From an uncultured Candidatus Rokubacteria bacterium (GTDB taxonomy: Bacteria; Methylomirabilota; Methylomirabilia; Rokubacteriales; CSP1-6): a stretch of 64,000 nt of DNA. Numbering within the stretch: position 1 is the first letter of the stretch; each line of letters starts with the position of its first letter. Position numbers and translations under genes: made by a program. Below the pieces are notes generated by a model. It did not search any database and was not told where the DNA came from. It worked only from the letters and a program-made list of their open reading frames with translations. Positions 1-64,000 of the stretch are shown in pieces. The DNA is taken from positions 1,952,001 to 2,016,000 of the forward strand of contig CAVYTA010000006.1 in assembly GCA_963771355.1 (NCBI GenBank). The letters are read 5' to 3'.

Positions 1-1
1 C

Positions 2-767
2 TTCCAGCGGACGCTGGCGCGGGTCGAGCGCGCGAAGCGAGTGGCCGAGATGCTCCGCGTGGTGCAGCTCGACGGCTACGAGGGCCGCTATCCGGGCGAG
101 CTCTCCGGCGGCCAGCAGCAGCGGGTGGCGGTGGCCCGCGCCCTCGTGGTGGAGCCCGAGATCCTGCTGCTGGACGAGCCCCTCTCGAACCTCGACGCCA
201 ATCTGCGCGAGGAGATGCGCGTGGAGATCCGGCGCCTCCACGAGGCCTTCGGTATCACCACGCTGTACGTCACCCACGATCAGGCGGAGGCGATGGTGAT
301 CTCCGACCGCATCGCGGTGATCCAGGGCGGCCGCGTCGCCCAGGTCGGCACCGCCGACGAGCTCTTCGACGCGCCCCGGAGCCGCTTCGTCGCCGAGTTC
401 ATCGGCAAGACCAATGTGGTGGATGCGGTCGCCGTCGCCCCCGACACCGTCGAGCGCGGCGGACTCCGGCTGCGGGTGGCCGCGGCCGGCCTCGTGCCGG
501 GCGCGCGGGTGACGCTGTCGATTCGCCCGCACCTGGTCGTTCTGGTGGAGACGAGCGAGGCCGGGAGCAATGTTCTCGGGGGCACCGTGCGGCGCGCCAG
601 CTTCCTGGGCGACGCGATCGAGTACGAGGTGGAGGTCGCGGGCTCGGACGTGATCCTGCGCGTGACGGCCCCGCCCGCTGCCGCGGCGGCGCGCCGGCGA
701 GGCGGTCCGCGTCCGCATCGAGCCCGCCGCCTGCCTGCCCCTCGCGGACGCGGGCGAGGCCCCTTGA
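2..767 (+). CDS. ABC transporter ATP-binding subunit (PotA/FbpC/MalK type, TOBE C-terminus), 5'-truncated by window, apparent frameshift near 671-690
   Basis: LSGGQQQRVAVARAL signature, LLLDEPLSNLD Walker B/D-loop, YVTHDQ switch; TOBE-like end PRRRAGEAVRVRIEPAACLPL* is read in another frame ending at TGA 765-767. Confidence 0.85.
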
Positions 768-817
768 AGAGGGGGCGGGCGCCGGGCTACCCTCGCTAGC
801 CAGGAGGGGGTGAGCCG

Positions 818-1864
818 ATGCATTTCGGGCTCTTCATCGAGGAGGCGCGTCCCGGCCAGACCCAGACGCTGGCCTTCCGGGACGTGCTGGAGCTGGCGGA
901 CGCGGCGGAATCGTTCGGCCTGGACGGGGTGTGGCTGGGCGAGATCCACTTCAATCCCGGCCGGTCCGTGATCTCCGCCCAGATGGTCATGGCGAGCGCC
1001 ATCGTCAGCCGCACGCGCCGTGTCCGGGTGGGCACCGCGGTGCAGGTCCTGCCGCTGAGCCATCCCCTGCGCATTGCGGAGGAGGCGGCCACCGTCGATC
1101 AGCTCAGCGAGGGTCGCTTCGACATGGGCATCGGCCGCAGCGGGGCGGCGCGCACCTACGATGTCCTCGGCATCCCGTACGGCGAGAGCCAGGCGCGCTT
1201 CCGCGAGTCTCTCGAGATCATCCGCGAGGCCTGGAAGGGCAAGCCCTTCAGCTACGCGGGCGACTTCTACCAGTTCGAGAACGCGGTGGTGACGCCGCGC
1301 CCGTTCCAGGAGCCGCATCCGCCGCTGCGCATGGCGGCCAATAGCCCCGAGACCTTCCCCCAGGTCGCCAAGGCGGGGCTGGCGCTGTTCGTGGGACTTC
1401 GCGACCTGGACATTCCCGAGCTGCAGGCGCAGCTGGGCAGCTACCGTGACGCCTGGAGCGAGTCCGGTCAGCCCGGCCGCGCCAGCGTCTATCTCCGCCT
1501 GCCCGTCTATGCCGGCGAGACGGAGCGCAGCGCGATGGAAGACGCCCGCGAGAGCATCACCTACTTCTTCAAGCGCCATGCCGAGCTCACCCAGGCCGGC
1601 CTCGGCCGCGCCGGAGCCGGTCCCGACGACCGGCGCTCGGCGCGCCTCGAGCGGCTCAAGCGCATGACCTACGACGAGATCTGCCGCACGCGGGTGGTGT
1701 TCGGGACGGCGCCCGCCCTCGTGGACCGACTGCGCGCGCTCCAGGAGGAGCTGGGCCTCGACGGGATCATCATCGAGCCGAATGCGGGGGGCCTCGTCCC
1801 GGCGGCGCTGGCGATGCGCAGCCTTCGCATCGTCGCCGAGCAGGTGATGCCCGCGTTCAAGTAG
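818..1864 (+). CDS. LLM-class (bacterial luciferase-like) flavin-dependent oxidoreductase
   Basis: MHFGLF..., AESFGLDGVWLGEIHF, RIAEEAATVDQLSEGRFDMGIGR motifs; SD GGAGG upstream. Confidence 0.9.
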   Translation: MHFGLFIEEARPGQTQTLAFRDVLELADAAESFGLDGVWLGEIHFNPGRSVISAQMVMASAIVSRTRRVRVGTAVQVLPLSHPLRIAEEAATVDQLSEGRFDMGIGRSGAARTYDVLGIPYGESQARFRESLEIIREAWKGKPFSYAGDFYQFENAVVTPRPFQEPHPPLRMAANSPETFPQVAKAGLALFVGLRDLDIPELQAQLGSYRDAWSESGQPGRASVYLRLPVYAGETERSAMEDARESITYFFKRHAELTQAGLGRAGAGPDDRRSARLERLKRMTYDEICRTRVVFGTAPALVDRLRALQEELGLDGIIIEPNAGGLVPAALAMRSLRIVAEQVMPAFK

Positions 1865-1866
1865 CG

Positions 1867-2856
1867 CTAGCGGGCCTGCGCCCAGGCGCGCCAGCGCGCG
1901 CCGAGAGCATCGCGCGCGGCGGGCGGCAGCGGGCCCTTCGCCACGCAGGCCGCCGCGTACTCCAGATGCTCGAGGGTGGAGTAGCCCACCAGGATGGTCG
2001 AGACCTCGGGCGAGCTCAGCGCGAAACGGATGGAAGCCTCGACCACACTGTCCACATGCCCGGCCGTCACGAGCTCCTGGAGCGAGCGGCCGCGGCGCAC
2101 GTCGGCCTCGTAATCCGCGCCGCTGGCAATCGGCTCCACGGACGGCATGGCGACGGCATGGCGCGACTCGACGCCGGACAGCGCGCCGCCCGCCAGCACG
2201 CGGATGATGATGGCACCCGCGCCCGCCTTGTGAAGCCGCGGCAAGAGCCCGCCGAAATCCTGGGCCGGGAAGCCCGCCGGCACCGGCCCGGCGGCGCTCG
2301 GATTGAGCAGGTTCAGGCAGACCTGGGCGGAGTCCAGCACGCCCGCATCGATCACACGCGCCAGCGACGCGGATTCACCCAGCGCGGTGATGCCCACGAA
2401 GCGTGTCTTGCCGGCCTGACGCAGCCTGTCCAGCGCCGGCACGACCTCCTCCAGCACCTGCCTGGCGTCGAGCCCTCGGGGATGCGCCGGATCGATGAGG
2501 TTGTGAAGCTGGAGCAGATCCACGCGGTCCATCTGCAGGCGCTTGAGGCTCGCGTCGAGCGAGGCGGTGATGGCGGCGCCGAGACGGGTCTTCTCCTCGG
2601 GCGCCAGCCGTACCTTGGTGCCCACCGCGGCGGCGGGGCGCAGCGTCCTCCACACCCGGCCCAGATTCTTCTCCGACTCGCCGTCACCATAGATGGGCGC
2701 GGTGTCGAAGTAGTTGACCCCGAGCTCGAGCGCCCGGGCCACCGCGCGCTCCTGGTCGGCGGCGGCGCCGCGAGTCATCAGCCCACCCACCGCGCCCGCG
2801 CCGAACCCCAGCGCGGAGACGCGGAGGCCGGTGCGGCCGAGCGTCCGGAGCTCCAT
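1867..2856 (-). CDS. Aldo/keto reductase
   Basis: MELRTLGRTGLRVSALGFG, GVNYFDTAPIYGDGESE, SLKRLQMDRVDLLQLH. Confidence 0.92.
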   Translation of the reverse strand: MELRTLGRTGLRVSALGFGAGAVGGLMTRGAAADQERAVARALELGVNYFDTAPIYGDGESEKNLGRVWRTLRPAAAVGTKVRLAPEEKTRLGAAITASLDASLKRLQMDRVDLLQLHNLIDPAHPRGLDARQVLEEVVPALDRLRQAGKTRFVGITALGESASLARVIDAGVLDSAQVCLNLLNPSAAGPVPAGFPAQDFGGLLPRLHKAGAGAIIIRVLAGGALSGVESRHAVAMPSVEPIASGADYEADVRRGRSLQELVTAGHVDSVVEASIRFALSSPEVSTILVGYSTLEHLEYAAACVAKGPLPPAARDALGARWRAWAQAR

Positions 2857-2870
2857 GGACGAGCCGGCGA

Positions 2871-3461
2871 TCAGCCGCGGCCGGGGAAGACGGGGTTGTC
2901 GGTGCGGTCGATCAGCGCCGCCTCACCCTCGGTGGGGAGCTGCTCGGCGAAGTTCTGCGCCGCGTCGATGTCGCCCTCCCAGACCTCGCGCGGCAGCTCG
3001 TACAGGACCTCGATGCCGTGCCCGTTAGGATCGGCGATGTAGACGCTGTGGGTCATGCCGTGATTGACGCGCCGGAGAAAGGGCACGCCCCGGCTCTGCA
3101 TGAAGGCGATCTGCTTGAGCCAGGACTCGCGGTCCGGCCACGCGACCGCGACGTGGTTGAGCCCCACCTGGCTCGGTAGCAACTTCCACTCCGCCGCGTC
3201 GTCCTTGCCGTCGGCGGCGGCCGGCACCTCCGCCAGGGCAAGGTCGTGGTGGGTGACCCCGCCCTTTTCGTCCACACCGCTGTAGAAGCGCATCTTCCAC
3301 GGCCGGTTCTTGAGCTCGGCGACGCACTTGAAGCCCATGATCTCGGTCCAGAACGTGTGCGAGACCTCGAGGTCCCGCACGTTGAGGACGAGGTGGTTGA
3401 CGCCACGGGGCGCGACGGCGGCGGTGGGGGCGCTGGGGACGGGCTGGGTCGACGTCGACAT
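2871..3461 (-). CDS. VOC family protein (glyoxalase/bleomycin resistance/extradiol dioxygenase fold)
   Basis: GVNHLVLNVRDLE, HHDLAL, GLNHVAV, HSVYIADPNGHGIE; start moved to ATG 3461 behind an AGGAGGA SD. Confidence 0.85.
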   Translation of the reverse strand: MSTSTQPVPSAPTAAVAPRGVNHLVLNVRDLEVSHTFWTEIMGFKCVAELKNRPWKMRFYSGVDEKGGVTHHDLALAEVPAAADGKDDAAEWKLLPSQVGLNHVAVAWPDRESWLKQIAFMQSRGVPFLRRVNHGMTHSVYIADPNGHGIEVLYELPREVWEGDIDAAQNFAEQLPTEGEAALIDRTDNPVFPGRG

Positions 3462-3475
3462 GGTGTCCTCCTGAG

Positions 3476-3523
3476 TCGTGGGCTGAATCGTGGGCTCTAT
3501 CGCGGGCGTGTTCGTGGGCCGGG
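3476..3523. repeat. Four 12-bp-period tandem repeats, core TCGYGGGC
   Basis: tcgtgggctgaa/tcgtgggctcta/tcgcgggcgtgt/tcgtgggccggg. Confidence 0.75.
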
Positions 3524-3553
3524 TCATGGCTGCCCTGTCGCTCCTGTTCCCGA

Positions 3554-4147
3554 TCATAGCAGGGTGCAGGCCTCCTCGAAGGTCAGACGCGGGAGGCGGG
3601 GCATGACCTTGGAGGGGTCGCCGTGCCCCACGTTGCAGAGGAAATTGGACTTCACCCGCCCGTCGGGGAAGAACTCGGCGTCCACCTTGGCATTGTCGAA
3701 GCCGGACATGCCGCCGATGTCGAGCCCCAGCGCACGGGCGGCGAGCATGAAATAGGCGCCCTGCAGCGTGCCGTTCCGGAACGCGGTGGTCTGGGCGAGG
3801 GTGGCGTTGCTCTTGTAGCTGTCCGCCATCTCGGGCCGGTGGGGAAAGAGCTTGGGCAGGAGCTCATGGAAGCGCGTGTCGTAGCCGATGATGGCGGTGA
3901 CCGGCGCCGCCTTGGTCTTGTCCACGTTGCCGGGCGAGAGCGCGGGCAGGAGGCGGGCCTTGGCCTCGGGGGTGCGGAGGAAGACCAGCCGCGCCGGGCA
4001 ACAGTTGGCGCTGGTCGGCCCCCATTTCATCAGGTCGTAGATGGCCTGCAGCTCGGCGTCCGAGACCGGCGTGGGGAGCCAGCCGTTCTGAGTCCGCGCC
4101 TTCCGAAACAGGATGTCCAGCGCCGCGTCGTCGAGCGTCGCTCCCAC
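3554..4147 (-). CDS. rutE: Malonic semialdehyde reductase / RutE-like nitroreductase
   Basis: [65 protein letters not shown]. Confidence 0.85.
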
Positions 4148-4180
4148 GATCGGTCTCCTCTCGCCTCGTCAGGGCTCCGG

Positions 4181-6515
4181 TCAGGCGCTGGCCCGGGCGG
4201 CCTGCATGGCCTGCCAGACCCGTGCACTCGTGGCCGGCATGTCGAGCGCGCGGACGCCGAGTGGCGCGAGGGCATCTAGTACGGCATTCATCACCGCGGG
4301 CAGGGCGCCGACGGTCCCCGCCTCGCCGGCTCCCTTGGCGCCCAGCGGATTGAGCTTGGTCGGAACCGGATTGCTCTCGACATGCATGTCGCAGAAGTCG
4401 TCCGCCCGCGGCATGCCGTACTCCATGAAGGAGGTGGTCAGGAGCGCGCCGTTGTCGGGGTCGTAGATCACCTGCTCCATGAGCGCCTGCCCCACCCCCT
4501 GGGCGACGCCGCCGTGAATCTGCCCCTTGAGCGTGACGGGATTGATGACGGTGCCCACGTCGTCGACGATCAAGTAGCGCGCCAGGCTGACCGCGCCGGT
4601 GGCTTCGTCGATCTCCACCTCGCAGACGTGGCAGCCGTTGGGCCAGGTATCGGCGGGCGGCGAGAAGGTGCCCGTCTCGTAGAGTCCCGGCTCCAGGCCC
4701 TTGGGCAGGCTGGCGGGGACGAACGCCGTCCGCGCCACTTCCTTGAGCCCCACCGACCGGTCCGTGCCCTTCACCGCGAATCGGGCGTCTGCGAACGCGA
4801 TGTCCTCCTCGGCGGCCTCCAGCATGCGGGCGGCGATCTTCCGGCCCTTGGCGATCACCTTGTCGGCGGCCATGGTGAGCGCGGTACCGCCGATGACGGT
4901 GGAGCGCGACCCCATGGTGCCCATGCCGAAGGCCACGCGGTCGGTGTCACCGTCGATGAAGCGGACGTCCTTGGGGTCGATGCCGAGGCGCTCGTGGAGG
5001 ATCTGCTTGAACGTGGTCTCGTGGCCTTGCCCCTGGTTCTTGGTCCCCATGAAGATGGTGGCGCTGCCGCTGGGATTGAAGCGCACCTCGGCGAACTCGG
5101 GGCCCGGCGAGGCCGCGCGCTCGATGGCGTTCACCACCGCGAGCCCGCGCAGCCGGCCCTGACGGCGGGAGGCGTCACGCCGCGCGGCGAAGCCGGCGAC
5201 GTCGGCATGCGTCGACCGCCTCGTCCATGCTCTTGCCGAACTCGCCGCAATCGTAGGTCATGCCCAGGGGCGTCTTGAAGGGCATGGCCGAGGGCGGGAT
5301 GACGTTCTTCCGGCGGAGCGCCACCGGATCCAGCCCGAGCTCCCGGGCGGCGTCGTCGATGAGCCGCTCGATGACGTAGGTGGCCTCGGGGCGGCCCGCT
5401 CCCCGATAGGGCGCGGTGGAACTGGTATTGCTCAGCACGCAGGTCACGTGCGCGAAGGCGGCCGGGAAGGCGTACACGCCCACCAGGGTGAAGACATTGG
5501 AGAAGGTGGCCAGGAGGTTCCGATCCGAGGACACATAGGCCCCCACATTGGCCAGCGTGTGCACCCGGAGCCCGAGGAAGCGGCCCTCGCCATCCAGCGC
5601 CAGCTCCGCCTCGCTGACATTGTCGCGCGCGTGCTCGTCGGCCGGGATGGCCTCGCTGCGCTCGCAGGCCCACTTGACCGGCCGCCCCACGCGCCGCGCC
5701 GCCCACAGCACGAGGCGATGCTCCACGTACTGCCAGCCCTTGGTCCCGAAGCCGCCGCCCACGTCGCCCGCGATGACGCGGATCTGGTGCTCGGGGATCT
5801 GGAAGATGTTGCTGGCCAGCGCGTTCCGCACGCGGTGGGGATACTGCACGTCGGCGTAGAGCGTGTAGCGGTCCTCGCCGGGGTCATAGACGCCGAGGGC
5901 GCCGCGCGCCTCGAGGTACTGCGCGTGCACGCGGGTGATGACGTAGCGCCGGCGAATCACGTGCGGCGCCGTCGCGATGGCGGCGTCGGCGGCGGCCCGG
6001 TCGCCCGCGGTGAAGACGTTGGAGATATTGTCGGGGGACTCGTCCCAGACCCGCGGGCTGCCCGGCGCGGCCGCCGCCGCGGTGTCCGTCACCGACGGCA
6101 GCGGGTCATAGTCGACGTCCACGCGCTCGGCGGCGTCCTTGGCCTGGGCCAGGGTCTCCGCGATCACCACCGCCACCGGATCGCCGACATAGCGCACCCG
6201 CTCCGAGCTGAGGCCCTTGTGCGGCGGAGCGAACATGGGAGAGCCGTCGGGCCGGGTGCGCTTGAGCGTCATCTTCATGGTGCCGAGGCCGTCGCGGGCG
6301 AGATCGGCGCCGGTGAAGATGGCGACCACGCCCGGCATCGCGCGCGCGGCGGCGGTCTCGATGGACCGGATGCGCGCGTGGGCATGCGGCGAGCGCAGCA
6401 CGACCAGGTGGACCTGGCCGGGCAGGTTGACGTCGTTGTGGAAGCGGCCCTCGCCCTTCAGCAGCCGCGCATCGTCGAAGCGCCGGATCCCCTGCCCGAT
6501 CCCGTACTGCCCCAT
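4181..6515 (-). pseudogene. CoxL/CutL-like xanthine-dehydrogenase-family molybdopterin large subunit, split by a single frameshift at ~5207-5213 (real or sequencing error)
   Basis: N half: RSPHAHARI, GDVGGGFGTK, PYRGAGRPEA; C half: NQGQGHET, DDVGTVINP, GQIHGGVAQG, GAKGAGEAG; joined length 2335 nt = 778 codons + 1. Confidence 0.85.
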
Positions 6516-6595
6516 GGAGCGACGGTCTCCTTGTTCACATGTGCGGGTCAGCGTAGCTCGGCCCAATCCGTTCGATCCGCCGACCCGCCACTATA

Positions 6596-7303
6596 CTACC
6601 TGCCGAGATACGCGTCCTGGATGCTCGACTCGGCCAGCACTTCGGCCGGCGTCCCCGTCGCCACCGTGCGACCCTCCTCCAGCACATAGACGCGGCTCGC
6701 GATCTCCAGCGCCTTGGTGACGTTCTGCTCCACGAGCAGGATGGCCACCCCCTCGCCGTGAATCGTGCGGATGATGTCGAACATCTGGTCCACCAGCGCA
6801 GGCGCCAGTCCCAGCGAGGGCTCGTCGAGCAGGAGCAGGCGGGGGCGGGCCATGAGGGCGCGGCCGATGGCCACCATCTGCTGCTGTCCGCCCGAGAGCG
6901 ACCCGGCAAGCTGGCGGCGCCGCGCGCCCAGGATGGGGAAGAGCCCGAAGACGCGCTCCAGCGCGGCGTGCCGCTCGCGGCGGGCCCCCGGCCGATAGGC
7001 GCCCAGCTCCAGATTCTCCTCCACCGACATGCGCGTGAAGAGCCGCCGTCCCTCCGGCACCAGCGCGATGCCCTGGTGGCAGACACGATGGGCGGGGACG
7101 GTGGCCAGATCCAGGCCGTCGAAGGTGAGCGTCCCCCCCTGCCAGCGATGGAGCCCGGCGATGCTGTTGATGAGGGTGCTCTTGCCCGCGCCATTGGGGC
7201 CGATCACCGACACCACCTCGGCCGCGTCCACCGCGAGGGAGGCGTCCCATACCGCGGGGGCGTCGCCGTAGCCGATAGCCAGGTGGCGGGCCTCAAGCAG
7301 CAT
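6596..7303 (-). CDS. livF: Branched-chain-type ABC ATP-binding subunit (LivF-like)
   Basis: GPNGAGKST, VPEGRRLF, LSGGQQQMVAIGRALM, DEPSLGLAP. Confidence 0.9.
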   Translation of the reverse strand: MLLEARHLAIGYGDAPAVWDASLAVDAAEVVSVIGPNGAGKSTLINSIAGLHRWQGGTLTFDGLDLATVPAHRVCHQGIALVPEGRRLFTRMSVEENLELGAYRPGARRERHAALERVFGLFPILGARRRQLAGSLSGGQQQMVAIGRALMARPRLLLLDEPSLGLAPALVDQMFDIIRTIHGEGVAILLVEQNVTKALEIASRVYVLEEGRTVATGTPAEVLAESSIQDAYLGR

Positions 7304-9086
7304 GGCGCGTCCCGAGATACACCTGCACCACGCGCGGATCGCGCAGCACCTCGCGCGGCTCGCCGGCCGCGATCACCTCCCCCTCGTTGAGCACCACCAC
7401 CCGGTCCGACAGCTCCAGCACCGCCCGCATGACGTGCTCCACGAAGAGGATGGACGCGCCCTGCGCGCGGATGGCGCGGATGAGCCGCACCGCGCTGGCG
7501 ATCTCACCCGGATTGAGGCCGGACAGGACCTCGTCGAGCAGGATCACGCGCGGCCGCGAGGCAAGCGCCCGCGCCAGCTCGAGGAACTTGCGCTCGTGCA
7601 GGTTCAGCTCGGCGGGGCGCGCCGCCGCGCGCCGGCCGAGACCGGTGAACGCGAGCCACTCGCGCGCCTCCGCGCGCGCCGCGCCCGCCGCGATGCGCGC
7701 GGGGCCGAAGGTGGCGGCCAGCGCCACGTTGTCCAGCACCGTCAGGTTGAAGAAGGGCCGCGGGATCTGGTAGGTGCGGGAGACACCGAGCCGCGCGATC
7801 TCGTGGGCCGAACGGCCGGTGAGGGTGATCTCGCCCAGCGCGATGCGGCCGCGGTCCGCGCCGTAGTGGCCGCTCACGAGGTTGATCAGCGTGGTCTTGC
7901 CCGAGCCGTTGGGCCCCACCAGCCCCACGATCTCGCCGCGCCCCACCACCAGGCTCACCCCCCGCAGCGCCTGGATCCCGCCGAAGGCGCGGCAGACGTC
8001 CACGCACTCGAGCGCGCCCGACGCGGTGACCGTATCCGCCGCCGGCGGCGGAACCGGCGAGGCCGGCGACTCGATCACCGGCCGGCCCGGCTCCGCGGCG
8101 GGCCGCTCGGCGGCGGCGTCAGAGACGGCGGCCGCCGGCCGGCGGTGGAGGCGCCGCCAGCCGCGCAGCGACGCAGGCACCACGCCCTCGGGGAGGAGCA
8201 GGATCACCAGGATGAGAGCCAGGGCCACCGCCGCGCGCCCGAGCACCGCGGTCTGCCCGCCGGTGAACAGATACAGCGAGGCGGTGATGATCACCGCGCC
8301 CACCATGGGTCCCAGCCAGTGGCGCGCGCCGCCCAGGATGCTCATGAGCACGACGTACAGCGGCACCGTGATCGAGAACGTCTCGCCCACCGTCACGTAG
8401 CTCACGTACACCGCGTGGATGCCGCCCGCCACGCCGGCAATCCCCGCGGACAGCGCGAAGGCGATGAGCTTGTAGCGGAAGGTGGGCACGCCCTTCACCT
8501 CCGCCACGTCCTCGTCGTCGTGGATGGCGAAGAGTCCCAGTCCCAGCCGGGACCCCGCCACCAGCTTGGCGGTGGCCACCGAGAGCACCGCCAGCGCGAG
8601 CCCGAGGAGGTACACGGTCCCGGTGGGCGAGCCCACCAGACGCGGGATGGGCACGCCGCTCAGGTAGACGCCCGGCCCTCCGTCGATGCGCGTGTTGAGC
8701 ACGATGGTGGCGAGCACGAAGGTGATGGCCAGGGTGAGGAGCCCGAACAGCTCGCCGCGCAGGCGCCGCAGCCGGAAGACCACGGCGCCGATGCCCAGGG
8801 CCAGCAGGGCGGGGATCAGGCCCGCCACGGGGAGTGTCCAGAGGAAGGGCACCTTGAAGGACGCGGCGAGGGTGGCGGTGGTGTACATGCCGGCGCCGAA
8901 GAAGGCGCCGTGGCCGAAGCTGAAGTAGCCGGCGTAGCCGCTCAGGAGGCTCCAGCTCGTCGCCAGCGCCACCCAGGAAAAGATCAGATAGAGGAATGAC
9001 TCGTAGAAGGCGGGGAGCCCCACGAGCGGCAGGGTCGCCAGGGCCAGGCCCACCGCGGAGAGCGCCGCGAGGGGGCGCGCGTTCAC
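7293..9086 (-). CDS. Fused LivM permease + LivG ATPase
   Basis: N-terminal TM region (WSLLSGYAGYFSFGHGAFFG) linked by a Pro/Ala-rich linker to GPNGSGKTT...LLDEVLSGL; GTG start at 9086 overlaps the livH stop; ORF-track extension to 10466 is shadow. Confidence 0.85.
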   Translation of the reverse strand: MNARPLAALSAVGLALATLPLVGLPAFYESFLYLIFSWVALATSWSLLSGYAGYFSFGHGAFFGAGMYTTATLAASFKVPFLWTLPVAGLIPALLALGIGAVVFRLRRLRGELFGLLTLAITFVLATIVLNTRIDGGPGVYLSGVPIPRLVGSPTGTVYLLGLALAVLSVATAKLVAGSRLGLGLFAIHDDEDVAEVKGVPTFRYKLIAFALSAGIAGVAGGIHAVYVSYVTVGETFSITVPLYVVLMSILGGARHWLGPMVGAVIITASLYLFTGGQTAVLGRAAVALALILVILLLPEGVVPASLRGWRRLHRRPAAAVSDAAAERPAAEPGRPVIESPASPVPPPAADTVTASGALECVDVCRAFGGIQALRGVSLVVGRGEIVGLVGPNGSGKTTLINLVSGHYGADRGRIALGEITLTGRSAHEIARLGVSRTYQIPRPFFNLTVLDNVALAATFGPARIAAGAARAEAREWLAFTGLGRRAAARPAELNLHERKFLELARALASRPRVILLDEVLSGLNPGEIASAVRLIRAIRAQGASILFVEHVMRAVLELSDRVVVLNEGEVIAAGEPREVLRDPRVVQVYLGTRHAA

Positions 9087-9934
9087 GCGCGACCGGGCCT
9101 CAGCACGAGGATGAGGATGAGCAGCGAGAAGGACACCAGCGGCGCCCACGCCGGGGTCACCACCGCCATGGTGACGGACTCGCTCACGCCGATGAGGAGG
9201 CCGGCCAGGAGCGCGCCCACGGGATTCGCCAGCCCGCCGATGATCACTACCGCGAAGACCACGCCGAGCCAGGACCAGATCTGGGCGGGGGCCAAGGTGG
9301 AGATGAGGGCGATGAAGACCCCGGCCACGCCGGCATAGGCCGCGCTCACGCCGGAGAGAAGGAACGCCTGCGCGCGGTGATTGATGCCGAAGGCGGCGGC
9401 GATCTCCGGATCCTCGGCGCTGGCCCGCAGCGCCTTGCCTACATAGGTCAGCCGCAGCCAGGCCCAGGTGGCCAGCGCCAGCCCCGTCGCGGTGAGACCG
9501 GCGAGGAGCTCGAGGGTGGGGACGAAGAGCGGGCCGATGCGGCTCGACGTGCTCGCGTACGGCGTCTCGAAGCGGCGGAAGTCCGCCGTCCAGAACCACT
9601 GGATGAGGGACTCGAGGATGACGGTGATGCCGAAGGTGACGAGCAGCGAGGTGAACTCGGTGACCCGGAAGTAGGCGAACACCGCGTGGAGCCCGACGCC
9701 CAGCGCGAAGAAGGCGGGCACGATCACGAGCGCGGCGGCCCAGGCGGGCCAGTGGAACGCGGTGCCGAGCTGATAGGTCAGATAGGCGCCCAGGAAGGCA
9801 AGCGCGAAGTGGCCGAGGTTGACCAGGCGCAGCAGGCCCCAGCTCAGGCTGAGCCCGAGCGCGAGGAGCCCGTAGAGCCCTCCCGCGAGCAGCCCCGACA
9901 CGACCGACTGCCCGAGGAGGGTGACGCTCGGCAC
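9083..9934 (-). CDS. livH: Branched-chain ABC permease (LivH-like)
   Basis: SGLLAGGLYGLLALGLSL...LVNLGHF, GKALRASAED; GTG overlaps upstream TAG. Confidence 0.88.
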   Translation of the reverse strand: MPSVTLLGQSVVSGLLAGGLYGLLALGLSLSWGLLRLVNLGHFALAFLGAYLTYQLGTAFHWPAWAAALVIVPAFFALGVGLHAVFAYFRVTEFTSLLVTFGITVILESLIQWFWTADFRRFETPYASTSSRIGPLFVPTLELLAGLTATGLALATWAWLRLTYVGKALRASAEDPEIAAAFGINHRAQAFLLSGVSAAYAGVAGVFIALISTLAPAQIWSWLGVVFAVVIIGGLANPVGALLAGLLIGVSESVTMAVVTPAWAPLVSFSLLILILVLRPGRA

Positions 9935-11148
9935 TACGGCAGATTGATGCGGGCGCCCGGCGCCGCGAACTCCCTCGGCCACACCACCAGCCACTTCCCG
10001 TCCTGCACCTGGCGCATCTTCGAGAGGTCGTCGCCGTAGTTGTTGGGGCCGTCGAAGCGCAGCTTGCCTTCCACGGTATCGACCCGGTTCTTCCGCAGCC
10101 ACTGGGCCAGGACCTTGTCGTCGAGGCTCTTGGTGGCGGCGATGGCTGCCTCGAGGACCTGCCACGCGGCGAAGGACCCGGCGGCCTGGGTGTCCACCGC
10201 CGTGTACGGCAGCCCCGCCTTGGTGGCGCGCTCCTTGAACAGCGGCACCAGCCGCGCGGTGGCGGCGTCATTGGTGAACGGCGGATGCTCCTCGAAGAAG
10301 GTGTTCGACAGCGCGAGCTTGGCTTCCGGCGCGGTGACCATGGGGCCGGGGGCGGGGAAGAGGTGGAAGTGGCGCGGCGGCGAATAGTCGAGCTTCTTGA
10401 GCGCCTCGAGGAGCTGATTGCCGTCGAGCCCCAGCGCGCCCACCCAGAGGAAGTCCGGGTTGGCATCCTTCACCCGCGCGGCGATCGAGCCCCAGTCCCG
10501 CGTGCCGAACTCGTACTCGAGGTAGAGCAGGACTTTCAGTCCGCGCTTCTCGGCCACTTCGCGGGCGCCGTTGGACTGGTACTGGGCGGAGGGAAACTTG
10601 CTGGTGACGATGGCCACCGTCTTGGGCGGGGTCTTGGTGGTGGCCAGGCCGTCGAACACCATGCCGGGGACCGTCTTCTGCGGCTCGGGCCCGAAGGGCG
10701 CGACCGGGAAGTGCATCTCGTAGGTGGCCAGGTGCGGCATGCCGAAGCTGTGGTGGATGATCATCTTCTGGTAGCGCTGGGCCACGCCCATGGCAGCGAG
10801 GATGCCGCTGGTGGCGTAGGGCCCCATGATGAGGTCCACCTTGTCCACGGTGATGAGCTTCTCGTAGAGGCTGCGCGTGACGTCGGGCTTGGACTGATCG
10901 TCGAACAGCACCCACTCCACCGGCCGGCCCAGAAGACCCGTACCCCGATTGAGCTGCTCCACGTAGATCTCGCCCGCGATCTTGTGGATGAGGGCGGTGG
11001 GCGCGAGCGGCCCGGTCAGCGCCAAGGTGCTGCCGATCCGGATCGGCGGGCCCGCGGGCGCCGCCGCGGCCGGCAGCGCCGCGCCGACGAGCGCGAGCGC
11101 GGCCACGAGGGCGGTGAGACGACGCGTCAACCCACGGGTCTTGGGCAT
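9934..11148 (-). CDS. ABC substrate-binding protein (LivJ/Leu-Ile-Val family) with signal peptide
   Basis: Signal peptide, PIRIGSTLALTG, GLLGRPVE..DDQSKP, DLIMGPY; SD GGAGG before ATG 11148. Confidence 0.88.
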   Translation of the reverse strand: MPKTRGLTRRLTALVAALALVGAALPAAAAPAGPPIRIGSTLALTGPLAPTALIHKIAGEIYVEQLNRGTGLLGRPVEWVLFDDQSKPDVTRSLYEKLITVDKVDLIMGPYATSGILAAMGVAQRYQKMIIHHSFGMPHLATYEMHFPVAPFGPEPQKTVPGMVFDGLATTKTPPKTVAIVTSKFPSAQYQSNGAREVAEKRGLKVLLYLEYEFGTRDWGSIAARVKDANPDFLWVGALGLDGNQLLEALKKLDYSPPRHFHLFPAPGPMVTAPEAKLALSNTFFEEHPPFTNDAATARLVPLFKERATKAGLPYTAVDTQAAGSFAAWQVLEAAIAATKSLDDKVLAQWLRKNRVDTVEGKLRFDGPNNYGDDLSKMRQVQDGKWLVVWPREFAAPGARINLP

Positions 11149-11201
11149 GTCGGCCTCCACGGTGAGGAGCGAACGTGAGCTGTCGGTCGCCGAATGCTGC
11201 G

Positions 11202-11231
11202 GACATTACCGACCGCCTCTGGCAATGTCAA
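11202..11231 (-). promoter_or_regulatory. sigma70-type promoter of the Liv operon overlapped by an inverted repeat (putative operator)
   Basis: Minus strand TTGACA-17 nt-TAATGT; IR GACATTACC-N10-GGCAATGTC (8/9 match). Confidence 0.6.
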
Positions 11232-11271
11232 CCGGCCCCGCGGCCCCTGGAAACGGTGGTAATCTCGCCCC

Positions 11272-11565
11272 ATGGCGACGACATTCATTCTCACCTGCCC
11301 CTGCTGCAATGGCCGCCTGACCATCGACCCCACCCTCGAGGCGGTGATCGCCCACGAGGAGGCGCCCCGGCCCCGGTCCGGGCTCGACCTCGGCGGCGCG
11401 CTCTCGACCCTCAAGGGCGCGGCGGCCCGGCGCGAGGAGCTCTTCAAAGAGCAGATGAAAGCCGAGCAGAACAAGGGCAAGATCCTCGACAAGAAGTTCC
11501 AGGAGAGCATCAAGAAGGCCAAGGACATGCCGGACAAGCCAATCAATCCGATGGACATGGACTGA
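11272..11565 (+). CDS. Small conserved-looking hypothetical protein, N-terminal CPCC knuckle plus coiled coil
   Basis: LTCPCCNGRLTIDP followed by charged helical region; high-GC3 codon usage; extended -10 TGGTAATCT 6 nt upstream. Confidence 0.75.
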   Translation: MATTFILTCPCCNGRLTIDPTLEAVIAHEEAPRPRSGLDLGGALSTLKGAAARREELFKEQMKAEQNKGKILDKKFQESIKKAKDMPDKPINPMDMD

Positions 11566-11569
11566 GAGG

Positions 11570-12664
11570 TTGGCCGGTGCAGACCTGACCGGCACCCTCC
11601 TCAAGCGCGTCAGCCGGTCTTTCTACCTCTCCCTGGCGGTGTTGCCGCGGGAGATCCGTTCCACCGTCGGCCTGGCCTATCTCTTCGCCCGCGCCGCCGA
11701 CACCATCGCCGACACGCGGCTGCTTCCGCGCGCGCAGCGGCTCTTGCACCTGGCGGCCTTCCGCGAGGAATTCGACACCCCCGGTCCCGCCCGCCTCGAG
11801 GCCCTGCGGCAAGCCCTGCTGCACGCCCGGCCGCAGGCCGCGCCGAACGACATGGTCGGCGCCACCCGCGCGAGTCAGGCGCCGGAGGCCGAGCGCGCGC
11901 TCCTGGAGCGGCTGCCGGACTGCTTCGCTGCCTATCGCGCGCTCCCGCCCGCCGACGCCGCCCGCGTGCGCCGCGTGCTGGGCATTCTCGTCGAGGGAAT
12001 GCAGGAGGACCTCACCCGCTTTCCGGGCGAGGACGCGAGCGGGCTCGCCGCGCTGGAAACCCGCGCGGAGCTGGACCGCTACACCTATCTCGTGGCCGGT
12101 TGCGTGGGGGAGTTCTGGACCGAGATCCACGTCGCCCATCGGCCCCGGCTCCGCCACTGGGATCCCCCGAAGATGGCGGCGCTCGGGGTGCGCTTCGGCA
12201 AGGGCCTCCAGCTCACCAACGTGCTGCGCGACATTCCGCGCGACCTGCGCCAGGGCCGCTGCTATCTGCCGAGCCGCGACCTGGCGCTCCTGGGGCTCGA
12301 GCCGCGCGATCTCCTCGACCCCGCCGCGGGCCCGGCGCTCCGGCCCCTGCTCGTCGAGCTGCTCAACGTGGCGCTCGACCACTACGAGGCCGGCTGGCAG
12401 TACACCTTCGCCATTCCTCGCGGGGAGACGCGCATGCGCCTGGCCTGCGCCTGGCCGCTCCTCATCGGGCTGCGCACCCTCGACCTCCTCGCGCGCACGC
12501 CCAACTGGCTCGACCCCGCGGTGGTGCTCAAGGTCCCGCGCGTCCGGGTGTACGGCATGCTCGCGCGCTCGCTCGGCACGGTCTGGTCCACGCGCGCGCT
12601 CGGCCGGCAGGCGCGGCGGCTCCGCGCGCGGATCACGCGGGCTCCGGAGGGCTCCGCGCGGTGA
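11570..12664 (+). CDS. Squalene/phytoene synthase family (farnesyl-diphosphate farnesyltransferase-like)
   Basis: LLKRVSRSF, AYLFARAADTIAD, LDRYTYLVAGCVGEF, GKGLQLTNVLRDIPRDLRQGRCYLP. Confidence 0.88.
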   Translation: MAGADLTGTLLKRVSRSFYLSLAVLPREIRSTVGLAYLFARAADTIADTRLLPRAQRLLHLAAFREEFDTPGPARLEALRQALLHARPQAAPNDMVGATRASQAPEAERALLERLPDCFAAYRALPPADAARVRRVLGILVEGMQEDLTRFPGEDASGLAALETRAELDRYTYLVAGCVGEFWTEIHVAHRPRLRHWDPPKMAALGVRFGKGLQLTNVLRDIPRDLRQGRCYLPSRDLALLGLEPRDLLDPAAGPALRPLLVELLNVALDHYEAGWQYTFAIPRGETRMRLACAWPLLIGLRTLDLLARTPNWLDPAVVLKVPRVRVYGMLARSLGTVWSTRALGRQARRLRARITRAPEGSAR

Positions 12665-12696
12665 GTGCCTAGCAGGGCTGCGGCAAAACTCGCCGG

Positions 12697-13908
12697 CTAG
12701 GGCCGGATGGCGCGGTAGGTCTCGGGCGCGTACCGCGCGAACAGCGCCGCCACCGCCACCAGCAGCACGGCCGTCGCGCCCAGCGTGGCCTCGGCGCCGG
12801 CGAGATCGGTGGCGAGCCCCAGCGCCACCGGGCCCACGACATAGCCCAGGTCCGAGAGCATGCGGTAGGTGCTCATGGCGGCCGCGTTCATGCCGGGCGG
12901 CGCCACGTCCGCCGCGTACGAGGCCGGCGCCGCGCCGCCCACGCCCGCGGCCACGCTCCACGCGATACAACCGGCGAGAAACCATGCGTACGTCGGGGCC
13001 AGCAGGAAGAGGACTAGGGAGACGCCGGAGATCACGGTGGCCGGCACGATCACCGTCTTGCGCCCGTAGCGGTCCGCCAGCACGCCGGAGGGATAGGCCA
13101 GCGCGAGCCCCACGATGCTGGCCACCGCCAGGCCGAAGCCGATCCGGTCGGCGGAGAGCCCCAGCCGGTCATGGGCGAGGATCGGGATCACGTTGAAGAG
13201 CCCACCGGTGCGCGCCACCGCCCCCATGAAGCTGGTGAGGCACACGAGCACGAAGCCGACCTGGCCGGTGAGGAGCCGCATCTGGGTGACGAATGGCGGC
13301 AGCGCGGCGGCGGGATCGGAGAGGGGATCGGCGGCGCCGCGCAGGCCGCGCGTCTCCGGGATGCTGAAGAAGGCCAGCGCGGCGGCCACCGTCCCCGCCA
13401 CGGCATAGGCCACGAAGGGCGCGGGCAGGCCGAAGTGCTCGGCAAGGAGGCCGCCCGGCAGCGGGCCCACGCTCACCGCGAAGAGAAACGTGCCCTGGTA
13501 CACCGCCATCACCCGCCCGCGCTCGGCGGGGGCGGTGATGTCGGCAAGGACGATCTGCCCCGTGTTGACCACGAAGGCCGCGCCCGCCCCTGCAATGAAG
13601 CGCGCCAGCACGAAGGTGGCGAAGTCCGGCGCGACGGCGCAGAGGAGATTGCCGGCGGCGGTGATGAGCCCGCCCAGCGCCAGCACGTTGCGTCGGCCGA
13701 GTCGGTCCGCGAGCTGTCCGGCGGGCAGGGCGATGAGGAAGCGCGCGAGGCCGTACACTGCGATGGCGACGCCGATGGCCGACTGGAGGACGTCGAAGGA
13801 GCGGGCGTACAGCGCGATCACCGGCACGATGCTCCCGAAGCCGAGCTGGTTGACCGCGATGAGCGCGCACATCCAAATCAGGATACGATTGCGGCCGGGG
13901 GCGGGCAT
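12697..13908 (-). CDS. MFS transporter
   Basis: About 12 TM segments; motif A GQLADRLGRR and GVLADRYGRK; start at ATG 13908. Confidence 0.88.
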   Translation of the reverse strand: MPAPGRNRILIWMCALIAVNQLGFGSIVPVIALYARSFDVLQSAIGVAIAVYGLARFLIALPAGQLADRLGRRNVLALGGLITAAGNLLCAVAPDFATFVLARFIAGAGAAFVVNTGQIVLADITAPAERGRVMAVYQGTFLFAVSVGPLPGGLLAEHFGLPAPFVAYAVAGTVAAALAFFSIPETRGLRGAADPLSDPAAALPPFVTQMRLLTGQVGFVLVCLTSFMGAVARTGGLFNVIPILAHDRLGLSADRIGFGLAVASIVGLALAYPSGVLADRYGRKTVIVPATVISGVSLVLFLLAPTYAWFLAGCIAWSVAAGVGGAAPASYAADVAPPGMNAAAMSTYRMLSDLGYVVGPVALGLATDLAGAEATLGATAVLLVAVAALFARYAPETYRAIRP

Positions 13909-13941
13909 GACCGCTACCCTGTATGAAGGAAAAAGGAGGCC

Positions 13942-14730
13942 ATGGCAATGGGATACGGCTTCGCGCTCTTCGCCGCCACACCCCCCGAGGTGATTCGCGC
14001 GTCCGCGCGCGAAGCGGAGGCCCTGGGTTACGATTCCTTCTGGGTCAATCACCCGGGCGCCGTCGACGGGCTGGCGTCCCTCGCCGCTGCCGCGAAGGCG
14101 ACAACACGCATCGCGCTGGGCATCGGCGTCATCCCGCTGCACACGCGCGGCCCCGAGAGCATCGTCGAGGGCGTGAAGGCGCAGGCCTTGCCGCTGGATC
14201 GCCTTCTGCTCGGCGTGGGGAGCCCGAATCCCGCGTCCCTCACCCGCGTGCGCGACGGCGTCGCCGCCCTGCGCGCGGGCCTCAAGACGCGTGTCGTGGT
14301 GGCCGCGCTGGGCCCCAAGATGTGTCACCTCGCCGGCGAGGTCGCCGACGGCGTGCTCTTCAACTGGCTGACGCCGGCGTTTGCCCGGCGCGCCGCCGAG
14401 TGGGTGCGCGCGGGCGCCACCGCGGCGGGGCGCAAGCCTCCCACCCTCTACGCGTATGTGCGGGTCGCGCTGGGCCCCGCCGCCATCGAGCGGCTCGGAG
14501 AGGAAGGCGCCCGCTACGCCGGCATTCCCGCCTACGCCGCCCACTTCGAGCGCATGGGCGTGAAGCCGGTGGACACGTGTATCGCCGCGATGACGCCGGA
14601 CGCCATTCCCCGGGCGCTGGAGGCCTGGAAGGGCGCGGTGGACGAGGTGGTGCTCCGCGCCATCACCGCGAAGGACACCGTGGAGGAAAACCTCGCGCTG
14701 GTGCGCGCGGCGATGGCGAAGCAGTCGTGA
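13942..14730 (+). CDS. LLM-class flavin/F420-dependent oxidoreductase (short, Mer-like)
   Basis: AREAEALGYDSFWVN, VAALGPKMCHLAGEVADGVLFNW; SD AGGAGG. Confidence 0.85.
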   Translation: MAMGYGFALFAATPPEVIRASAREAEALGYDSFWVNHPGAVDGLASLAAAAKATTRIALGIGVIPLHTRGPESIVEGVKAQALPLDRLLLGVGSPNPASLTRVRDGVAALRAGLKTRVVVAALGPKMCHLAGEVADGVLFNWLTPAFARRAAEWVRAGATAAGRKPPTLYAYVRVALGPAAIERLGEEGARYAGIPAYAAHFERMGVKPVDTCIAAMTPDAIPRALEAWKGAVDEVVLRAITAKDTVEENLALVRAAMAKQS

Positions 14731-14755
14731 AGGACGGCCGCATTCACCAGGCGCC

Positions 14756-15652
14756 GTGAGCCGGACCGTCCCCTTCGTCCAGGCGGACATCTTCACCACG
14801 CGCCCCTTCGCGGGAAATCCCGCCGGCGCCATCCTCGACGCCGACGGCCTCACGGAGGGGGAGATGCGCGCGCTCGCGGTGGAGCTGCGGCTCCCCGGCC
14901 TGGCTTTCGTCACCCGCCCCACGGGGCCGGGGGCGGAGTTCCGCCTCCGCTTTCTCACGCCCGCCCGTGAGGTGACCTACTCCGGGCACACCACGCTGGG
15001 CGCCGTCCATACCCTGCTGGAAGCCGGCCGCATCCAGCCGGGCGCCACGCGCTTCGAGACGGGAGCGGGGATCGTGGCGGTGACGGTGGAGACGGCCGGG
15101 GACGACACCGTGATGTGGCTGGCGCCGCCGCTGGCGCCTCTTCGCCCGCCCGCGGCGCCGCTCGAGCCCCTGCTGTCCGCGCTCGGGCTCGCGCGCGAGG
15201 ACCTGGGCGCCTGGGCCGCGCCCGCGGTCACCGGCGACACGGATCTGCTCCTCCCCATCGCGGGCCTGGGCCCGCTGCGCGCGCTCCGTCCCGACCTGCC
15301 GACCCTCGGGGCCGTGGCGGAGGCGCGGGGCCTGCGCGGCACCTGCGTGGTTTCTCGCGAGACGGTGGAGCCGGGCTCGGGCACGCACTGCCGCGTCTTC
15401 GTCCCGCATTTCGGCGTGCCCGAGGACATCGTGACCGGCTCGGTGCATTCGCCGATGGGGCTCTGGCTCGCGGAGGCGGGGGCCCTCCTCCTCGCCGCGG
15501 GGCGGGCCGCCTTCACCGCGGAGCAAGGCGACACGCTGGGACGGCCGGGGCGCCTGCGTGTGGAGGTAGAGGGAGCCGGCGGCGCGGCGCCGCAGGTCCG
15601 GGTGGGCGGCTCCGCGGTCACCGTGCTGAGCGGAAGCCTCCGCCTGCCCTGA
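14756..15652 (+). CDS. PhzF-family isomerase/epimerase
   Basis: QADIFTTRPFAGNPAGA, LRFLTPAREV, GHTTLG, EDIVTGS, EQGDTLGRPG. Confidence 0.88.
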   Translation: MSRTVPFVQADIFTTRPFAGNPAGAILDADGLTEGEMRALAVELRLPGLAFVTRPTGPGAEFRLRFLTPAREVTYSGHTTLGAVHTLLEAGRIQPGATRFETGAGIVAVTVETAGDDTVMWLAPPLAPLRPPAAPLEPLLSALGLAREDLGAWAAPAVTGDTDLLLPIAGLGPLRALRPDLPTLGAVAEARGLRGTCVVSRETVEPGSGTHCRVFVPHFGVPEDIVTGSVHSPMGLWLAEAGALLLAAGRAAFTAEQGDTLGRPGRLRVEVEGAGGAAPQVRVGGSAVTVLSGSLRLP

Positions 15653-15663
15653 CGTCGCGCCGA

Positions 15664-16548
15664 CTAGTCCGGGGCCGGCAGCCCCAGCAAGGCCGCGGGA
15701 TCCACACGCGCGCGCTTGAGCTGCACCTGGAAGTGCAGATGCGGACCGGTGGCGCGGCCGGTGGAACCCACCCCCCCGAGCGTCTCGCCGCGCGCGATCA
15801 CGCTGCCTTCGGCCACGTCCACGCGGTCGAGGTGCATGTAGAGCGTGTACAGCCCGAGCCCGTGGTCGAGCATCACCAGCCGGCCCCCGAAGAAGAAGTC
15901 GCCCACCAGGACCACGCGCCCGCGATTGCTCGCCACCACCGGTGTGCCGCGCTCCGCCGCCCAGTCGGTGCCGGCATGCGGCCGGCGCGGCTGCCCATTG
16001 ATGATGCGGCGGGAGCCGAAGCCCGACCCCGCGCTCTCCACCGCGAGCGGCATGGTGAAGCGGCCCTGCCAGAGGCGCTCCGGCGTGACGGTGTCGTAGA
16101 GCGTACGGAGCCGGACCGCCTCCGCCTCGGCACGCCGCTCCGTCTCGGGGTCGAGGTCCACCATCGGGGTGGGCAGGGTGAGCCGCTGCACGGGGAACGC
16201 GCGAGCCCGCACGGTGAGGGACCCGTTCAGCGTGCGCGCGGTGCCGTCCGCCCCGATCACGCCCACGCGCCAGGGCTGCTTCCCCGCGCGCGTCTCGAGG
16301 TCGATGCCCGCGACCGCGGCCCAGCCCTCGCCGTAGGGGAAGAAGACCAGCGGCAGGCCGCCCAGGCTTCCGTCGACCTCGCGCGCCCCCTGGGCGCCGG
16401 AGACGTGCACGAGCGCCATGTCGCCCTGGCGGGGGGACGGCGGGGTCACGGAAACCGCCAGGGACGCGGGACGGGACGCCGGCTCCGCTGACGCGGGCCA
16501 GGGGGCGAGGAGCAACAGGATGAGGGAGAGGACGGCGCGCGAGGCCAC
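15664..16548 (-). CDS. Secreted M23 metallopeptidase
   Basis: Signal peptide; HAGTD, DHGLGLYTLYMHL, GSTGRATGPHLHF; GTG 16548 lies 6 nt after TACAAT. Confidence 0.88.
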   Translation of the reverse strand: MASRAVLSLILLLLAPWPASAEPASRPASLAVSVTPPSPRQGDMALVHVSGAQGAREVDGSLGGLPLVFFPYGEGWAAVAGIDLETRAGKQPWRVGVIGADGTARTLNGSLTVRARAFPVQRLTLPTPMVDLDPETERRAEAEAVRLRTLYDTVTPERLWQGRFTMPLAVESAGSGFGSRRIINGQPRRPHAGTDWAAERGTPVVASNRGRVVLVGDFFFGGRLVMLDHGLGLYTLYMHLDRVDVAEGSVIARGETLGGVGSTGRATGPHLHFQVQLKRARVDPAALLGLPAPD

Positions 16549-16592
16549 CGGATGATTGTACGTGCGGGCGCCGGCGGAGGCGCGGAGCGCGA

Positions 16593-17495
16593 TCAGGACG
16601 GGTCGGGGCGCTGCTGGCGCAGGAACTGCTCGATCTCGGCCACGAGGTCGCCGGAGGGCGGCAGCTCGTCGCGCGTCTCCGGTGCGGCCGGCGGCTCCTC
16701 GTCGCCCTCCTCCGGCTTCTTCCGCTCGAGCTTCTTGATGTACTCCGCGATCTTCGCGTTCTGCGAGACGATCTCCTCGAGGTTCTGCTCGAACTGCTTG
16801 GTCGACTCCTCGAGGTCCGAGAGATCCGCCTCGGTGTTGAGGAGCGAGAGCACGCGCCGCACCAGCGCCATGGAGGCCTTGGGGTTCTCGATGCCGGAGA
16901 TGTAGTGCGGCACGTTCGCCCACAGGCTCGCGGTGGGCACGTCCTGTTCGCGGCACAGCGTGTTGAGCACGCCCACGATGCCGGTGGGCCCCTCGTAACG
17001 GGTGGGCCGGATGCCCAGGCGGGCGGCGAGCTCGGGGTCGAAGGCGCTCCCCACCAGCCGAACCGGACGCGTGTGCGATACCTCGGCGAGCAGCGCCCCC
17101 AGCGTGAGGACCAGCGACGCGCCGGAGCGGCGGGCCAGCTCGAGGAGCGCGCCGCAGTACGTGCGCCACTTGAGGTGGGGCTCCACCGCCACGCCCACGA
17201 TGATGTCGCGGTCCAGCGAGTCCGGCTGCGCGAGCGAGAACTCGGTGGACGGCCAGATCACTTCCCGCTCGGTGCGCGAGCCCGCCTTGAAGCGGACGTA
17301 AGGACGGGAGAGCCCGAAGTGGTAGAACTCCTCGGGATCGATGCTGGCGAACGGGCGCGAGGGCCACAGCTGCCCGAGATAGCGCGCGGCACCCGTCGCG
17401 GATTCCGCCGCATCGTTCCAGCCCGCGAAGGCCAGGATGAGGATGGGCCGTCGCAACCCGGCCGGTTCTTCGTGTATCGTCAGCGCGTCGGTCAC
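16593..17495 (-). CDS. PAC2 family protein (proteasome assembly chaperone-like)
   Basis: AFAGWNDAAESATGA, IDPEEFY, EPHLKWRTY, LGALLAEVSHTRP, YEGPTGIVGV, WANVPHY. Confidence 0.85.
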   Translation of the reverse strand: MTDALTIHEEPAGLRRPILILAFAGWNDAAESATGAARYLGQLWPSRPFASIDPEEFYHFGLSRPYVRFKAGSRTEREVIWPSTEFSLAQPDSLDRDIIVGVAVEPHLKWRTYCGALLELARRSGASLVLTLGALLAEVSHTRPVRLVGSAFDPELAARLGIRPTRYEGPTGIVGVLNTLCREQDVPTASLWANVPHYISGIENPKASMALVRRVLSLLNTEADLSDLEESTKQFEQNLEEIVSQNAKIAEYIKKLERKKPEEGDEEPPAAPETRDELPPSGDLVAEIEQFLRQQRPDPS

Positions 17496-17612
17496 GTTGG
17501 CAGGTTGTCCCTTCGGGTCGCGAGCCGCCTTCCTCGTCGAGGATGCCCGAGAAGGGGGAGACCCGCAAGGATAAAAGCGCGTGGGCGGGCGGCCGAGCGC
17601 GCCCGCATTCAG

Positions 17613-17642
17613 TTGACGCCCTCCAGGCGCGCTCGGTATCAT
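17613..17642 (+). promoter_or_regulatory. sigma70-type promoter
   Basis: TTGACG-18 nt-TATCAT upstream of the lipoprotein gene. Confidence 0.55.
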
Positions 17643-17689
17643 ACGCTGGCAGTGGCATCGCCACCCGAGCAGTCCCACAGGAGGCTGTG

Positions 17690-17953
17690 ATGAATTGCGC
17701 TCGCATCGTCAGGTCGGCTCTCGTCGTCGCCGTACTCGCCGTCACCGGCGGCTGCGCCAGCTCCGAGCAGTGGGCGGAGTGGCGGTCTCACAATACCCAC
17801 TTCGCGTCGGATCGGCACATGGGGTTCTCGATGCGCAACAACATGGAGGGCAACAATCCGAAGGTCACGCGCGCGGACATGGACCTGGCGCCGCGCGAGA
17901 ACTGGTGGGGCAAGGTGATTACCGTTCGGCCCGACCAGATCTTTGAGAACTAG
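17690..17953 (+). CDS. Small hypothetical lipoprotein
   Basis: SD AGGAGG; lipobox-like VTGG-C after a hydrophobic stretch; 87 aa. Confidence 0.75.
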   Translation: MNCARIVRSALVVAVLAVTGGCASSEQWAEWRSHNTHFASDRHMGFSMRNNMEGNNPKVTRADMDLAPRENWWGKVITVRPDQIFEN

Positions 17954-17968
17954 GCGATAGCGGGCCTC

Positions 17969-18679
17969 ATGGCTCGCTGGGTGGCGGTTGCCCTCTTCGC
18001 GGTGGCGGTGGGCGTGGCGACCGCCCCCGCTCCCGCGGCATCGCAGCCTCCGGTGGAGGCGGTGAGCGAGAAGCTCATCCCGCTGGAGCGCTACTCGACG
18101 CCCAAGGGCCAGGCCCTGGCCCGCGCGCATCAGCTCCGCCTGTACAAGTTCTCCGAGCACATCTGGGGATGTCTCCCGTGGCTCGACGTCCAGAAGCAGA
18201 GCATCGGCTTCCAGCGCCCCAAGGGCGCGCCCGGCGACGACCGCTACTTCTCCACGTGGATCCTCATTCCCCAGGCGGAAAATCCGCAGTTCGCCGCGCA
18301 GCCCCAGACCCGGCGGATGTCGGCGATGTTCTCCCGCTACGGCGTGGATCTGCTCCGCCGCATGGCGAGCGTCCACGACGTGCTGGCGGACAGCAACGTG
18401 CACGGCTTCTCGGTGGTCCTGAGCTGGCTCAAGCCGGGGACGTCACGGCCGGGTGCCCAGCCCGTGAACGAGAGCCTGGCCGCCTTCATCGACAAGACCA
18501 CCGGCCTCGACTACCTCGAGCGGCGGATTCCCCACGCGGACTTCGCTCGGCGCATGCGGGTGGTGGGCTTCGACGGCCAGACCGACCTCGGCCCCCAGGT
18601 GCTGGAACTCTGGGACGACGACTTCGCCGCCACCTTCAAGCTGCCGAACTACGAGCCTCCCGCCGGCGTCACCTGCTGA
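17969..18679 (+). CDS. Hypothetical secreted protein
   Basis: N-terminal signal peptide, coding-like codon bias, no recognised motif. Confidence 0.7.
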   Translation: MARWVAVALFAVAVGVATAPAPAASQPPVEAVSEKLIPLERYSTPKGQALARAHQLRLYKFSEHIWGCLPWLDVQKQSIGFQRPKGAPGDDRYFSTWILIPQAENPQFAAQPQTRRMSAMFSRYGVDLLRRMASVHDVLADSNVHGFSVVLSWLKPGTSRPGAQPVNESLAAFIDKTTGLDYLERRIPHADFARRMRVVGFDGQTDLGPQVLELWDDDFAATFKLPNYEPPAGVTC

Positions 18680-18861
18680 CGCCGGCGCCCGGCTCGTCGC
18701 CCGACTCCCCCGCGCCTACCGCCCCTCCACGAGCATGAGCGGGGTCGTCGCCAGGGGGCCCCCGGGTGTGCCCATCACCGCCAGCCAGCGGGCACGATGG
18801 GCGGTCCTTTCCGGCGAAGGCGAGTTCATGGGCTCCGTCTATACTACGAAGAGGGCGTGGT

Positions 18862-18890
18862 TTGACAGTCCCCGGAGGTTCCGCTAGCAT
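18862..18890 (+). promoter_or_regulatory. sigma70-type promoter of the ftsH-degQ operon
   Basis: TTGACA-17 nt-TAGCAT. Confidence 0.7.
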
Positions 18891-18920
18891 GACGTGCAAG
18901 TGCGCCACTGGCTAGGGAAA

Positions 18921-20822
18921 ATGAAACGACCCATCCGTCAGAAGACGCAGTTCTCCCTCGTCTACGTCCTGATCGCCGCCGTCGTTTTGTCCGTGGTCCA
19001 GAGCTGGCTCGTCTCGCCGCAAACGGTCGAGATCCCGATGAGCCGCTTCCTGACCTTGCTGCGCGAGGACAAGATCGACCGCGTCAACGTCACCGACAAG
19101 GAGATCCAGGGCACCCTCAAGCCCGGCGCCCTCCCCGCCCAGGCCCCGCGACCGGGAGACCGCGTGCGCACCTTCTTCGGCGCCGAGCCCGGCCCCACCG
19201 TGTTCCGGACCACGCGCATCCCCATGGTGGACGACTCCACCCTGGTGAAGGAGCTCGAGCAGCATAAGGTCGAGTTCGCCGGGCGTATCGAGAACACCTT
19301 CTGGCGTGATCTCCTCTTCGGCTGGGTACTGCCGCTGGGCGTGATGGCGGGCATCTGGATCTTCCTCATGCGCCGCATCGGCGGGGGGCCCACCCAGGCG
19401 CTCTCCTTCGGGCGCTCCAAGGCCAAGATCTACGATCGCCGCGAGCTCAAGACCACCTTCGCGGACGTGGCCGGCGTGGACGAGGCCAAGGCCGAGCTGA
19501 TCGAGGTGGTGGACTTCCTCAAGAATCCGAAGAAGTACCAGCGGCTCGGCGGGCGCATCCCCAAGGGCGTGCTCCTGGTGGGGCCGCCGGGCACGGGCAA
19601 GACCTTGCTCGCGCGCGCGGTGGCGGGCGAGGCCGACGTGCCCTTCTTCTTCCTTTCCGGCTCCGAGTTCGTGGAGATGTTCGTGGGCGTGGGCGCGGCG
19701 CGGGTGCGCGACCTCTTCGAGCAGGCCAAGGAGAAGGCGCCCTGCATCATCTTCATCGACGAGCTGGACGCCATCGGGAAGTCGCGCGCGGGGGCCACCG
19801 GGCTGATGGGCGGCCACGACGAGCGCGAGCAGACGCTCAACCAGATCCTGGCCGAGATGGACGGCTTCGACTCCTCCAAGGGCGTCATCATCATGGCCGC
19901 CACCAACCGGCCCGAGGTCCTCGACGCCGCGCTGCTGAGGGCCGGGCGCTTCGATCGGCAGGTGGTGGTGGACCGGCCCGACGTCAAGGGACGCGAGGCC
20001 ATCCTCCGCGTGCACGCGCGCAACGTGCAGCTCGCCCCCGAGGTGGATCTCCGCGTGCTGGCCGCCCGCACCCCCGGCATGGCCGGCGCGGACCTCGCCA
20101 ACCTCATCAACGAAGCCGCCCTCCTCGCCGCGCGCAAGGGGAAGAACGCGGTGGAGATGGCCGACCTGGAGGAGGCGGTGGACCGGGTCATCGGCGGGCT
20201 CGAGCGACGGAGCCGCGTGCTCTCCGAGAAGGAGCGCGACATCGTCGCCCATCACGAGATCGGCCACGCCCTGGTGGCGACGTCCCTGCCCAATGCCGAC
20301 CCCGTGCACAAGGTCACGATCATTCCGCGCGGGGTGGGGGCCCTCGGCGCGACCTATCAGCTGCCCCTGGAGGACCGCTATCTCCTCACCCGGAGCGAGC
20401 TGGAGGACCGCATCGCGGTGCTCCTGGGCGGCCGTGCGGCGGAGGAGGTCGTCTACGGCGAAGTCTCCACCGGCGCCCACAACGACCTCGAGCGCTCGAC
20501 CGAGATGGCGCGCCTCATGGTGATGCAGTACGGGATGTCGGACAAGCTGGGTCCCCTCACCTTCGGGGGAGGCCAGCAATCCCTCTTCCTCAAGGGCAAC
20601 GGGATCTCGGTCGAACGCGACTTCGGAGAGGACACCGCGCGGACCATCGATGAGGAGGTTCGCTCCATCGTGGACCGCATGTACGATCGCGTGCGCGGCC
20701 TCATGATGGCGAAGAAGGCGGTGCTGGTGGCCGCCGCGGTGGAGCTCAAGCAGCGCGAAACCATCGAGGGCGACCGGCTCCGCCAGCTCCTGGCCGGGAC
20801 CGCGGAGGAGGTGGCGCGATGA
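18921..20822 (+). CDS. ftsH: ATP-dependent zinc metalloprotease FtsH
   Basis: Two TM segments, [37 protein letters not shown] 18921 chosen as start. Confidence 0.95.
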
Positions 20823-22330
20823 TCTCGATGCGGCGCAGGACCATCCTCTTCCTCGTCGTCGTCGCGGGCGCGCTCGGCGCCTTCGCGGGTGGCTGGGGCG
20901 CCCTCGCGAGCGGCTGGAACAACCGGGCGGCTTCGGACGAGCAGCCGGCGCCCCCCTCGCAGCTCCGTTCCCCTGCCACCGCGCCGGGGCGCCTCGTGCA
21001 AGCGGCGCTGCCCCTCACCGCGGGGAGCTTCGCCCAGGTGGCGGAGACGGTGGGGCCCGCCGTGGTCAACATCAATACCGTGACCGCGCGCGGGGGGGGC
21101 GGGCGCACGCCGGTGGAGGAGTTCTTCGGCGAGGAGTTCTTCCGCCGCTTCTTCGGCGAGGTGCCCGAGCGCGAGCAGCAGCAGCGGAGCCTGGGCTCCG
21201 GCGTCATCGTGGACGCCTCCGGCATCGCACTGACCAATGCCCACGTGGTGGAACGGGCCACCGACATCGAGGTGGTCACCTCCGACGGCAAGAAGCACAA
21301 GGCCAAGCTGGTGGGCACCGACCGCAAGACCGATGTCGCCGTGCTCCGGCTCCAGGGCGGCGGGCCCTACCCCGCCGCGCCCCTGGGCGACTCCGACAAG
21401 ATCAAGGTCGGCGACTGGGTGGTGGCCATCGGCTCGCCCTTCGGGCTGCAGCAGACGGTGACCGCGGGCATCATCAGCGCCAAGGGGCGCTCCATCGGCC
21501 AGGGCGGGCCCTTCGACGACTTCCTCCAGACCGACGCCGCCATCAATCCCGGCAACTCCGGCGGCCCGCTCGTGAACATGGCGGGCGAGGTGGTCGGGAT
21601 CAACAGTGCCATCCTCTCGCGCTCGGGCGGCAATGTCGGCATCGGCTTCGCCATCCCCGCCAACATGGCCCGGCGCATCTACACCGAGCTGGTGGCCAAG
21701 GGCAAGATCACGCGGGGCTGGCTCGGTGTGTCCATCCAGCCGCTCACCCCCGAGCTGGCCAAGGGCTTCGGGCTGAAGGAGCCCAAGGGCGTGCTCCTCT
21801 CCGACGTCATCTCCGACAGCCCCGCGGAGCGCGCGGGGCTTCAGGCCGGCGACATCATCATCGAGTTCGACGGCAAGAAGGTGGAAAACCCCGGCGACCT
21901 CCAGAAGGTCGTCACCAACACCACCCCCGGCAAGGGCGTGCCCCTCAGCCTCTGGCGGGACAAGGCCTCGAAGACCGTCGAGATCCGCATCGGCGAGACG
22001 CCGGACGAGAGCGTGGCGCTCAGGTCGAACAAGCCGGGACGCAGCCTGCTCGGGCTCGAGGTGCGCCCGATCACGCCGGAGATCGCCCGGCAGCTCAACC
22101 TCCGCAATCCGGAGGGCGTGGTGGTGGTACGCGTGGACGAGGACAGCCCCGCCGCCGAGGCCGGGCTGCAACGAGGCGACGTGATCCGCGAAGTCAATCG
22201 CCAGCGGGTGCGCACCCTCTCGGAGTACGAGCGCCTCATCAAGGACCTGAAGGAGGGCGACCGCATCACCGTGCTCCTCCAGCGTGGGGCGCAGGCCCTC
22301 TACGTGGCCTTCACGGTGGCCCGGGGCTGA
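20819..22330 (+). CDS. DegP/DegQ (HtrA) serine protease with two PDZ domains
   Basis: LGSGVIV, TNAHVV, DVAVL, QTDAAINPGNSGGPL, two PDZ. Confidence 0.95.
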   Translation: MISMRRRTILFLVVVAGALGAFAGGWGALASGWNNRAASDEQPAPPSQLRSPATAPGRLVQAALPLTAGSFAQVAETVGPAVVNINTVTARGGGGRTPVEEFFGEEFFRRFFGEVPEREQQQRSLGSGVIVDASGIALTNAHVVERATDIEVVTSDGKKHKAKLVGTDRKTDVAVLRLQGGGPYPAAPLGDSDKIKVGDWVVAIGSPFGLQQTVTAGIISAKGRSIGQGGPFDDFLQTDAAINPGNSGGPLVNMAGEVVGINSAILSRSGGNVGIGFAIPANMARRIYTELVAKGKITRGWLGVSIQPLTPELAKGFGLKEPKGVLLSDVISDSPAERAGLQAGDIIIEFDGKKVENPGDLQKVVTNTTPGKGVPLSLWRDKASKTVEIRIGETPDESVALRSNKPGRSLLGLEVRPITPEIARQLNLRNPEGVVVVRVDEDSPAAEAGLQRGDVIREVNRQRVRTLSEYERLIKDLKEGDRITVLLQRGAQALYVAFTVARG

Positions 22331-22770
22331 TGGGGGAGCGCCCCGGCACCACGCGGCTGCGGACCCTCGTCGGAAATCACGCTCGGCTGGCCCCCATCGC
22401 GCGACTCCTCGGGGCCTCGGTCCTCGAGGTGGAGGACGGACGGGTCGTCATCGAGTTCGAGGTGCGCGAGGAGTTCAAGCATCCGGGCGGCGCCGTCCAG
22501 GGCGGCATCGTCACCGCCTACGCCGATTTGTGCATGGCGCTGGCGGCCCACACCCACTTCGAGCACGGCCAGCACATGTCCACCTCCTCGCTCACGGTGA
22601 ATTTCCTGGCCCCCGTCACCGCCGGCCCCGTGATCGGCGAGGGCACGGTGGTGAAGAAGGGACGCTCCGTGGTCTTCATGGAGGGCATCCTCCGGGACCG
22701 CGGGGGCAACGAGTATGCGCACGCCACCTCCGTGGGCTCCGTTCGCGCTGTCGTTGCCGAGACCGCCTAG
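22330..22770 (+). CDS. PaaI-family hotdog thioesterase
   Basis: HPGGAVQGGIVTAYAD, TSSLTVNFLAP, VKKGRSVVF. Confidence 0.85.
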   Translation: MGERPGTTRLRTLVGNHARLAPIARLLGASVLEVEDGRVVIEFEVREEFKHPGGAVQGGIVTAYADLCMALAAHTHFEHGQHMSTSSLTVNFLAPVTAGPVIGEGTVVKKGRSVVFMEGILRDRGGNEYAHATSVGSVRAVVAETA

Positions 22771-22860
22771 TCCCCGCGCCCGCTGCACCTCCCCAAACAC
22801 CTGCTAAACTAACGGTGAGGCGGCGCTCCGACGGGCCGCAGGACCCGGGGCGCCGCTTCC

Positions 22861-23927
22861 ATGTCCAAGCCCATGGAATTCAAGGACTACTACAAGATCC
22901 TCGGCGTCGCGCGGACGGCCGACGACAAGGCCATCAAGACGGCCTATCGGGCGCTCGCCCGCAAGTACCATCCCGACGTCAACAAGGGCTCGGCCACCAA
23001 GTTCCAGGAGGTCAACGAGGCCTACGAGGTGCTCTCCGATCCCGAGAAACGCCGGCGCTACGACACGCTCGGCTCCGACTGGCAGCGGCACGCGGAGGCG
23101 GGCGCGCGGCCCCCGGGGGGCGCCGGTGAGGTGCGCTTCGAGACCGGCGGCGACCTCGGCGGGTTCTCCGACTTCTTCCAGAGCATATTCGGGAACTTCT
23201 CCAGGGGCGGCGGGCCCGGGAGCGCCGGGCCACGGACGGGAGGTCGCGTGCGCGACTTCCGGCGCGGGGGCCTGGGCGACTTCGATCTCGGCGATCTGGG
23301 CGACCTCGGCGGGCCCGGCGTCGCGGAGCCGGGAGGCGACGCCGAGGGCCCGATCGAGCTGTCCCTCGAGGAGGCGTTCGCGGGCGTGCGCAAGCCCATC
23401 GCGCTCGAGCTGGACGAGGCCTGCCCGGTCTGCGGCGGCTCCGGGCACGTGAACCGCAAGCCCTGCGCATCCTGCCGCGGCACCGGCTGGGCCAAGGGCC
23501 AGCGCCGGCTCGAAGTCAAGATCCCCGCCGGCGTGGACACCGGCGCGCGCATCCGCGTGGCCGGTGAAGGGCCCGCGCGCGCGGGCGGCGGCAAGTCCGA
23601 TCTCTATCTGCGCGTGACGGTCAAGCCCCACGACCGCATCGAGCGCAAGGGCGACGACCTCCACGTGGATCTTCCGGTGTCGTTCGTGGACGCCGCCCTG
23701 GGCGCGGAGATCTCGGTCCCGACGCTGAAGGGCCATGTCTCGATGAAGATCCCGCCGGAGACGTCGAGCGGCCGGGTCTTCCGCATCCCCGGCTACGGCA
23801 TGCCGCATCTCAAGGGCGGCGGCGCCGGCGACCAGTTCGTCCGCGTGCAGGTGACGGTCCCCGCGGGTCTCACCGCGAAAGAGCAAGAGTTATTGGCGGA
23901 GCTCAGACAGCTACGCCAGGAGAAGAC

Positions 23928-23931
<4 letters not shown>
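22861..23931 (+). CDS. DnaJ/CbpA-like co-chaperone with a single zinc finger
   Basis: KDYYKILGV...YHPD J-domain, G/F region, only two CxxCxGxG motifs, DnaJ_C domain. Confidence 0.92.
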
Positions 23932-26525
<2,594 letters not shown>

Positions 26526-26546
26526 AACACTGTGCGCCCTGTTCTC

Positions 26547-26564
26547 TCTCCCCCGCGGGGGAGA
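26547..26564. repeat. Short hairpin after clpB (terminator- or REP-like)
   Basis: ctctcccccgcgggggagag-type palindrome (ends approximate); no U-tract. Confidence 0.45.
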
Positions 26565-26680
26565 GGGCAGGCGGCATTGGCTTCGCCCTTCCGAGGCGAT
26601 TGGCTGACCAGCGCGGGCGCGCCGGTTGAATCTCCTGGTGGCGCTGCCACATCTGAAGGCATGATCACCGGGGAGGCCCC

Positions 26681-27973
26681 ATGACCGGATCCCGCAAGGG
26701 CGTGCACTACGCTTGGATCATGCTCGGCGCCGTCGTCCTCATCTTTCTCGCGGCGTCGGGGTTGCGCGCCGTCCTGGGCGTGTTCATCAAGCCGATGGAA
26801 GCGGAGTTCGGCTGGGATCGCTCTTCCATGTCCCAGGTGGCGGCGCTCTCGCTCCTGCTGGTCGGCGCGGTGGGGCCCTTCGTCGGCTGGCTGGCCGACC
26901 GGTGGGGCCCGCGCAATGTGATGATGCTCTTCCTCGCCGTCGTCGCGGTGGGCGCCATGCTCTCCGCCTACGTCACCAGCCTCTGGCAGTTCTACCTGAC
27001 GGCGGGGGTGCTCATGGCCCTCGGCGCGGGCGGCATGGGCATGGCCACCGCCTCCACGCTCGCCGCGCGCTGGTTCGTGGCGCGCCGCGGCCTCGTGATG
27101 GGCATACTCGGCGCGGGCATGTCGGCGGGCCAGCTCGTGATGATCCCGGCCGCGGTGTGGCTCACCCTCAACTACGGCTGGCGGAGCTCCTTCTTCTGGC
27201 TCGGCGTCAGCGTGTTCCTCACCGCCATCCCGTTGACCTACGCCTTCGTGCGTGACGATCCGAAGCTCAAGGGACTCACCGCGTTCGGGACCGGCGTCGC
27301 CGTGCCGCAGGCCGGGATGAAGGAGATGCCCGCCGACCGGCGGGTGTCCGTCAACGAGGCCATGACCTATCCGTCCTTCTGGCTGCTGGCGGGGACCTTC
27401 TTCGTCTGCGGCTACACCTCCAACGGCATGGTGCTCACCCACCTCGTGCCGCATGCCGCCGAGCACGGCTTCTCCGAGATGCACGCGGCCCAGGCGCTCG
27501 GCGTGATGGGCGCAATGAACATCGTGGGCACGGTGCTGTCGGGCTGGATCTGCGACCGCTTCGGCCGCAAGGGGCCGCTCGCCTTCTACTACGGCGTGCG
27601 CGGGCTCTCGCTGCTGTTCCTGCTCTATATCTGGAACGTGCCCTCGCTGCACATCTTCGCCGCGGTCTTCGGGCTCAACTACATCTCCACGGTGCCCCCG
27701 ACCACCACGCTGACCGCCAACATCTTCGGGCGCTACTCGGTGGGCGTGCTCTCGGGCTGGATCTTCTTCGCCCACCAGGTGGGTTCGGCCCTCGGCGCCG
27801 CGGCGGGGGGCTGGATCTTCGACTTCACCGGCTCGTACCAGTGGGCCTTCGTCTCCGCGGCGCTGATGGCCTTCGCCGCCTCGGGCCTCTCGCTGGCCAT
27901 CAAGGAAGTCCCGGTAAGCCAGGCGCCCACGCCGCGCCCCGCGCCCACCGGCGTCCCGGTTCCCGCCGCCTAG
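26681..27973 (+). CDS. MFS transporter (OFA/MCT-like)
   Basis: VHYAWI, GVFIKPMEAEFGW, GWLADRWGPR, GWICDRFGRK, about 12 TM. Confidence 0.9.
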   Translation: MTGSRKGVHYAWIMLGAVVLIFLAASGLRAVLGVFIKPMEAEFGWDRSSMSQVAALSLLLVGAVGPFVGWLADRWGPRNVMMLFLAVVAVGAMLSAYVTSLWQFYLTAGVLMALGAGGMGMATASTLAARWFVARRGLVMGILGAGMSAGQLVMIPAAVWLTLNYGWRSSFFWLGVSVFLTAIPLTYAFVRDDPKLKGLTAFGTGVAVPQAGMKEMPADRRVSVNEAMTYPSFWLLAGTFFVCGYTSNGMVLTHLVPHAAEHGFSEMHAAQALGVMGAMNIVGTVLSGWICDRFGRKGPLAFYYGVRGLSLLFLLYIWNVPSLHIFAAVFGLNYISTVPPTTTLTANIFGRYSVGVLSGWIFFAHQVGSALGAAAGGWIFDFTGSYQWAFVSAALMAFAASGLSLAIKEVPVSQAPTPRPAPTGVPVPAA

Positions 27974-28314
27974 AGCGGCGCGTCGAAGTGGACGGCGAGC
28001 CACACGGTCGGGACCTCGGGATCCGTCCACTCCACCCGGTGCCGCGCGTGCGCGGGAATCCGGAGCCAGTCGCCGGGCGCCAGCGCGCGGGGCTCCGCCT
28101 CTCCCTCGAAGCGAAGGCGCGCCGCCCCCGCGAGGACCGCCACCCACTCGTCCCGTGCCCCGTCGTACCACTGCCCCGGCGGCGTGACCTGCCCCCGCGA
28201 GATGATGCGCTCGATGCGGAGGTGGGGGGTCTCGGCAAGCACGTCCACCTGCTCGTCGCGCAGGGCCGGCGGCAGCGCGCGGAACAGATTGCCGGACGTC
28301 CCGAACGCCGTCAC
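27970..28314 (-). CDS. Small cupin-domain protein
   Basis: RIERIISRGQVTPPGQWYD, EWVAVLAGAARL, IPAHARHRVEWT, TVWLAVHF; GTG overlaps upstream stop. Confidence 0.82.
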   Translation of the reverse strand: MTAFGTSGNLFRALPPALRDEQVDVLAETPHLRIERIISRGQVTPPGQWYDGARDEWVAVLAGAARLRFEGEAEPRALAPGDWLRIPAHARHRVEWTDPEVPTVWLAVHFDAPL

Positions 28315-28769
28315 CCGGTGAGCCGCTCGATCAGCGCCGCGTGCTGGGGAAACGCGGCGAGCAATACGTCCCGACGCGCCAGCTCGAGATCGGCGAAGTC
28401 GAAGCCCGGCGCCACCGTGCAGCCGACCAGCGCATAGGTCTCCGCCGACGCCAGCGCGGCGCCGAACCAGTGGCCGGCGGGCACCACGCCCTGGGGCGCC
28501 TGCCCCGCGTCCAGGTCCCCACCCAGCGTGAATTCCGTGAGCGTGCCGGCGGGCGCAATCGCGGACACGGTGAGCGGGCCGCCCGCGTAGAAGTGCCAGA
28601 GCTCGTCCGAGCGGATGCGGTGGAGCCGGGAGACCTGGCGGCCTTCGAGGAGGAAATAGATCGCGGTGGAGACGTTGGCGGGGCCGCGATAGGTTTCGCG
28701 GTAGTGACCTCCCTCCGGATGCGGAGTCAGGCGGAGGGAGCGGATCCAGCGCGCGGCGGCGGCGTGCAC
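28311..28769 (-). CDS. Cupin_5 (DUF985-like) protein
   Basis: LTPHPEGGHYRETYR, STAIYFLL, HRIRSDELWHFY, LVGCTVAPGFDF. Confidence 0.88.
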   Translation of the reverse strand: MHAAAARWIRSLRLTPHPEGGHYRETYRGPANVSTAIYFLLEGRQVSRLHRIRSDELWHFYAGGPLTVSAIAPAGTLTEFTLGGDLDAGQAPQGVVPAGHWFGAALASAETYALVGCTVAPGFDFADLELARRDVLLAAFPQHAALIERLTG

Positions 28770-28787
28770 GCCCGGCGCGATGGCGAG

Positions 28788-30551
28788 TTACCAGCCGATG
28801 GCGTGGCCCCCACGGCGCGGATCGGCGCCGCCGTGGCGGGTGCCGTCGGGGCCGACCACGATGGCGCACACCGCGCCCGCGCGCCAGTCCCACTCCGGCC
28901 ACTCGCTCACCACGTGGCCGAGCGCGGCCAGGGCCTCGCGGGTCGCCGCCGGCATGCGGCGCTCGATCTCGAGCACGCCCGGCGCGTCGGGATGCGGCCA
29001 GAAGGAATCCGGGAAGGAGCGCGTGGCCAGGCGGGGCGCTTCGATGGCCCGCTGCACCGGCATGCCGTACGCGGTCACGTTGAGGAAGACCTGCAGCATG
29101 GCCTGCTGCTGCACGTCGCCGCCGGGCGTGCCGAACGGCATGAAGAGCTTGCCGTCCTTGAAGGCCATGGCCGGCGCCGGCGTGAGACGGGGGCGCTTGC
29201 CGGGCGCCACCTCGCTGGGATGGCCCGGCGCGAGCCAGCCCTGCGAGCCACGCGGCGAGACCACACAGCCCACTCCCGGCACCACCGGCGAGTCCACGCA
29301 CGGATCGCTGGGGGTAGACGAGAAGCCGTTACCCTGCTCGTCCACCACGCACACGTAGGAGGTGTCCAGCGCCCCGCTGATCCCCTTGGGCCCGGGCGGC
29401 GTCGGCGAGGCGCCGTTCTTCACCGCGGCCAGCCCGTAGGGATCCCCGGCGGGCGGCAGCGTGGTCCAGGCGCGATCCTCGTGGATCAGCGCGCGGCGGG
29501 CCTTGGCGTAGACCTTCGAGAGGAGACCGTCCGCGGGGACCTTCACGTGCTTGGGGTCGCCGTAGTAGGTCTCGCGGTCGGCGAAGGCGACCTTCATCGC
29601 CTCCACGATCAGGTGAAGCGCCCGCGGGGAGTTGTGGCCGAGGGCGGCGAGGTCATAGCCCTCGAGGAGATTCAACATCTGGAGCAGCACCGGTCCCTGG
29701 CCGGAGAAGCCGCAGGCCGCCACCTCGTACTCGTGAAAGCTCGTCTTCAGCGCCGGCGCGACCTCGACCGAAAACTCGGCGAGATCGTTCGCGCGGAGGA
29801 GCCCCCCCGCCTTCTCGTGATAGGCCACGATGCGCCGGGCGATCTCGCCCCGGTAGAACACGTCGCGCGCGGCGCGGATGGCCTTCACCCGGCCCTGGCG
29901 CCGGGCTTTCGCCTCGGCGTCCATCATGAGCTTGATGCTCCCCGCCAGCTCGCGCTCCACGAGGATCTGGCCGGCCTTGGGGGGCTTGCCGCCGGGCAGG
30001 TACAGTGCGGCGGAGGTGGGCCACCGCGCCATCTTCTCCGCGCTCCGCTCGAACATCGCGGCGCTGAAGATCGAGACCGGATAGCCGTTCTTCGCGCACT
30101 CGTACGCCGGCGCAGCAACCTCGGCGAAGCTCTTGGTGCCCCAGCGCGCGAGCGCCGCGCACCAGGCGTCCGGCGTGGCGGGGACGACGGTGCGCTGAAT
30201 GCCGGTGGGGATCTCGCCGCCGCACCGGGTCCGGTAGTACTCGGCGGACGCCAGGCGCGGATAGGGCCCGACGCCGGTCACCTCGTAGGTCTTCCGCGAC
30301 CTCGCCACATGCACCAGGATGGGACCCACGCCGGCAAAGCTCACCATGTCCGGGTGCACCACCCCGAGCATCATTCCCGCGGCAGCGCCGGCGTCGATCG
30401 CGTTGCCGCCGGCCTCCAGGATGCGCGCCGCCGCCTGGGCGGCGAGCGGATGGCCGGCCGCAACCATCCAGCGGCGGCCCATGACCTGATTCATGACTCC
30501 GGAGGCGGCCTGCGGCATGTGCTTCTGGCTCTGCGCGGCATCTAGGCTCAT
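28788..30551 (-). CDS. ggt: Gamma-glutamyltransferase family protein (start uncertain, 30482-30551)
   Basis: AGGNAIDA, nucleophile DTSY, PGKRPRLTPAP, FGTPGGDVQQQ, GGADPRR. Confidence 0.9.
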   Translation of the reverse strand: MSLDAAQSQKHMPQAASGVMNQVMGRRWMVAAGHPLAAQAAARILEAGGNAIDAGAAAGMMLGVVHPDMVSFAGVGPILVHVARSRKTYEVTGVGPYPRLASAEYYRTRCGGEIPTGIQRTVVPATPDAWCAALARWGTKSFAEVAAPAYECAKNGYPVSIFSAAMFERSAEKMARWPTSAALYLPGGKPPKAGQILVERELAGSIKLMMDAEAKARRQGRVKAIRAARDVFYRGEIARRIVAYHEKAGGLLRANDLAEFSVEVAPALKTSFHEYEVAACGFSGQGPVLLQMLNLLEGYDLAALGHNSPRALHLIVEAMKVAFADRETYYGDPKHVKVPADGLLSKVYAKARRALIHEDRAWTTLPPAGDPYGLAAVKNGASPTPPGPKGISGALDTSYVCVVDEQGNGFSSTPSDPCVDSPVVPGVGCVVSPRGSQGWLAPGHPSEVAPGKRPRLTPAPAMAFKDGKLFMPFGTPGGDVQQQAMLQVFLNVTAYGMPVQRAIEAPRLATRSFPDSFWPHPDAPGVLEIERRMPAATREALAALGHVVSEWPEWDWRAGAVCAIVVGPDGTRHGGADPRRGGHAIGW

Positions 30552-30574
30552 GGTCCGTATGGTAACATAGCGAC

Positions 30575-31309
30575 ATGTCTACGTTCCCGCTGATCGGCGT
30601 GAGCATGTCCATCACGGTCACGACGTCTCCCGAGCGGGCATACGTGAACTCGACCTACCTCAACGCGATCCAGCAGGCCGGCGGCGTGCCCGTCGCGCTG
30701 CCCGCGCAGCTGTCCCCGCGCTCGTGGGAACGGCTGGCGGCCGGGCTCGACGGCCTTTTGCTGACGGGTGGCGGCGATATCGATCCCGCGCTCTTCGGCG
30801 AGGCGCCGTCTCCCACCCTCTACGACGTGGCGCCGATCCGCGACACGTTCGAGACCGCCGCCGCGCGCTGGGCCCTCGAGCGCGGGGTGCCGCTCCTCTG
30901 CATTTGCCGCGGCCTGCAGGTGCTCAACGTGGCGCTGGGCGGCAGCCTCCACCAGGATGTGGCCACGGAGCCCGGCACCCAGCTGGAGCACAGCCAGAAG
31001 GGGCCGCGTGATGAGCCGACCCACAAGGTGACGGTGACGCCCGGCAGCCGCCTGGCCGAGGTGCTGGGCGCCGACGAGGTCGAGGTGAACAGCATGCACC
31101 ACCAGGGCATCAAGACCCTGGGCCGCGGCCTCACCGCCAGCGCCTGGGCACCCGATCAGCTCGTCGAGGGCGTGGAGCTACCGCACGACAATCGTTTCAT
31201 CTTGGGCGTGCAGTGGCATCCCGAAGAGCTGATCGGACACTCCGAGCCCGCGCGCCGCCTCTTCTCCGCCCTCGTCACGTACGCCGCCCGCGCGCGCGAC
31301 CGCAAGTAA
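30575..31309 (+). CDS. Gamma-glutamyl-gamma-aminobutyrate hydrolase-like (peptidase C26, PuuD family)
   Basis: GLLLTGGGDIDP, CICRGLQVLNV, VNSMHHQG, GVQWHPE. Confidence 0.9.
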   Translation: MSTFPLIGVSMSITVTTSPERAYVNSTYLNAIQQAGGVPVALPAQLSPRSWERLAAGLDGLLLTGGGDIDPALFGEAPSPTLYDVAPIRDTFETAAARWALERGVPLLCICRGLQVLNVALGGSLHQDVATEPGTQLEHSQKGPRDEPTHKVTVTPGSRLAEVLGADEVEVNSMHHQGIKTLGRGLTASAWAPDQLVEGVELPHDNRFILGVQWHPEELIGHSEPARRLFSALVTYAARARDRK

Positions 31310-31349
31310 CCCTGCCCGGCCCCGGGCTCCGGGGCGCCCGGAGGATTTC

Positions 31350-32027
31350 ATGCCCAAGACTCGTGGCACCGGCCTCCTGATGCTGTGGACCGACGTGGAC
31401 GCCGCCCACGAGGCGGAGTTCAACCGCTGGTACAACGAGGAGCATCTCCACCATCTCCTCAAGGTGCCCGGCTTTCTCTCCGCGGCACGCTACGAAGCCA
31501 TCTCGGGGGGGCCGAAATATCTCGCCATGTACGAGCTGGAAGAGGTGAGCGTACTGCGCACGGGGGCCTTCCTCGACGAGGTGCGCTTTCGCCCCTCGCC
31601 CTGGCGGACCAAGGCGTCCGGCGGGCATGTCGGACGCAACTATCTCGTGCAGGGCTACCGGCAGATCTTCCCCGCCCGGACCAACCCGATCGAGCTCACC
31701 ATGGGCCCGTCGCCGTATCTGCAGATGGGCCGCATGGACATCCCCGCGGCGATGGAAGAGGAGTGGAACGCCTGGTACAACGCCGTCTACGTCCCCGACT
31801 ACCTCGGCGTGCCCGGCGTCATCCGGGCCCGGCGCTACATGGTGGTGGACGGCCAGCCGAAGTACCTGACCCTCTATGAATTCGAGCGCGCGGACGTGCC
31901 GAGGAGCGAGGCCTGGAACCGGGTCCGCGATCTCAATCCCTGGACCCATCGCATCCGTCCCTTCATGAAGCTCGACGCGGGATCTCCGGCGGTGTTCAAG
32001 CGGATCTTCCCGGACCCGGTGGAGTGA
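31350..32027 (+). CDS. Tandem dimeric alpha/beta-barrel (EthD/DUF4286-like) protein
   Basis: Two repeats: EFNRWYNEEH..VPGFLSAARY...PKYLAMYE and EWNAWYNAVY..VPGVIRARRY...PKYLTLYE. Confidence 0.75.
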   Translation: MPKTRGTGLLMLWTDVDAAHEAEFNRWYNEEHLHHLLKVPGFLSAARYEAISGGPKYLAMYELEEVSVLRTGAFLDEVRFRPSPWRTKASGGHVGRNYLVQGYRQIFPARTNPIELTMGPSPYLQMGRMDIPAAMEEEWNAWYNAVYVPDYLGVPGVIRARRYMVVDGQPKYLTLYEFERADVPRSEAWNRVRDLNPWTHRIRPFMKLDAGSPAVFKRIFPDPVE

Positions 32028-33643
32028 CGCGCCCCATGTCCCGAGGCATGATCTGCGCGGCACAGCCGGAATCGACCGAGGCGGGTGCGCTCGTCATGCG
32101 CGCGGGCGGCAATGCGGTGGACGGCGCCATCGCCTGCGCACTGACCGCGGGCGTGGTGGACCCGATGATGACCGGCATCGCCGGGTTCGGGAGCTGCCAG
32201 ATCTACCTCCCCGGCAAGGGCGTCCACGAGGTCATCGACTTCCACGGCAAGACTCCCGCGGCGGCGCGCCCCGACATGTGGGCGCATCTCATCGAGGGCG
32301 AGACGCGCGACGGCTTCGGTTTCGTCCTCAAGGGGCGCGTGAACGACCTCGGCTATCAGTCCATCACGGTGCCCGGCAGCCTCAAGGCCTTTCACGAGGC
32401 GCAGACCGCGTACGGCGCCCTGCCCTGGGCGCAGGTCGTCCAGCCGGCCATCGACTGGGCCGAGCGGGGCTGGCTGGTGAAGAACCACGTGGGCTACTGG
32501 TGGGCGATCGAGGAGCAGCTCGGTCGCGTCGCCAACCCCGAGCGGCTGCGCTTCAGCCGGAGCGGGCGGACGCTCTACTGCCGGCCGGACGGAAGTCCCA
32601 AGCGGGTCGGCGATACCGTGCGCAATCCGGAGCTGGCAGAGACGCTCCGCACGATCGCCAAGGGCGGCGCGGACGTCTTCTACCGGGGCGAGCTGGCCGA
32701 GCGGATCGCCGAGGACATGCGCCGGCACGGCGGTCTCCTGTCCGCCGAGGACCTCGCCAGCTATCGCACCCGCCACCACCCGCCGCTCTGGGGCACGTTC
32801 CGCGACTGGCGGCTCGCCACCAATCATCCCCCCGGCGGCGGGCTGATGCTCCTCCAGATGCTCAACATCCTGGAACAGTTCGATCTCAGGTCCCTCGAGC
32901 ACAACAGCGCGGCGTATCTTCGCATCGTCTCGGAGGCGATGAAGCGGGCGGTGGCCGACAAGGAAGCGCACGTGGGCGACCCTGCCTTCGTGCAGGTGCC
33001 GGTGGACCGGCTGCTGTCGAAGGAGTACGCGAAAGCGGTGGCGGCGGAGATCCGCGCCGGCCGGCGCCTCCGCATCGACCGGGTGGGCCTCGGCGAGCCG
33101 AAGGACACCACTCACGTGGCGGTCATCGATCGCGACGGTAATGCGGTGACCATGACGCATACGCTCGGCATGCCGTCCGGCGTGATCACCGACGGGCTCG
33201 GCTTCATGTACAACGGCGCGATGAGCGTCTTCGATCCGCGGCCCGGACGGCCGGGCTCGGTGGCCCCGGGCAAGAGCCGATTCAGCGCCATCTGCCCCAC
33301 GCTGGTGTTCGGGAGCGAGGGATTGCGCGCGGCCATCGGCGCGCCGGGGGGCGCCCAGATCGCCATCGGCGTGATGCAGGGCCTGGTCAATCTTCTCGAG
33401 TTCGGCATGTCCATGTCCGACGCGGTGGCCGCCCCGCGCTTCAGCGCCACCAGCCACATCATCGACGTGACCATGCGCATCCCGACGTTTGTCACCGACG
33501 AGCTGGAGCGGGACGGTTACACGATCGCGCGCAACCCCAACACGTTCGACGTGGCCGCGGTGCACGGCATCGAGGTACGTCCGGACGGTACCCTCCACGG
33601 CGGCGCCGACCCGGGGCACGATGGGATGGCGCTGGCGGTGTAG
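32024..33643 (+). CDS. ggt: Gamma-glutamyltransferase
   Basis: AGGNAVDGA, nucleophile DTTH, APGKSRFS, GAPGG, GGADP. Confidence 0.9.
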   Translation: MTRPMSRGMICAAQPESTEAGALVMRAGGNAVDGAIACALTAGVVDPMMTGIAGFGSCQIYLPGKGVHEVIDFHGKTPAAARPDMWAHLIEGETRDGFGFVLKGRVNDLGYQSITVPGSLKAFHEAQTAYGALPWAQVVQPAIDWAERGWLVKNHVGYWWAIEEQLGRVANPERLRFSRSGRTLYCRPDGSPKRVGDTVRNPELAETLRTIAKGGADVFYRGELAERIAEDMRRHGGLLSAEDLASYRTRHHPPLWGTFRDWRLATNHPPGGGLMLLQMLNILEQFDLRSLEHNSAAYLRIVSEAMKRAVADKEAHVGDPAFVQVPVDRLLSKEYAKAVAAEIRAGRRLRIDRVGLGEPKDTTHVAVIDRDGNAVTMTHTLGMPSGVITDGLGFMYNGAMSVFDPRPGRPGSVAPGKSRFSAICPTLVFGSEGLRAAIGAPGGAQIAIGVMQGLVNLLEFGMSMSDAVAAPRFSATSHIIDVTMRIPTFVTDELERDGYTIARNPNTFDVAAVHGIEVRPDGTLHGGADPGHDGMALAV

Positions 33644-33691
33644 CGGCCCCCCGCACCCGCGCCGCGTCGCTCGCCAGTCGCGCGGGCGCCC

Positions 33692-34741
33692 TCAGTCGCT
33701 CAGCCGATACACGCGCCGTGCGGTGCCCGCGAACAGCGCCCGCTTCTCCTCGGATGAAGCTCCCGCGGCGGTACGCTTGAGCGCGTTCCACAGCGCCGCC
33801 CAGCCGATCCCCATCTTGTCGACGGGGAAATTGCTCTCGTACAGGCAGCGATCCGCGCCGAAGAGCTCGAGACAGGGCCCGATGTAGGGGTCCCAGAGGG
33901 ACGCCAGCTCGCTCGAGGACGGCGGCGCCGGCTGGCTCCGATAGTCATAGGCGGCGAGCCGCATCATCATGCCGCCGAGCTTCATGACCACGTTGGGGCA
34001 GCGCGCGAGCTCGGTCACTCCCTTCTTCCACATCGCGTAGACCTCGTCCCGCTTGCCGGCATAAGGTCCATAGCCCAGCGGACCGCCCACGTGCCCCACG
34101 ATGATGCGCGCGTCGGGGTGGGCCCGCGCCAGATCCACGATGTCGTCGAGCTGCGGATGAAACACCCACGCGTCGAGCGAGAGTCCGAGCGCGATCAACC
34201 GGGCCAGCCCGGCGCGCAAGGCGCCGTCGCGGTACAGGTGCAGCCCGGTGGCGGTCTGACTGTTGCCGATGACGGGGCTCGCGTCCCACGCCGCCGAGTG
34301 ACGCACTCCGCGAAAGCGTCCGCCGCCGGCGCGGATCAGCGCCTCCAGCACCGGCTCCACGCGGTCGCCCAGGGTGAGGTCGGCGAAGCCGACGATGCCG
34401 GCGGCGACCCGCGGAGTTCCGTAGTTGCCGCTCTCGCTCATGGCCGCGATGCCCGCCACGAACTCCGTCTCGCCCACGGGCCGCAGCGCCTCGGGTCCTC
34501 CCGCGCGATACATGGCATGACATTCCATGAACACGCTGGCCACGAGGTTGTGTCCCGTGCGGACGTCGTCCAGGAACTCGTGCAGGAGGTAGCGGTGCCC
34601 GTTCCGCTCCCACAGGTGATGGTGGGTGTCGATGATGGGGAGCTCGGGCTCGAGAATAGGCTCGGCGGGCGCCTTCGCCAGCCAGGCCTCGTCGGGGGGG
34701 TGGATCCGGCCGAACTGGGTGGGTCGCGTCGGGGCGCTCAT
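33692..34741 (-). CDS. Amidohydrolase_2 family protein (lactonase-like)
   Basis: IIDTHHHLW, FRGVRH, LSLDAWVFHPQL, FGADRCLYESNFP. Confidence 0.88.
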   Translation of the reverse strand: MSAPTRPTQFGRIHPPDEAWLAKAPAEPILEPELPIIDTHHHLWERNGHRYLLHEFLDDVRTGHNLVASVFMECHAMYRAGGPEALRPVGETEFVAGIAAMSESGNYGTPRVAAGIVGFADLTLGDRVEPVLEALIRAGGGRFRGVRHSAAWDASPVIGNSQTATGLHLYRDGALRAGLARLIALGLSLDAWVFHPQLDDIVDLARAHPDARIIVGHVGGPLGYGPYAGKRDEVYAMWKKGVTELARCPNVVMKLGGMMMRLAAYDYRSQPAPPSSSELASLWDPYIGPCLELFGADRCLYESNFPVDKMGIGWAALWNALKRTAAGASSEEKRALFAGTARRVYRLSD

Positions 34742-34775
34742 GAGCCGGCAGTGTAGCCCATGCTAGGCTGGGCGC

Positions 34776-34873
34776 ATGAACATCCACGTGCTCGACGACT
34801 ATCAGGATATGTCGTCAATCCCGACGCGCTGACCATCGGGATCCGCCGGCTCGCGAACGGCCCCTTCGCCTAG
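34776..34873 (+). pseudogene. Collapsed remnant of a D-2-hydroxyacid dehydrogenase gene (first 11 codons joined to last ~21)
   Basis: ATG-MNIHVLDDYQD joined out of frame to VVNPDALTIGIRRLANGPFA*; the two pieces resemble the family's N- and C-terminal ends. Confidence 0.65.
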
Positions 34874-34880
34874 CGTGGCC

Positions 34881-34956
34881 GGCGCGGCGGGCGGTGGGAT
34901 GCCCGCCGCGCCTCGCCCGCCCGGCCTGCCGCGAGGTCGGCGGCGCCGGGCGGGCG
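34881..34956. terminator. Two adjacent 12-bp GC-rich hairpins between convergent genes
   Basis: ggcgcggcgggc/gcccgccgcgcc (34881-34912) and cgcccgcccggc/gccgggcgggcg (34914-34956). Confidence 0.55.
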
Positions 34957-34963
34957 CTCGCCG

Positions 34964-36220
34964 TCAGTCACACTCCAGGTGCGGGTGGCGGTTTCCGGCG
35001 CCGGTGAAGCAGGCTGCGTAGTCGGGATTCCGGAGGAGATTGAAGAGGACCCGGGCTGCCACCGCGGTGTCCGCGAAATCGGAGAACACCCCGTCGACAC
35101 CGAGCTGGTAGAGCTGCAGGTACTCGTTGACGGGATCGCCCTTGTAGTCCGAGACCAGGCGCCGCTGCTCGTTGCGGAAGGTCCACGTGTGCACGACGAG
35201 CCCATGCTGATGCGCGCGGGTGATCAGGTCGGTGGGGGGGAGAAGCTTCCGGTCGGCCTCGTTCACGATGCCGTCGCCATTCTCGTCGCCGATGTTGCCG
35301 TCCCCGTTCAGATCCACCGCCGCCGTGCTGACGATGTAGCGCTTCCACGGCCCGATGCCGTCCGCGTACGTCCGGATCTCGCCGAGCCCCTCGTTGGTGG
35401 TGAAGAAGTCGAACCGCCGGGCGAGGAGCTCGGGCTTGCCGGAGACGGTCCAGTCGTACGGCCGATCGAACGGAGCGGTGAAGTCGAGACTGCCGTCTGG
35501 ATTCACATCGTTGGCGTCGACCAGCTGCACCAGCCTCACCGGAGTCAGCTTCCGCAGCTTCTTGAGGTTCGACTGCTCGAAGGACTGGATGAAGACCAGC
35601 GCTTCGCGACGGTTCAGGCCCGTGACCCGCAGGGTCCGGACGAGCGGCTCCTCGAGGGGAAGGCCCAGCGCCTCGTGATAGGTCGGGTGCTTGGTCTCGG
35701 GATAGATACCGATGGTGCGGTCCTTCTCCTTCGACTTCCCCTTGACGAGCTCGATGACCTCCGCCAGGGTCGGGATCTGGAACTTGCCGTTGAACTGCTG
35801 CGGCCGCTCGCCGAAGGCCTGGACCGCGCGCAGAGTCTTGATCTCGGCGAGGGTGAAGTCCGACGCGAACCAGCCCTGCTCCGGGAAGCCGTCGACGATC
35901 GCGGTGCGGAAGCGGCCGGCGAACTCGGGCCGGTCCTTCACATCGGTGGTCGCGATCAGGTTGGGCTCGTGTCGGGCAATGAGGTGGCCGTCCTTCGTCG
36001 ACACCAGGTCGGGCTCCACGTAATCGGCGCCCAGCTCGATGGCGAGGGCATAGCTCTCCAAGGTGTGCTCGGGCAGATACCCGCCGGCTCCCCGGTGCCC
36101 GATGACGAGCGGGGAGGAGGGCTCGCCGCGCGAGTCGGCGATGGCTGGCGCGACGCTGAGCATCGCGACGGCGAGGGTGACCAGCACTCTCCACAGGCGC
36201 TGACGGGGGCGGGTCCGCAT
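34964..36220 (-). CDS. glpQ: Secreted glycerophosphodiester phosphodiesterase
   Basis: Signal peptide; [46 protein letters not shown]. Confidence 0.92.
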
Positions 36221-36397
36221 GACGTGCCTCCTTGGGTATGGGGTGAACTCGCCCAGGGTGGCCCCGCCGGCGTTGACGTTGCTATGAAGCTTCGATCACG
36301 GGACGCCGACGCGGCCGGCATCTCGCCGGTGATGCGGGGGCCTTGCCGGCCCCCCTATACTGGGAGGCGACGGAACACGAGGGGGAGGTAGCGCGAC

Positions 36398-36865
36398 ATG
36401 ACGACCTTCAACGTGAACGGACGTGCGGTGTCCGTGTCGGCCGATCCGGACAAGCCCCTCCTCTGGGTGCTCCGCGAGGACCTCGGGCTCACCGGCACCA
36501 AGTTCGGCTGCGGCATGGCGCTCTGCGGCGCCTGCACCGTGCATGTCGACGGCTCGCCCGTCCGGTCCTGCGTGACGCCGCTGGCCGCGGCCGGCGGCAA
36601 GCGCGTCACCACCATCGAGGGCCTGGCGCGTGGCGAGCGGCTGCACCCGCTGCAGGAGGCCTTCATCGAGCAGGACGTGCCTCAGTGCGGCTACTGCCAG
36701 TCCGGGCAGGTCATGAGCGCGGCCGCGCTCCTCGCCAAGCAGCGAAACCCCACCGACGCGGACATCGACGCGGCCATGAGCGGGAATATCTGTCGCTGCG
36801 GCACCTATCAGCGCATCCGCGCGGCGATCAAGCAGGCGGCGGCCCGCATGGGAAAGGGGGCCTGA
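36398..36865 (+). CDS. (2Fe-2S)-binding subunit, IorA/CoxS family
   Basis: [34 protein letters not shown]. Confidence 0.93.
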
Positions 36866-36866
36866 G

Positions 36867-39023
36867 ATGGCACTCCGGCCCTCGCGTCGCGACTTCCTGG
36901 GAACGGCCGCGCTCTCCGGCGGCATTCTGCTCGGCTTCCGCCTGCCCGTCCTCGCCCAGTCCCCTGCCCCCGGCGCCGCGGCGACCGCCGGCGACTTCTC
37001 GCCCAACGCCTTCATCCGCATCAGCCGGCAGAACGTCGTCACAATTCTCGTGAACAAGTCGGAGATGGGACAGGGCATCTACACGTCCCTCCCCATGCTC
37101 ATCGCCGAGGAGCTCGAGGTGGAGCTCGCGAAGGTGAAGGTGGCGGCGGCACCGGTGGGCGCGGCCTATGGGCACCCGGAGTTCGGCATGCAGTTCACCG
37201 GTGGCAGCATGAGCATCGCCAGCGAGTGGGAGCGTCTGCGCCGGGCGGGCGCGACCGCGCGCGAGATGCTGCTGACCGCGGCGGCGGACACGTGGAAGGT
37301 GGACCGGGCCACGCTGCGCGCGGAGAACGGCCGCGTGCTGGGGCCCGGCGGCCGCTCGCTCACCTACGGCCAGCTCGTGGACAAGGCCCGCACGGTGCCC
37401 GTGCCCGCGAACGTCCCCCTCAAGGACCCGTCGCAGTTCAAGATCATCGGCAAGCCCACGCGCCGCCTCGACAGCCGCGCGAAGGTGACCGGAGAGGCCA
37501 CCTTCGGGCTCGATGCGACGGTGCCCGGCATGCTCGTGGCCCTGGTGGCGCGGCCACCCGTGTTCGGCGGCACCGTGAAGCAGCTCGCCGCCGACCGCGC
37601 GCGGGCGGTGCGCGGCGTCAAGCAGGTGCTCCAGGTGCCCTCGGGCGTGGCCGTCGTCGCCGACTCATTCTGGGCGGCCAAGAAGGGGCGCGACGCGCTC
37701 GAGATCGACTGGGAGTCCGGGCCGGCCTCGGCCGTCGACACCGACAGCCTGCAGGCAGACTACGCGCGCCTTGCGAAGACGCCGGGCGCCCGCGTCAGCC
37801 GCGTCGGGGACGTGGAGGCCGCGCTGGGAACGGCCGCGAAGCGAGTCAGCGCCGAATACGACATGCCCTACCTCGCGCATGCGCCGATGGAGCCGCTCAA
37901 CTGCCTGGTCTCGCTCGCGCCGGATCGGTGCCAGATCTGGACCGGCACCCAGTTCCAGACGGTGGACCAGGCGAACGCCGCGCGGGCGGCGGGACTCAGG
38001 CCCGAGCAGGTCGAGATCAATACGCTCTTCCTCGGCGGCGGCTTCGGCCGGCGGGCCACGCCCAGCTCGGACTTCATCGTGGAGGCCGTCCACGTCGCCA
38101 AGGCGGCCGGCGCGCCCGTCAAGACCATCTGGACGCGAGAGGACGATCTCCGGGGCGGCTACTATCGCCCGATGTGGAATTCGGCCATCAGCGCCGGGCT
38201 CGACGCGGGCGGCAAGCCCGTTGCCTGGAAGCACACGATCGTCGGCCAGTCCGTCACCGAAGGCACCCCGTTCGCCGGGGCCACGATCAAGGACGGCGTC
38301 GACCAGACGTCAGTGGAAGGCGCGGCGGTTCTTCCCTACACCGTGCCCGCCATCGCGGTCGATCTCCACAGCCCGAAGTCGGTGGTGCCGGTGCTCTGGT
38401 GGCGCTCCGTCGGCCACACCCATACCGGCTTCGTGGTGGAGAGCTTCATGGACGAGCTCGCGCAAGCCGCCGGCAAGGATCCCTACCAGTTCCGCCGCGA
38501 GCTGCTCGCGGGCCACCCTCGTCACCTGGGCGTGCTCGACCTCGCGGCGCAGCGAGCGGGCTGGGGCACGCCGCCGCCCGCGGGTCAGGCCCGCGGCATC
38601 GCCGTCCACTCATCCTTCGGGAGCTGGTGCGCCCAGGTCGCGGAAGTCTCGCTCCGCGACAAGGCGATCCGGGTGCATCGGGTGGTCTGCGCCATCGACT
38701 GCGGCCGGGCCATCAACCCCGAGACCATCCGCGCGCAGATGGAGGGCGGCATTGTCTTCGGCCTCTCGGCGGCGCTCTACGGGCAGATCACCCTGAAGCA
38801 GGGGCGCGTCCAGCAGTCGAACTTCCACGACTACCCGGTGCTGCGCATGGACGCCATGCCGAAGGTGGAGGTGCACATCGTGCCGAGCACGGAGAAGCCC
38901 TCGGGCATCGGCGAACCCGGCACGCCGCTCATGGCGGCGGCGCTGTGCAATGCGCTCTTCGCCTTGACCGGCCGGCGCCTCCGCTCGCTGCCCCTCGTTC
39001 GCCACGGCTTCGAGTCCGCCTGA
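36867..39023 (+). CDS. Molybdopterin-binding subunit, IorB/aldehyde oxidoreductase family, Tat-exported
   Basis: SRRDFL Tat motif, [36 protein letters not shown]. Confidence 0.93.
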
Positions 39024-39037
39024 GGAGGTCACGGTCC

Positions 39038-39616
39038 ATGCGACCCTGGAAGCGACTGATCCCCGCCGGCCTGCTGGGCGGCGCCCTCGTGCTCTTCAGC
39101 GCGAGCGCGGCGGGCGCCCAGACCGACGCCGCGAAGCGCGAGGAATCGGAGCGGGCCTTCGCCCGCATCGCCGAGGTGCTCCGCCATCCCCGCTGCATGA
39201 ACTGCCATCCCGTCGGCGACTCCCCGCGCCAGACCGACGATCGACACCTCCATCGCATGCTGGTCGCGCGCGGTCCCGACGATCGCGGTACGCCGGCCAT
39301 GCGTTGCACCACCTGCCATCAGACCGTCAATACCGCCGATGGCCGGGTGCCCGGCGCGCCCCACTGGCACCTGGCCCCGCGCCGCATGGGCTGGGAAGGA
39401 TTGAGCGACGGCGAGCTCTGCCGTGCCCTCAAGGATCCCAAGCGAAACGGCGGGCGATCCATCCCCGCCCTCGTTCAGCACATGACGTCGGACGCGCTCG
39501 TGCAGTGGGCGTGGAATCCCGGCCTCCGCTCCCTGCCTCCGCTGTCCCAGCACGAGTTCCACGAGATCGTAAAGGGCTGGGCGGCCTCCGGCGCCGCCTG
39601 CCCGTCATCGGGGTGA
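39038..39616 (+). CDS. Periplasmic dihaem c-type cytochrome associated with IorAB
   Basis: Signal peptide; HPRCMNCH and CTTCH; PGAPHWHLAP; SD GAGGAGG. Confidence 0.85.
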   Translation: MRPWKRLIPAGLLGGALVLFSASAAGAQTDAAKREESERAFARIAEVLRHPRCMNCHPVGDSPRQTDDRHLHRMLVARGPDDRGTPAMRCTTCHQTVNTADGRVPGAPHWHLAPRRMGWEGLSDGELCRALKDPKRNGGRSIPALVQHMTSDALVQWAWNPGLRSLPPLSQHEFHEIVKGWAASGAACPSSG

Positions 39617-39694
39617 CATACGAGGGTGACGCAAGAGGGCTGACGTAAAAGTCTTGGCGCCAAGGGGCCGCGGGCTCACACTGGCGCCAAGGGG
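39611..39694. promoter_or_regulatory. Repeat-rich putative regulatory region
   Basis: TGAC-containing repeats at 39614, 39627, 39641; perfect palindrome CTTGGCGCCAAG 39653-39664; TGGCGCCAAGGGG repeated at 39655 and 39682. Confidence 0.45.
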
Positions 39695-39702
39695 GGCGAG
39701 CC

Positions 39703-39861
39703 ATGGTCATACGCGTTCGCGAACCCGGGATCGGCTCGGTGACCTGTCCGGACTGTGGGCACCAGATGCGGCGGACGGACATGATCCTCGAGGGGGATCA
39801 GCTCGTCATGCACCTGGAGTGCCCGGCCTGCGGCTACAGGCGGAAGCGCGTGCTCTCCTAG
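39703..39861 (+). CDS. 52-aa zinc-ribbon protein (absent from ORF track)
   Basis: MVIRVREPGIGSVTCPDCGHQMRRTDMILEGDQLVMHLECPACGYRRKRVLS*; two CPxCG motifs; stop overlaps convergent gene stop. Confidence 0.72.
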   Translation: MVIRVREPGIGSVTCPDCGHQMRRTDMILEGDQLVMHLECPACGYRRKRVLS

Positions 39862-40709
39862 ATCAGGGACCACCTCGACGCCGCGCCGCTGACCTTCTCC
39901 TCGCGCACGCGCTGCTCCGCGGCCAGCTTCTTGAGGTGCGAGTGCACGGACTGGCCCGCCATGAGGTGCAGCGCCTCGGGCACGTCCTTGTAGATCACCT
40001 TGACCATCTCGGGGATGGTGCGCGTCCCCGTCCCCATCACCTCGAGGATCTGGCGCTCCCGCTGGAGCCGGTGGTCGATGTACTCCTGGATCTTCGCCTT
40101 GGCGTTCTCGATCACCGGTCCGTGCGCGGGATAGATGCGCTCGACGTCGAGCTTCTGGATGCGGCGCAGCGAGGCCATGTACTGGACGAGGTCGCCGTCG
40201 TCTTCGGGGATCACGGTGGTGGAGCCGCCCAGGACCACGTCGCCGGTGAAGAGCGCCCGGGTCTCGGGCACGTAGTAGCAGAGGTGGTCGGAGGCATGCC
40301 CCGGCGTGTGGATGGGCACCAGCGTGACCCCGTCGGCCTCCACCTTCTGGCCGTCGCGCAGATCCGTGATGCCGGCCGGCAAGTCGGTGTCCTTGTGGAT
40401 CATCTTGGACACGGGGGTGCCCGGGTACTGGACGAGAAGGTCCTTCACCCCGCCCAGATGATCCTTGTGGCGGTGGGTGAGGAGCACGCGCGCCGGCTTG
40501 CGCCAGCCGCGCTCCGCCATGTAGGTCTCCAGCAGCGGCATCCACCCGGCCACGCCCACCCCGGTGTCGATCAGGACGGGCTCGCGGTCGCCCACGAGAT
40601 AGGTATTCGTGCCGGGCCCCGTCATCATGCCGGGGTTCAGGCCGAGCACACGGCCTACCCAGTCGGCGGGAGTGGCCGTCTTCGGAAAATCCGGATCGAT
40701 CCAGGGCAT
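39858..40709 (-). CDS. Metallo-beta-lactamase-fold hydrolase (LACTB2-like, C-terminal winged helix)
   Basis: NPGMMTGPGTNTYLVG, THRHKDHLGG, HTPGHASDH, YPAHG. Confidence 0.9.
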   Translation of the reverse strand: MPWIDPDFPKTATPADWVGRVLGLNPGMMTGPGTNTYLVGDREPVLIDTGVGVAGWMPLLETYMAERGWRKPARVLLTHRHKDHLGGVKDLLVQYPGTPVSKMIHKDTDLPAGITDLRDGQKVEADGVTLVPIHTPGHASDHLCYYVPETRALFTGDVVLGGSTTVIPEDDGDLVQYMASLRRIQKLDVERIYPAHGPVIENAKAKIQEYIDHRLQRERQILEVMGTGTRTIPEMVKVIYKDVPEALHLMAGQSVHSHLKKLAAEQRVREEKVSGAASRWSLI

Positions 40710-40750
40710 GGGATTCCTTTCCGGGCTCCAGGGCCGCGGGCTAAGCCACG

Positions 40751-41449
40751 CTAGGCCACACCGAGATAGCGGCGCTTCACGTCCTCGTTCGCCTCCAGGC
40801 CGGCCGGCGTCCCCTCGTAGACGATCTGCCCCTTGTTCACCACGTATACTCGGTCCGCCACCTGCAGCGCCAGGTGATAGTTCTGCTCGACGAGAAGTAT
40901 GGACAGCCGCTCCCCCTTGAGCCGCTTCACCACCTGGCCGATCTCCCGCACGATGAGGGGGGCCAGGCCCTCGGACGGCTCGTCCAGGAGCAGCAAGCGG
41001 CCATTGGTGAGGAGCGCGCGCCCGATGGCCAGCATCTGCTGCTCGCCGCCGGACAGCGTACCGCCGGCCTGGTCCGCCCGCTCGCGCAGCCGCGGGAAGA
41101 GCGCGAAGACCCGATCGAGCGTCCAGCCGGCGGCGCGGGCCCCCAGCGTCAGGTTCTCGCGCACGCTGAGCGGCGCGAAGATCCGGCGGCCCTGGGGCAC
41201 CAGTGCGATGCCGCGGCGAGCGATCCGATGCGCGGGCCAGGCCTCGATGGCGGCGCCGTCGAAGACGATGCGGCCGGCGCGCGGCGGCGTGAAGCCCACG
41301 ATGCTCCGGATCACCGTGGTCTTCCCCGCCCCGTTGCGGCCGAGTAGCGCCACCGCCTCGCCGGCGCCCACGGTCAGCGAGACGCCGTGGAGCACGTGGC
41401 TCTCGCCGTAGTAGGTCTGGATGCCCTCGACCTCCAGCATGGCGCTCAT
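40751..41449 (-). CDS. livF: LivF-like ABC ATPase
   Basis: GRNGAGKTT, LSGGEQQMLAIGRAL, DEPSEGLAP. Confidence 0.9.
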   Translation of the reverse strand: MSAMLEVEGIQTYYGESHVLHGVSLTVGAGEAVALLGRNGAGKTTVIRSIVGFTPPRAGRIVFDGAAIEAWPAHRIARRGIALVPQGRRIFAPLSVRENLTLGARAAGWTLDRVFALFPRLRERADQAGGTLSGGEQQMLAIGRALLTNGRLLLLDEPSEGLAPLIVREIGQVVKRLKGERLSILLVEQNYHLALQVADRVYVVNKGQIVYEGTPAGLEANEDVKRRYLGVA

Positions 41450-42192
41450 GCCGAGCCCAGGTAGACCTCGTACACGCGTGGGTCCGCCTTGACCTCGGCG
41501 AACGAGCCCTCGGTGAGGACCTCGCCGTAATGGAGCACGGTGACGCGGTCGGCGAGCGAGGCCACCACGTCCATGTCGTGCTCGATGATGAGGAGGGTCA
41601 CCTCGCGCGGCAGCCCTTCCAGCATCCGCGTCATCCGCAGCGTCTCCTCCGGCGACATGCCCGCGGTGGGCTCATCAAGGAGAAGCAGCCGTGGTGCCGT
41701 GGCCAGCGCCACCCCCACCTCGAGCTGGCGCTGCTCGCCATAGGAGAGCTGGCCGGCGAGGGCGTCGAGGCGCTCGGTGAGCCCCACCGCCTCGGCCGTT
41801 TCCCGCGCGCGCTCCAGCGGGGCGCGGAGCCCGCCCACGCGGCCGAGAAGATTCCAGCTCCCCTGCCCGTCCGCGGCCGCGGCCAGGCGAAGGTTCTCTC
41901 GCACCGGCAGGCGCGGGAATAGGTTGTTGCGCTGGAACGACCGCGCCAGCCCCCGCCGGGCCACGACGTGGGGGGGAAGGCCCGTGATGGGCTGGCCACC
42001 GAGGACGATGCGTCCCGCACTCGGCGGCAGCTGCCCGGTGATGAGGTTGAAGAGCGTGGTCTTCCCGGCGCCGTTGGGTCCGATGATGGCGCGCCGCTCG
42101 CGCGCGGTGACCGCGAGGGAGACGCCGTTGACGGCGGCGAGGGCCCCGAACCGGCGGGTCACTCCCTCCAGGGCGAGGAGGGTGTCGCTCAC
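41446..42192 (-). CDS. livG: LivG-like ABC ATPase
   Basis: GPNGAGKTT, LSYGEQRQLE, DEPTAGM, IEHDMD; GTG 42192. Confidence 0.9.
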   Translation of the reverse strand: MSDTLLALEGVTRRFGALAAVNGVSLAVTARERRAIIGPNGAGKTTLFNLITGQLPPSAGRIVLGGQPITGLPPHVVARRGLARSFQRNNLFPRLPVRENLRLAAAADGQGSWNLLGRVGGLRAPLERARETAEAVGLTERLDALAGQLSYGEQRQLEVGVALATAPRLLLLDEPTAGMSPEETLRMTRMLEGLPREVTLLIIEHDMDVVASLADRVTVLHYGEVLTEGSFAEVKADPRVYEVYLGSA

Positions 42193-43136
42193 GAGCGAAG
42201 ACCCAGGCGGCCGCGCATCGTCCCCACGATCCCACCCGGAGCGAAGAGCACGAGGAGCACGAAGGTGAGTCCGAGAATGAGCATCCAGCGCTCGGTGTAC
42301 GAGGAGACCAGGCTCTGGAGGAGGATGAAGGTGGCCGCCCCCAGAAACGCGCCGCCGAGGGTGCCGGTGCCGCCGATGATGACCATGAGGAGCGCCTCGC
42401 CCGAGGTGGTCCAGAAGAAGGCGTCCGGGGAAACGGAGCCCTGGAACTGCGCGTAGAGCGAGCCCGCGATCCCCGCCACCGTCCCCGCGAGCACGAAGGC
42501 CAGCAGCTTGTAGCGGTTCACGGGGTAGCCCACCGCCTGCATGCGCGCCTCGTTCTCGTGGATCCCGCGCAGCACGTGACCGAACGGCGATCGGGCCACC
42601 CGCCACAGGAAGAGGGCGGCGAAGGCGACGAGGACGAGCAGGTAGGCGTGGAAGCGCGCGGGGCTCCCGATGTCCAGTCCGAGCACGGGAGGGCGCGGGA
42701 CGCCGGTGATCCCGTCCTCGGCCCCGAGAAAGGCGTTCTGGAACGCCACTGCGTAGAACATCTGCGAAAACGCCAGCGTGAGCATGATGAAGTAGACGCC
42801 GCTCACGCGGATGGAGAAGTAGCCGATGACCAGCGCGCCCAGCGCCGCCGCCGCCGCGGGAAGCACGAGCGCGGCGAGGAGACCGGGAGCCTTGGTGAGG
42901 GCGAGCGCCGCCGTATAGGCTCCGATGCCGAAGAACGCGGAGTGCCCGAAGGAGACCATGCCCGCATGGCCCATCAGGAGATCGAGGCTCATGGCGAAGA
43001 TCCCCCAGATGAGGATCTCCTGCAGCAGCTTGACCGGATAGTTGCCCGCGACGAGCGGCACGATCGCCAGCGCCGCCACGAGGGCGGCGAGCCCGAGCGC
43101 ACGCGCGAGCGTGCGCCCATGCGCACGGTCGATCAT
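42189..43136 (-). CDS. livM: LivM-like permease
   Basis: FAMSLDLLMGHAGMVSFGHSAFFG, SPFGHVLRGIHENE; ATG 43136. Confidence 0.9.
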   Translation of the reverse strand: MIDRAHGRTLARALGLAALVAALAIVPLVAGNYPVKLLQEILIWGIFAMSLDLLMGHAGMVSFGHSAFFGIGAYTAALALTKAPGLLAALVLPAAAAALGALVIGYFSIRVSGVYFIMLTLAFSQMFYAVAFQNAFLGAEDGITGVPRPPVLGLDIGSPARFHAYLLVLVAFAALFLWRVARSPFGHVLRGIHENEARMQAVGYPVNRYKLLAFVLAGTVAGIAGSLYAQFQGSVSPDAFFWTTSGEALLMVIIGGTGTLGGAFLGAATFILLQSLVSSYTERWMLILGLTFVLLVLFAPGGIVGTMRGRLGLRS

Positions 43137-43999
43137 CGGAGCGCCCGGCCGAACAGCCCTTGTGGCCGGAACAGGAGGATGAGGGCCATGACGGCGTAGA
43201 TCATCAACATCGAAGCGCCCGGCAGCCATACCTTCCCGAAGGTCTCGGCCTGTCCGATGATGAGGCTTCCCGCGAGCGACCCCTTCAGGCTGCCGAGCCC
43301 CCCGACCGCGACCACGATGAGCGCGGGAATCAGGATGGAGGCGCCCATGGGCGGGAAGGCTGACTGGATGGGGCCGGCGATCACGCCGGACAGGCCGGCC
43401 AGCGCGGTGCCGAAGGCGAAGACGAGGGTGAACACGCGCTGGATATTGATCCCCATGCCCGCCGCCATCTCGGCGTCGTAGACCCCTGCTCGGATGATGG
43501 CGCCCAGCCGCGTCCGCTCGATGATGAGCCAGAGCCCCACCGCCATGACCAGTCCGAACACGATGACGAAGAGACGGTAAGACGGAATGGTCGCCCCCCA
43601 CACCTGCACCGAGCCCGAGAAGAGGTCGGGCGTCGGGATCGATCGGATGCGCCCGCCCCAGATCCACTTCACGAGGTCCTCGAACACGTAGATGAGACCG
43701 AAGGTCAGCAGCACCTGGTCGAGGGGGCCGCGGCGATAGAGAGGCCGCAGGCATGTTCGCTCGATTGCCGCACCCACGACGCCGACCAGGACGGGGGCCA
43801 GAGCCAGGGCCAGCCAGAAGTTACCGGTGGCCGCAATGAGCGTGAGCCCGGCATAGGCCCCCAGCATGTAGAAGGAGCCATGGGCGAGGTTGACCACGTC
43901 CAGCATGCCGAAGATGAGGGTGAGGCCCACGGAGAGGAGGAAGAGGAGCACCCCGTAGGAGAGGCCGTTCAGCGCCTGAGCGAAGAGGTCAGCGGGCAC
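43133..43999 (-). CDS. livH: LivH-like permease
   Basis: NGLSYGVLLFLLSVGLTLIFGMLDVVNLAHG, LFRPQGLFG; start approximate. Confidence 0.88.
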   Translation of the reverse strand: MPADLFAQALNGLSYGVLLFLLSVGLTLIFGMLDVVNLAHGSFYMLGAYAGLTLIAATGNFWLALALAPVLVGVVGAAIERTCLRPLYRRGPLDQVLLTFGLIYVFEDLVKWIWGGRIRSIPTPDLFSGSVQVWGATIPSYRLFVIVFGLVMAVGLWLIIERTRLGAIIRAGVYDAEMAAGMGINIQRVFTLVFAFGTALAGLSGVIAGPIQSAFPPMGASILIPALIVVAVGGLGSLKGSLAGSLIIGQAETFGKVWLPGASMLMIYAVMALILLFRPQGLFGRALR

Positions 44000-44028
44000 G
44001 GGCACGCGCACGCGTGTCGAACACGGGA

Positions 44029-44101
44029 CGGCCGGGGCGGGGGGGCGCACTCACTTGTTCGATACAGCACTCACCGTGAGCGCGCCCCCCCGCCCCGGCC
44101 G
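44029..44101 (-). repeat. Long intercistronic stem-loop (26-bp arms, 21-nt loop)
   Basis: cggccggggcgggggggcgcactcac ... gtgagcgcgcccccccgccccggccg; the single mismatch is a G-U pair on the transcribed (-) strand. Confidence 0.85.
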
Positions 44102-44160
44102 CCTCCTGCTCGCTACCCCTCACCGGGAAATGCCCCGCCGGGACGGCCGTCGCGCCAGCT

Positions 44161-45375
44161 CTACGCCGGCAGCGTACAGCCCGTGCCCGGATCCCGCACG
44201 TCGGCGACCTTGTCGATGGGGACGTTGTTGAGGCCGCCGTACACCTCGCGGACCTCGCGGACGTAGATGAAGGGCTGGATCACGTTGTGGGTCTTGGGGT
44301 CGAAGCGGAAGCGGCCGCGCGGGCTGTCGAACTCCACCTTCTCGATGGCGGCGACCAGCTTGTCCTTGTCCTGGGTGTCCCCGTTGACCGCCTTGAGCGC
44401 CCGCAGGATGACCTCGGCCGTGTCGAAGCCCTGGCAGGCGAAGCCGTCCGGCATCTTGCCGAAATACTTATCGCGGAAATCCTTCACGAAACGATGGTTC
44501 ACCGCGTTGTCGAGCAGCGGCGTGTAGAAATGCCCGGTGATGACGCCCAGCGCGGAGGTGCCCTGCGCGGGGAGCACGTCGGGCTCGGTGAGGAAGCCCG
44601 CGCCCGTGAGCTTGATGGACTGCTTGAGCCCGAAGCTGGCGAACTGCTTCACGAAGTTCACCGCGTCAGTCCCCGAGAAGAAGGCGAACACCGCCTTGGC
44701 CCCCGACTGCTTGATCTTGGTGAGGTAGGGCGCGTAATCGGTCTCGCCGAGCTTCGGGTAATCCTCATCGACCACCTTGCCGCCGGCGGGGACGAAGGTC
44801 TCCTTGAAGGCGTTCATCATGTCCTTGCCCGCCTGGTAGTTGGGCGCGGTGAGGAACACGTCCTTGGACACGTTCTTGGCCACCCAGCCGCCCATGGGCT
44901 GGCAGGGCTGCCAGTTCGAAAAGGAGGTGCGGAAGATCCACTTCGAGCAGCGCTCACGCGAGATCGCGTCGGCGCCGGCATTCGACACGATGAGAATCGT
45001 CTTGGAGTTGTGCACCTTGTCCCGCATGCCCATGAGGATGCCCGAGTGCACGGGCCCGGTGAGGATGTCCACCTTGTCGGAGTCGATGAGCTTCTCCGTC
45101 TTGCGGATGCCCACCGGCGGCTTCATCTCGTCGTCTTCCTTCACCATCTCGATCTTGCGGCCGGCCACCGTCCAGTTCTCGCGGGCGAAGACCATCTCCA
45201 TCGCCTGCGTGATGCTCTCCCCGAGCACCGCGTACACGCCCGTGTACGGCAGGACCACGCCGATCTTGATGGGCGCGCCCTGAGCATGCGCCCGGAGCAC
45301 CCACGGGCCCACCGCCGTGCCCGCCGCGACCGCCGAGGCTCCGCCGAGGAATTTCCTGCGCGTCAGTTGCGCCAT
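44161..45375 (-). CDS. Tat-exported ABC substrate-binding protein (Liv family, aromatic-acid-binder-like)
   Basis: TRRKFL Tat motif, KIGVVLPYTG, GPVHSG, FRTSFSNWQ, DSPRG. Confidence 0.9.
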   Translation of the reverse strand: MAQLTRRKFLGGASAVAAGTAVGPWVLRAHAQGAPIKIGVVLPYTGVYAVLGESITQAMEMVFARENWTVAGRKIEMVKEDDEMKPPVGIRKTEKLIDSDKVDILTGPVHSGILMGMRDKVHNSKTILIVSNAGADAISRERCSKWIFRTSFSNWQPCQPMGGWVAKNVSKDVFLTAPNYQAGKDMMNAFKETFVPAGGKVVDEDYPKLGETDYAPYLTKIKQSGAKAVFAFFSGTDAVNFVKQFASFGLKQSIKLTGAGFLTEPDVLPAQGTSALGVITGHFYTPLLDNAVNHRFVKDFRDKYFGKMPDGFACQGFDTAEVILRALKAVNGDTQDKDKLVAAIEKVEFDSPRGRFRFDPKTHNVIQPFIYVREVREVYGGLNNVPIDKVADVRDPGTGCTLPA

Positions 45376-45484
45376 TGCTCCTGTCCTCCTGATGGCCGTG
45401 CCGTGAGGGATTGATAAGTTCTCCGGATGGTACACCAAGACAAACCGGCGACCTAGGCGACCGGTTCGGCGACCCCTTCGGATC

Positions 45485-46327
45485 CTAGGAGGCGGCCAGC
45501 AGCGAGATCACGTAGTTCCCGGACCCCGACGAGGGGCCATAGGCGTGCAGCCGGGCGGCATACCGTTCGCCTGACTCCACCAATGCTCCCAGCATCATGG
45601 CCAGGTGCCGGCCCCCCATCTCCGCCTCGACCGTCCGCACATAGCCGGGGAGCCAGCGCCAGAGCGCCTCGTAGTCCCCGGCCGCCAGCCGCCGGGCGAA
45701 CTCGTGGTCGAGGGCCTGGTCCTCGGGGAGCGGCGCCCGCTCGGGGCCGCGCACCAGCTTGTGCGAGACGCTGCCGCTGGCGACCAGACCCACGCGCCGG
45801 TCTCCCTCGCGGGCGACCTGGGCCAGGTAGCGGCCCCACGCGAAGCACTCGTCGAGATCGTTCGAGAGGCAGACCGAGATGGGGACAAGGGGCAGCCGCT
45901 GGGCGCGGTCCAGATAGCACACCATCGGCATCACGGTGCCGTAGTCGAGCGGATAGTGCACGTCGTTGGCGAGGACGGCCAGGTGGTCCTTGGACTTGCC
46001 GCGCGCGACGAGGGCGGCGGCGAGAGCATAGTCGCCGGGATAGTCGTACGCCACGCCGTGGATGATCTCGGGCGCCTCCTGGGCGGTCAGCACGCCCTGG
46101 TGCCGCGGGGTGCCGTCGACCACGGTGGGAAAGGTCGAGATCAGGTGGCAGGAGTTGATCGCCATCACATCCAGGCGCGCCTCCGCCACGTCCCCGCCCT
46201 GGGCCACCAGTCCGTCGCGCACGGGCCGGAACACCTCGGAGGCGAGCTTGCCCTCGAAGGCGGCCTCGAGCGTGCAGTAGCGCGGCGTGTGCACCGACAA
46301 GAACACTCCCGCCAGGCTTCCCATCAC
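45485..46327 (-). CDS. Class III extradiol ring-cleavage dioxygenase (LigB/HpaD-like)
   Basis: VHTP, SCH, YDYPGDYALA, LDYGTVMPM, ASGSVSH, SSGSGN. Confidence 0.8.
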   Translation of the reverse strand: MMGSLAGVFLSVHTPRYCTLEAAFEGKLASEVFRPVRDGLVAQGGDVAEARLDVMAINSCHLISTFPTVVDGTPRHQGVLTAQEAPEIIHGVAYDYPGDYALAAALVARGKSKDHLAVLANDVHYPLDYGTVMPMVCYLDRAQRLPLVPISVCLSNDLDECFAWGRYLAQVAREGDRRVGLVASGSVSHKLVRGPERAPLPEDQALDHEFARRLAAGDYEALWRWLPGYVRTVEAEMGGRHLAMMLGALVESGERYAARLHAYGPSSGSGNYVISLLAAS

Positions 46328-46334
46328 CTGCCTC

Positions 46335-46745
46335 CTAGCCGAGCCACGCCACCGCGTCGATCTCGACGTTCACGCCGGCGCGGGGCGGGGCGGCCTCGAC
46401 GGTGGTGCGGGCCGGCTGCACGCCCGCGAAGTAGTCCTTGAACACCCGGTTGAAGACGGCGAAGTCCTTCATGTCGCGCAGGTAGACGCCCACCCGCACC
46501 ACGTTGGCGATGCCGGTGCCGCCTGCCTCCAGCACCGCCTTCACGTTGTCGAGCGTCACGCGCGTCTGCTCGGCGATGTCGGGAGAGACGATCTGCTTGG
46601 TGGCGGGATCCAGCGGCCCCTGGCCCGACACGAAGAGGAAGCCGCCGCACTTCACCCCCTGGGCGATGGGCGACTCGGTGCCCTCGGAGAAGCCGGTCTT
46701 TGGCGCGGACGTGGTGAACACGACTTCGGGCGACTTCATGGACAT
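46335..46745 (-). CDS. RidA/YjgF family protein
   Basis: FLFVSGQGPLDP, QTRVTLDNVKAVLEAGG, PARTTV, VEIDAVA. Confidence 0.88.
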   Translation of the reverse strand: MSMKSPEVVFTTSAPKTGFSEGTESPIAQGVKCGGFLFVSGQGPLDPATKQIVSPDIAEQTRVTLDNVKAVLEAGGTGIANVVRVGVYLRDMKDFAVFNRVFKDYFAGVQPARTTVEAAPPRAGVNVEIDAVAWLG

Positions 46746-48274
46746 TGACCTCCCTCTCGTGGATGAGACGCGGTGAGGTGATCGCGCAGCCGGTGCCGCT
46801 GGAGCTTGCCCGTGGCCGTGCGCGGCAGCGCGGGCACCACGATGATCTCGCGGGGACGCGCATGCGCGGGCGCCTCGCGCGCCAGCCGCTCGCGCAGCTC
46901 GGCCGCCAGCGCGGCGGCATCCGCCCCCGCCGCGCGCGGCACCACGAAGAGATACGGCTTCACCAGCCCCGACTCCTCCTCCGCCCCCACCAGCCCCGCC
47001 TCGAGCACGGCGGGATGCCGGAGGGCGACGGCCTCCACATCCGCCGGCACCACCCATTGGCCCGCCACCTTGAAGAGGTCGTCCTGGCGGCCGCAGTGGA
47101 TCCAGTGCCCGTCGGCGTCCACGTAGTATACGTCGCCGGTGCGGAACCACTCCCCGTCGAAGGCCCGGCCGGTGGCCTCCGGTCGCTGCCAGTAGCCCCT
47201 GGCCAGAGACGGCGTCCGCACCCAGAGGACGCCCTGAGCCCCGCGCGGCACCAGCCCTCTCTCGGCGTCCAGGAGGCGGGCCTCGGTACCGGGCACCGGC
47301 GTCCCCGTGGATCCCTCGCGACTCTGGCCGGGACGGCTCGAGAGCATCATGAAGATGGTCTCGGTGGCCCCGATCCCGTCGAGAATCTCCACGCCGAAGC
47401 GCGCCCGCCATGCGCGGTAGACCTCGGCGGGCAACCGCTCGCCCGCGGAGACGCAGGCGCGCGCCGAGGCGAAGGTGTCGGCGGGCAAATCGGCGGCGAG
47501 GAGGCGCGCGTACACCGTCGGCACCGAAAAGAAGAGCGTGGGCCGGAACTCCCGCGCCACCGCCCGCACTGTCTCCGCGTCGGCCCAGCCCGGATGCAGA
47601 TAGCTCTCCCCGCGTGCGAAGAGCGGGACGAGGAGCGCATTGCCGAGGGCGTAGGCGAAGAAGAGCTTCGAGGTGACGAAGACGCGATCCTCCGCGCCGG
47701 CGCCGAGCACCTCGCCGCCATAGTGCCGGCAGGCGAGAAGATTGCGATGGAGGTGCATGGCGGCCTTGGGCGAGCCGGTGGTGCCCGAGGTGTAGAGCCA
47801 GAAGGCCATGGCGTCCGGGCCCACCGGAACCGGCGCGAAGCGGGTGCCGGTCGGGGTCAGCAGCGCCTCCGGATCGAGCACGGTGGGAAGGCCCGCGCGT
47901 GCGGCCGCCTCGCGCGCGGGCGCCGCCAGCGCGGGATCGGCGACGAGGACCGCGGCGCCGCAGTCGGTCAGCACCGCGGCGAGATCGGCCGCGGCGAGCC
48001 GAGTATTCAGCGGGACCGCCACCGCCCCGGCGCGGAGGGTGCCGAAGAAGAGGGCGGCCCAGAGGAGACCATCCGGGAGCAGAAGGGCCACCCGATCGCC
48101 CGGCGTCACCCCGCGGGCCCGCAGTCCGGCCCCCGCGCGCTCGACCAGAGCGAGAAGCTCGGCGTAGCTCGCCGCCCCCGCGGGCGTCACCAGCGCGCGG
48201 CACGCGCCCCGCCCTTCCTCCACCGCGGCGTCGAGGAACGCGACGGTCGCGTTGGGGACCGCCGCCGGCGTCAC
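46736..48274 (-). CDS. Benzoate-CoA ligase family AMP-binding enzyme
   Basis: AFWLYTSGTTGSPKAAMH, KLFFAYALGN, DGIGATE, DDLFKVAGQWV, PRTATGKLQR; GTG 48274. Confidence 0.88.
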   Translation of the reverse strand: MTPAAVPNATVAFLDAAVEEGRGACRALVTPAGAASYAELLALVERAGAGLRARGVTPGDRVALLLPDGLLWAALFFGTLRAGAVAVPLNTRLAAADLAAVLTDCGAAVLVADPALAAPAREAAARAGLPTVLDPEALLTPTGTRFAPVPVGPDAMAFWLYTSGTTGSPKAAMHLHRNLLACRHYGGEVLGAGAEDRVFVTSKLFFAYALGNALLVPLFARGESYLHPGWADAETVRAVAREFRPTLFFSVPTVYARLLAADLPADTFASARACVSAGERLPAEVYRAWRARFGVEILDGIGATETIFMMLSSRPGQSREGSTGTPVPGTEARLLDAERGLVPRGAQGVLWVRTPSLARGYWQRPEATGRAFDGEWFRTGDVYYVDADGHWIHCGRQDDLFKVAGQWVVPADVEAVALRHPAVLEAGLVGAEEESGLVKPYLFVVPRAAGADAAALAAELRERLAREAPAHARPREIIVVPALPRTATGKLQRHRLRDHLTASHPREGGQCP

Positions 48275-49080
48275 TCGCGATCCGTGGGCGCGCCGCGCGG
48301 GCGCCGGACGCGAACGCCCTTGTCCACCAGGCGGTCGCCGATGCCGTGGAACTTGTGGCGACCGTCCGCGTGGAACTGCCACAGAGCCTCGAGGCTGGGA
48401 AAGCCGGCGAGGTAGCGAAGGCCCGACTCGCCGGGCTCGGCCATGGGCATCTGGTCCGCCTCGTAGCGCGCGACGCCCGCCTCGGGCTCGATCCAGAGGC
48501 CCTCGGAGGTCTCTTCCGTGAACAGCCGCGGGCTCTGGCCGGGCGGCACCGGGGCGAGGAAGAAGCGCGCGGTGAACCGGATGGGACCGCCCGCCGGCGT
48601 GATGAAGTGGGAGAGATAGCGGAGCGGCGCCACGTCGAGGTACCAGTCCTCGGCGGCGAGGAGATCCCCCAGCCGCGCGGACTCCGTCATCAGCGCGTGC
48701 CGCATGCGGTCCACCAGGGCGGCCACCGCGGCCTCGCCCGCCGGGATGGGACGACCCGCGCGGTCGGAGACGAGGAGCAGCCCCGTCTCCTCGAGCAGCT
48801 CGCGCAGGGCGGTGACCCAGAAGGCCAGCGCGGGGACCCCGTCGTGGCCGGGCAGGATACGTGCCGCGTCCTCCGGCGAGAGCCCGCGGCAGCGGGCGAG
48901 GAGCGCGGGATCGCCATCGGCTGCGTCCACCTTGCCGCCGGGAAACGCGTAGAAGCCGCCGAGAAAGCGCATGCTCTTCTGTCGCCGGATCATGTAGACC
49001 TCGATCGGCGTGCGCACGCCCGGCCGTACGAGGAGCACGGAGGCCGCCGGCCTGGGGATGACCGGCCCCTCCGTGGTCAA
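48271..49080 (-). CDS. Nudix hydrolase (Nudt19-like, putative acyl-CoA diphosphatase)
   Basis: PRPAASVLL, FPGGKVD, ALRELLEETG, HFITP...RFTARFF. Confidence 0.82.
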   Translation of the reverse strand: MTTEGPVIPRPAASVLLVRPGVRTPIEVYMIRRQKSMRFLGGFYAFPGGKVDAADGDPALLARCRGLSPEDAARILPGHDGVPALAFWVTALRELLEETGLLLVSDRAGRPIPAGEAAVAALVDRMRHALMTESARLGDLLAAEDWYLDVAPLRYLSHFITPAGGPIRFTARFFLAPVPPGQSPRLFTEETSEGLWIEPEAGVARYEADQMPMAEPGESGLRYLAGFPSLEALWQFHADGRHKFHGIGDRLVDKGVRVRRPRGAPTDRE

Positions 49081-50399
49081 GCGGACGAGGCCTCGGGCCG
49101 CGGCCCGCCCGCGAGCTGCTCGAGGAGGGCGTCGGCGGAGATGGGCTTGGCCAGCACCTGGTCCACGTACTTGCTCGCCTCGGTGGCGGTGACCCCCTCC
49201 CCCCAGCCGGTGAGGAGGAAGACGCGCGTCTCCGGCGCGCGGGTCTTCACGTGCTCGGCGACCTGCCAGCCATTGACCTTGGGCATGCCGAGATCGGTGA
49301 TGACCACGTCGTGGAGGACCGGATCGAAGGTCGCGATGGCCTCCTCGCCGTTGACGGCGGTGGTGACCTGATGACCCCCCGAGCGCAGCATGTCCGACAG
49401 CACGAGGAGGAGCCGCTGGTCGTCGTCCACCAGGAGGACGCGCGCCGCCCGTTCCGGATGGACGGGCTCGGCGGTCTCCTCCGAGGGCGGGATGATCTGG
49501 AACCGGCTCGCGTGCAGCCGCAGCCGCACCGTGGTGCCCTTGCCCTCGCGGCTCTCGATCCGGAGGCTGCCCCCGTGGCGCTCCACGATATCGGCCACCT
49601 CGCGGAGCCCCCGCCCGGACCGGCGTGGTGAGCCTGGGGCCAGGGTCCGGCGCAACTCCTCCGGCATGCCGACGCCGTTGTCCGACACCTCGAGGCTCAC
49701 CCAGCCCGACTCCTCGGTGGCGGCCCGGATCACGAGGGTGCCGCCCTGGGGCATGGCAGTGACCGCGTTGAGGATGAGGTGGACGAGGGCGTCGCGCAGC
49801 TCGAAGGCATTGCCCTCCACCGGGGGGATGGCCCCGAGCTCCCGGGTGACGTTGATCACCACCGCGCGGCGCTGCGCGTCGTCGCGCCAGCGCGGCGCCG
49901 TCATCTCCAGGGCTTCGGCCACCACCGCGGGCAGCCCCACCGGACCGAAGCCCACGTGCGGCTCGCGGGAGACGAACTCCTGGAAGCGCCGCACCGAGAC
50001 GGAGGCTTCCATGGCCACGTCGCGGATGACCTTGAGCCGCCGCTGCGCGGTGTCGCTCTGCTCCTCCTTCAGCAGCAGCTCGGTATAGGCGAGGATGGCG
50101 GCGAGCGAATTGTTGAAGTTGTGGGTGAGCCCACCCACCGTCTCGCCGAGCGTGCGGAGGTCCACCGACCGTCCGATCCCGCCGGGCGAATCCTCGAGGC
50201 GCCGGCTCAGGTCGCGGGCCCAGGAGCGCAGGGTGAGGAGGGAGCGGTCCAGCTCCACCTTGGAGCGCGCGAGGTGGCGCGCGATGTCGCGGATCTCCTC
50301 GTGATCAGCGAAGAGGAGCGGATGGTCGGGGGCCGGCGGCTCGGAAGCGCCGCCGCCGCCGACCCAGCGCGCGACCGTACGCCGGACGCCCTCGAGCAT
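49077..50399 (-). CDS. Hybrid histidine kinase/response regulator lacking a recognisable sensor domain
   Basis: GLTHNFNNSL H-box, LILNA N-box, SDNGVGM G1, receiver LLVDDD...TDLGMP...AKP. Confidence 0.85.
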   Translation of the reverse strand: MLEGVRRTVARWVGGGGASEPPAPDHPLLFADHEEIRDIARHLARSKVELDRSLLTLRSWARDLSRRLEDSPGGIGRSVDLRTLGETVGGLTHNFNNSLAAILAYTELLLKEEQSDTAQRRLKVIRDVAMEASVSVRRFQEFVSREPHVGFGPVGLPAVVAEALEMTAPRWRDDAQRRAVVINVTRELGAIPPVEGNAFELRDALVHLILNAVTAMPQGGTLVIRAATEESGWVSLEVSDNGVGMPEELRRTLAPGSPRRSGRGLREVADIVERHGGSLRIESREGKGTTVRLRLHASRFQIIPPSEETAEPVHPERAARVLLVDDDQRLLLVLSDMLRSGGHQVTTAVNGEEAIATFDPVLHDVVITDLGMPKVNGWQVAEHVKTRAPETRVFLLTGWGEGVTATEASKYVDQVLAKPISADALLEQLAGGPRPEASSA

Positions 50400-50406
50400 G
50401 TCGCGG

Positions 50407-51546
50407 TTAGAGGTTCACCAGCTGCGCGACGCGTTCGCGGTGATACGTGGCATCGCCAAAGGTGAACTCCGAGCCCTTGGCGCGCTTGAAGTAGAGGTGA
50501 AGATCGTGCTCCCAGGTGAAGCCGATGCCGCCGTGCAGCTGGATGCCCGCGGCCGAAACGCGGCGGTAGGCGTCGGAGACATAGGCCTTGGCCATGCTCA
50601 CTGCCAGCGGCCCCTCGGGGGAGCGTTCGTCCATGGCCCAGGCGGCATAGTACGTGATGGACTTGCTGTTCTCCACTTCCACCAGCATGTCGGCGGCCTT
50701 GTGCTTGACCCCCTGGTAGGAGCCGATGGGCTTGCCGAAGGCCTGGCGGATCTTCGCGTACTCGACCGTCATGTCGAGCACCTTCTGCGCGCCGCCGCAC
50801 ATCTCCGCGCAGAGCGCCACGCAGGCGCGGTCCAGCACGCGCGCAAGCGGCGCCCAGCCTCGGCCCGCCTCCCCCATGAGCGCGTCCGCGCCGAGCGTGA
50901 CCCCGGCCAGCGTCACCTCGCAGAGCTTGCGGGTCTGGTCCATGGTGGGCAGGAGCTTGACCTCGAGGCCCGGCGTCGTCCGGGGGACGAGGAAGAGGCT
51001 CACGCCATCCTCCGGCGACGGGCCCGAGCCCGTGCGCGCCGCCACCACGATGGCGTCGGCGGTGTGGGCGTCGGGCACGAAGAGCTTGGTGCCGGCCAGC
51101 GTGTGGCGGCCGCCGGCCGACTTGGCCTCCAGCGTGATCCCGGCGGCGCCGAGTGTCGCGGACGGCTCCATCCAGGCGAGCGTCACGCGCTGGTCGCCGC
51201 TCGCCAGCTCGGGGAGCCACGTCTTCTTCTGTGCCTCGGTGCCCGCCTCGAGGAGGGCGAGGCCGCCCAGGAGCACGGTGGAGAAGTACGGGCCCGGCAT
51301 CACCGCGCGGCCCATCTCCTCCATGAGCACGGTGAGATCCACGAAGCCCAGCCCCATGCCGCCGTAGGCCTCGGGATAGATCAGGCCCAGCCACCCCTGC
51401 TCGGCGATCTTCTTCCAGAGCTCCGGCGTCATCCCCTCCGCGCCGTCCATGAGCCGGCGCACCACCTCGGAGGAGCACTCGTTGTCGAAGAACTTGCGGG
51501 CGGTGCTCCGGAGCAGCTCCTGCTCGTCGTTGAAGCCGAAGTTCAT
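50407..51546 (-). CDS. Acyl-CoA dehydrogenase (partner subunit type)
   Basis: MNFGFNDEQELLR, RQAFGKPIGSYQGVKH, QLHGGIGFTWEHDLHLYFKRA. Confidence 0.92.
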   Translation of the reverse strand: MNFGFNDEQELLRSTARKFFDNECSSEVVRRLMDGAEGMTPELWKKIAEQGWLGLIYPEAYGGMGLGFVDLTVLMEEMGRAVMPGPYFSTVLLGGLALLEAGTEAQKKTWLPELASGDQRVTLAWMEPSATLGAAGITLEAKSAGGRHTLAGTKLFVPDAHTADAIVVAARTGSGPSPEDGVSLFLVPRTTPGLEVKLLPTMDQTRKLCEVTLAGVTLGADALMGEAGRGWAPLARVLDRACVALCAEMCGGAQKVLDMTVEYAKIRQAFGKPIGSYQGVKHKAADMLVEVENSKSITYYAAWAMDERSPEGPLAVSMAKAYVSDAYRRVSAAGIQLHGGIGFTWEHDLHLYFKRAKGSEFTFGDATYHRERVAQLVNL

Positions 51547-51550
51547 GGGG

Positions 51551-52747
51551 CTAGCCTTTCGGGAGGCCGAGCACACGCTCGCCGATGATGTTCTTCTGGA
51601 TCTCGGTGGTCCCGCCCTCGATCGAGTTGGCGCGGGAGCGAAGGAAGCCGTACTGCCAGAGCCCGTTCTCCACCGCCCACCGGCTGCCGCTCATGAGCTG
51701 CGCGTAGGGGCCCTGCAGCTCCATGGCCATCTCCTGCAGCCGCTGATGGCCCTCCACCCACATCATCTTGCCGGTGGAGGCCTCCGGCCCGGGCAGCTCG
51801 CCCTTGAGGAGCTTGGTGATGGCGCGAGCGCCGGTGTACTTGAACACCTCGGTGTCGATCCACATCTGCGCCAGCTTCTGCCGCATGACCGGATCCCGGC
51901 TGGCGGGCACGCCGTTCTTGGTGGAGCGGCGCGCGAGGTCCACCAGCCCGTCGAGCGCGATGCGCAGCCGCACCTGGAGCCCGAAGCCCAGGGCCAGGCG
52001 CTCGTACATGAGCGTGGTGAGGCCCACCCCCCAGCCGTTGTTGAGCCCGCCCAGGATCTGCGACTCGTGCACGCGCACGTTGTCGAAGTACACCTCGTTG
52101 AACTCGTCGTCCCCGGTGATCTGCTTGAGCGGCTTCACGGTGACGCCGGGTGCGTGCATGTCGAGGAGGAAGTAGGTGATGCCCTTGTGCTTGGGGGCCT
52201 GAGGGTCGGTCCGGGCAAGCAGCATCATCCAATCGGCAATGTGTGCCAGCGAGGTCCACACCTTCTGGCCGTTGATCACGTAGTACTCGCCGTCCTTGAC
52301 CGCGCGCGTCTGGAGCGATGCCAGGTCGGAGCCCGAGTTGGGCTCGGAATAGCCCTGGCACCAGATCTCCTCGCAGGAGAGCATCTTGGGAGGATAGCGC
52401 TTCTTCTGCTCTTCGGTGCCGTACGCGTTGATGGTGGGCCCCGCCATGCCCACGGCGAGGATGTTCAGCACCGGCGGGGCCTTCGCCAGCGCCATCTCTT
52501 CCTGGAGGATCATCTCCTCCATGAAGGTCAGGCCGCGGCCGCCGGACTCCTTGGGCCACGTCAACCCCACGAACCCCGCCTCGTACATCTTCCGCTGCCA
52601 CTGGCGAAGAAAGTCGTAGGCCCCCTCCCGCGGCACGTCGCTGGCGGCCTGCACCTTGCTCGTCCAGTCGGCGGGAAGGTTCCGGGAAAGCCAGGACCGG
52701 ACCTCGTCCCGGAACGATTGCTGCTCGGGGGTCAACGTGAAATCCAT
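51551..52747 (-). CDS. Acyl-CoA dehydrogenase
   Basis: WCQGYSEPNSGSDLASLQT, NGQKVWTS, FNEVYFD, SIEGGTTEIQKNIIGERVLGLP. Confidence 0.93.
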   Translation of the reverse strand: MDFTLTPEQQSFRDEVRSWLSRNLPADWTSKVQAASDVPREGAYDFLRQWQRKMYEAGFVGLTWPKESGGRGLTFMEEMILQEEMALAKAPPVLNILAVGMAGPTINAYGTEEQKKRYPPKMLSCEEIWCQGYSEPNSGSDLASLQTRAVKDGEYYVINGQKVWTSLAHIADWMMLLARTDPQAPKHKGITYFLLDMHAPGVTVKPLKQITGDDEFNEVYFDNVRVHESQILGGLNNGWGVGLTTLMYERLALGFGLQVRLRIALDGLVDLARRSTKNGVPASRDPVMRQKLAQMWIDTEVFKYTGARAITKLLKGELPGPEASTGKMMWVEGHQRLQEMAMELQGPYAQLMSGSRWAVENGLWQYGFLRSRANSIEGGTTEIQKNIIGERVLGLPKG

Positions 52748-52791
52748 ACTCCCTCCTGCAACGGCGAGGTTGGGGGGCGCTCAGGACTGAC

Positions 52792-52840
52792 TGAACGACC
52801 GTTCATTGCCATGATACGGGCCCCCCTCAGACAGTGTCAA
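52792..52840 (-). promoter_or_regulatory. sigma70 promoter of the ACAD operon with a downstream palindromic operator
   Basis: Minus strand TTGACA (52840-52835)-18 nt-TATCAT (52816-52811); perfect TGAACG-N2-CGTTCA at 52792-52805. Confidence 0.65.
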
Positions 52841-52874
52841 GGGTAAGCGAGGTCTTGTATACTGACCCGCGGCC

Positions 52875-54104
52875 ATGAGGCTCGCGATCTCGCTCCCCCG
52901 TCTCCGCTCCCACCTCGAGGCCCTCTCTCAGTTCGGCCGGAACCCGGCAGGCCAGGGCATCACCCGCTCCTGCTGGAGCCCTCCCTACGAAGAGGCGCGC
53001 GCCTGGCTCATCGCGCGGATGAAGGACGCGGGGTTGACGACCTGGGTGGACGAGGCGGGCAATACCTTCGGGCGGCTCGGCGAGGGCGCCCCCACGGTGA
53101 TGACGGGCTCCCATATCGATACCGTGCCCCAGGGCGGCTCCCTGGACGGCGCCCTCGGCGTGCTGGCGGGTCTCGAGTGCCTGCACACCCTGCGGGAGTC
53201 CAATGTCCGCACGCGCCGGCCTCTCACCGTGGCCGCCTGGAGCGACGAGGAGGGGCGCTACGCCTCGCTGTTCGGCTCGAAGGCCTTCACCGGCAAGCTC
53301 GACACCCGCCAGATCCCCCACTTCCGCTCCGCCGACGGGGAAGCCCTGGTGGACGCGATGGCGCGCGCGGGCTTCGATCCGCTGGAGGCGCCCAAGGCCA
53401 AGTGCGACCCGAAGACCCTGGCCGCCTACGTGGAGCTGCACATCGAGCAGGGACCGCACCTCGAGGCCGCGCGCCTCCCCATCGGCTCGGTGGAGGGGAT
53501 CGTGGGCAATCGGCGCGCCTGGGTCACCTTCATCGGCCAGGCCGACCACGCGGGCACCACGCCCATGGAGTGGCGCAAGGACGCCTTCCTCGGGGCCGCC
53601 GAGTACGCCCTGGCCGCGCGCGAGCTGGTGGTGAAGCGGGGCGGCGGGAAGAGCGTGACCAACTTCGGCCGCATCGAGATCGCCCCCGGTGTGTCGAACA
53701 TCGTCCCCGCACGCGCCACCCTGCTCCACGAGATGCGCTCGCTCGACGGCCGGACCCTCGCGCGCCTGGACCGGCAGTGCCGCGACCTGGCGCGCGCGGT
53801 GGCCAAGCGGCGCGGGCTTCGCGTGAAGGTGGAGACCATCTCGCAGAGCCCGCCCGTGCACTGCTCCCGGCGCGTGATGAAGGCGGTGGAGGCGGCCTGC
53901 GCGGAGCTCGGGCTCAAGTACCGGCGCATGCCTTCCGGCGCGGGCCACGATGCCCAGAACCTGGCCTCCGTCACCGACTCCGGCATGCTCTTCATCCCGT
54001 CCCGCGGCGGACGCAGTCACCGTCCCGACGAGACCAGCGACTGGAAGGCCATCGAGCGCGGCGGGAACGTGCTCCTCCATACCCTCCTGCAGCTCGCCGG
54101 CTGA
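52875..54104 (+). CDS. Zn-dependent M20 amidohydrolase (N-carbamoyl-L-amino acid/allantoate amidohydrolase family)
   Basis: GSHIDTVPQGG.LDGALGV, DEEG, ELHIEQG, HAGTTPM, SGAGHDA, GRSH. Confidence 0.92.
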   Translation: MRLAISLPRLRSHLEALSQFGRNPAGQGITRSCWSPPYEEARAWLIARMKDAGLTTWVDEAGNTFGRLGEGAPTVMTGSHIDTVPQGGSLDGALGVLAGLECLHTLRESNVRTRRPLTVAAWSDEEGRYASLFGSKAFTGKLDTRQIPHFRSADGEALVDAMARAGFDPLEAPKAKCDPKTLAAYVELHIEQGPHLEAARLPIGSVEGIVGNRRAWVTFIGQADHAGTTPMEWRKDAFLGAAEYALAARELVVKRGGGKSVTNFGRIEIAPGVSNIVPARATLLHEMRSLDGRTLARLDRQCRDLARAVAKRRGLRVKVETISQSPPVHCSRRVMKAVEAACAELGLKYRRMPSGAGHDAQNLASVTDSGMLFIPSRGGRSHRPDETSDWKAIERGGNVLLHTLLQLAG

Positions 54105-54116
54105 CGCGGGCGCGCG

Positions 54117-54348
54117 GCCGCCAACTACCCTCGACGGCGTCACCGTCTCCTACTTCGAGTGGGTGCAGAACGTCCAGCAGTTCACGTGGGAAGAGGACAA
54201 GGTCAACGCCGAGCTGCATCGGCACTTGCGCGAGGCCTATGCCACCATCGCGCGGGTCGCCCGCGAGCATCGCGTGCCCTTCCGCACCGCGGCCTTTATC
54301 GTGGCGATTGGACGGGTCGGTCGTGCGACCGTCCTCCGGGGAGTCTAG
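54117..54348 (+). pseudogene. C-terminal remnant of Glu/Leu/Phe/Val (glutamate) dehydrogenase
   Basis: GVTVSYFEWVQN...WEEDKVNAEL...RTAAFIVAIGRV..ATVLRGV* (54136-54348), no start codon; out-of-frame AANYP just upstream. Confidence 0.85.
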
Positions 54349-54352
54349 AACG

Positions 54353-54871
54353 ATGGATTTCGTCGACGCGGTCACCACGCATCTCTGCCGAACCCTCACC
54401 CGGGTGGAGGCGGAACGGCTGCTCGCGGGCACCGAGCTGCTCTCCACGGACGCCGGGTCGACGGTGATCCGCGAAGGCACCGTCAGCGAGGGGATCTACT
54501 TCCTCTTCGAGGGCAAGGTCGAGGTGAACCGGCGCCGGCACGACGGAGAGACCACCCGCCTCGCGCTGGTCGACGCCCCGTCGCTGTTCGGCGAGCTGAG
54601 CCTGGTGGTAGGGGGGGCCAGCACCGCCACGGTGAGCGCGCTGACGGATTGCCGGCTGCGGCTCCTCCGCAAGAGCGACTTCCACGCGCGCCTCGCCGAG
54701 GGGGAACTCGCCGCCTACAAGCTGCTCGGCGCGGTGGCCGAAGTGCTCGCCCGCCGCGTCCTGCGCCTCAACGACACCATCCTCGAGCTCTCCGAGCGCG
54801 CGCACGCGGCCGCCCCGATGGAGGATCTGGCCCGTCTGCGCCAGAAGCTCTTCTCGGAGTGGTCCTTCTGA
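54353..54871 (+). CDS. Cyclic-nucleotide-binding domain protein without HTH
   Basis: VIREGTVSEGIYFLFEGKVEV, LFGELSLV, STATVSALTDC; C-terminal helix; 172 aa. Confidence 0.85.
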   Translation: MDFVDAVTTHLCRTLTRVEAERLLAGTELLSTDAGSTVIREGTVSEGIYFLFEGKVEVNRRRHDGETTRLALVDAPSLFGELSLVVGGASTATVSALTDCRLRLLRKSDFHARLAEGELAAYKLLGAVAEVLARRVLRLNDTILELSERAHAAAPMEDLARLRQKLFSEWSF

Positions 54872-54897
54872 GCCGCGCCGCCGGGGACGGCGCCTCA

Positions 54898-54915
54898 TTG
54901 TGAAACATTCCACTT
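54898..54915 (+). promoter_or_regulatory. Imperfect Rex/CRP-FNR-like site upstream of the oxidase operon
   Basis: TTGTGAAACATTCCACTT: left half matches TTGTGAA, right half degenerate. Confidence 0.35.
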
Positions 54916-54981
54916 GGCAGCGGGGGACCGTTCGAGTACACTCCGGGCGGAACCGGAAATAACCTTACCCAAGAGGATGTT

Positions 54982-55275
54982 GTGTCCACGATATCGCATC
55001 TGCTGCTGGCACTCGCGCTGACCCTGTTTCTGGCTTTCCAGGGGGGCGCGCTCGTCTTCGTGCTGCGCTCGCGGCGTGCACTGCGGGCAGGACGCCGGCA
55101 GCGGCCCACGGAGCTCCTCTGGACCGTCATCCCCGTGATGCTCGTGCTGTTCCTCGCCGCCCGCAGCTGGGTGGCCGTCTTCGATCTGGGGCGGCCTGCG
55201 GTGGCGTCGGCCGTGATCACCGAGGTCCCGACGGCGGAGACGCCGGGCGCCCCGCCCCGCCAAGGGAGACCATGA
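54982..55275 (+). CDS. Small two-TM protein resembling the cytochrome oxidase subunit II TM hairpin
   Basis: Two hydrophobic helices; TELLWTVIPVMLVLFLA; stop overlaps coxB ATG (ATGA). Confidence 0.7.
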   Translation: MSTISHLLLALALTLFLAFQGGALVFVLRSRRALRAGRRQRPTELLWTVIPVMLVLFLAARSWVAVFDLGRPAVASAVITEVPTAETPGAPPRQGRP

Positions 55276-56294
55276 CCAAGCCACCGCGTCGCCTCGCCAT
55301 CTCCCTCCTGCTCCTGGGCGTGATCGCGCTGAGCGCCGGCTGCGGGGCGGTCGGCTGGGACTGGGATACGAAGATGTCCACGGTCATGCCCAAGTCGGAC
55401 TTCGGGCGCCTGACACACGACATCTTCATGCTGATCTCGTGGTGGACCCTCGGCATCTTCATCGTGGTGGAGCTCGGGATGCTCTACGTGTGCTGGCGCT
55501 TCCGCGACCGTCCGGGCGCGCCCGTTCCCAAGCAGGTCCACGGCCACACCGTGCTGGAGGTGGGCTGGACCATCGCCTTCGCCGCCCTTCTCGTGATCTT
55601 CGCGGTCCCCACCGTCCGCGTGATCTTCAAGACGCAGGAGGCGCCCGCCGCCACCGATCTCAAGGTGGACGTGGTCGGGCATCAGTGGTGGTGGGAGTTC
55701 CGCTATCCCGGCCAGAAGGTGGTCACCGCCAACGAGGCGCACCTCCCCGTGGGACAGACGGTGGCCTTCAACCTGCATGGGCCGGACGTGATCCATTCCT
55801 TCTGGGTGCCCCAGCTCGGCGGCAAGCGGGACGTGGTGCCCGGTCGCGTGAATCGGATCACCCTCACGCCCGAGGTGCCCGGCGAGTACATCGGCCAGTG
55901 CGCCGAGTATTGCGGCATCTCGCACGCCAACATGCGCTTCCGCGTGGTGGTCCACTCGAAGGGGGATTGGGAGAAGTGGGTGGCCGCCCAGCAGGCCCCT
56001 CCGGTGGAGCCCAAGGACGAGCTCGCCCAGAAGGGCAAGGAGATCTTCAGCCAGTCGGCGTGCATGGGTTGTCACAGCATCTCGGGGCTGTCCGCGGGCA
56101 TCCTGGGGCCGAACCTGACCCACTTCGGCAGCCGCAAGACCCTCGGCAGCGCCACCACGCTGAACACCCCCGAGAACCTGACGAAGTGGATCGAGGATCC
56201 AGCGCACCTGAAGCCCGGGGTACTGATGCCCAATCTCGGCATGCGCGATGAACAGTCCAAGGCGCTCGCCGCCTACCTCCTGAGCCTGAAGTAG
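55272..56294 (+). CDS. coxB: Cytochrome c oxidase subunit II with fused cytochrome c (caa3 type)
   Basis: Lipobox SAGC, GHQWWWEF, DVIHSFW, CuA CAEYCGISHANM, haem CMGCH. Confidence 0.95.
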   Translation: MTKPPRRLAISLLLLGVIALSAGCGAVGWDWDTKMSTVMPKSDFGRLTHDIFMLISWWTLGIFIVVELGMLYVCWRFRDRPGAPVPKQVHGHTVLEVGWTIAFAALLVIFAVPTVRVIFKTQEAPAATDLKVDVVGHQWWWEFRYPGQKVVTANEAHLPVGQTVAFNLHGPDVIHSFWVPQLGGKRDVVPGRVNRITLTPEVPGEYIGQCAEYCGISHANMRFRVVVHSKGDWEKWVAAQQAPPVEPKDELAQKGKEIFSQSACMGCHSISGLSAGILGPNLTHFGSRKTLGSATTLNTPENLTKWIEDPAHLKPGVLMPNLGMRDEQSKALAAYLLSLK

Positions 56295-56302
56295 GGGATC
56301 CC

Positions 56303-58162
56303 ATGGCGACACACGCAGCGTTCATGCCCGGCGGCGTCAAGACGGAAGCGGCGTACACCGGCGTCTGGTCCTGGATCACCACCGTGGATCACAAGCGCAT
56401 CGGGATCCTGTACGGCGTCACCGCGTTCATCTTCTTCCTGCTGGGCGGCATCGAGGCCTTGATCATGCGCGCGCAGCTCGCGCGCCCGGACAGCAACCTG
56501 GTGAGCGCGCAGACGTTCAACGAGCTGTTCACCATGCACGGCACCACCATGATCTTCCTGGCGATCATGCCGCTCAGCGCCGCCTTCTTCAATTTCATGA
56601 TCCCGCTGCAGATCGGCGCCCGCGACGTGGCCTTCCCCCGGCTCAACGCCCTGTCGTACTGGATCTTCCTGTGCGGCGGCCTCTTCATCAACTCGAGCTT
56701 CCTCTTCGCGGCCGCGCCGGACGGGGGCTGGTTCGGCTACGCCACGCTCACCACGCGGCAGTTCTCCCCCGGCCACAGCATCGACTTCTGGATGCTGGGG
56801 CTGCAGATCCTCGGCATCGCGTCCATGCTCGCCGGCTTCAACTTCATCGTCACCATCATCAACATGCGCGCCCCCGGCATGACCCTGATGCGCATGCCGG
56901 TATTCATCTGGATGTCGCTGGTGGTGCAGTTCCTGGTGGTGCTCGCCTTCCCCGCCATCACGGTGGCGCTCATCCTCCTCATGTTCGACCGCTTCTTCGG
57001 CACCCTCTTCTTCGCGCCGGCCGCCGGCGCCGACCCCTTGCTGTGGCAGCACCTCTTCTGGATCTTCGGCCATCCCGAGGTGTACATCCTCATCCTGCCC
57101 GCCATGGGCATCGTGTCGGAGGTGCTGCCCACCTTCGCGCGCAAGCCGCTGTTCGGCGCGCCGGTCATCATCTACTCCGGCATCATGATCGGCTTCTTCG
57201 GCTTCGGGGTGTGGAGCCACCACATGTTCTCGGTGGGCATGGGGCCGGTGGCCGACGCCGCCTTCTCCATCGCCACCATGCTCATCGCGGTGCCCACCGG
57301 GGTGAAGATCCTCAACTGGATCAGCACGCTGTGGGGCGGCAGCATCCGGTTCACGAGCGCGCTCCTGTTCTCGCTGGGCTTCATCGCGATGTTCACCATG
57401 GGCGGGCTCAGCGGGGTCATGCACGCCTCGCCCCCGGTCGACCTCCAGCAGACCGATACCTACTTCGTGGTGGCCCACTTCCACTACGTGCTCTTCGGCG
57501 GGTCCATCTTCGGGCTCTTCTCCGGCATCTACTACTGGTGGCCGAAGATCACCGGGCGCCTCCTCGACGAGCGGCTGGGCAAGCTGCACTTCTGGCTCAT
57601 GATGATCGGCTTCAACCTGACCTTCTTCCCCCAGCACTATCTCGGCCTCATCGGGATGCCGCGGCGGATCTACACCTACGCGGGCGACCTGGGCTGGAAC
57701 TTCTGGAACATGGTGTCGAGCATCGGAGCGTTCATCATCGCGCTCTCGATCCTCGTGTTCATCGTCAACGTCTTCAAGACGCGCCGGTCGGGACAGGTGG
57801 CGGGACCGGACCCCTGGGACGCCCGCACGCTGGAGTGGGCCATCCCCTCCCCGCCTCCCATCTACAACTTCGCCGCCATCCCCACCGTGCACGGCCGGGA
57901 CGAGCTCTGGCTGCAGAAGCACGGCGACGGCCACGGCGGCGCCCCCACCCCCCGGCCCGCCACGCCCACCGCCCAGGACATCGCGGCCATCCACATGCCG
58001 CCGCCGTCCTACTGGCCCATCCTGCTCGCCCTCGCGCTGACCTTCATGCTCTCCGGCCTCCTGATCAGCACGTACCAGATCATCGCGGGCGGGCTGCTGG
58101 TGCTCTACTGCATGTTCAAGTTCGCGCTCGAGTATCACCGTCCCGCCCAGGAGGCCCACTAG
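56303..58162 (+). CDS. ctaD: Cytochrome c oxidase subunit I (A1 type)
   Basis: TVDHKRIG, TMHGT, WIFGHPEVY, VWSHHM, AHFHY, GMPRR. Confidence 0.97.
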   Translation: MATHAAFMPGGVKTEAAYTGVWSWITTVDHKRIGILYGVTAFIFFLLGGIEALIMRAQLARPDSNLVSAQTFNELFTMHGTTMIFLAIMPLSAAFFNFMIPLQIGARDVAFPRLNALSYWIFLCGGLFINSSFLFAAAPDGGWFGYATLTTRQFSPGHSIDFWMLGLQILGIASMLAGFNFIVTIINMRAPGMTLMRMPVFIWMSLVVQFLVVLAFPAITVALILLMFDRFFGTLFFAPAAGADPLLWQHLFWIFGHPEVYILILPAMGIVSEVLPTFARKPLFGAPVIIYSGIMIGFFGFGVWSHHMFSVGMGPVADAAFSIATMLIAVPTGVKILNWISTLWGGSIRFTSALLFSLGFIAMFTMGGLSGVMHASPPVDLQQTDTYFVVAHFHYVLFGGSIFGLFSGIYYWWPKITGRLLDERLGKLHFWLMMIGFNLTFFPQHYLGLIGMPRRIYTYAGDLGWNFWNMVSSIGAFIIALSILVFIVNVFKTRRSGQVAGPDPWDARTLEWAIPSPPPIYNFAAIPTVHGRDELWLQKHGDGHGGAPTPRPATPTAQDIAAIHMPPPSYWPILLALALTFMLSGLLISTYQIIAGGLLVLYCMFKFALEYHRPAQEAH

Positions 58163-58788
58163 TGGCCAGCCATAGCGACGCCCACGCCGCCGCCGGCGCG
58201 CACGCCGTCCACCACGACCCGAATATGGGCACCACCGGGCTCGACAACCGCAAGGTGGGGATGTGGATCTTCCTGGGGTCGGACTGCATGTTCTTCGGAT
58301 CGCTCATCGGGACGTACCTGTCTTACAAGGGCAAGAGCCTGGGCGGGCCCACCCCGCAGGACGTCTTCAACATCCCGCTCACCTCGGAGAGCGCGGCGGT
58401 GCTGCTGCTCTCCTCGCTCACCATGGTGCTCGCCCTCGCCGCCCTGGAGAAGAACGACCACAAGTGGACGGGGCGCTGGCTGCTCGCCACCGCGGTGCTC
58501 GGCGCGCACTTCGTGGGCAACCAGGTCTACGAGTTCTACACCTTCGCCGTCCACGACGGGCTCACGCTGAGCACCAACCTCTTCGGCTCCACCTTTTTCA
58601 CCCTCACCGGCTTCCACGGGGCCCACGTCACCGGGGGCGTGATCTGGCTGATGGGCCTGTGGTGGCAGCTCAAGCGGGGCCGGCTGGATAGTCGCGACTA
58701 CACCAAGGTCGAGATCGCGGGGCTTTACTGGCACTTCGTGGACATCGTCTGGATCGCGATCTTCACCATCATCTACCTCATCCCCTAG
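58162..58788 (+). CDS. ctaE: Cytochrome c oxidase subunit III
   Basis: GMWIFLGSD, TGFHGAHV, GLYWHFVDIVW; GTG overlaps TAG. Confidence 0.93.
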   Translation: MASHSDAHAAAGAHAVHHDPNMGTTGLDNRKVGMWIFLGSDCMFFGSLIGTYLSYKGKSLGGPTPQDVFNIPLTSESAAVLLLSSLTMVLALAALEKNDHKWTGRWLLATAVLGAHFVGNQVYEFYTFAVHDGLTLSTNLFGSTFFTLTGFHGAHVTGGVIWLMGLWWQLKRGRLDSRDYTKVEIAGLYWHFVDIVWIAIFTIIYLIP

Positions 58789-58798
58789 GAGCGCCGAC

Positions 58799-59155
58799 AT
58801 GGCCGATACACATGCCGTCGCGCAGCAGCCGAGCCACGGCGCCCAGGAACCGGCCCACAGCGGCGGGCACGCCACCGTCAAGACCTACGTCTTCGTGGCG
58901 ATCGTGCTCGGCCTCATCACCGCCATCGAGGTCGCGACGCTCTACATCCCCGGCATCCCCAACAGCCTCCTGGTGGCGAGCCTTCTCATCATGTCCGCGA
59001 TCAAGTTCGTCCTGGTGGTGGGCTTCTTCATGCATCTCCGGTACGACCACAACATCATGCGGAGCTTCTTCATCGGCCCGCTCATTCTCGCCATTTTGAT
59101 CATCCTCGCCCTCATGGCGCTGTTCAGCGCCTTCGTCCTGCTGCCGCGCCACTGA
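58799..59155 (+). CDS. ctaF: Cytochrome c oxidase subunit IV
   Basis: Three TM; KFVLVVGFFMHLRYD. Confidence 0.88.
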   Translation: MADTHAVAQQPSHGAQEPAHSGGHATVKTYVFVAIVLGLITAIEVATLYIPGIPNSLLVASLLIMSAIKFVLVVGFFMHLRYDHNIMRSFFIGPLILAILIILALMALFSAFVLLPRH

Positions 59156-59156
59156 G

Positions 59157-60023
59157 ATGGCACACGCAGTGCCCGGGCCGGCGGGGCCACCGCCCCTCGG
59201 CCCCGGGGGATTCGACTGGACCGCCTGGAACGCCGACCCCGGCGTGGTCACCGGACTGGTGGCGCTGGGCGCCGTCTATGCGGGCGCGATTCTCCTGCGG
59301 CGCCGGATCGACCCGGAGGCGCCCGTGGAGCCCCACAAGGTGGCGGCCTTTGCGGGAGCACTGGTGGTGCTTTTCGTGGCGCTCACCGGGCCCGTCCACG
59401 ATCTCTCGGACTACTACCTCTTCAGCGCGCACATGGTGCAGCACATGCTGCTGGCGTTCGCGATGCCGCCGCTGCTGCTCCACGGCCTGCCGGGGTGGAT
59501 GGTCCGGCCGCTGCTGCGCGATCCTCGGGTGCGCGGGCTCGGCCGTCGGCTCACCCGCCCCTCGGGCGCCTTTGCCTGCTTCAACCTGGTGCTGGTGGCG
59601 TGGCACCTGCCGCCCCTCTATAACCTTGCCATGGAGCAGCATCCCGTCCACATCGTGGAGCACCTCATGATCATGGCCGCCGCGGTGATCCTCTGGTGGC
59701 CGCTACTCTCCCCCCTCCCGGAGCTGCCGCGCGCGCCCTACCCCGTGCAGATGCTCTACATCTTCGTGGTGGGCCTGCCCATGGTGGTGGTGGCGATCTT
59801 CATCAGCATGGCGGACGGCATTCTCTACCCGTACTATGCGGCGGCGCCGCGAGTCTGGGAGACGCTCACCCCGCGCGCCGACCAGCACCTGGGCGGGCTC
59901 ATCATGTGGATTCCCGGGGGGCTCGTGTTCCTCATCGCGCTGTCGGTGGTCTTCTTCCGCTGGCAGGTGGCGGGCGGCGGGGACGACGCGGTGGCCCCCG
60001 CCGAGGCGCGCCGTGGCGGCTAG
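59157..60023 (+). CDS. ctaG: caa3 assembly factor CtaG
   Basis: LFSAHMVQHMLL, WHLPPLY, HIVEH, DQHLGGLIMWIPG. Confidence 0.9.
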   Translation: MAHAVPGPAGPPPLGPGGFDWTAWNADPGVVTGLVALGAVYAGAILLRRRIDPEAPVEPHKVAAFAGALVVLFVALTGPVHDLSDYYLFSAHMVQHMLLAFAMPPLLLHGLPGWMVRPLLRDPRVRGLGRRLTRPSGAFACFNLVLVAWHLPPLYNLAMEQHPVHIVEHLMIMAAAVILWWPLLSPLPELPRAPYPVQMLYIFVVGLPMVVVAIFISMADGILYPYYAAAPRVWETLTPRADQHLGGLIMWIPGGLVFLIALSVVFFRWQVAGGGDDAVAPAEARRGG

Positions 60024-60981
60024 CCTTCCCCGCCGCCTCGCCTGGCTCACCGTCGGCGCCCTGGCCCTGGTGATGACGCTGGGCAATATCGTGAGCGCCA
60101 CCAGCTCCGGGCTCGGCTGTCCGGACTGGCCGCTCTGCCATGGCCGCGTCATTCCGCCGGGCGGCGCAGAGATCTGGATCGAGTTCCGCCACCGCCTCGC
60201 GGTGCCACTCTTCTCGGCGCTGCTGGTGGCCACCGCCGTCGTCACCTGGCGGCGTGCCGCCACGCCCGCGCTGAAGCGTCTCGCCGCCGCGCTCGTCGGC
60301 CTGCTCGTGGTGCAGATCGTCCTGGGGGGCGTCACCGTGCTGCTGGGGCTGTCCCCGGTGGTGAGCACGGTGCATCTTCTCGTCGCGCTGTCCGTGCTGG
60401 CCGGGCTCATGACCCTCTGCGCGACGCCCGACCCGCCCGGACCCGCTTGGCGAGGTGCAGCCGAAGGCGAGCCGAGCAATTTTGCCGAGCCGCAGCTCGC
60501 CCGCTTCGCGACAGCCGGGCTCGCGGTACTGCTCATCCAGCTGGCGCTGGGCGGGTATGTTCGGCACTCGGGCGCGGGCCTCGCCTGTCCCGACTTCCCG
60601 CTCTGCAGCGGAGACGTGTTCCCCGGACACTGGCTGGGCTGGGTGCACTGGCTGCACCGCTGGCTCGGCGTGGTCCTCCTCGGCTTCTTCCTCCACCTCG
60701 CCCGGGTGAGCCGGCGCACCGCGCTGGCGGGTGTCGGCGCCGCGGTGGCCGGCCTCGCGGTGGCCCAGGTGACGCTGGGCATCCTGGCCGTGCTGCTGCG
60801 CCTGCCCATCACCGTGCGCGCCAGCCACGCGGTCGTGGGCTATGCGCTCTGGGCGCTCCTCGTCTGGATCGCGGTGCGCGCGGGCGCCTGGGGCGCGAGC
60901 CTCGGCCCGACTATGGAAATCCGCTCGGCTCGCCTTCGGCTGCGCCTCGCCAAGCCACGGCTGCGCACCGGCGCTCGATAG
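60013..60981 (+). CDS. ctaA: Haem A synthase (COX15/CtaA), two internally repeated halves
   Basis: SGLGCPDWPLCHG, EFRHR, AGLACPDFPLCSG, HWLHR; GTG 60013. Confidence 0.88.
   Translation: MAASLPRRLAWLTVGALALVMTLGNIVSATSSGLGCPDWPLCHGRVIPPGGAEIWIEFRHRLAVPLFSALLVATAVVTWRRAATPALKRLAAALVGLLVVQIVLGGVTVLLGLSPVVSTVHLLVALSVLAGLMTLCATPDPPGPAWRGAAEGEPSNFAEPQLARFATAGLAVLLIQLALGGYVRHSGAGLACPDFPLCSGDVFPGHWLGWVHWLHRWLGVVLLGFFLHLARVSRRTALAGVGAAVAGLAVAQVTLGILAVLLRLPITVRASHAVVGYALWALLVWIAVRAGAWGASLGPTMEIRSARLRLRLAKPRLRTGAR
60445..60477 (+). repeat. 33-bp intragenic repeat element, copy 1
   Basis: gcttggcgaggtgcagccgaaggcgagccgagc; reverse complement matches 60923-60955 at 32/33. Confidence 0.9.
60923..60955 (-). 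repeat. 33-bp intragenic repeat element, copy 2 (inverted)
   Basis: gctcggctcgccttcggctgcgcctcgccaagc. Confidence 0.9.
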
Positions 60982-60991
60982 GACCGAAATA

Positions 60992-61942
60992 ATGGCCACC
61001 GCCGCTCCCGGACCCGCGACGCCGTCGTCTGCGCAGGGCGCCGCGCTGACCGGCGTGCGCAGCCGTGCCGGCGCCTATGCCGAGCTCTCGAAGTTCGGGA
61101 TCGTGCTCCTGGTGCTCGTCTCCGCGGGGGCCGGCTTCATGCTGGCGGCGCCGCTGGGCCCGGAGTTCCCCTGGGCGGCGGGCCTGATCGTGCTGCTGGG
61201 GGTGATGCTCCTGTCCTCGGGCGCCTCCGCGCTGAACCAGGTCCAGGAGCGCCGGCGCGACGCGCTCATGACGCGGACGGCGGGCCGTCCGCTTCCGTCC
61301 GGCCGCCTCTCGTTCGGTCAGGGCCTCCTCTTCGCGATCCTGGCCCTGGGCGCGGGCGCGCTGATCCTCTGGCTCGGCATCGGCCGCACCGCCGGCATCC
61401 TCGGCATCGTGGCCGCCGCCTTCTACAACGGGCTCTACACGCCCTGGCTCAAGCCCACCTCGCCCTTCGCGGCGGTGCCGGGAGCCCTGCCCGGCTCATT
61501 GCCGCCGGTGATCGGCTGGGTCGCGGGAGGCGGCAGCCCGCTGGACTCGGGGGCCTTCATCCTGTTCGGGATACTGTTCTTGTGGCAGATGCCGCACTTC
61601 TGGGCCCTGGCCCTCCGGTACAAGGAGGACTACGCCGCGGGGGGCTTCCCCATGGTGGCGGAGGCGGTGGGCGTGGAGGGCACCGCCCGGCTCATCCTCG
61701 TCTACGCCTTCGGCCTCACCGCGCTGTCGCTCGCCGCGCCCACGTTCGGGCTGGGCGGCCCGGCGTCCCTGGCCGCGGCCGCGCTGCTGGGCTGGCGCCT
61801 CATCTGGCTCGCCACCAAGTTCGCGCGCCACCCCGAGGACCGACGCGGTTGGCTGTCGCTCTTTCTCTTCTCGAACCTCTATCTCCTCATTCTCTTCCTC
61901 GTGCTGGTCGGAGAGCGCCTCGCGCGATTCGCCCTCGGCTAG
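60992..61942 (+). CDS. ctaB: Protohaem IX farnesyltransferase (haem O synthase)
   Basis: ALNQVQERRRDALMTRTAGRPLPSG, YTPWLK, LWQMPHFWALA..YKEDY. Confidence 0.93.
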   Translation: MATAAPGPATPSSAQGAALTGVRSRAGAYAELSKFGIVLLVLVSAGAGFMLAAPLGPEFPWAAGLIVLLGVMLLSSGASALNQVQERRRDALMTRTAGRPLPSGRLSFGQGLLFAILALGAGALILWLGIGRTAGILGIVAAAFYNGLYTPWLKPTSPFAAVPGALPGSLPPVIGWVAGGGSPLDSGAFILFGILFLWQMPHFWALALRYKEDYAAGGFPMVAEAVGVEGTARLILVYAFGLTALSLAAPTFGLGGPASLAAAALLGWRLIWLATKFARHPEDRRGWLSLFLFSNLYLLILFLVLVGERLARFALG

Positions 61943-61985
61943 AGCGCGCGTTCTTTGCTATTCTGACCCAGGGGCGAAACACGAT

Positions 61986-63296
61986 ATGAACATCTGCGTG
62001 GTGGGCACGGGCTACGTCGGGCTGGTGACGGGGGCGGTGTTCGCCGACCTCGGCAACGACGTGGTCTGCGTCGACAAGGTGCGCGCGAAGATCGACTCTC
62101 TCAAGGCGGGGCGGATGCCCATCTACGAGCCCGGCCTCGAGGAGATGGTCGCGCGCAATGTCGATGACGGCCGGCTCACCTTCACGATCGATCTGGCGGC
62201 GGGCGTCCGCCAGTCGGACGTCATCTTCATTGCCGTGGGGACGCCGGCGCGCGCGACCGGCGAGACCGACCTCTCCCACGTGGAGGCGGTGGCGGCCGAG
62301 ATCGGCCGGACCATGGACCGCTACAAGGTGGTGGTCAACAAGTCCACCGTCCCGGTGGGCACCGGCGAGCTGGTGCGCGAGGTGGTGGCGCGGCATCAGC
62401 GGGCGCCCATCGAGTTCGACGTGGTCTCCAACCCCGAGTTCCTCCGCGAAGGCTCCGCCATCGAGGACACCCTCCGGCCCGACCGCATCGTGATCGGCGC
62501 CCCGAACCAGCACGCGGCCATGCGCCTGGTGGAGCTGTACGCGCCGCTGGAGCGGCCCATGATCATCACCGACCTGCCCTCGGCCGAGGTGATCAAGTAC
62601 GCGTCCAACTCCTTCCTCGCCGCCAAGATCTCGTTCATCAACGCTATCGCCAACGTGTGCGAGGCGGCGGGCGCCGACGTGACCCAGGTCATGAAGGGCA
62701 TGGGCCTCGACAACCGGATCGGGGCCGCCTTCCTGCAGGCCGGGCTCGGTTACGGGGGCTCCTGCTTTCCCAAGGACGTCGATTCCCTCATCCACACCGC
62801 GGGGCGGCTCGGCTACGACTTCCGGCTGCTCAAGTCGGTGGCGGACATCAATCGCGAGCGCGCGGCGCGCCTGGTGGAGACGATCCGCAAGGTGCTGAGC
62901 CCGCTGGACGACAAGACGGTGGCGGTGCTCGGGCTGTCGTTCAAGCCCAACACCGACGACATGCGCGAGGCCAAGAGCGTGGAGGTGATCGAGCAGCTCC
63001 ACGCCGCCGGCGCCACCATCCGGGCCTATGATCCCGTGGCCACCGGCAACGCCCGCGACCTGCTGCCCCCCGGCGTGACCTACAGCGCCTCCCCCTACGA
63101 GGCGGCCCAGGATGCGGATGCGGTGGTGCTGGTCACCGAGTGGAACGAGTTCAAGTTCATCAACCTCGAGCGATTGCGCCGCGTGCTCCGCCGGCGGGTC
63201 ATCTTCGACGGCCGCAACATCTGGGAGCCCGACCGCATGCGACGCCTCGGCTTCGAGTACTACTCGATCGGGCGCAAGCCCGTGATCCCGGCCTGA
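61986..63296 (+). CDS. ugd: UDP-glucose 6-dehydrogenase
   Basis: [46 protein letters not shown]. Confidence 0.95.
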
Positions 63297-63300
63297 ACGC

Positions 63301-64000
63301 GTGCGCGTGCTCGTGACGGGCGGGGCCGGCTTCATCGGCTCGCACCTCTGCGACCTCCTCCTCGGCAAGGGCTGCGAGGTGGTGTGCATGGACAATCTCC
63401 TCACCGGCAGTGCCGACAATATCGCCCACATCCACGACCCGCGCTTTCTCTTCGTCAAGCACGACGTCACCAACTACATCGTGGCGGACGGTCCCATCGA
63501 CTACGTGCTCCACTTCGCGAGCCCCGCCTCTCCCATCGACTACCTCGAGCTGCCCATCCAGACCCTCAAGGTGGGCGCGCTGGGCACGCACAAGGCGCTG
63601 GGGGTGGCCAAGGCGCGCGGGGCCAAGTTCCTCCTCGCCTCCACTTCCGAGGTGTACGGCGACCCTCTCGTCCACCCGCAGCAGGAGGAGTACTGGGGCA
63701 ACGTCAACCCGGTGGGCCCGCGCGGCGTGTATGACGAGGCCAAGCGCTTCGCGGAGGCCATGACCATGGCCTATCACCGCTTCCACGGGGTGGACACGCG
63801 CATCGTGCGCATCTTCAACAGCATCCCGGGAAACGAAACCGTGGTTGTCTTCGACAACGACCGGATGTACGTGGGCCCCATCGAGGACTGGGTGGACACG
63901 ATCGAGACCGAAGGTATCGAGGGGCGGAAGATCCTCGTCCCCGCCTTCGATCCCGTGACGTGCCGCATGGCCCTCAAGCCGGTGAGCGCCGTGATCAAGC
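63301..64000 (+). CDS. UDP-glucuronate decarboxylase (UXS-like extended SDR), interrupted by a putative intein, 3'-truncated by window
   Basis: [45 protein letters not shown]; open to the window end, absent from ORF track. Confidence 0.92.
63820..64000 (+). mobile_element. Putative intein, N-terminal splicing region (block A)
   Basis: After RIFN the expected TYGPRM is replaced in frame by [10 protein letters not shown]...IEDWVD...[23 protein letters not shown]. Confidence 0.78.

What the first reader, a model, noticed from the sequence alone, without database searches (positions are those of the whole stretch)
60445..60955. 33-bp element twice, inverted, inside ctaA coding sequence, bracketing its second half
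Seen: 60445-60477 and 60923-60955 are reverse complements at 32/33 nt. Copy 1 is translated in the linker between CtaA's two homologous halves (AWRGAAEGEPS). Copy 2 forms part of an atypical C-terminal tail (RSARLRLRLAK). Together they enclose the second haem-A-synthase half (511 bp). Knowledge: Rickettsia palindromic elements show that interspersed repeats can insert in frame into tolerant protein loops. Inference: a REP/MITE-like family colonising proteins, or a long-range mRNA pairing or invertible segment affecting ctaA/ctaB expression.
Basis: partly seen in the sequence, partly recalled or inferred. Interest (0 to 1): 0.7.

Follow-up and report, generated by a model that had tools for sequence, protein, structure and literature searches.

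The report
Hairpin repeat recurrently invading ctaA
The two inverted 33-base copies belong to a small hairpin repeat scattered about 60 times through this soil bacterium's genome, which has landed in the floppy linker and tail of the haem A synthase gene in several related species and in either orientation, so the inverted arrangement is likely incidental and the case is a new family of a known kind of selfish repeat.

Summary
Observation confirmed (32/33; none in shuffles). Both copies belong to a dispersed repeat of Rokubacteria: 61-65 copies at 40 loci here, present in 100 of 158 other genomes of the family. Most copies sit at operon junctions on the coding strand; some are translated inside conserved proteins. 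The ctaA linker and tail are recurrent landing sites. Across 8 genomes of the genus they are empty, single or tandem, and the linker copy occurs in both orientations; 0 of 24 orthologues from other genera carry it. Only 2 of 8 have the inverted pair, so an invertible segment or selected long-range mRNA pairing is unlikely. The tail peptide RSARLRLRLAK is peculiar to this assembly: close strains read NPLGSPSAAPRQ and stop on the ctaB start. The core shows compensatory changes, a free-N GNA triloop and near-invariant G·A mismatches, typical of single-stranded DNA hairpins. No cognate RAYT, IS or reverse transcriptase was found. It works like intragenic REPs/Rickettsia RPEs and mycobacterial MIRUs but fails GTAG-REP membership. 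This scan noted Rokubacterial hairpin repeats in proteins before, on other genomes.

The parts
60013..60981 (+). ctaA, haem A synthase (GTG start inferred; in the frame used by relatives the gene ends at TAA 60990-60992)
   Evidence: PF02628; match to PDB 6a2j haem A synthase, E 2e-18; start from my codon model; other frame
60445..60483 (+). Repeat copy 1: tag 60445-60449, 28-nt hairpin core 60450-60477, A/T spacer to about 60483; sense orientation; adds a net 12 codons to the linker between the two halves of CtaA
   Evidence: linker segment 65 aa against 53 aa in empty G006 and G007
60919..60955 (-). Repeat copy 2: tag 60955-60951, core 60950-60923, start of spacer; antisense to ctaA; translated as part of the C-terminal tail
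60899..60922 (+). Strain-variable spacer; this assembly is +2 nt (mod 3) relative to every close strain that bridges it, which shifts the tail frame
60992..61942 (+). ctaB, haem O synthase (UbiA family); its ATG overlaps the TAA of the relatives' ctaA frame (TAATG)
   Evidence: PF01040
59157..60023 (+). ctaG-type caa3 assembly factor, upstream gene of the same oxidase operon
   Evidence: PF09678

Best explanation
The two 33-mers are copies of a genome-wide hairpin repeat of Rokubacteria that sit in frame in the linker and C-terminal tail of CtaA, likely as separate insertions of a non-autonomous selfish element, and their inverted arrangement is likely incidental. Shown: copy number, empty orthologous sites, both orientations at the linker, all six frames of the core free of stops, a coding-strand bias, and regional clustering of subtypes. 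Inferred: the element is recognised as a single-stranded DNA hairpin (GNA triloop, sheared G·A pairs), probably on the displaced non-template strand of transcribed genes. It would be copied mostly to nearby sites, which would explain why the two ctaA copies are 32/33 alike, and it would expand head-to-tail by slippage or unequal exchange. At operon junctions it would be tolerated because it supplies a stop overlap and a mini-frame ending on the next start codon. Inside genes it would survive only in length-tolerant loops and tails. The copying enzyme is not identified. My odds: an HUH/RAYT-type enzyme acting in trans or now lost 40%, host replication/repair or gene conversion 35%, an RNA route 15%, other 10%.
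For: 61 core matches (0 in the reversed genome) and 65 profile hits at 40 loci (1 in the control). Present in 7 of 7 other genomes of the genus with 23-69 copies, in 100 of 158 of the family and in 0 of 68 from other orders. ctaA linker: sense in G000 and G003, antisense in G001, G004 (x2) and G005 (x2), empty in G002, G006 and G007. Tail: antisense in G000, G002, G003, G005 (x2) and G006, empty in G001, G004 and G007. 0 of 24 orthologues from other genera have it in the CDS, and their linker segment spans 52-72 aa. Other in-frame copies: BadF/BadG ATPase, S30AE linker, acyl-CoA dehydrogenase, LeuRS and a DnaE-like protein. Covariation in 173 copies: pair 6-23 CG 117, GC 37, GA 15, AG 3; pair 2-27 CG 157, GC 5, TA 3; loop base A 111, C 36, G 24, T 2; G·A/A·G mismatches 164-173 of 173. 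GNA triloops are stable DNA mini-hairpins and a corresponding RNA hairpin is much weaker (PMC13037366, passages). 30 sense against 4 antisense copies in co-directional contexts, p 6e-6; adjacent loci share a subtype 27 of 36 times against 19.4 expected, p 0.005. ATGA is duplicated on both sides of the insert in 2 filled/empty pairs.
Against: No mobilising enzyme was found, so mobility is inferred from filled/empty sites only. Of the five or so cleanly aligned filled/empty pairs only 2 show the ATGA duplication. Copy counts in the covariation are not independent events, and the inner 11 nt were the search anchor, so their invariance is built in. Gene calls come from my own codon model, which split two host genes. 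Shared ancestry with later inversion or loss could replace some of the inferred independent insertions; the tree was not tested formally. A naked mRNA would be predicted to pair the two copies (z -5.2), so a side effect on RNA is not excluded. No expression or proteomic data.
Confidence: 0.85

Rival explanations
1. Selected long-range mRNA pairing: the two copies form a 33-35 bp duplex that tunes ctaA/ctaB translation or RNA decay.
For: The predicted fold of 60430-60970 closes a duplex of about 35 bp between the copies (z -5.2, 0 of 100 shuffles). G003 also has an inverted pair.
Against: The pairing follows trivially from any two inverted copies. It is absent in 6 of 8 genomes of the genus, and G005 has both sites in direct orientation. 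34 of 820 locus pairs in the genome are equally alike (at most 1 mismatch in 33), and about 0.17 pairs within 600 bp are expected by chance.
Confidence: 0.06
2. Invertible (phase-variable) segment: recombination between the inverted copies flips the second half of ctaA and switches haem A synthesis off.
For: The geometry is right: 33-bp inverted repeats 445 nt apart.
Against: The arrangement is not conserved. All full-length orthologues keep the second half in the normal orientation. One contig of run X11 bridges copy 2 in the normal orientation, and no strand-changing joint was listed in 8 runs (contigs break at repeats and drop rare variants). No recombinase family was among the five neighbouring proteins scanned.
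Confidence: 0.03
3. Domesticated host element: the repeat is kept because it has a job (ribosome relay, RNA stability or a protein-binding DNA hairpin), and it spreads by ordinary recombination rather than as a parasite.
For: Strong coding-strand bias; 14 of 40 loci overlap the upstream stop codon; many junction copies end in TGATG/TAATG; 34 of the 42 G002 and G003 loci are filled in the same way in G000.
Against: 26 of 79 relatives' loci are empty in G000 and 3 are filled in the opposite orientation. Copy number runs from 0 to 71 within one family. Copies in protein loops have no evident job. Only 51 of 108 array spacings are multiples of 3.
Confidence: 0.12
4. Classical GTAG-REP mobilised by a cognate RAYT that is still encoded in the group.
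For: REP-like size and imperfect hairpin; GTAG precedes 13 of 173 copies and the tag often supplies the stop codon, as described for GTAG REPs.
Against: No Y1_Tnp match in G000 (99.8% complete) or in the 7 congeners. 18 RAYT-like loci from element-bearing genera carry long terminal inverted repeats instead of this element, and none hits G000 by tblastn. Arrays are head-to-tail, not inverted dimers.
Confidence: 0.08

Closest known systems
Intragenic REPs (GTAG and CGTC families; Di Nocera et al. 2013, PMC3733652, section 15 read, other passages seen)
   Same: 20-40 bp imperfect hairpin; mostly between co-directional genes near the upstream 3' end; the tag can supply the stop codon; some copies lie inside ORFs, including two insertions in one gene and hosts such as DnaE2 and tRNA synthetases.
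   Different: No fixed GTAG or CGTC tag (variable G-N-W-K-G); no REPtron found; head-to-tail arrays rather than inverted dimers; stem built on G·A mismatches with a GNA triloop. Their family consensus figure and supplements were not seen.
Rickettsia palindromic elements (RPE; Ogata et al. 2000/2002 as summarised in PMC10969869, passages; originals not read)
   Same: A repeat inserted in frame in unrelated conserved proteins and absent from orthologues.
   Different: About 40-65 nt rather than about 150 nt; read in several frames and on both strands, so no single conserved peptide; a free-living soil lineage; most copies are intergenic.
Mycobacterial interspersed repetitive units (MIRU; Supply et al. 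1997 as summarised in PMC3184786 and PMC12548453, passages; original not read)
   Same: 40-100 bp, about 40-60 per genome, inside operons, tandem arrays of variable number, mini-frames overlapping neighbouring stop/start codons, a four-base duplication at some filled sites, no known transposase.
   Different: Different phylum; frequent in-frame residence inside proteins in both orientations; sequence relationship to MIRUs not tested.
DNA mini-hairpins at primase or polymerase sites (phage G4 origin, RSF1010 ssiA, N4 promoter; PMC13037366, passages)
   Same: The inner CC-GAA-GG and the second hairpin's GC-GGA-GC are the same GNA mini-hairpin motifs.
   Different: Those are single functional sites on phages or plasmids. 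This element was not found in viral contigs or phage records, and plasmid records gave only 3 weak partial hits.

Membership tests
Intragenic REP / RPE-like (works like) | Multi-copy dispersed hairpin repeat | tested here: met
   61-65 copies at 40 loci, controls 0-1
Intragenic REP / RPE-like (works like) | In-frame insertion in unrelated conserved proteins, absent from orthologues | tested here: met
   CtaA, BadF/BadG ATPase, S30AE linker, acyl-CoA dehydrogenase, LeuRS, DnaE-like
Intragenic REP / RPE-like (works like) | Insertion in a surface loop compatible with the fold | tested here: inconclusive
   Copy 1 aligns to the segment joining the two halves of B. subtilis haem A synthase and the linker varies 52-74 aa. 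The single-sequence AlphaFold model was poor (mean pLDDT 54).
Intragenic REP / RPE-like (works like) | Insert-bearing protein is expressed and active | not testable with these tools
   No proteomics; RNA runs held only a small share of the stretch
Rickettsia RPE (membership) | About 150 bp with one conserved encoded peptide | tested here: not met
   Unit of about 40-65 nt, read in at least five of six frames
GTAG-REP / REPtron | Invariant GTAG tetranucleotide at one end | tested here: not met
   GTAG in 13 of 173 copies; GATTG 29, GCTTG 29, GTTTG 10
GTAG-REP / REPtron | Cognate RAYT gene flanked by the repeat | tested here: not met
   0 of 8 genomes of the genus have Y1_Tnp; 13 and 18 fetched Y1_Tnp loci (two overlap) lack the element
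GTAG-REP / REPtron | Inverted dimers (BIME/REPIN) | tested here: not met
   Arrays are direct; the only close opposite-strand pair among 40 loci is the ctaA pair
MIRU (works like) | 40-100 bp, tens of copies, between co-directional genes | tested here: met
   30 of 40 loci between co-directional called genes, 26 of them sense
MIRU (works like) | Mini-frame overlapping neighbouring stop and start codons | tested here: inconclusive
   Clear by inspection at several loci, e.g. C5:590477; 14 of 40 overlap the upstream stop; not shown for all loci and not tested against a null
MIRU (works like) | Tetranucleotide direct repeat at filled versus empty sites | tested here: inconclusive
   ATGA duplicated in L092 and L223; not in L048, L091 or the ctaA linker
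MIRU (membership) | Sequence homology to mycobacterial MIRUs | not tested
   No MIRU sequence was obtained from a tool
MITE | Terminal inverted repeats shared with an IS | tested here: not met
   15 IS110, IS91 and RT loci carry no copy; RAYT-like TIRs are unrelated; other IS families not searched
Invertible DNA segment | Conserved inverted repeats with both orientations in the population | tested here: not met
   Inverted pair in 2 of 8 genomes; no strand-changing joints in 8 contig sets, a weak test
Rfam RNA family | Match above gathering score | tested here: not met
   3 sub-threshold chance hits only in 60300-61100

The most novel reading that the evidence does not exclude
A transposase-free selfish repeat that exists as a non-canonical single-stranded DNA hairpin (GNA triloop plus sheared G·A pairs) on the non-template strand of transcribed genes and is copied locally by host priming or repair enzymes. 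It re-colonises the same protein loops in either orientation and turns over within a species. If MIRUs and RPEs spread the same way, this family, with hundreds of filled/empty site pairs, makes their unknown mobility mechanism testable.
Probability: 0.25. Interest if true: 0.72.

Novelty: new member of a known kind. Interest (0 to 1): 0.36.

Why it matters
Repeats translated inside proteins are known from Rickettsia and from REP-rich genomes, so the ctaA case itself would not surprise a specialist. Three things add value. One gene shows recurrent colonisation of two sites, in both orientations at the linker and with strain-level turnover. The family has a DNA-specific hairpin signature, a transcription-strand bias and regional subtype clustering, which bear on the open question of how MIRU/RPE-type repeats move without an evident transposase. 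In practice, these repeats add spurious-looking peptides and frame breaks to annotations of an abundant soil lineage.

Tried and rejected
RAYT/IS200: none in G000 or its genus; RAYT-like genes elsewhere in the family carry unrelated terminal inverted repeats. Reverse transcriptase in 1 of 5 element-rich genomes, IS91-type in 3 of 5, IS110 in 5 of 5, but none of 15 fetched loci carries the element; IS110 acting through a bridge RNA was not tested further. Viral contigs 0 exact matches, phage records none, plasmid records 3 weak partial hits. Rfam: nothing above threshold. Replication-strand bias: none evident, 12 plus and 13 minus loci on C6. Array spacing as a frame signal: only 51 of 108 spacings are multiples of 3, so not decisive. 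AlphaFold without an alignment gave an unusable model. ViennaRNA DNA parameters do not reproduce the G·A-rich fold, as expected for non-canonical pairs. Eight literature searches listed no paper describing this repeat in Rokubacteria; the library lacks most subscription journals, and the supplements and consensus figure of PMC3733652 were not seen. In the GTDB scan, 18 of 80 listed loci carry non-rokubacterial record titles. One of them encodes a LeuRS 75% identical to that of G000, so I take them as likely mislabelled, but I did not check the rest.

Full report
Observation. The two stretches are reverse complements at 32 of 33 nt and are the only matches in the window, with none in 100 shuffles. 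They lie in a cytochrome caa3-type oxidase operon: ctaG (PF09678), ctaA (PF02628), ctaB (PF01040). Copy 1 falls in the segment that joins the two halves of haem A synthase when aligned with PDB 6a2j; copy 2 falls after the last conserved helix.

A genome-wide family. The 33-mer has 59 matches with up to 8 mismatches in the 5.5-Mb genome. A 28-nt core pattern gives 61 matches against 0 in the reversed genome, and a profile gives 65 hits at 40 loci against 1. A unit is a 5-nt tag (mostly G-N-W-K-G), the core, an A-rich spacer that often ends in ATG, and often a second short hairpin; units form head-to-tail arrays. The pattern occurs 23-69 times in each of the 7 congeners, in 100 of 158 other genomes of the family, 3 of 24 of other families in the order, and 0 of 68 of other orders. 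In the GTDB scan, 62 of 80 listed loci are titled Rokubacteria or Methylomirabilota/Methylomirabilia. It was not found in viral contigs or phage records.

Where copies sit. Using my own codon-model gene calls, 26 of 40 loci lie between co-directional genes on the coding strand, 4 on the opposite strand, 4 inside called genes, 3 between divergent and 3 between convergent genes. The sense bias is 30 to 4 (p 6e-6) and does not follow the replication strand. At 14 of 40 loci the tag overlaps the upstream stop codon, and several copies carry a mini-frame ending in TGATG or TAATG on the next start (by inspection). Of 79 loci from four congeners, 44 are filled the same way in G000, 26 are empty, 3 are filled in the opposite orientation, 2 are remnants and 4 have no syntenic match. 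Two clean filled/empty pairs show ATGA duplicated on both sides of the insert (L092, L223); others do not. All six frames of the core are open. In-frame copies occur in a BadF/BadG ATPase, the S30AE linker, an acyl-CoA dehydrogenase loop, LeuRS, a DnaE-like protein and several C-terminal tails.

The ctaA sites. In the 8 genomes of the genus the linker holds a sense copy in G000 and G003, an antisense copy in G001, two antisense copies in G004 and G005, and nothing in G002, G006 and G007. The tail holds antisense copies in G000, G002, G003, G005 (two) and G006, and nothing in G001, G004 and G007. None of 24 orthologues from other genera has the element in the coding sequence, although several of those genomes are element-rich; their linker segment ranges from 52 to 72 aa. 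Opposite orientations in the two clades of the CtaA tree (FastTree, no topology test) need at least two events at the linker. The inverted pair exists only in G000 and G003.

Why 32/33. Adjacent loci share the core subtype 27 of 36 times against 19.4 by permutation (p 0.005; p 0.009 without the tail copy), and 16 of 16 arrays are homogeneous. The ctaA region lies in a stretch rich in the minority subtype. Local copying or local gene conversion is the simplest reading (inference).

The tail frame. Contigs of close strains show a net -14 nt (X2, X7, X10, X11) or -2 nt (X4, X14) before copy 2; X3 shows 2 unlocated gaps and X1 does not cover the site. The joint tables suggest that X3 and X4 also carry a second 42-nt unit in tandem. 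All these forms give the frame NPLGSPSAAPRQ..., ending in a TAA that overlaps the ctaB ATG, as in G003, G005 and G006; G002 reads the same peptide but has its own frame breaks. The window's RSARLRLRLAK tail is thus either a strain-specific slip or a collapse of a tandem in assembly. A similar break sits beside the copy in the acyl-CoA dehydrogenase gene of G000.

Structure. In 173 copies from five genomes, anchored on the inner 11 nt, the outer columns covary as a hairpin: pair 6-23 is CG 117, GC 37, GA 15, AG 3; pair 2-27 is CG 157, GC 5, TA 3; pair 7-22 is CG 148, TG 23. The loop is G-N-A with N free, and the facing G·A/A·G positions are kept in 164-173 of 173. Counts are copies, not independent events. 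GNA triloops form unusually stable DNA mini-hairpins through a sheared G·A pair, and an RNA counterpart melts far lower (PMC13037366, passages). The complementary strand would have C·T mismatches there. I infer that the element acts as one DNA strand.

Mobiliser. No Y1_Tnp match exists in G000 or its genus; 32 of 158 family genomes have one, but the 18 loci fetched carry long terminal inverted repeats, not this element, and do not hit G000. Reverse transcriptase, IS110 and IS91 loci carry no copy. The enzyme remains unknown.

Rivals. A naked mRNA is predicted to pair the two copies, but the arrangement is not conserved, so selection for pairing is unlikely. Inversion would split a membrane enzyme in two, is not conserved as an arrangement and left no joint in 8 contig sets, a weak test.

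Comparison. It works like intragenic REPs, where two insertions in one gene are already described (PMC3733652, section 15), like RPEs (PMC10969869, passages) and, at junctions, like MIRUs (PMC3184786 and PMC12548453, passages). It fails GTAG-REP and RPE membership; homology to MIRUs was not tested. Eight searches listed no paper on this repeat in Rokubacteria. Earlier notes of this scan describe rokubacterial hairpin repeats at junctions and in proteins on other genomes; I had reached this reading before seeing them and count them as leads only.

Verdict. Real, explained as two copies of a lineage-specific interspersed hairpin repeat; a new family of a known kind. Interest 0.36, with the open question of its copying mechanism worth more.

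Noticed in passing
window 63301-64000 (continues; L366): The NAD-dependent epimerase/dehydratase after ugd carries an intein with a LAGLIDADG domain (PF14890, PF14528; 773 aa).
   Followed up: partly
L371:1-330 (G007:C201): In G007, ctaA runs in frame into ctaB with no stop, giving a CtaA-CtaB fusion; no repeat at the junction.
   Followed up: no
G000:C6:1683220-1683360: A repeat copy sits between two copies of the first 12 or so codons of a gene (a proteasome alpha subunit by my recall of the sequence, not scanned), forming a mini-frame coupled by TGATG; conserved in G003.
   Followed up: partly
L361 (G000:C7:325311-327617): Two repeat units join an FAD-linked oxidase and a short-chain dehydrogenase into one 769-aa frame in G000; G003 has a stop at the junction.
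   Followed up: partly
L362 (G000:C5:925047): The acyl-CoA dehydrogenase is frame-broken just after the repeat in G000 but intact with the insert in G002 and G004; likely an assembly slip.
   Followed up: partly
G000:C6: All 26 repeat loci of contig C6 lie between 0.96 and 2.42 Mb; none in the first 0.96 Mb. Unexplained.
   Followed up: no
L305-L322: A single-copy RAYT-like gene of about 290 aa with long terminal inverted repeats sits at one conserved site in genus g34 and in the fetched g5 genomes G011 and G209 beside the same downstream gene, suggesting long vertical inheritance.
   Followed up: partly
G000:C5:514020-514240 and C6:1092030, 1519720: A longer composite variant with a nested extra hairpin exists alongside the simple unit.
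   Followed up: no
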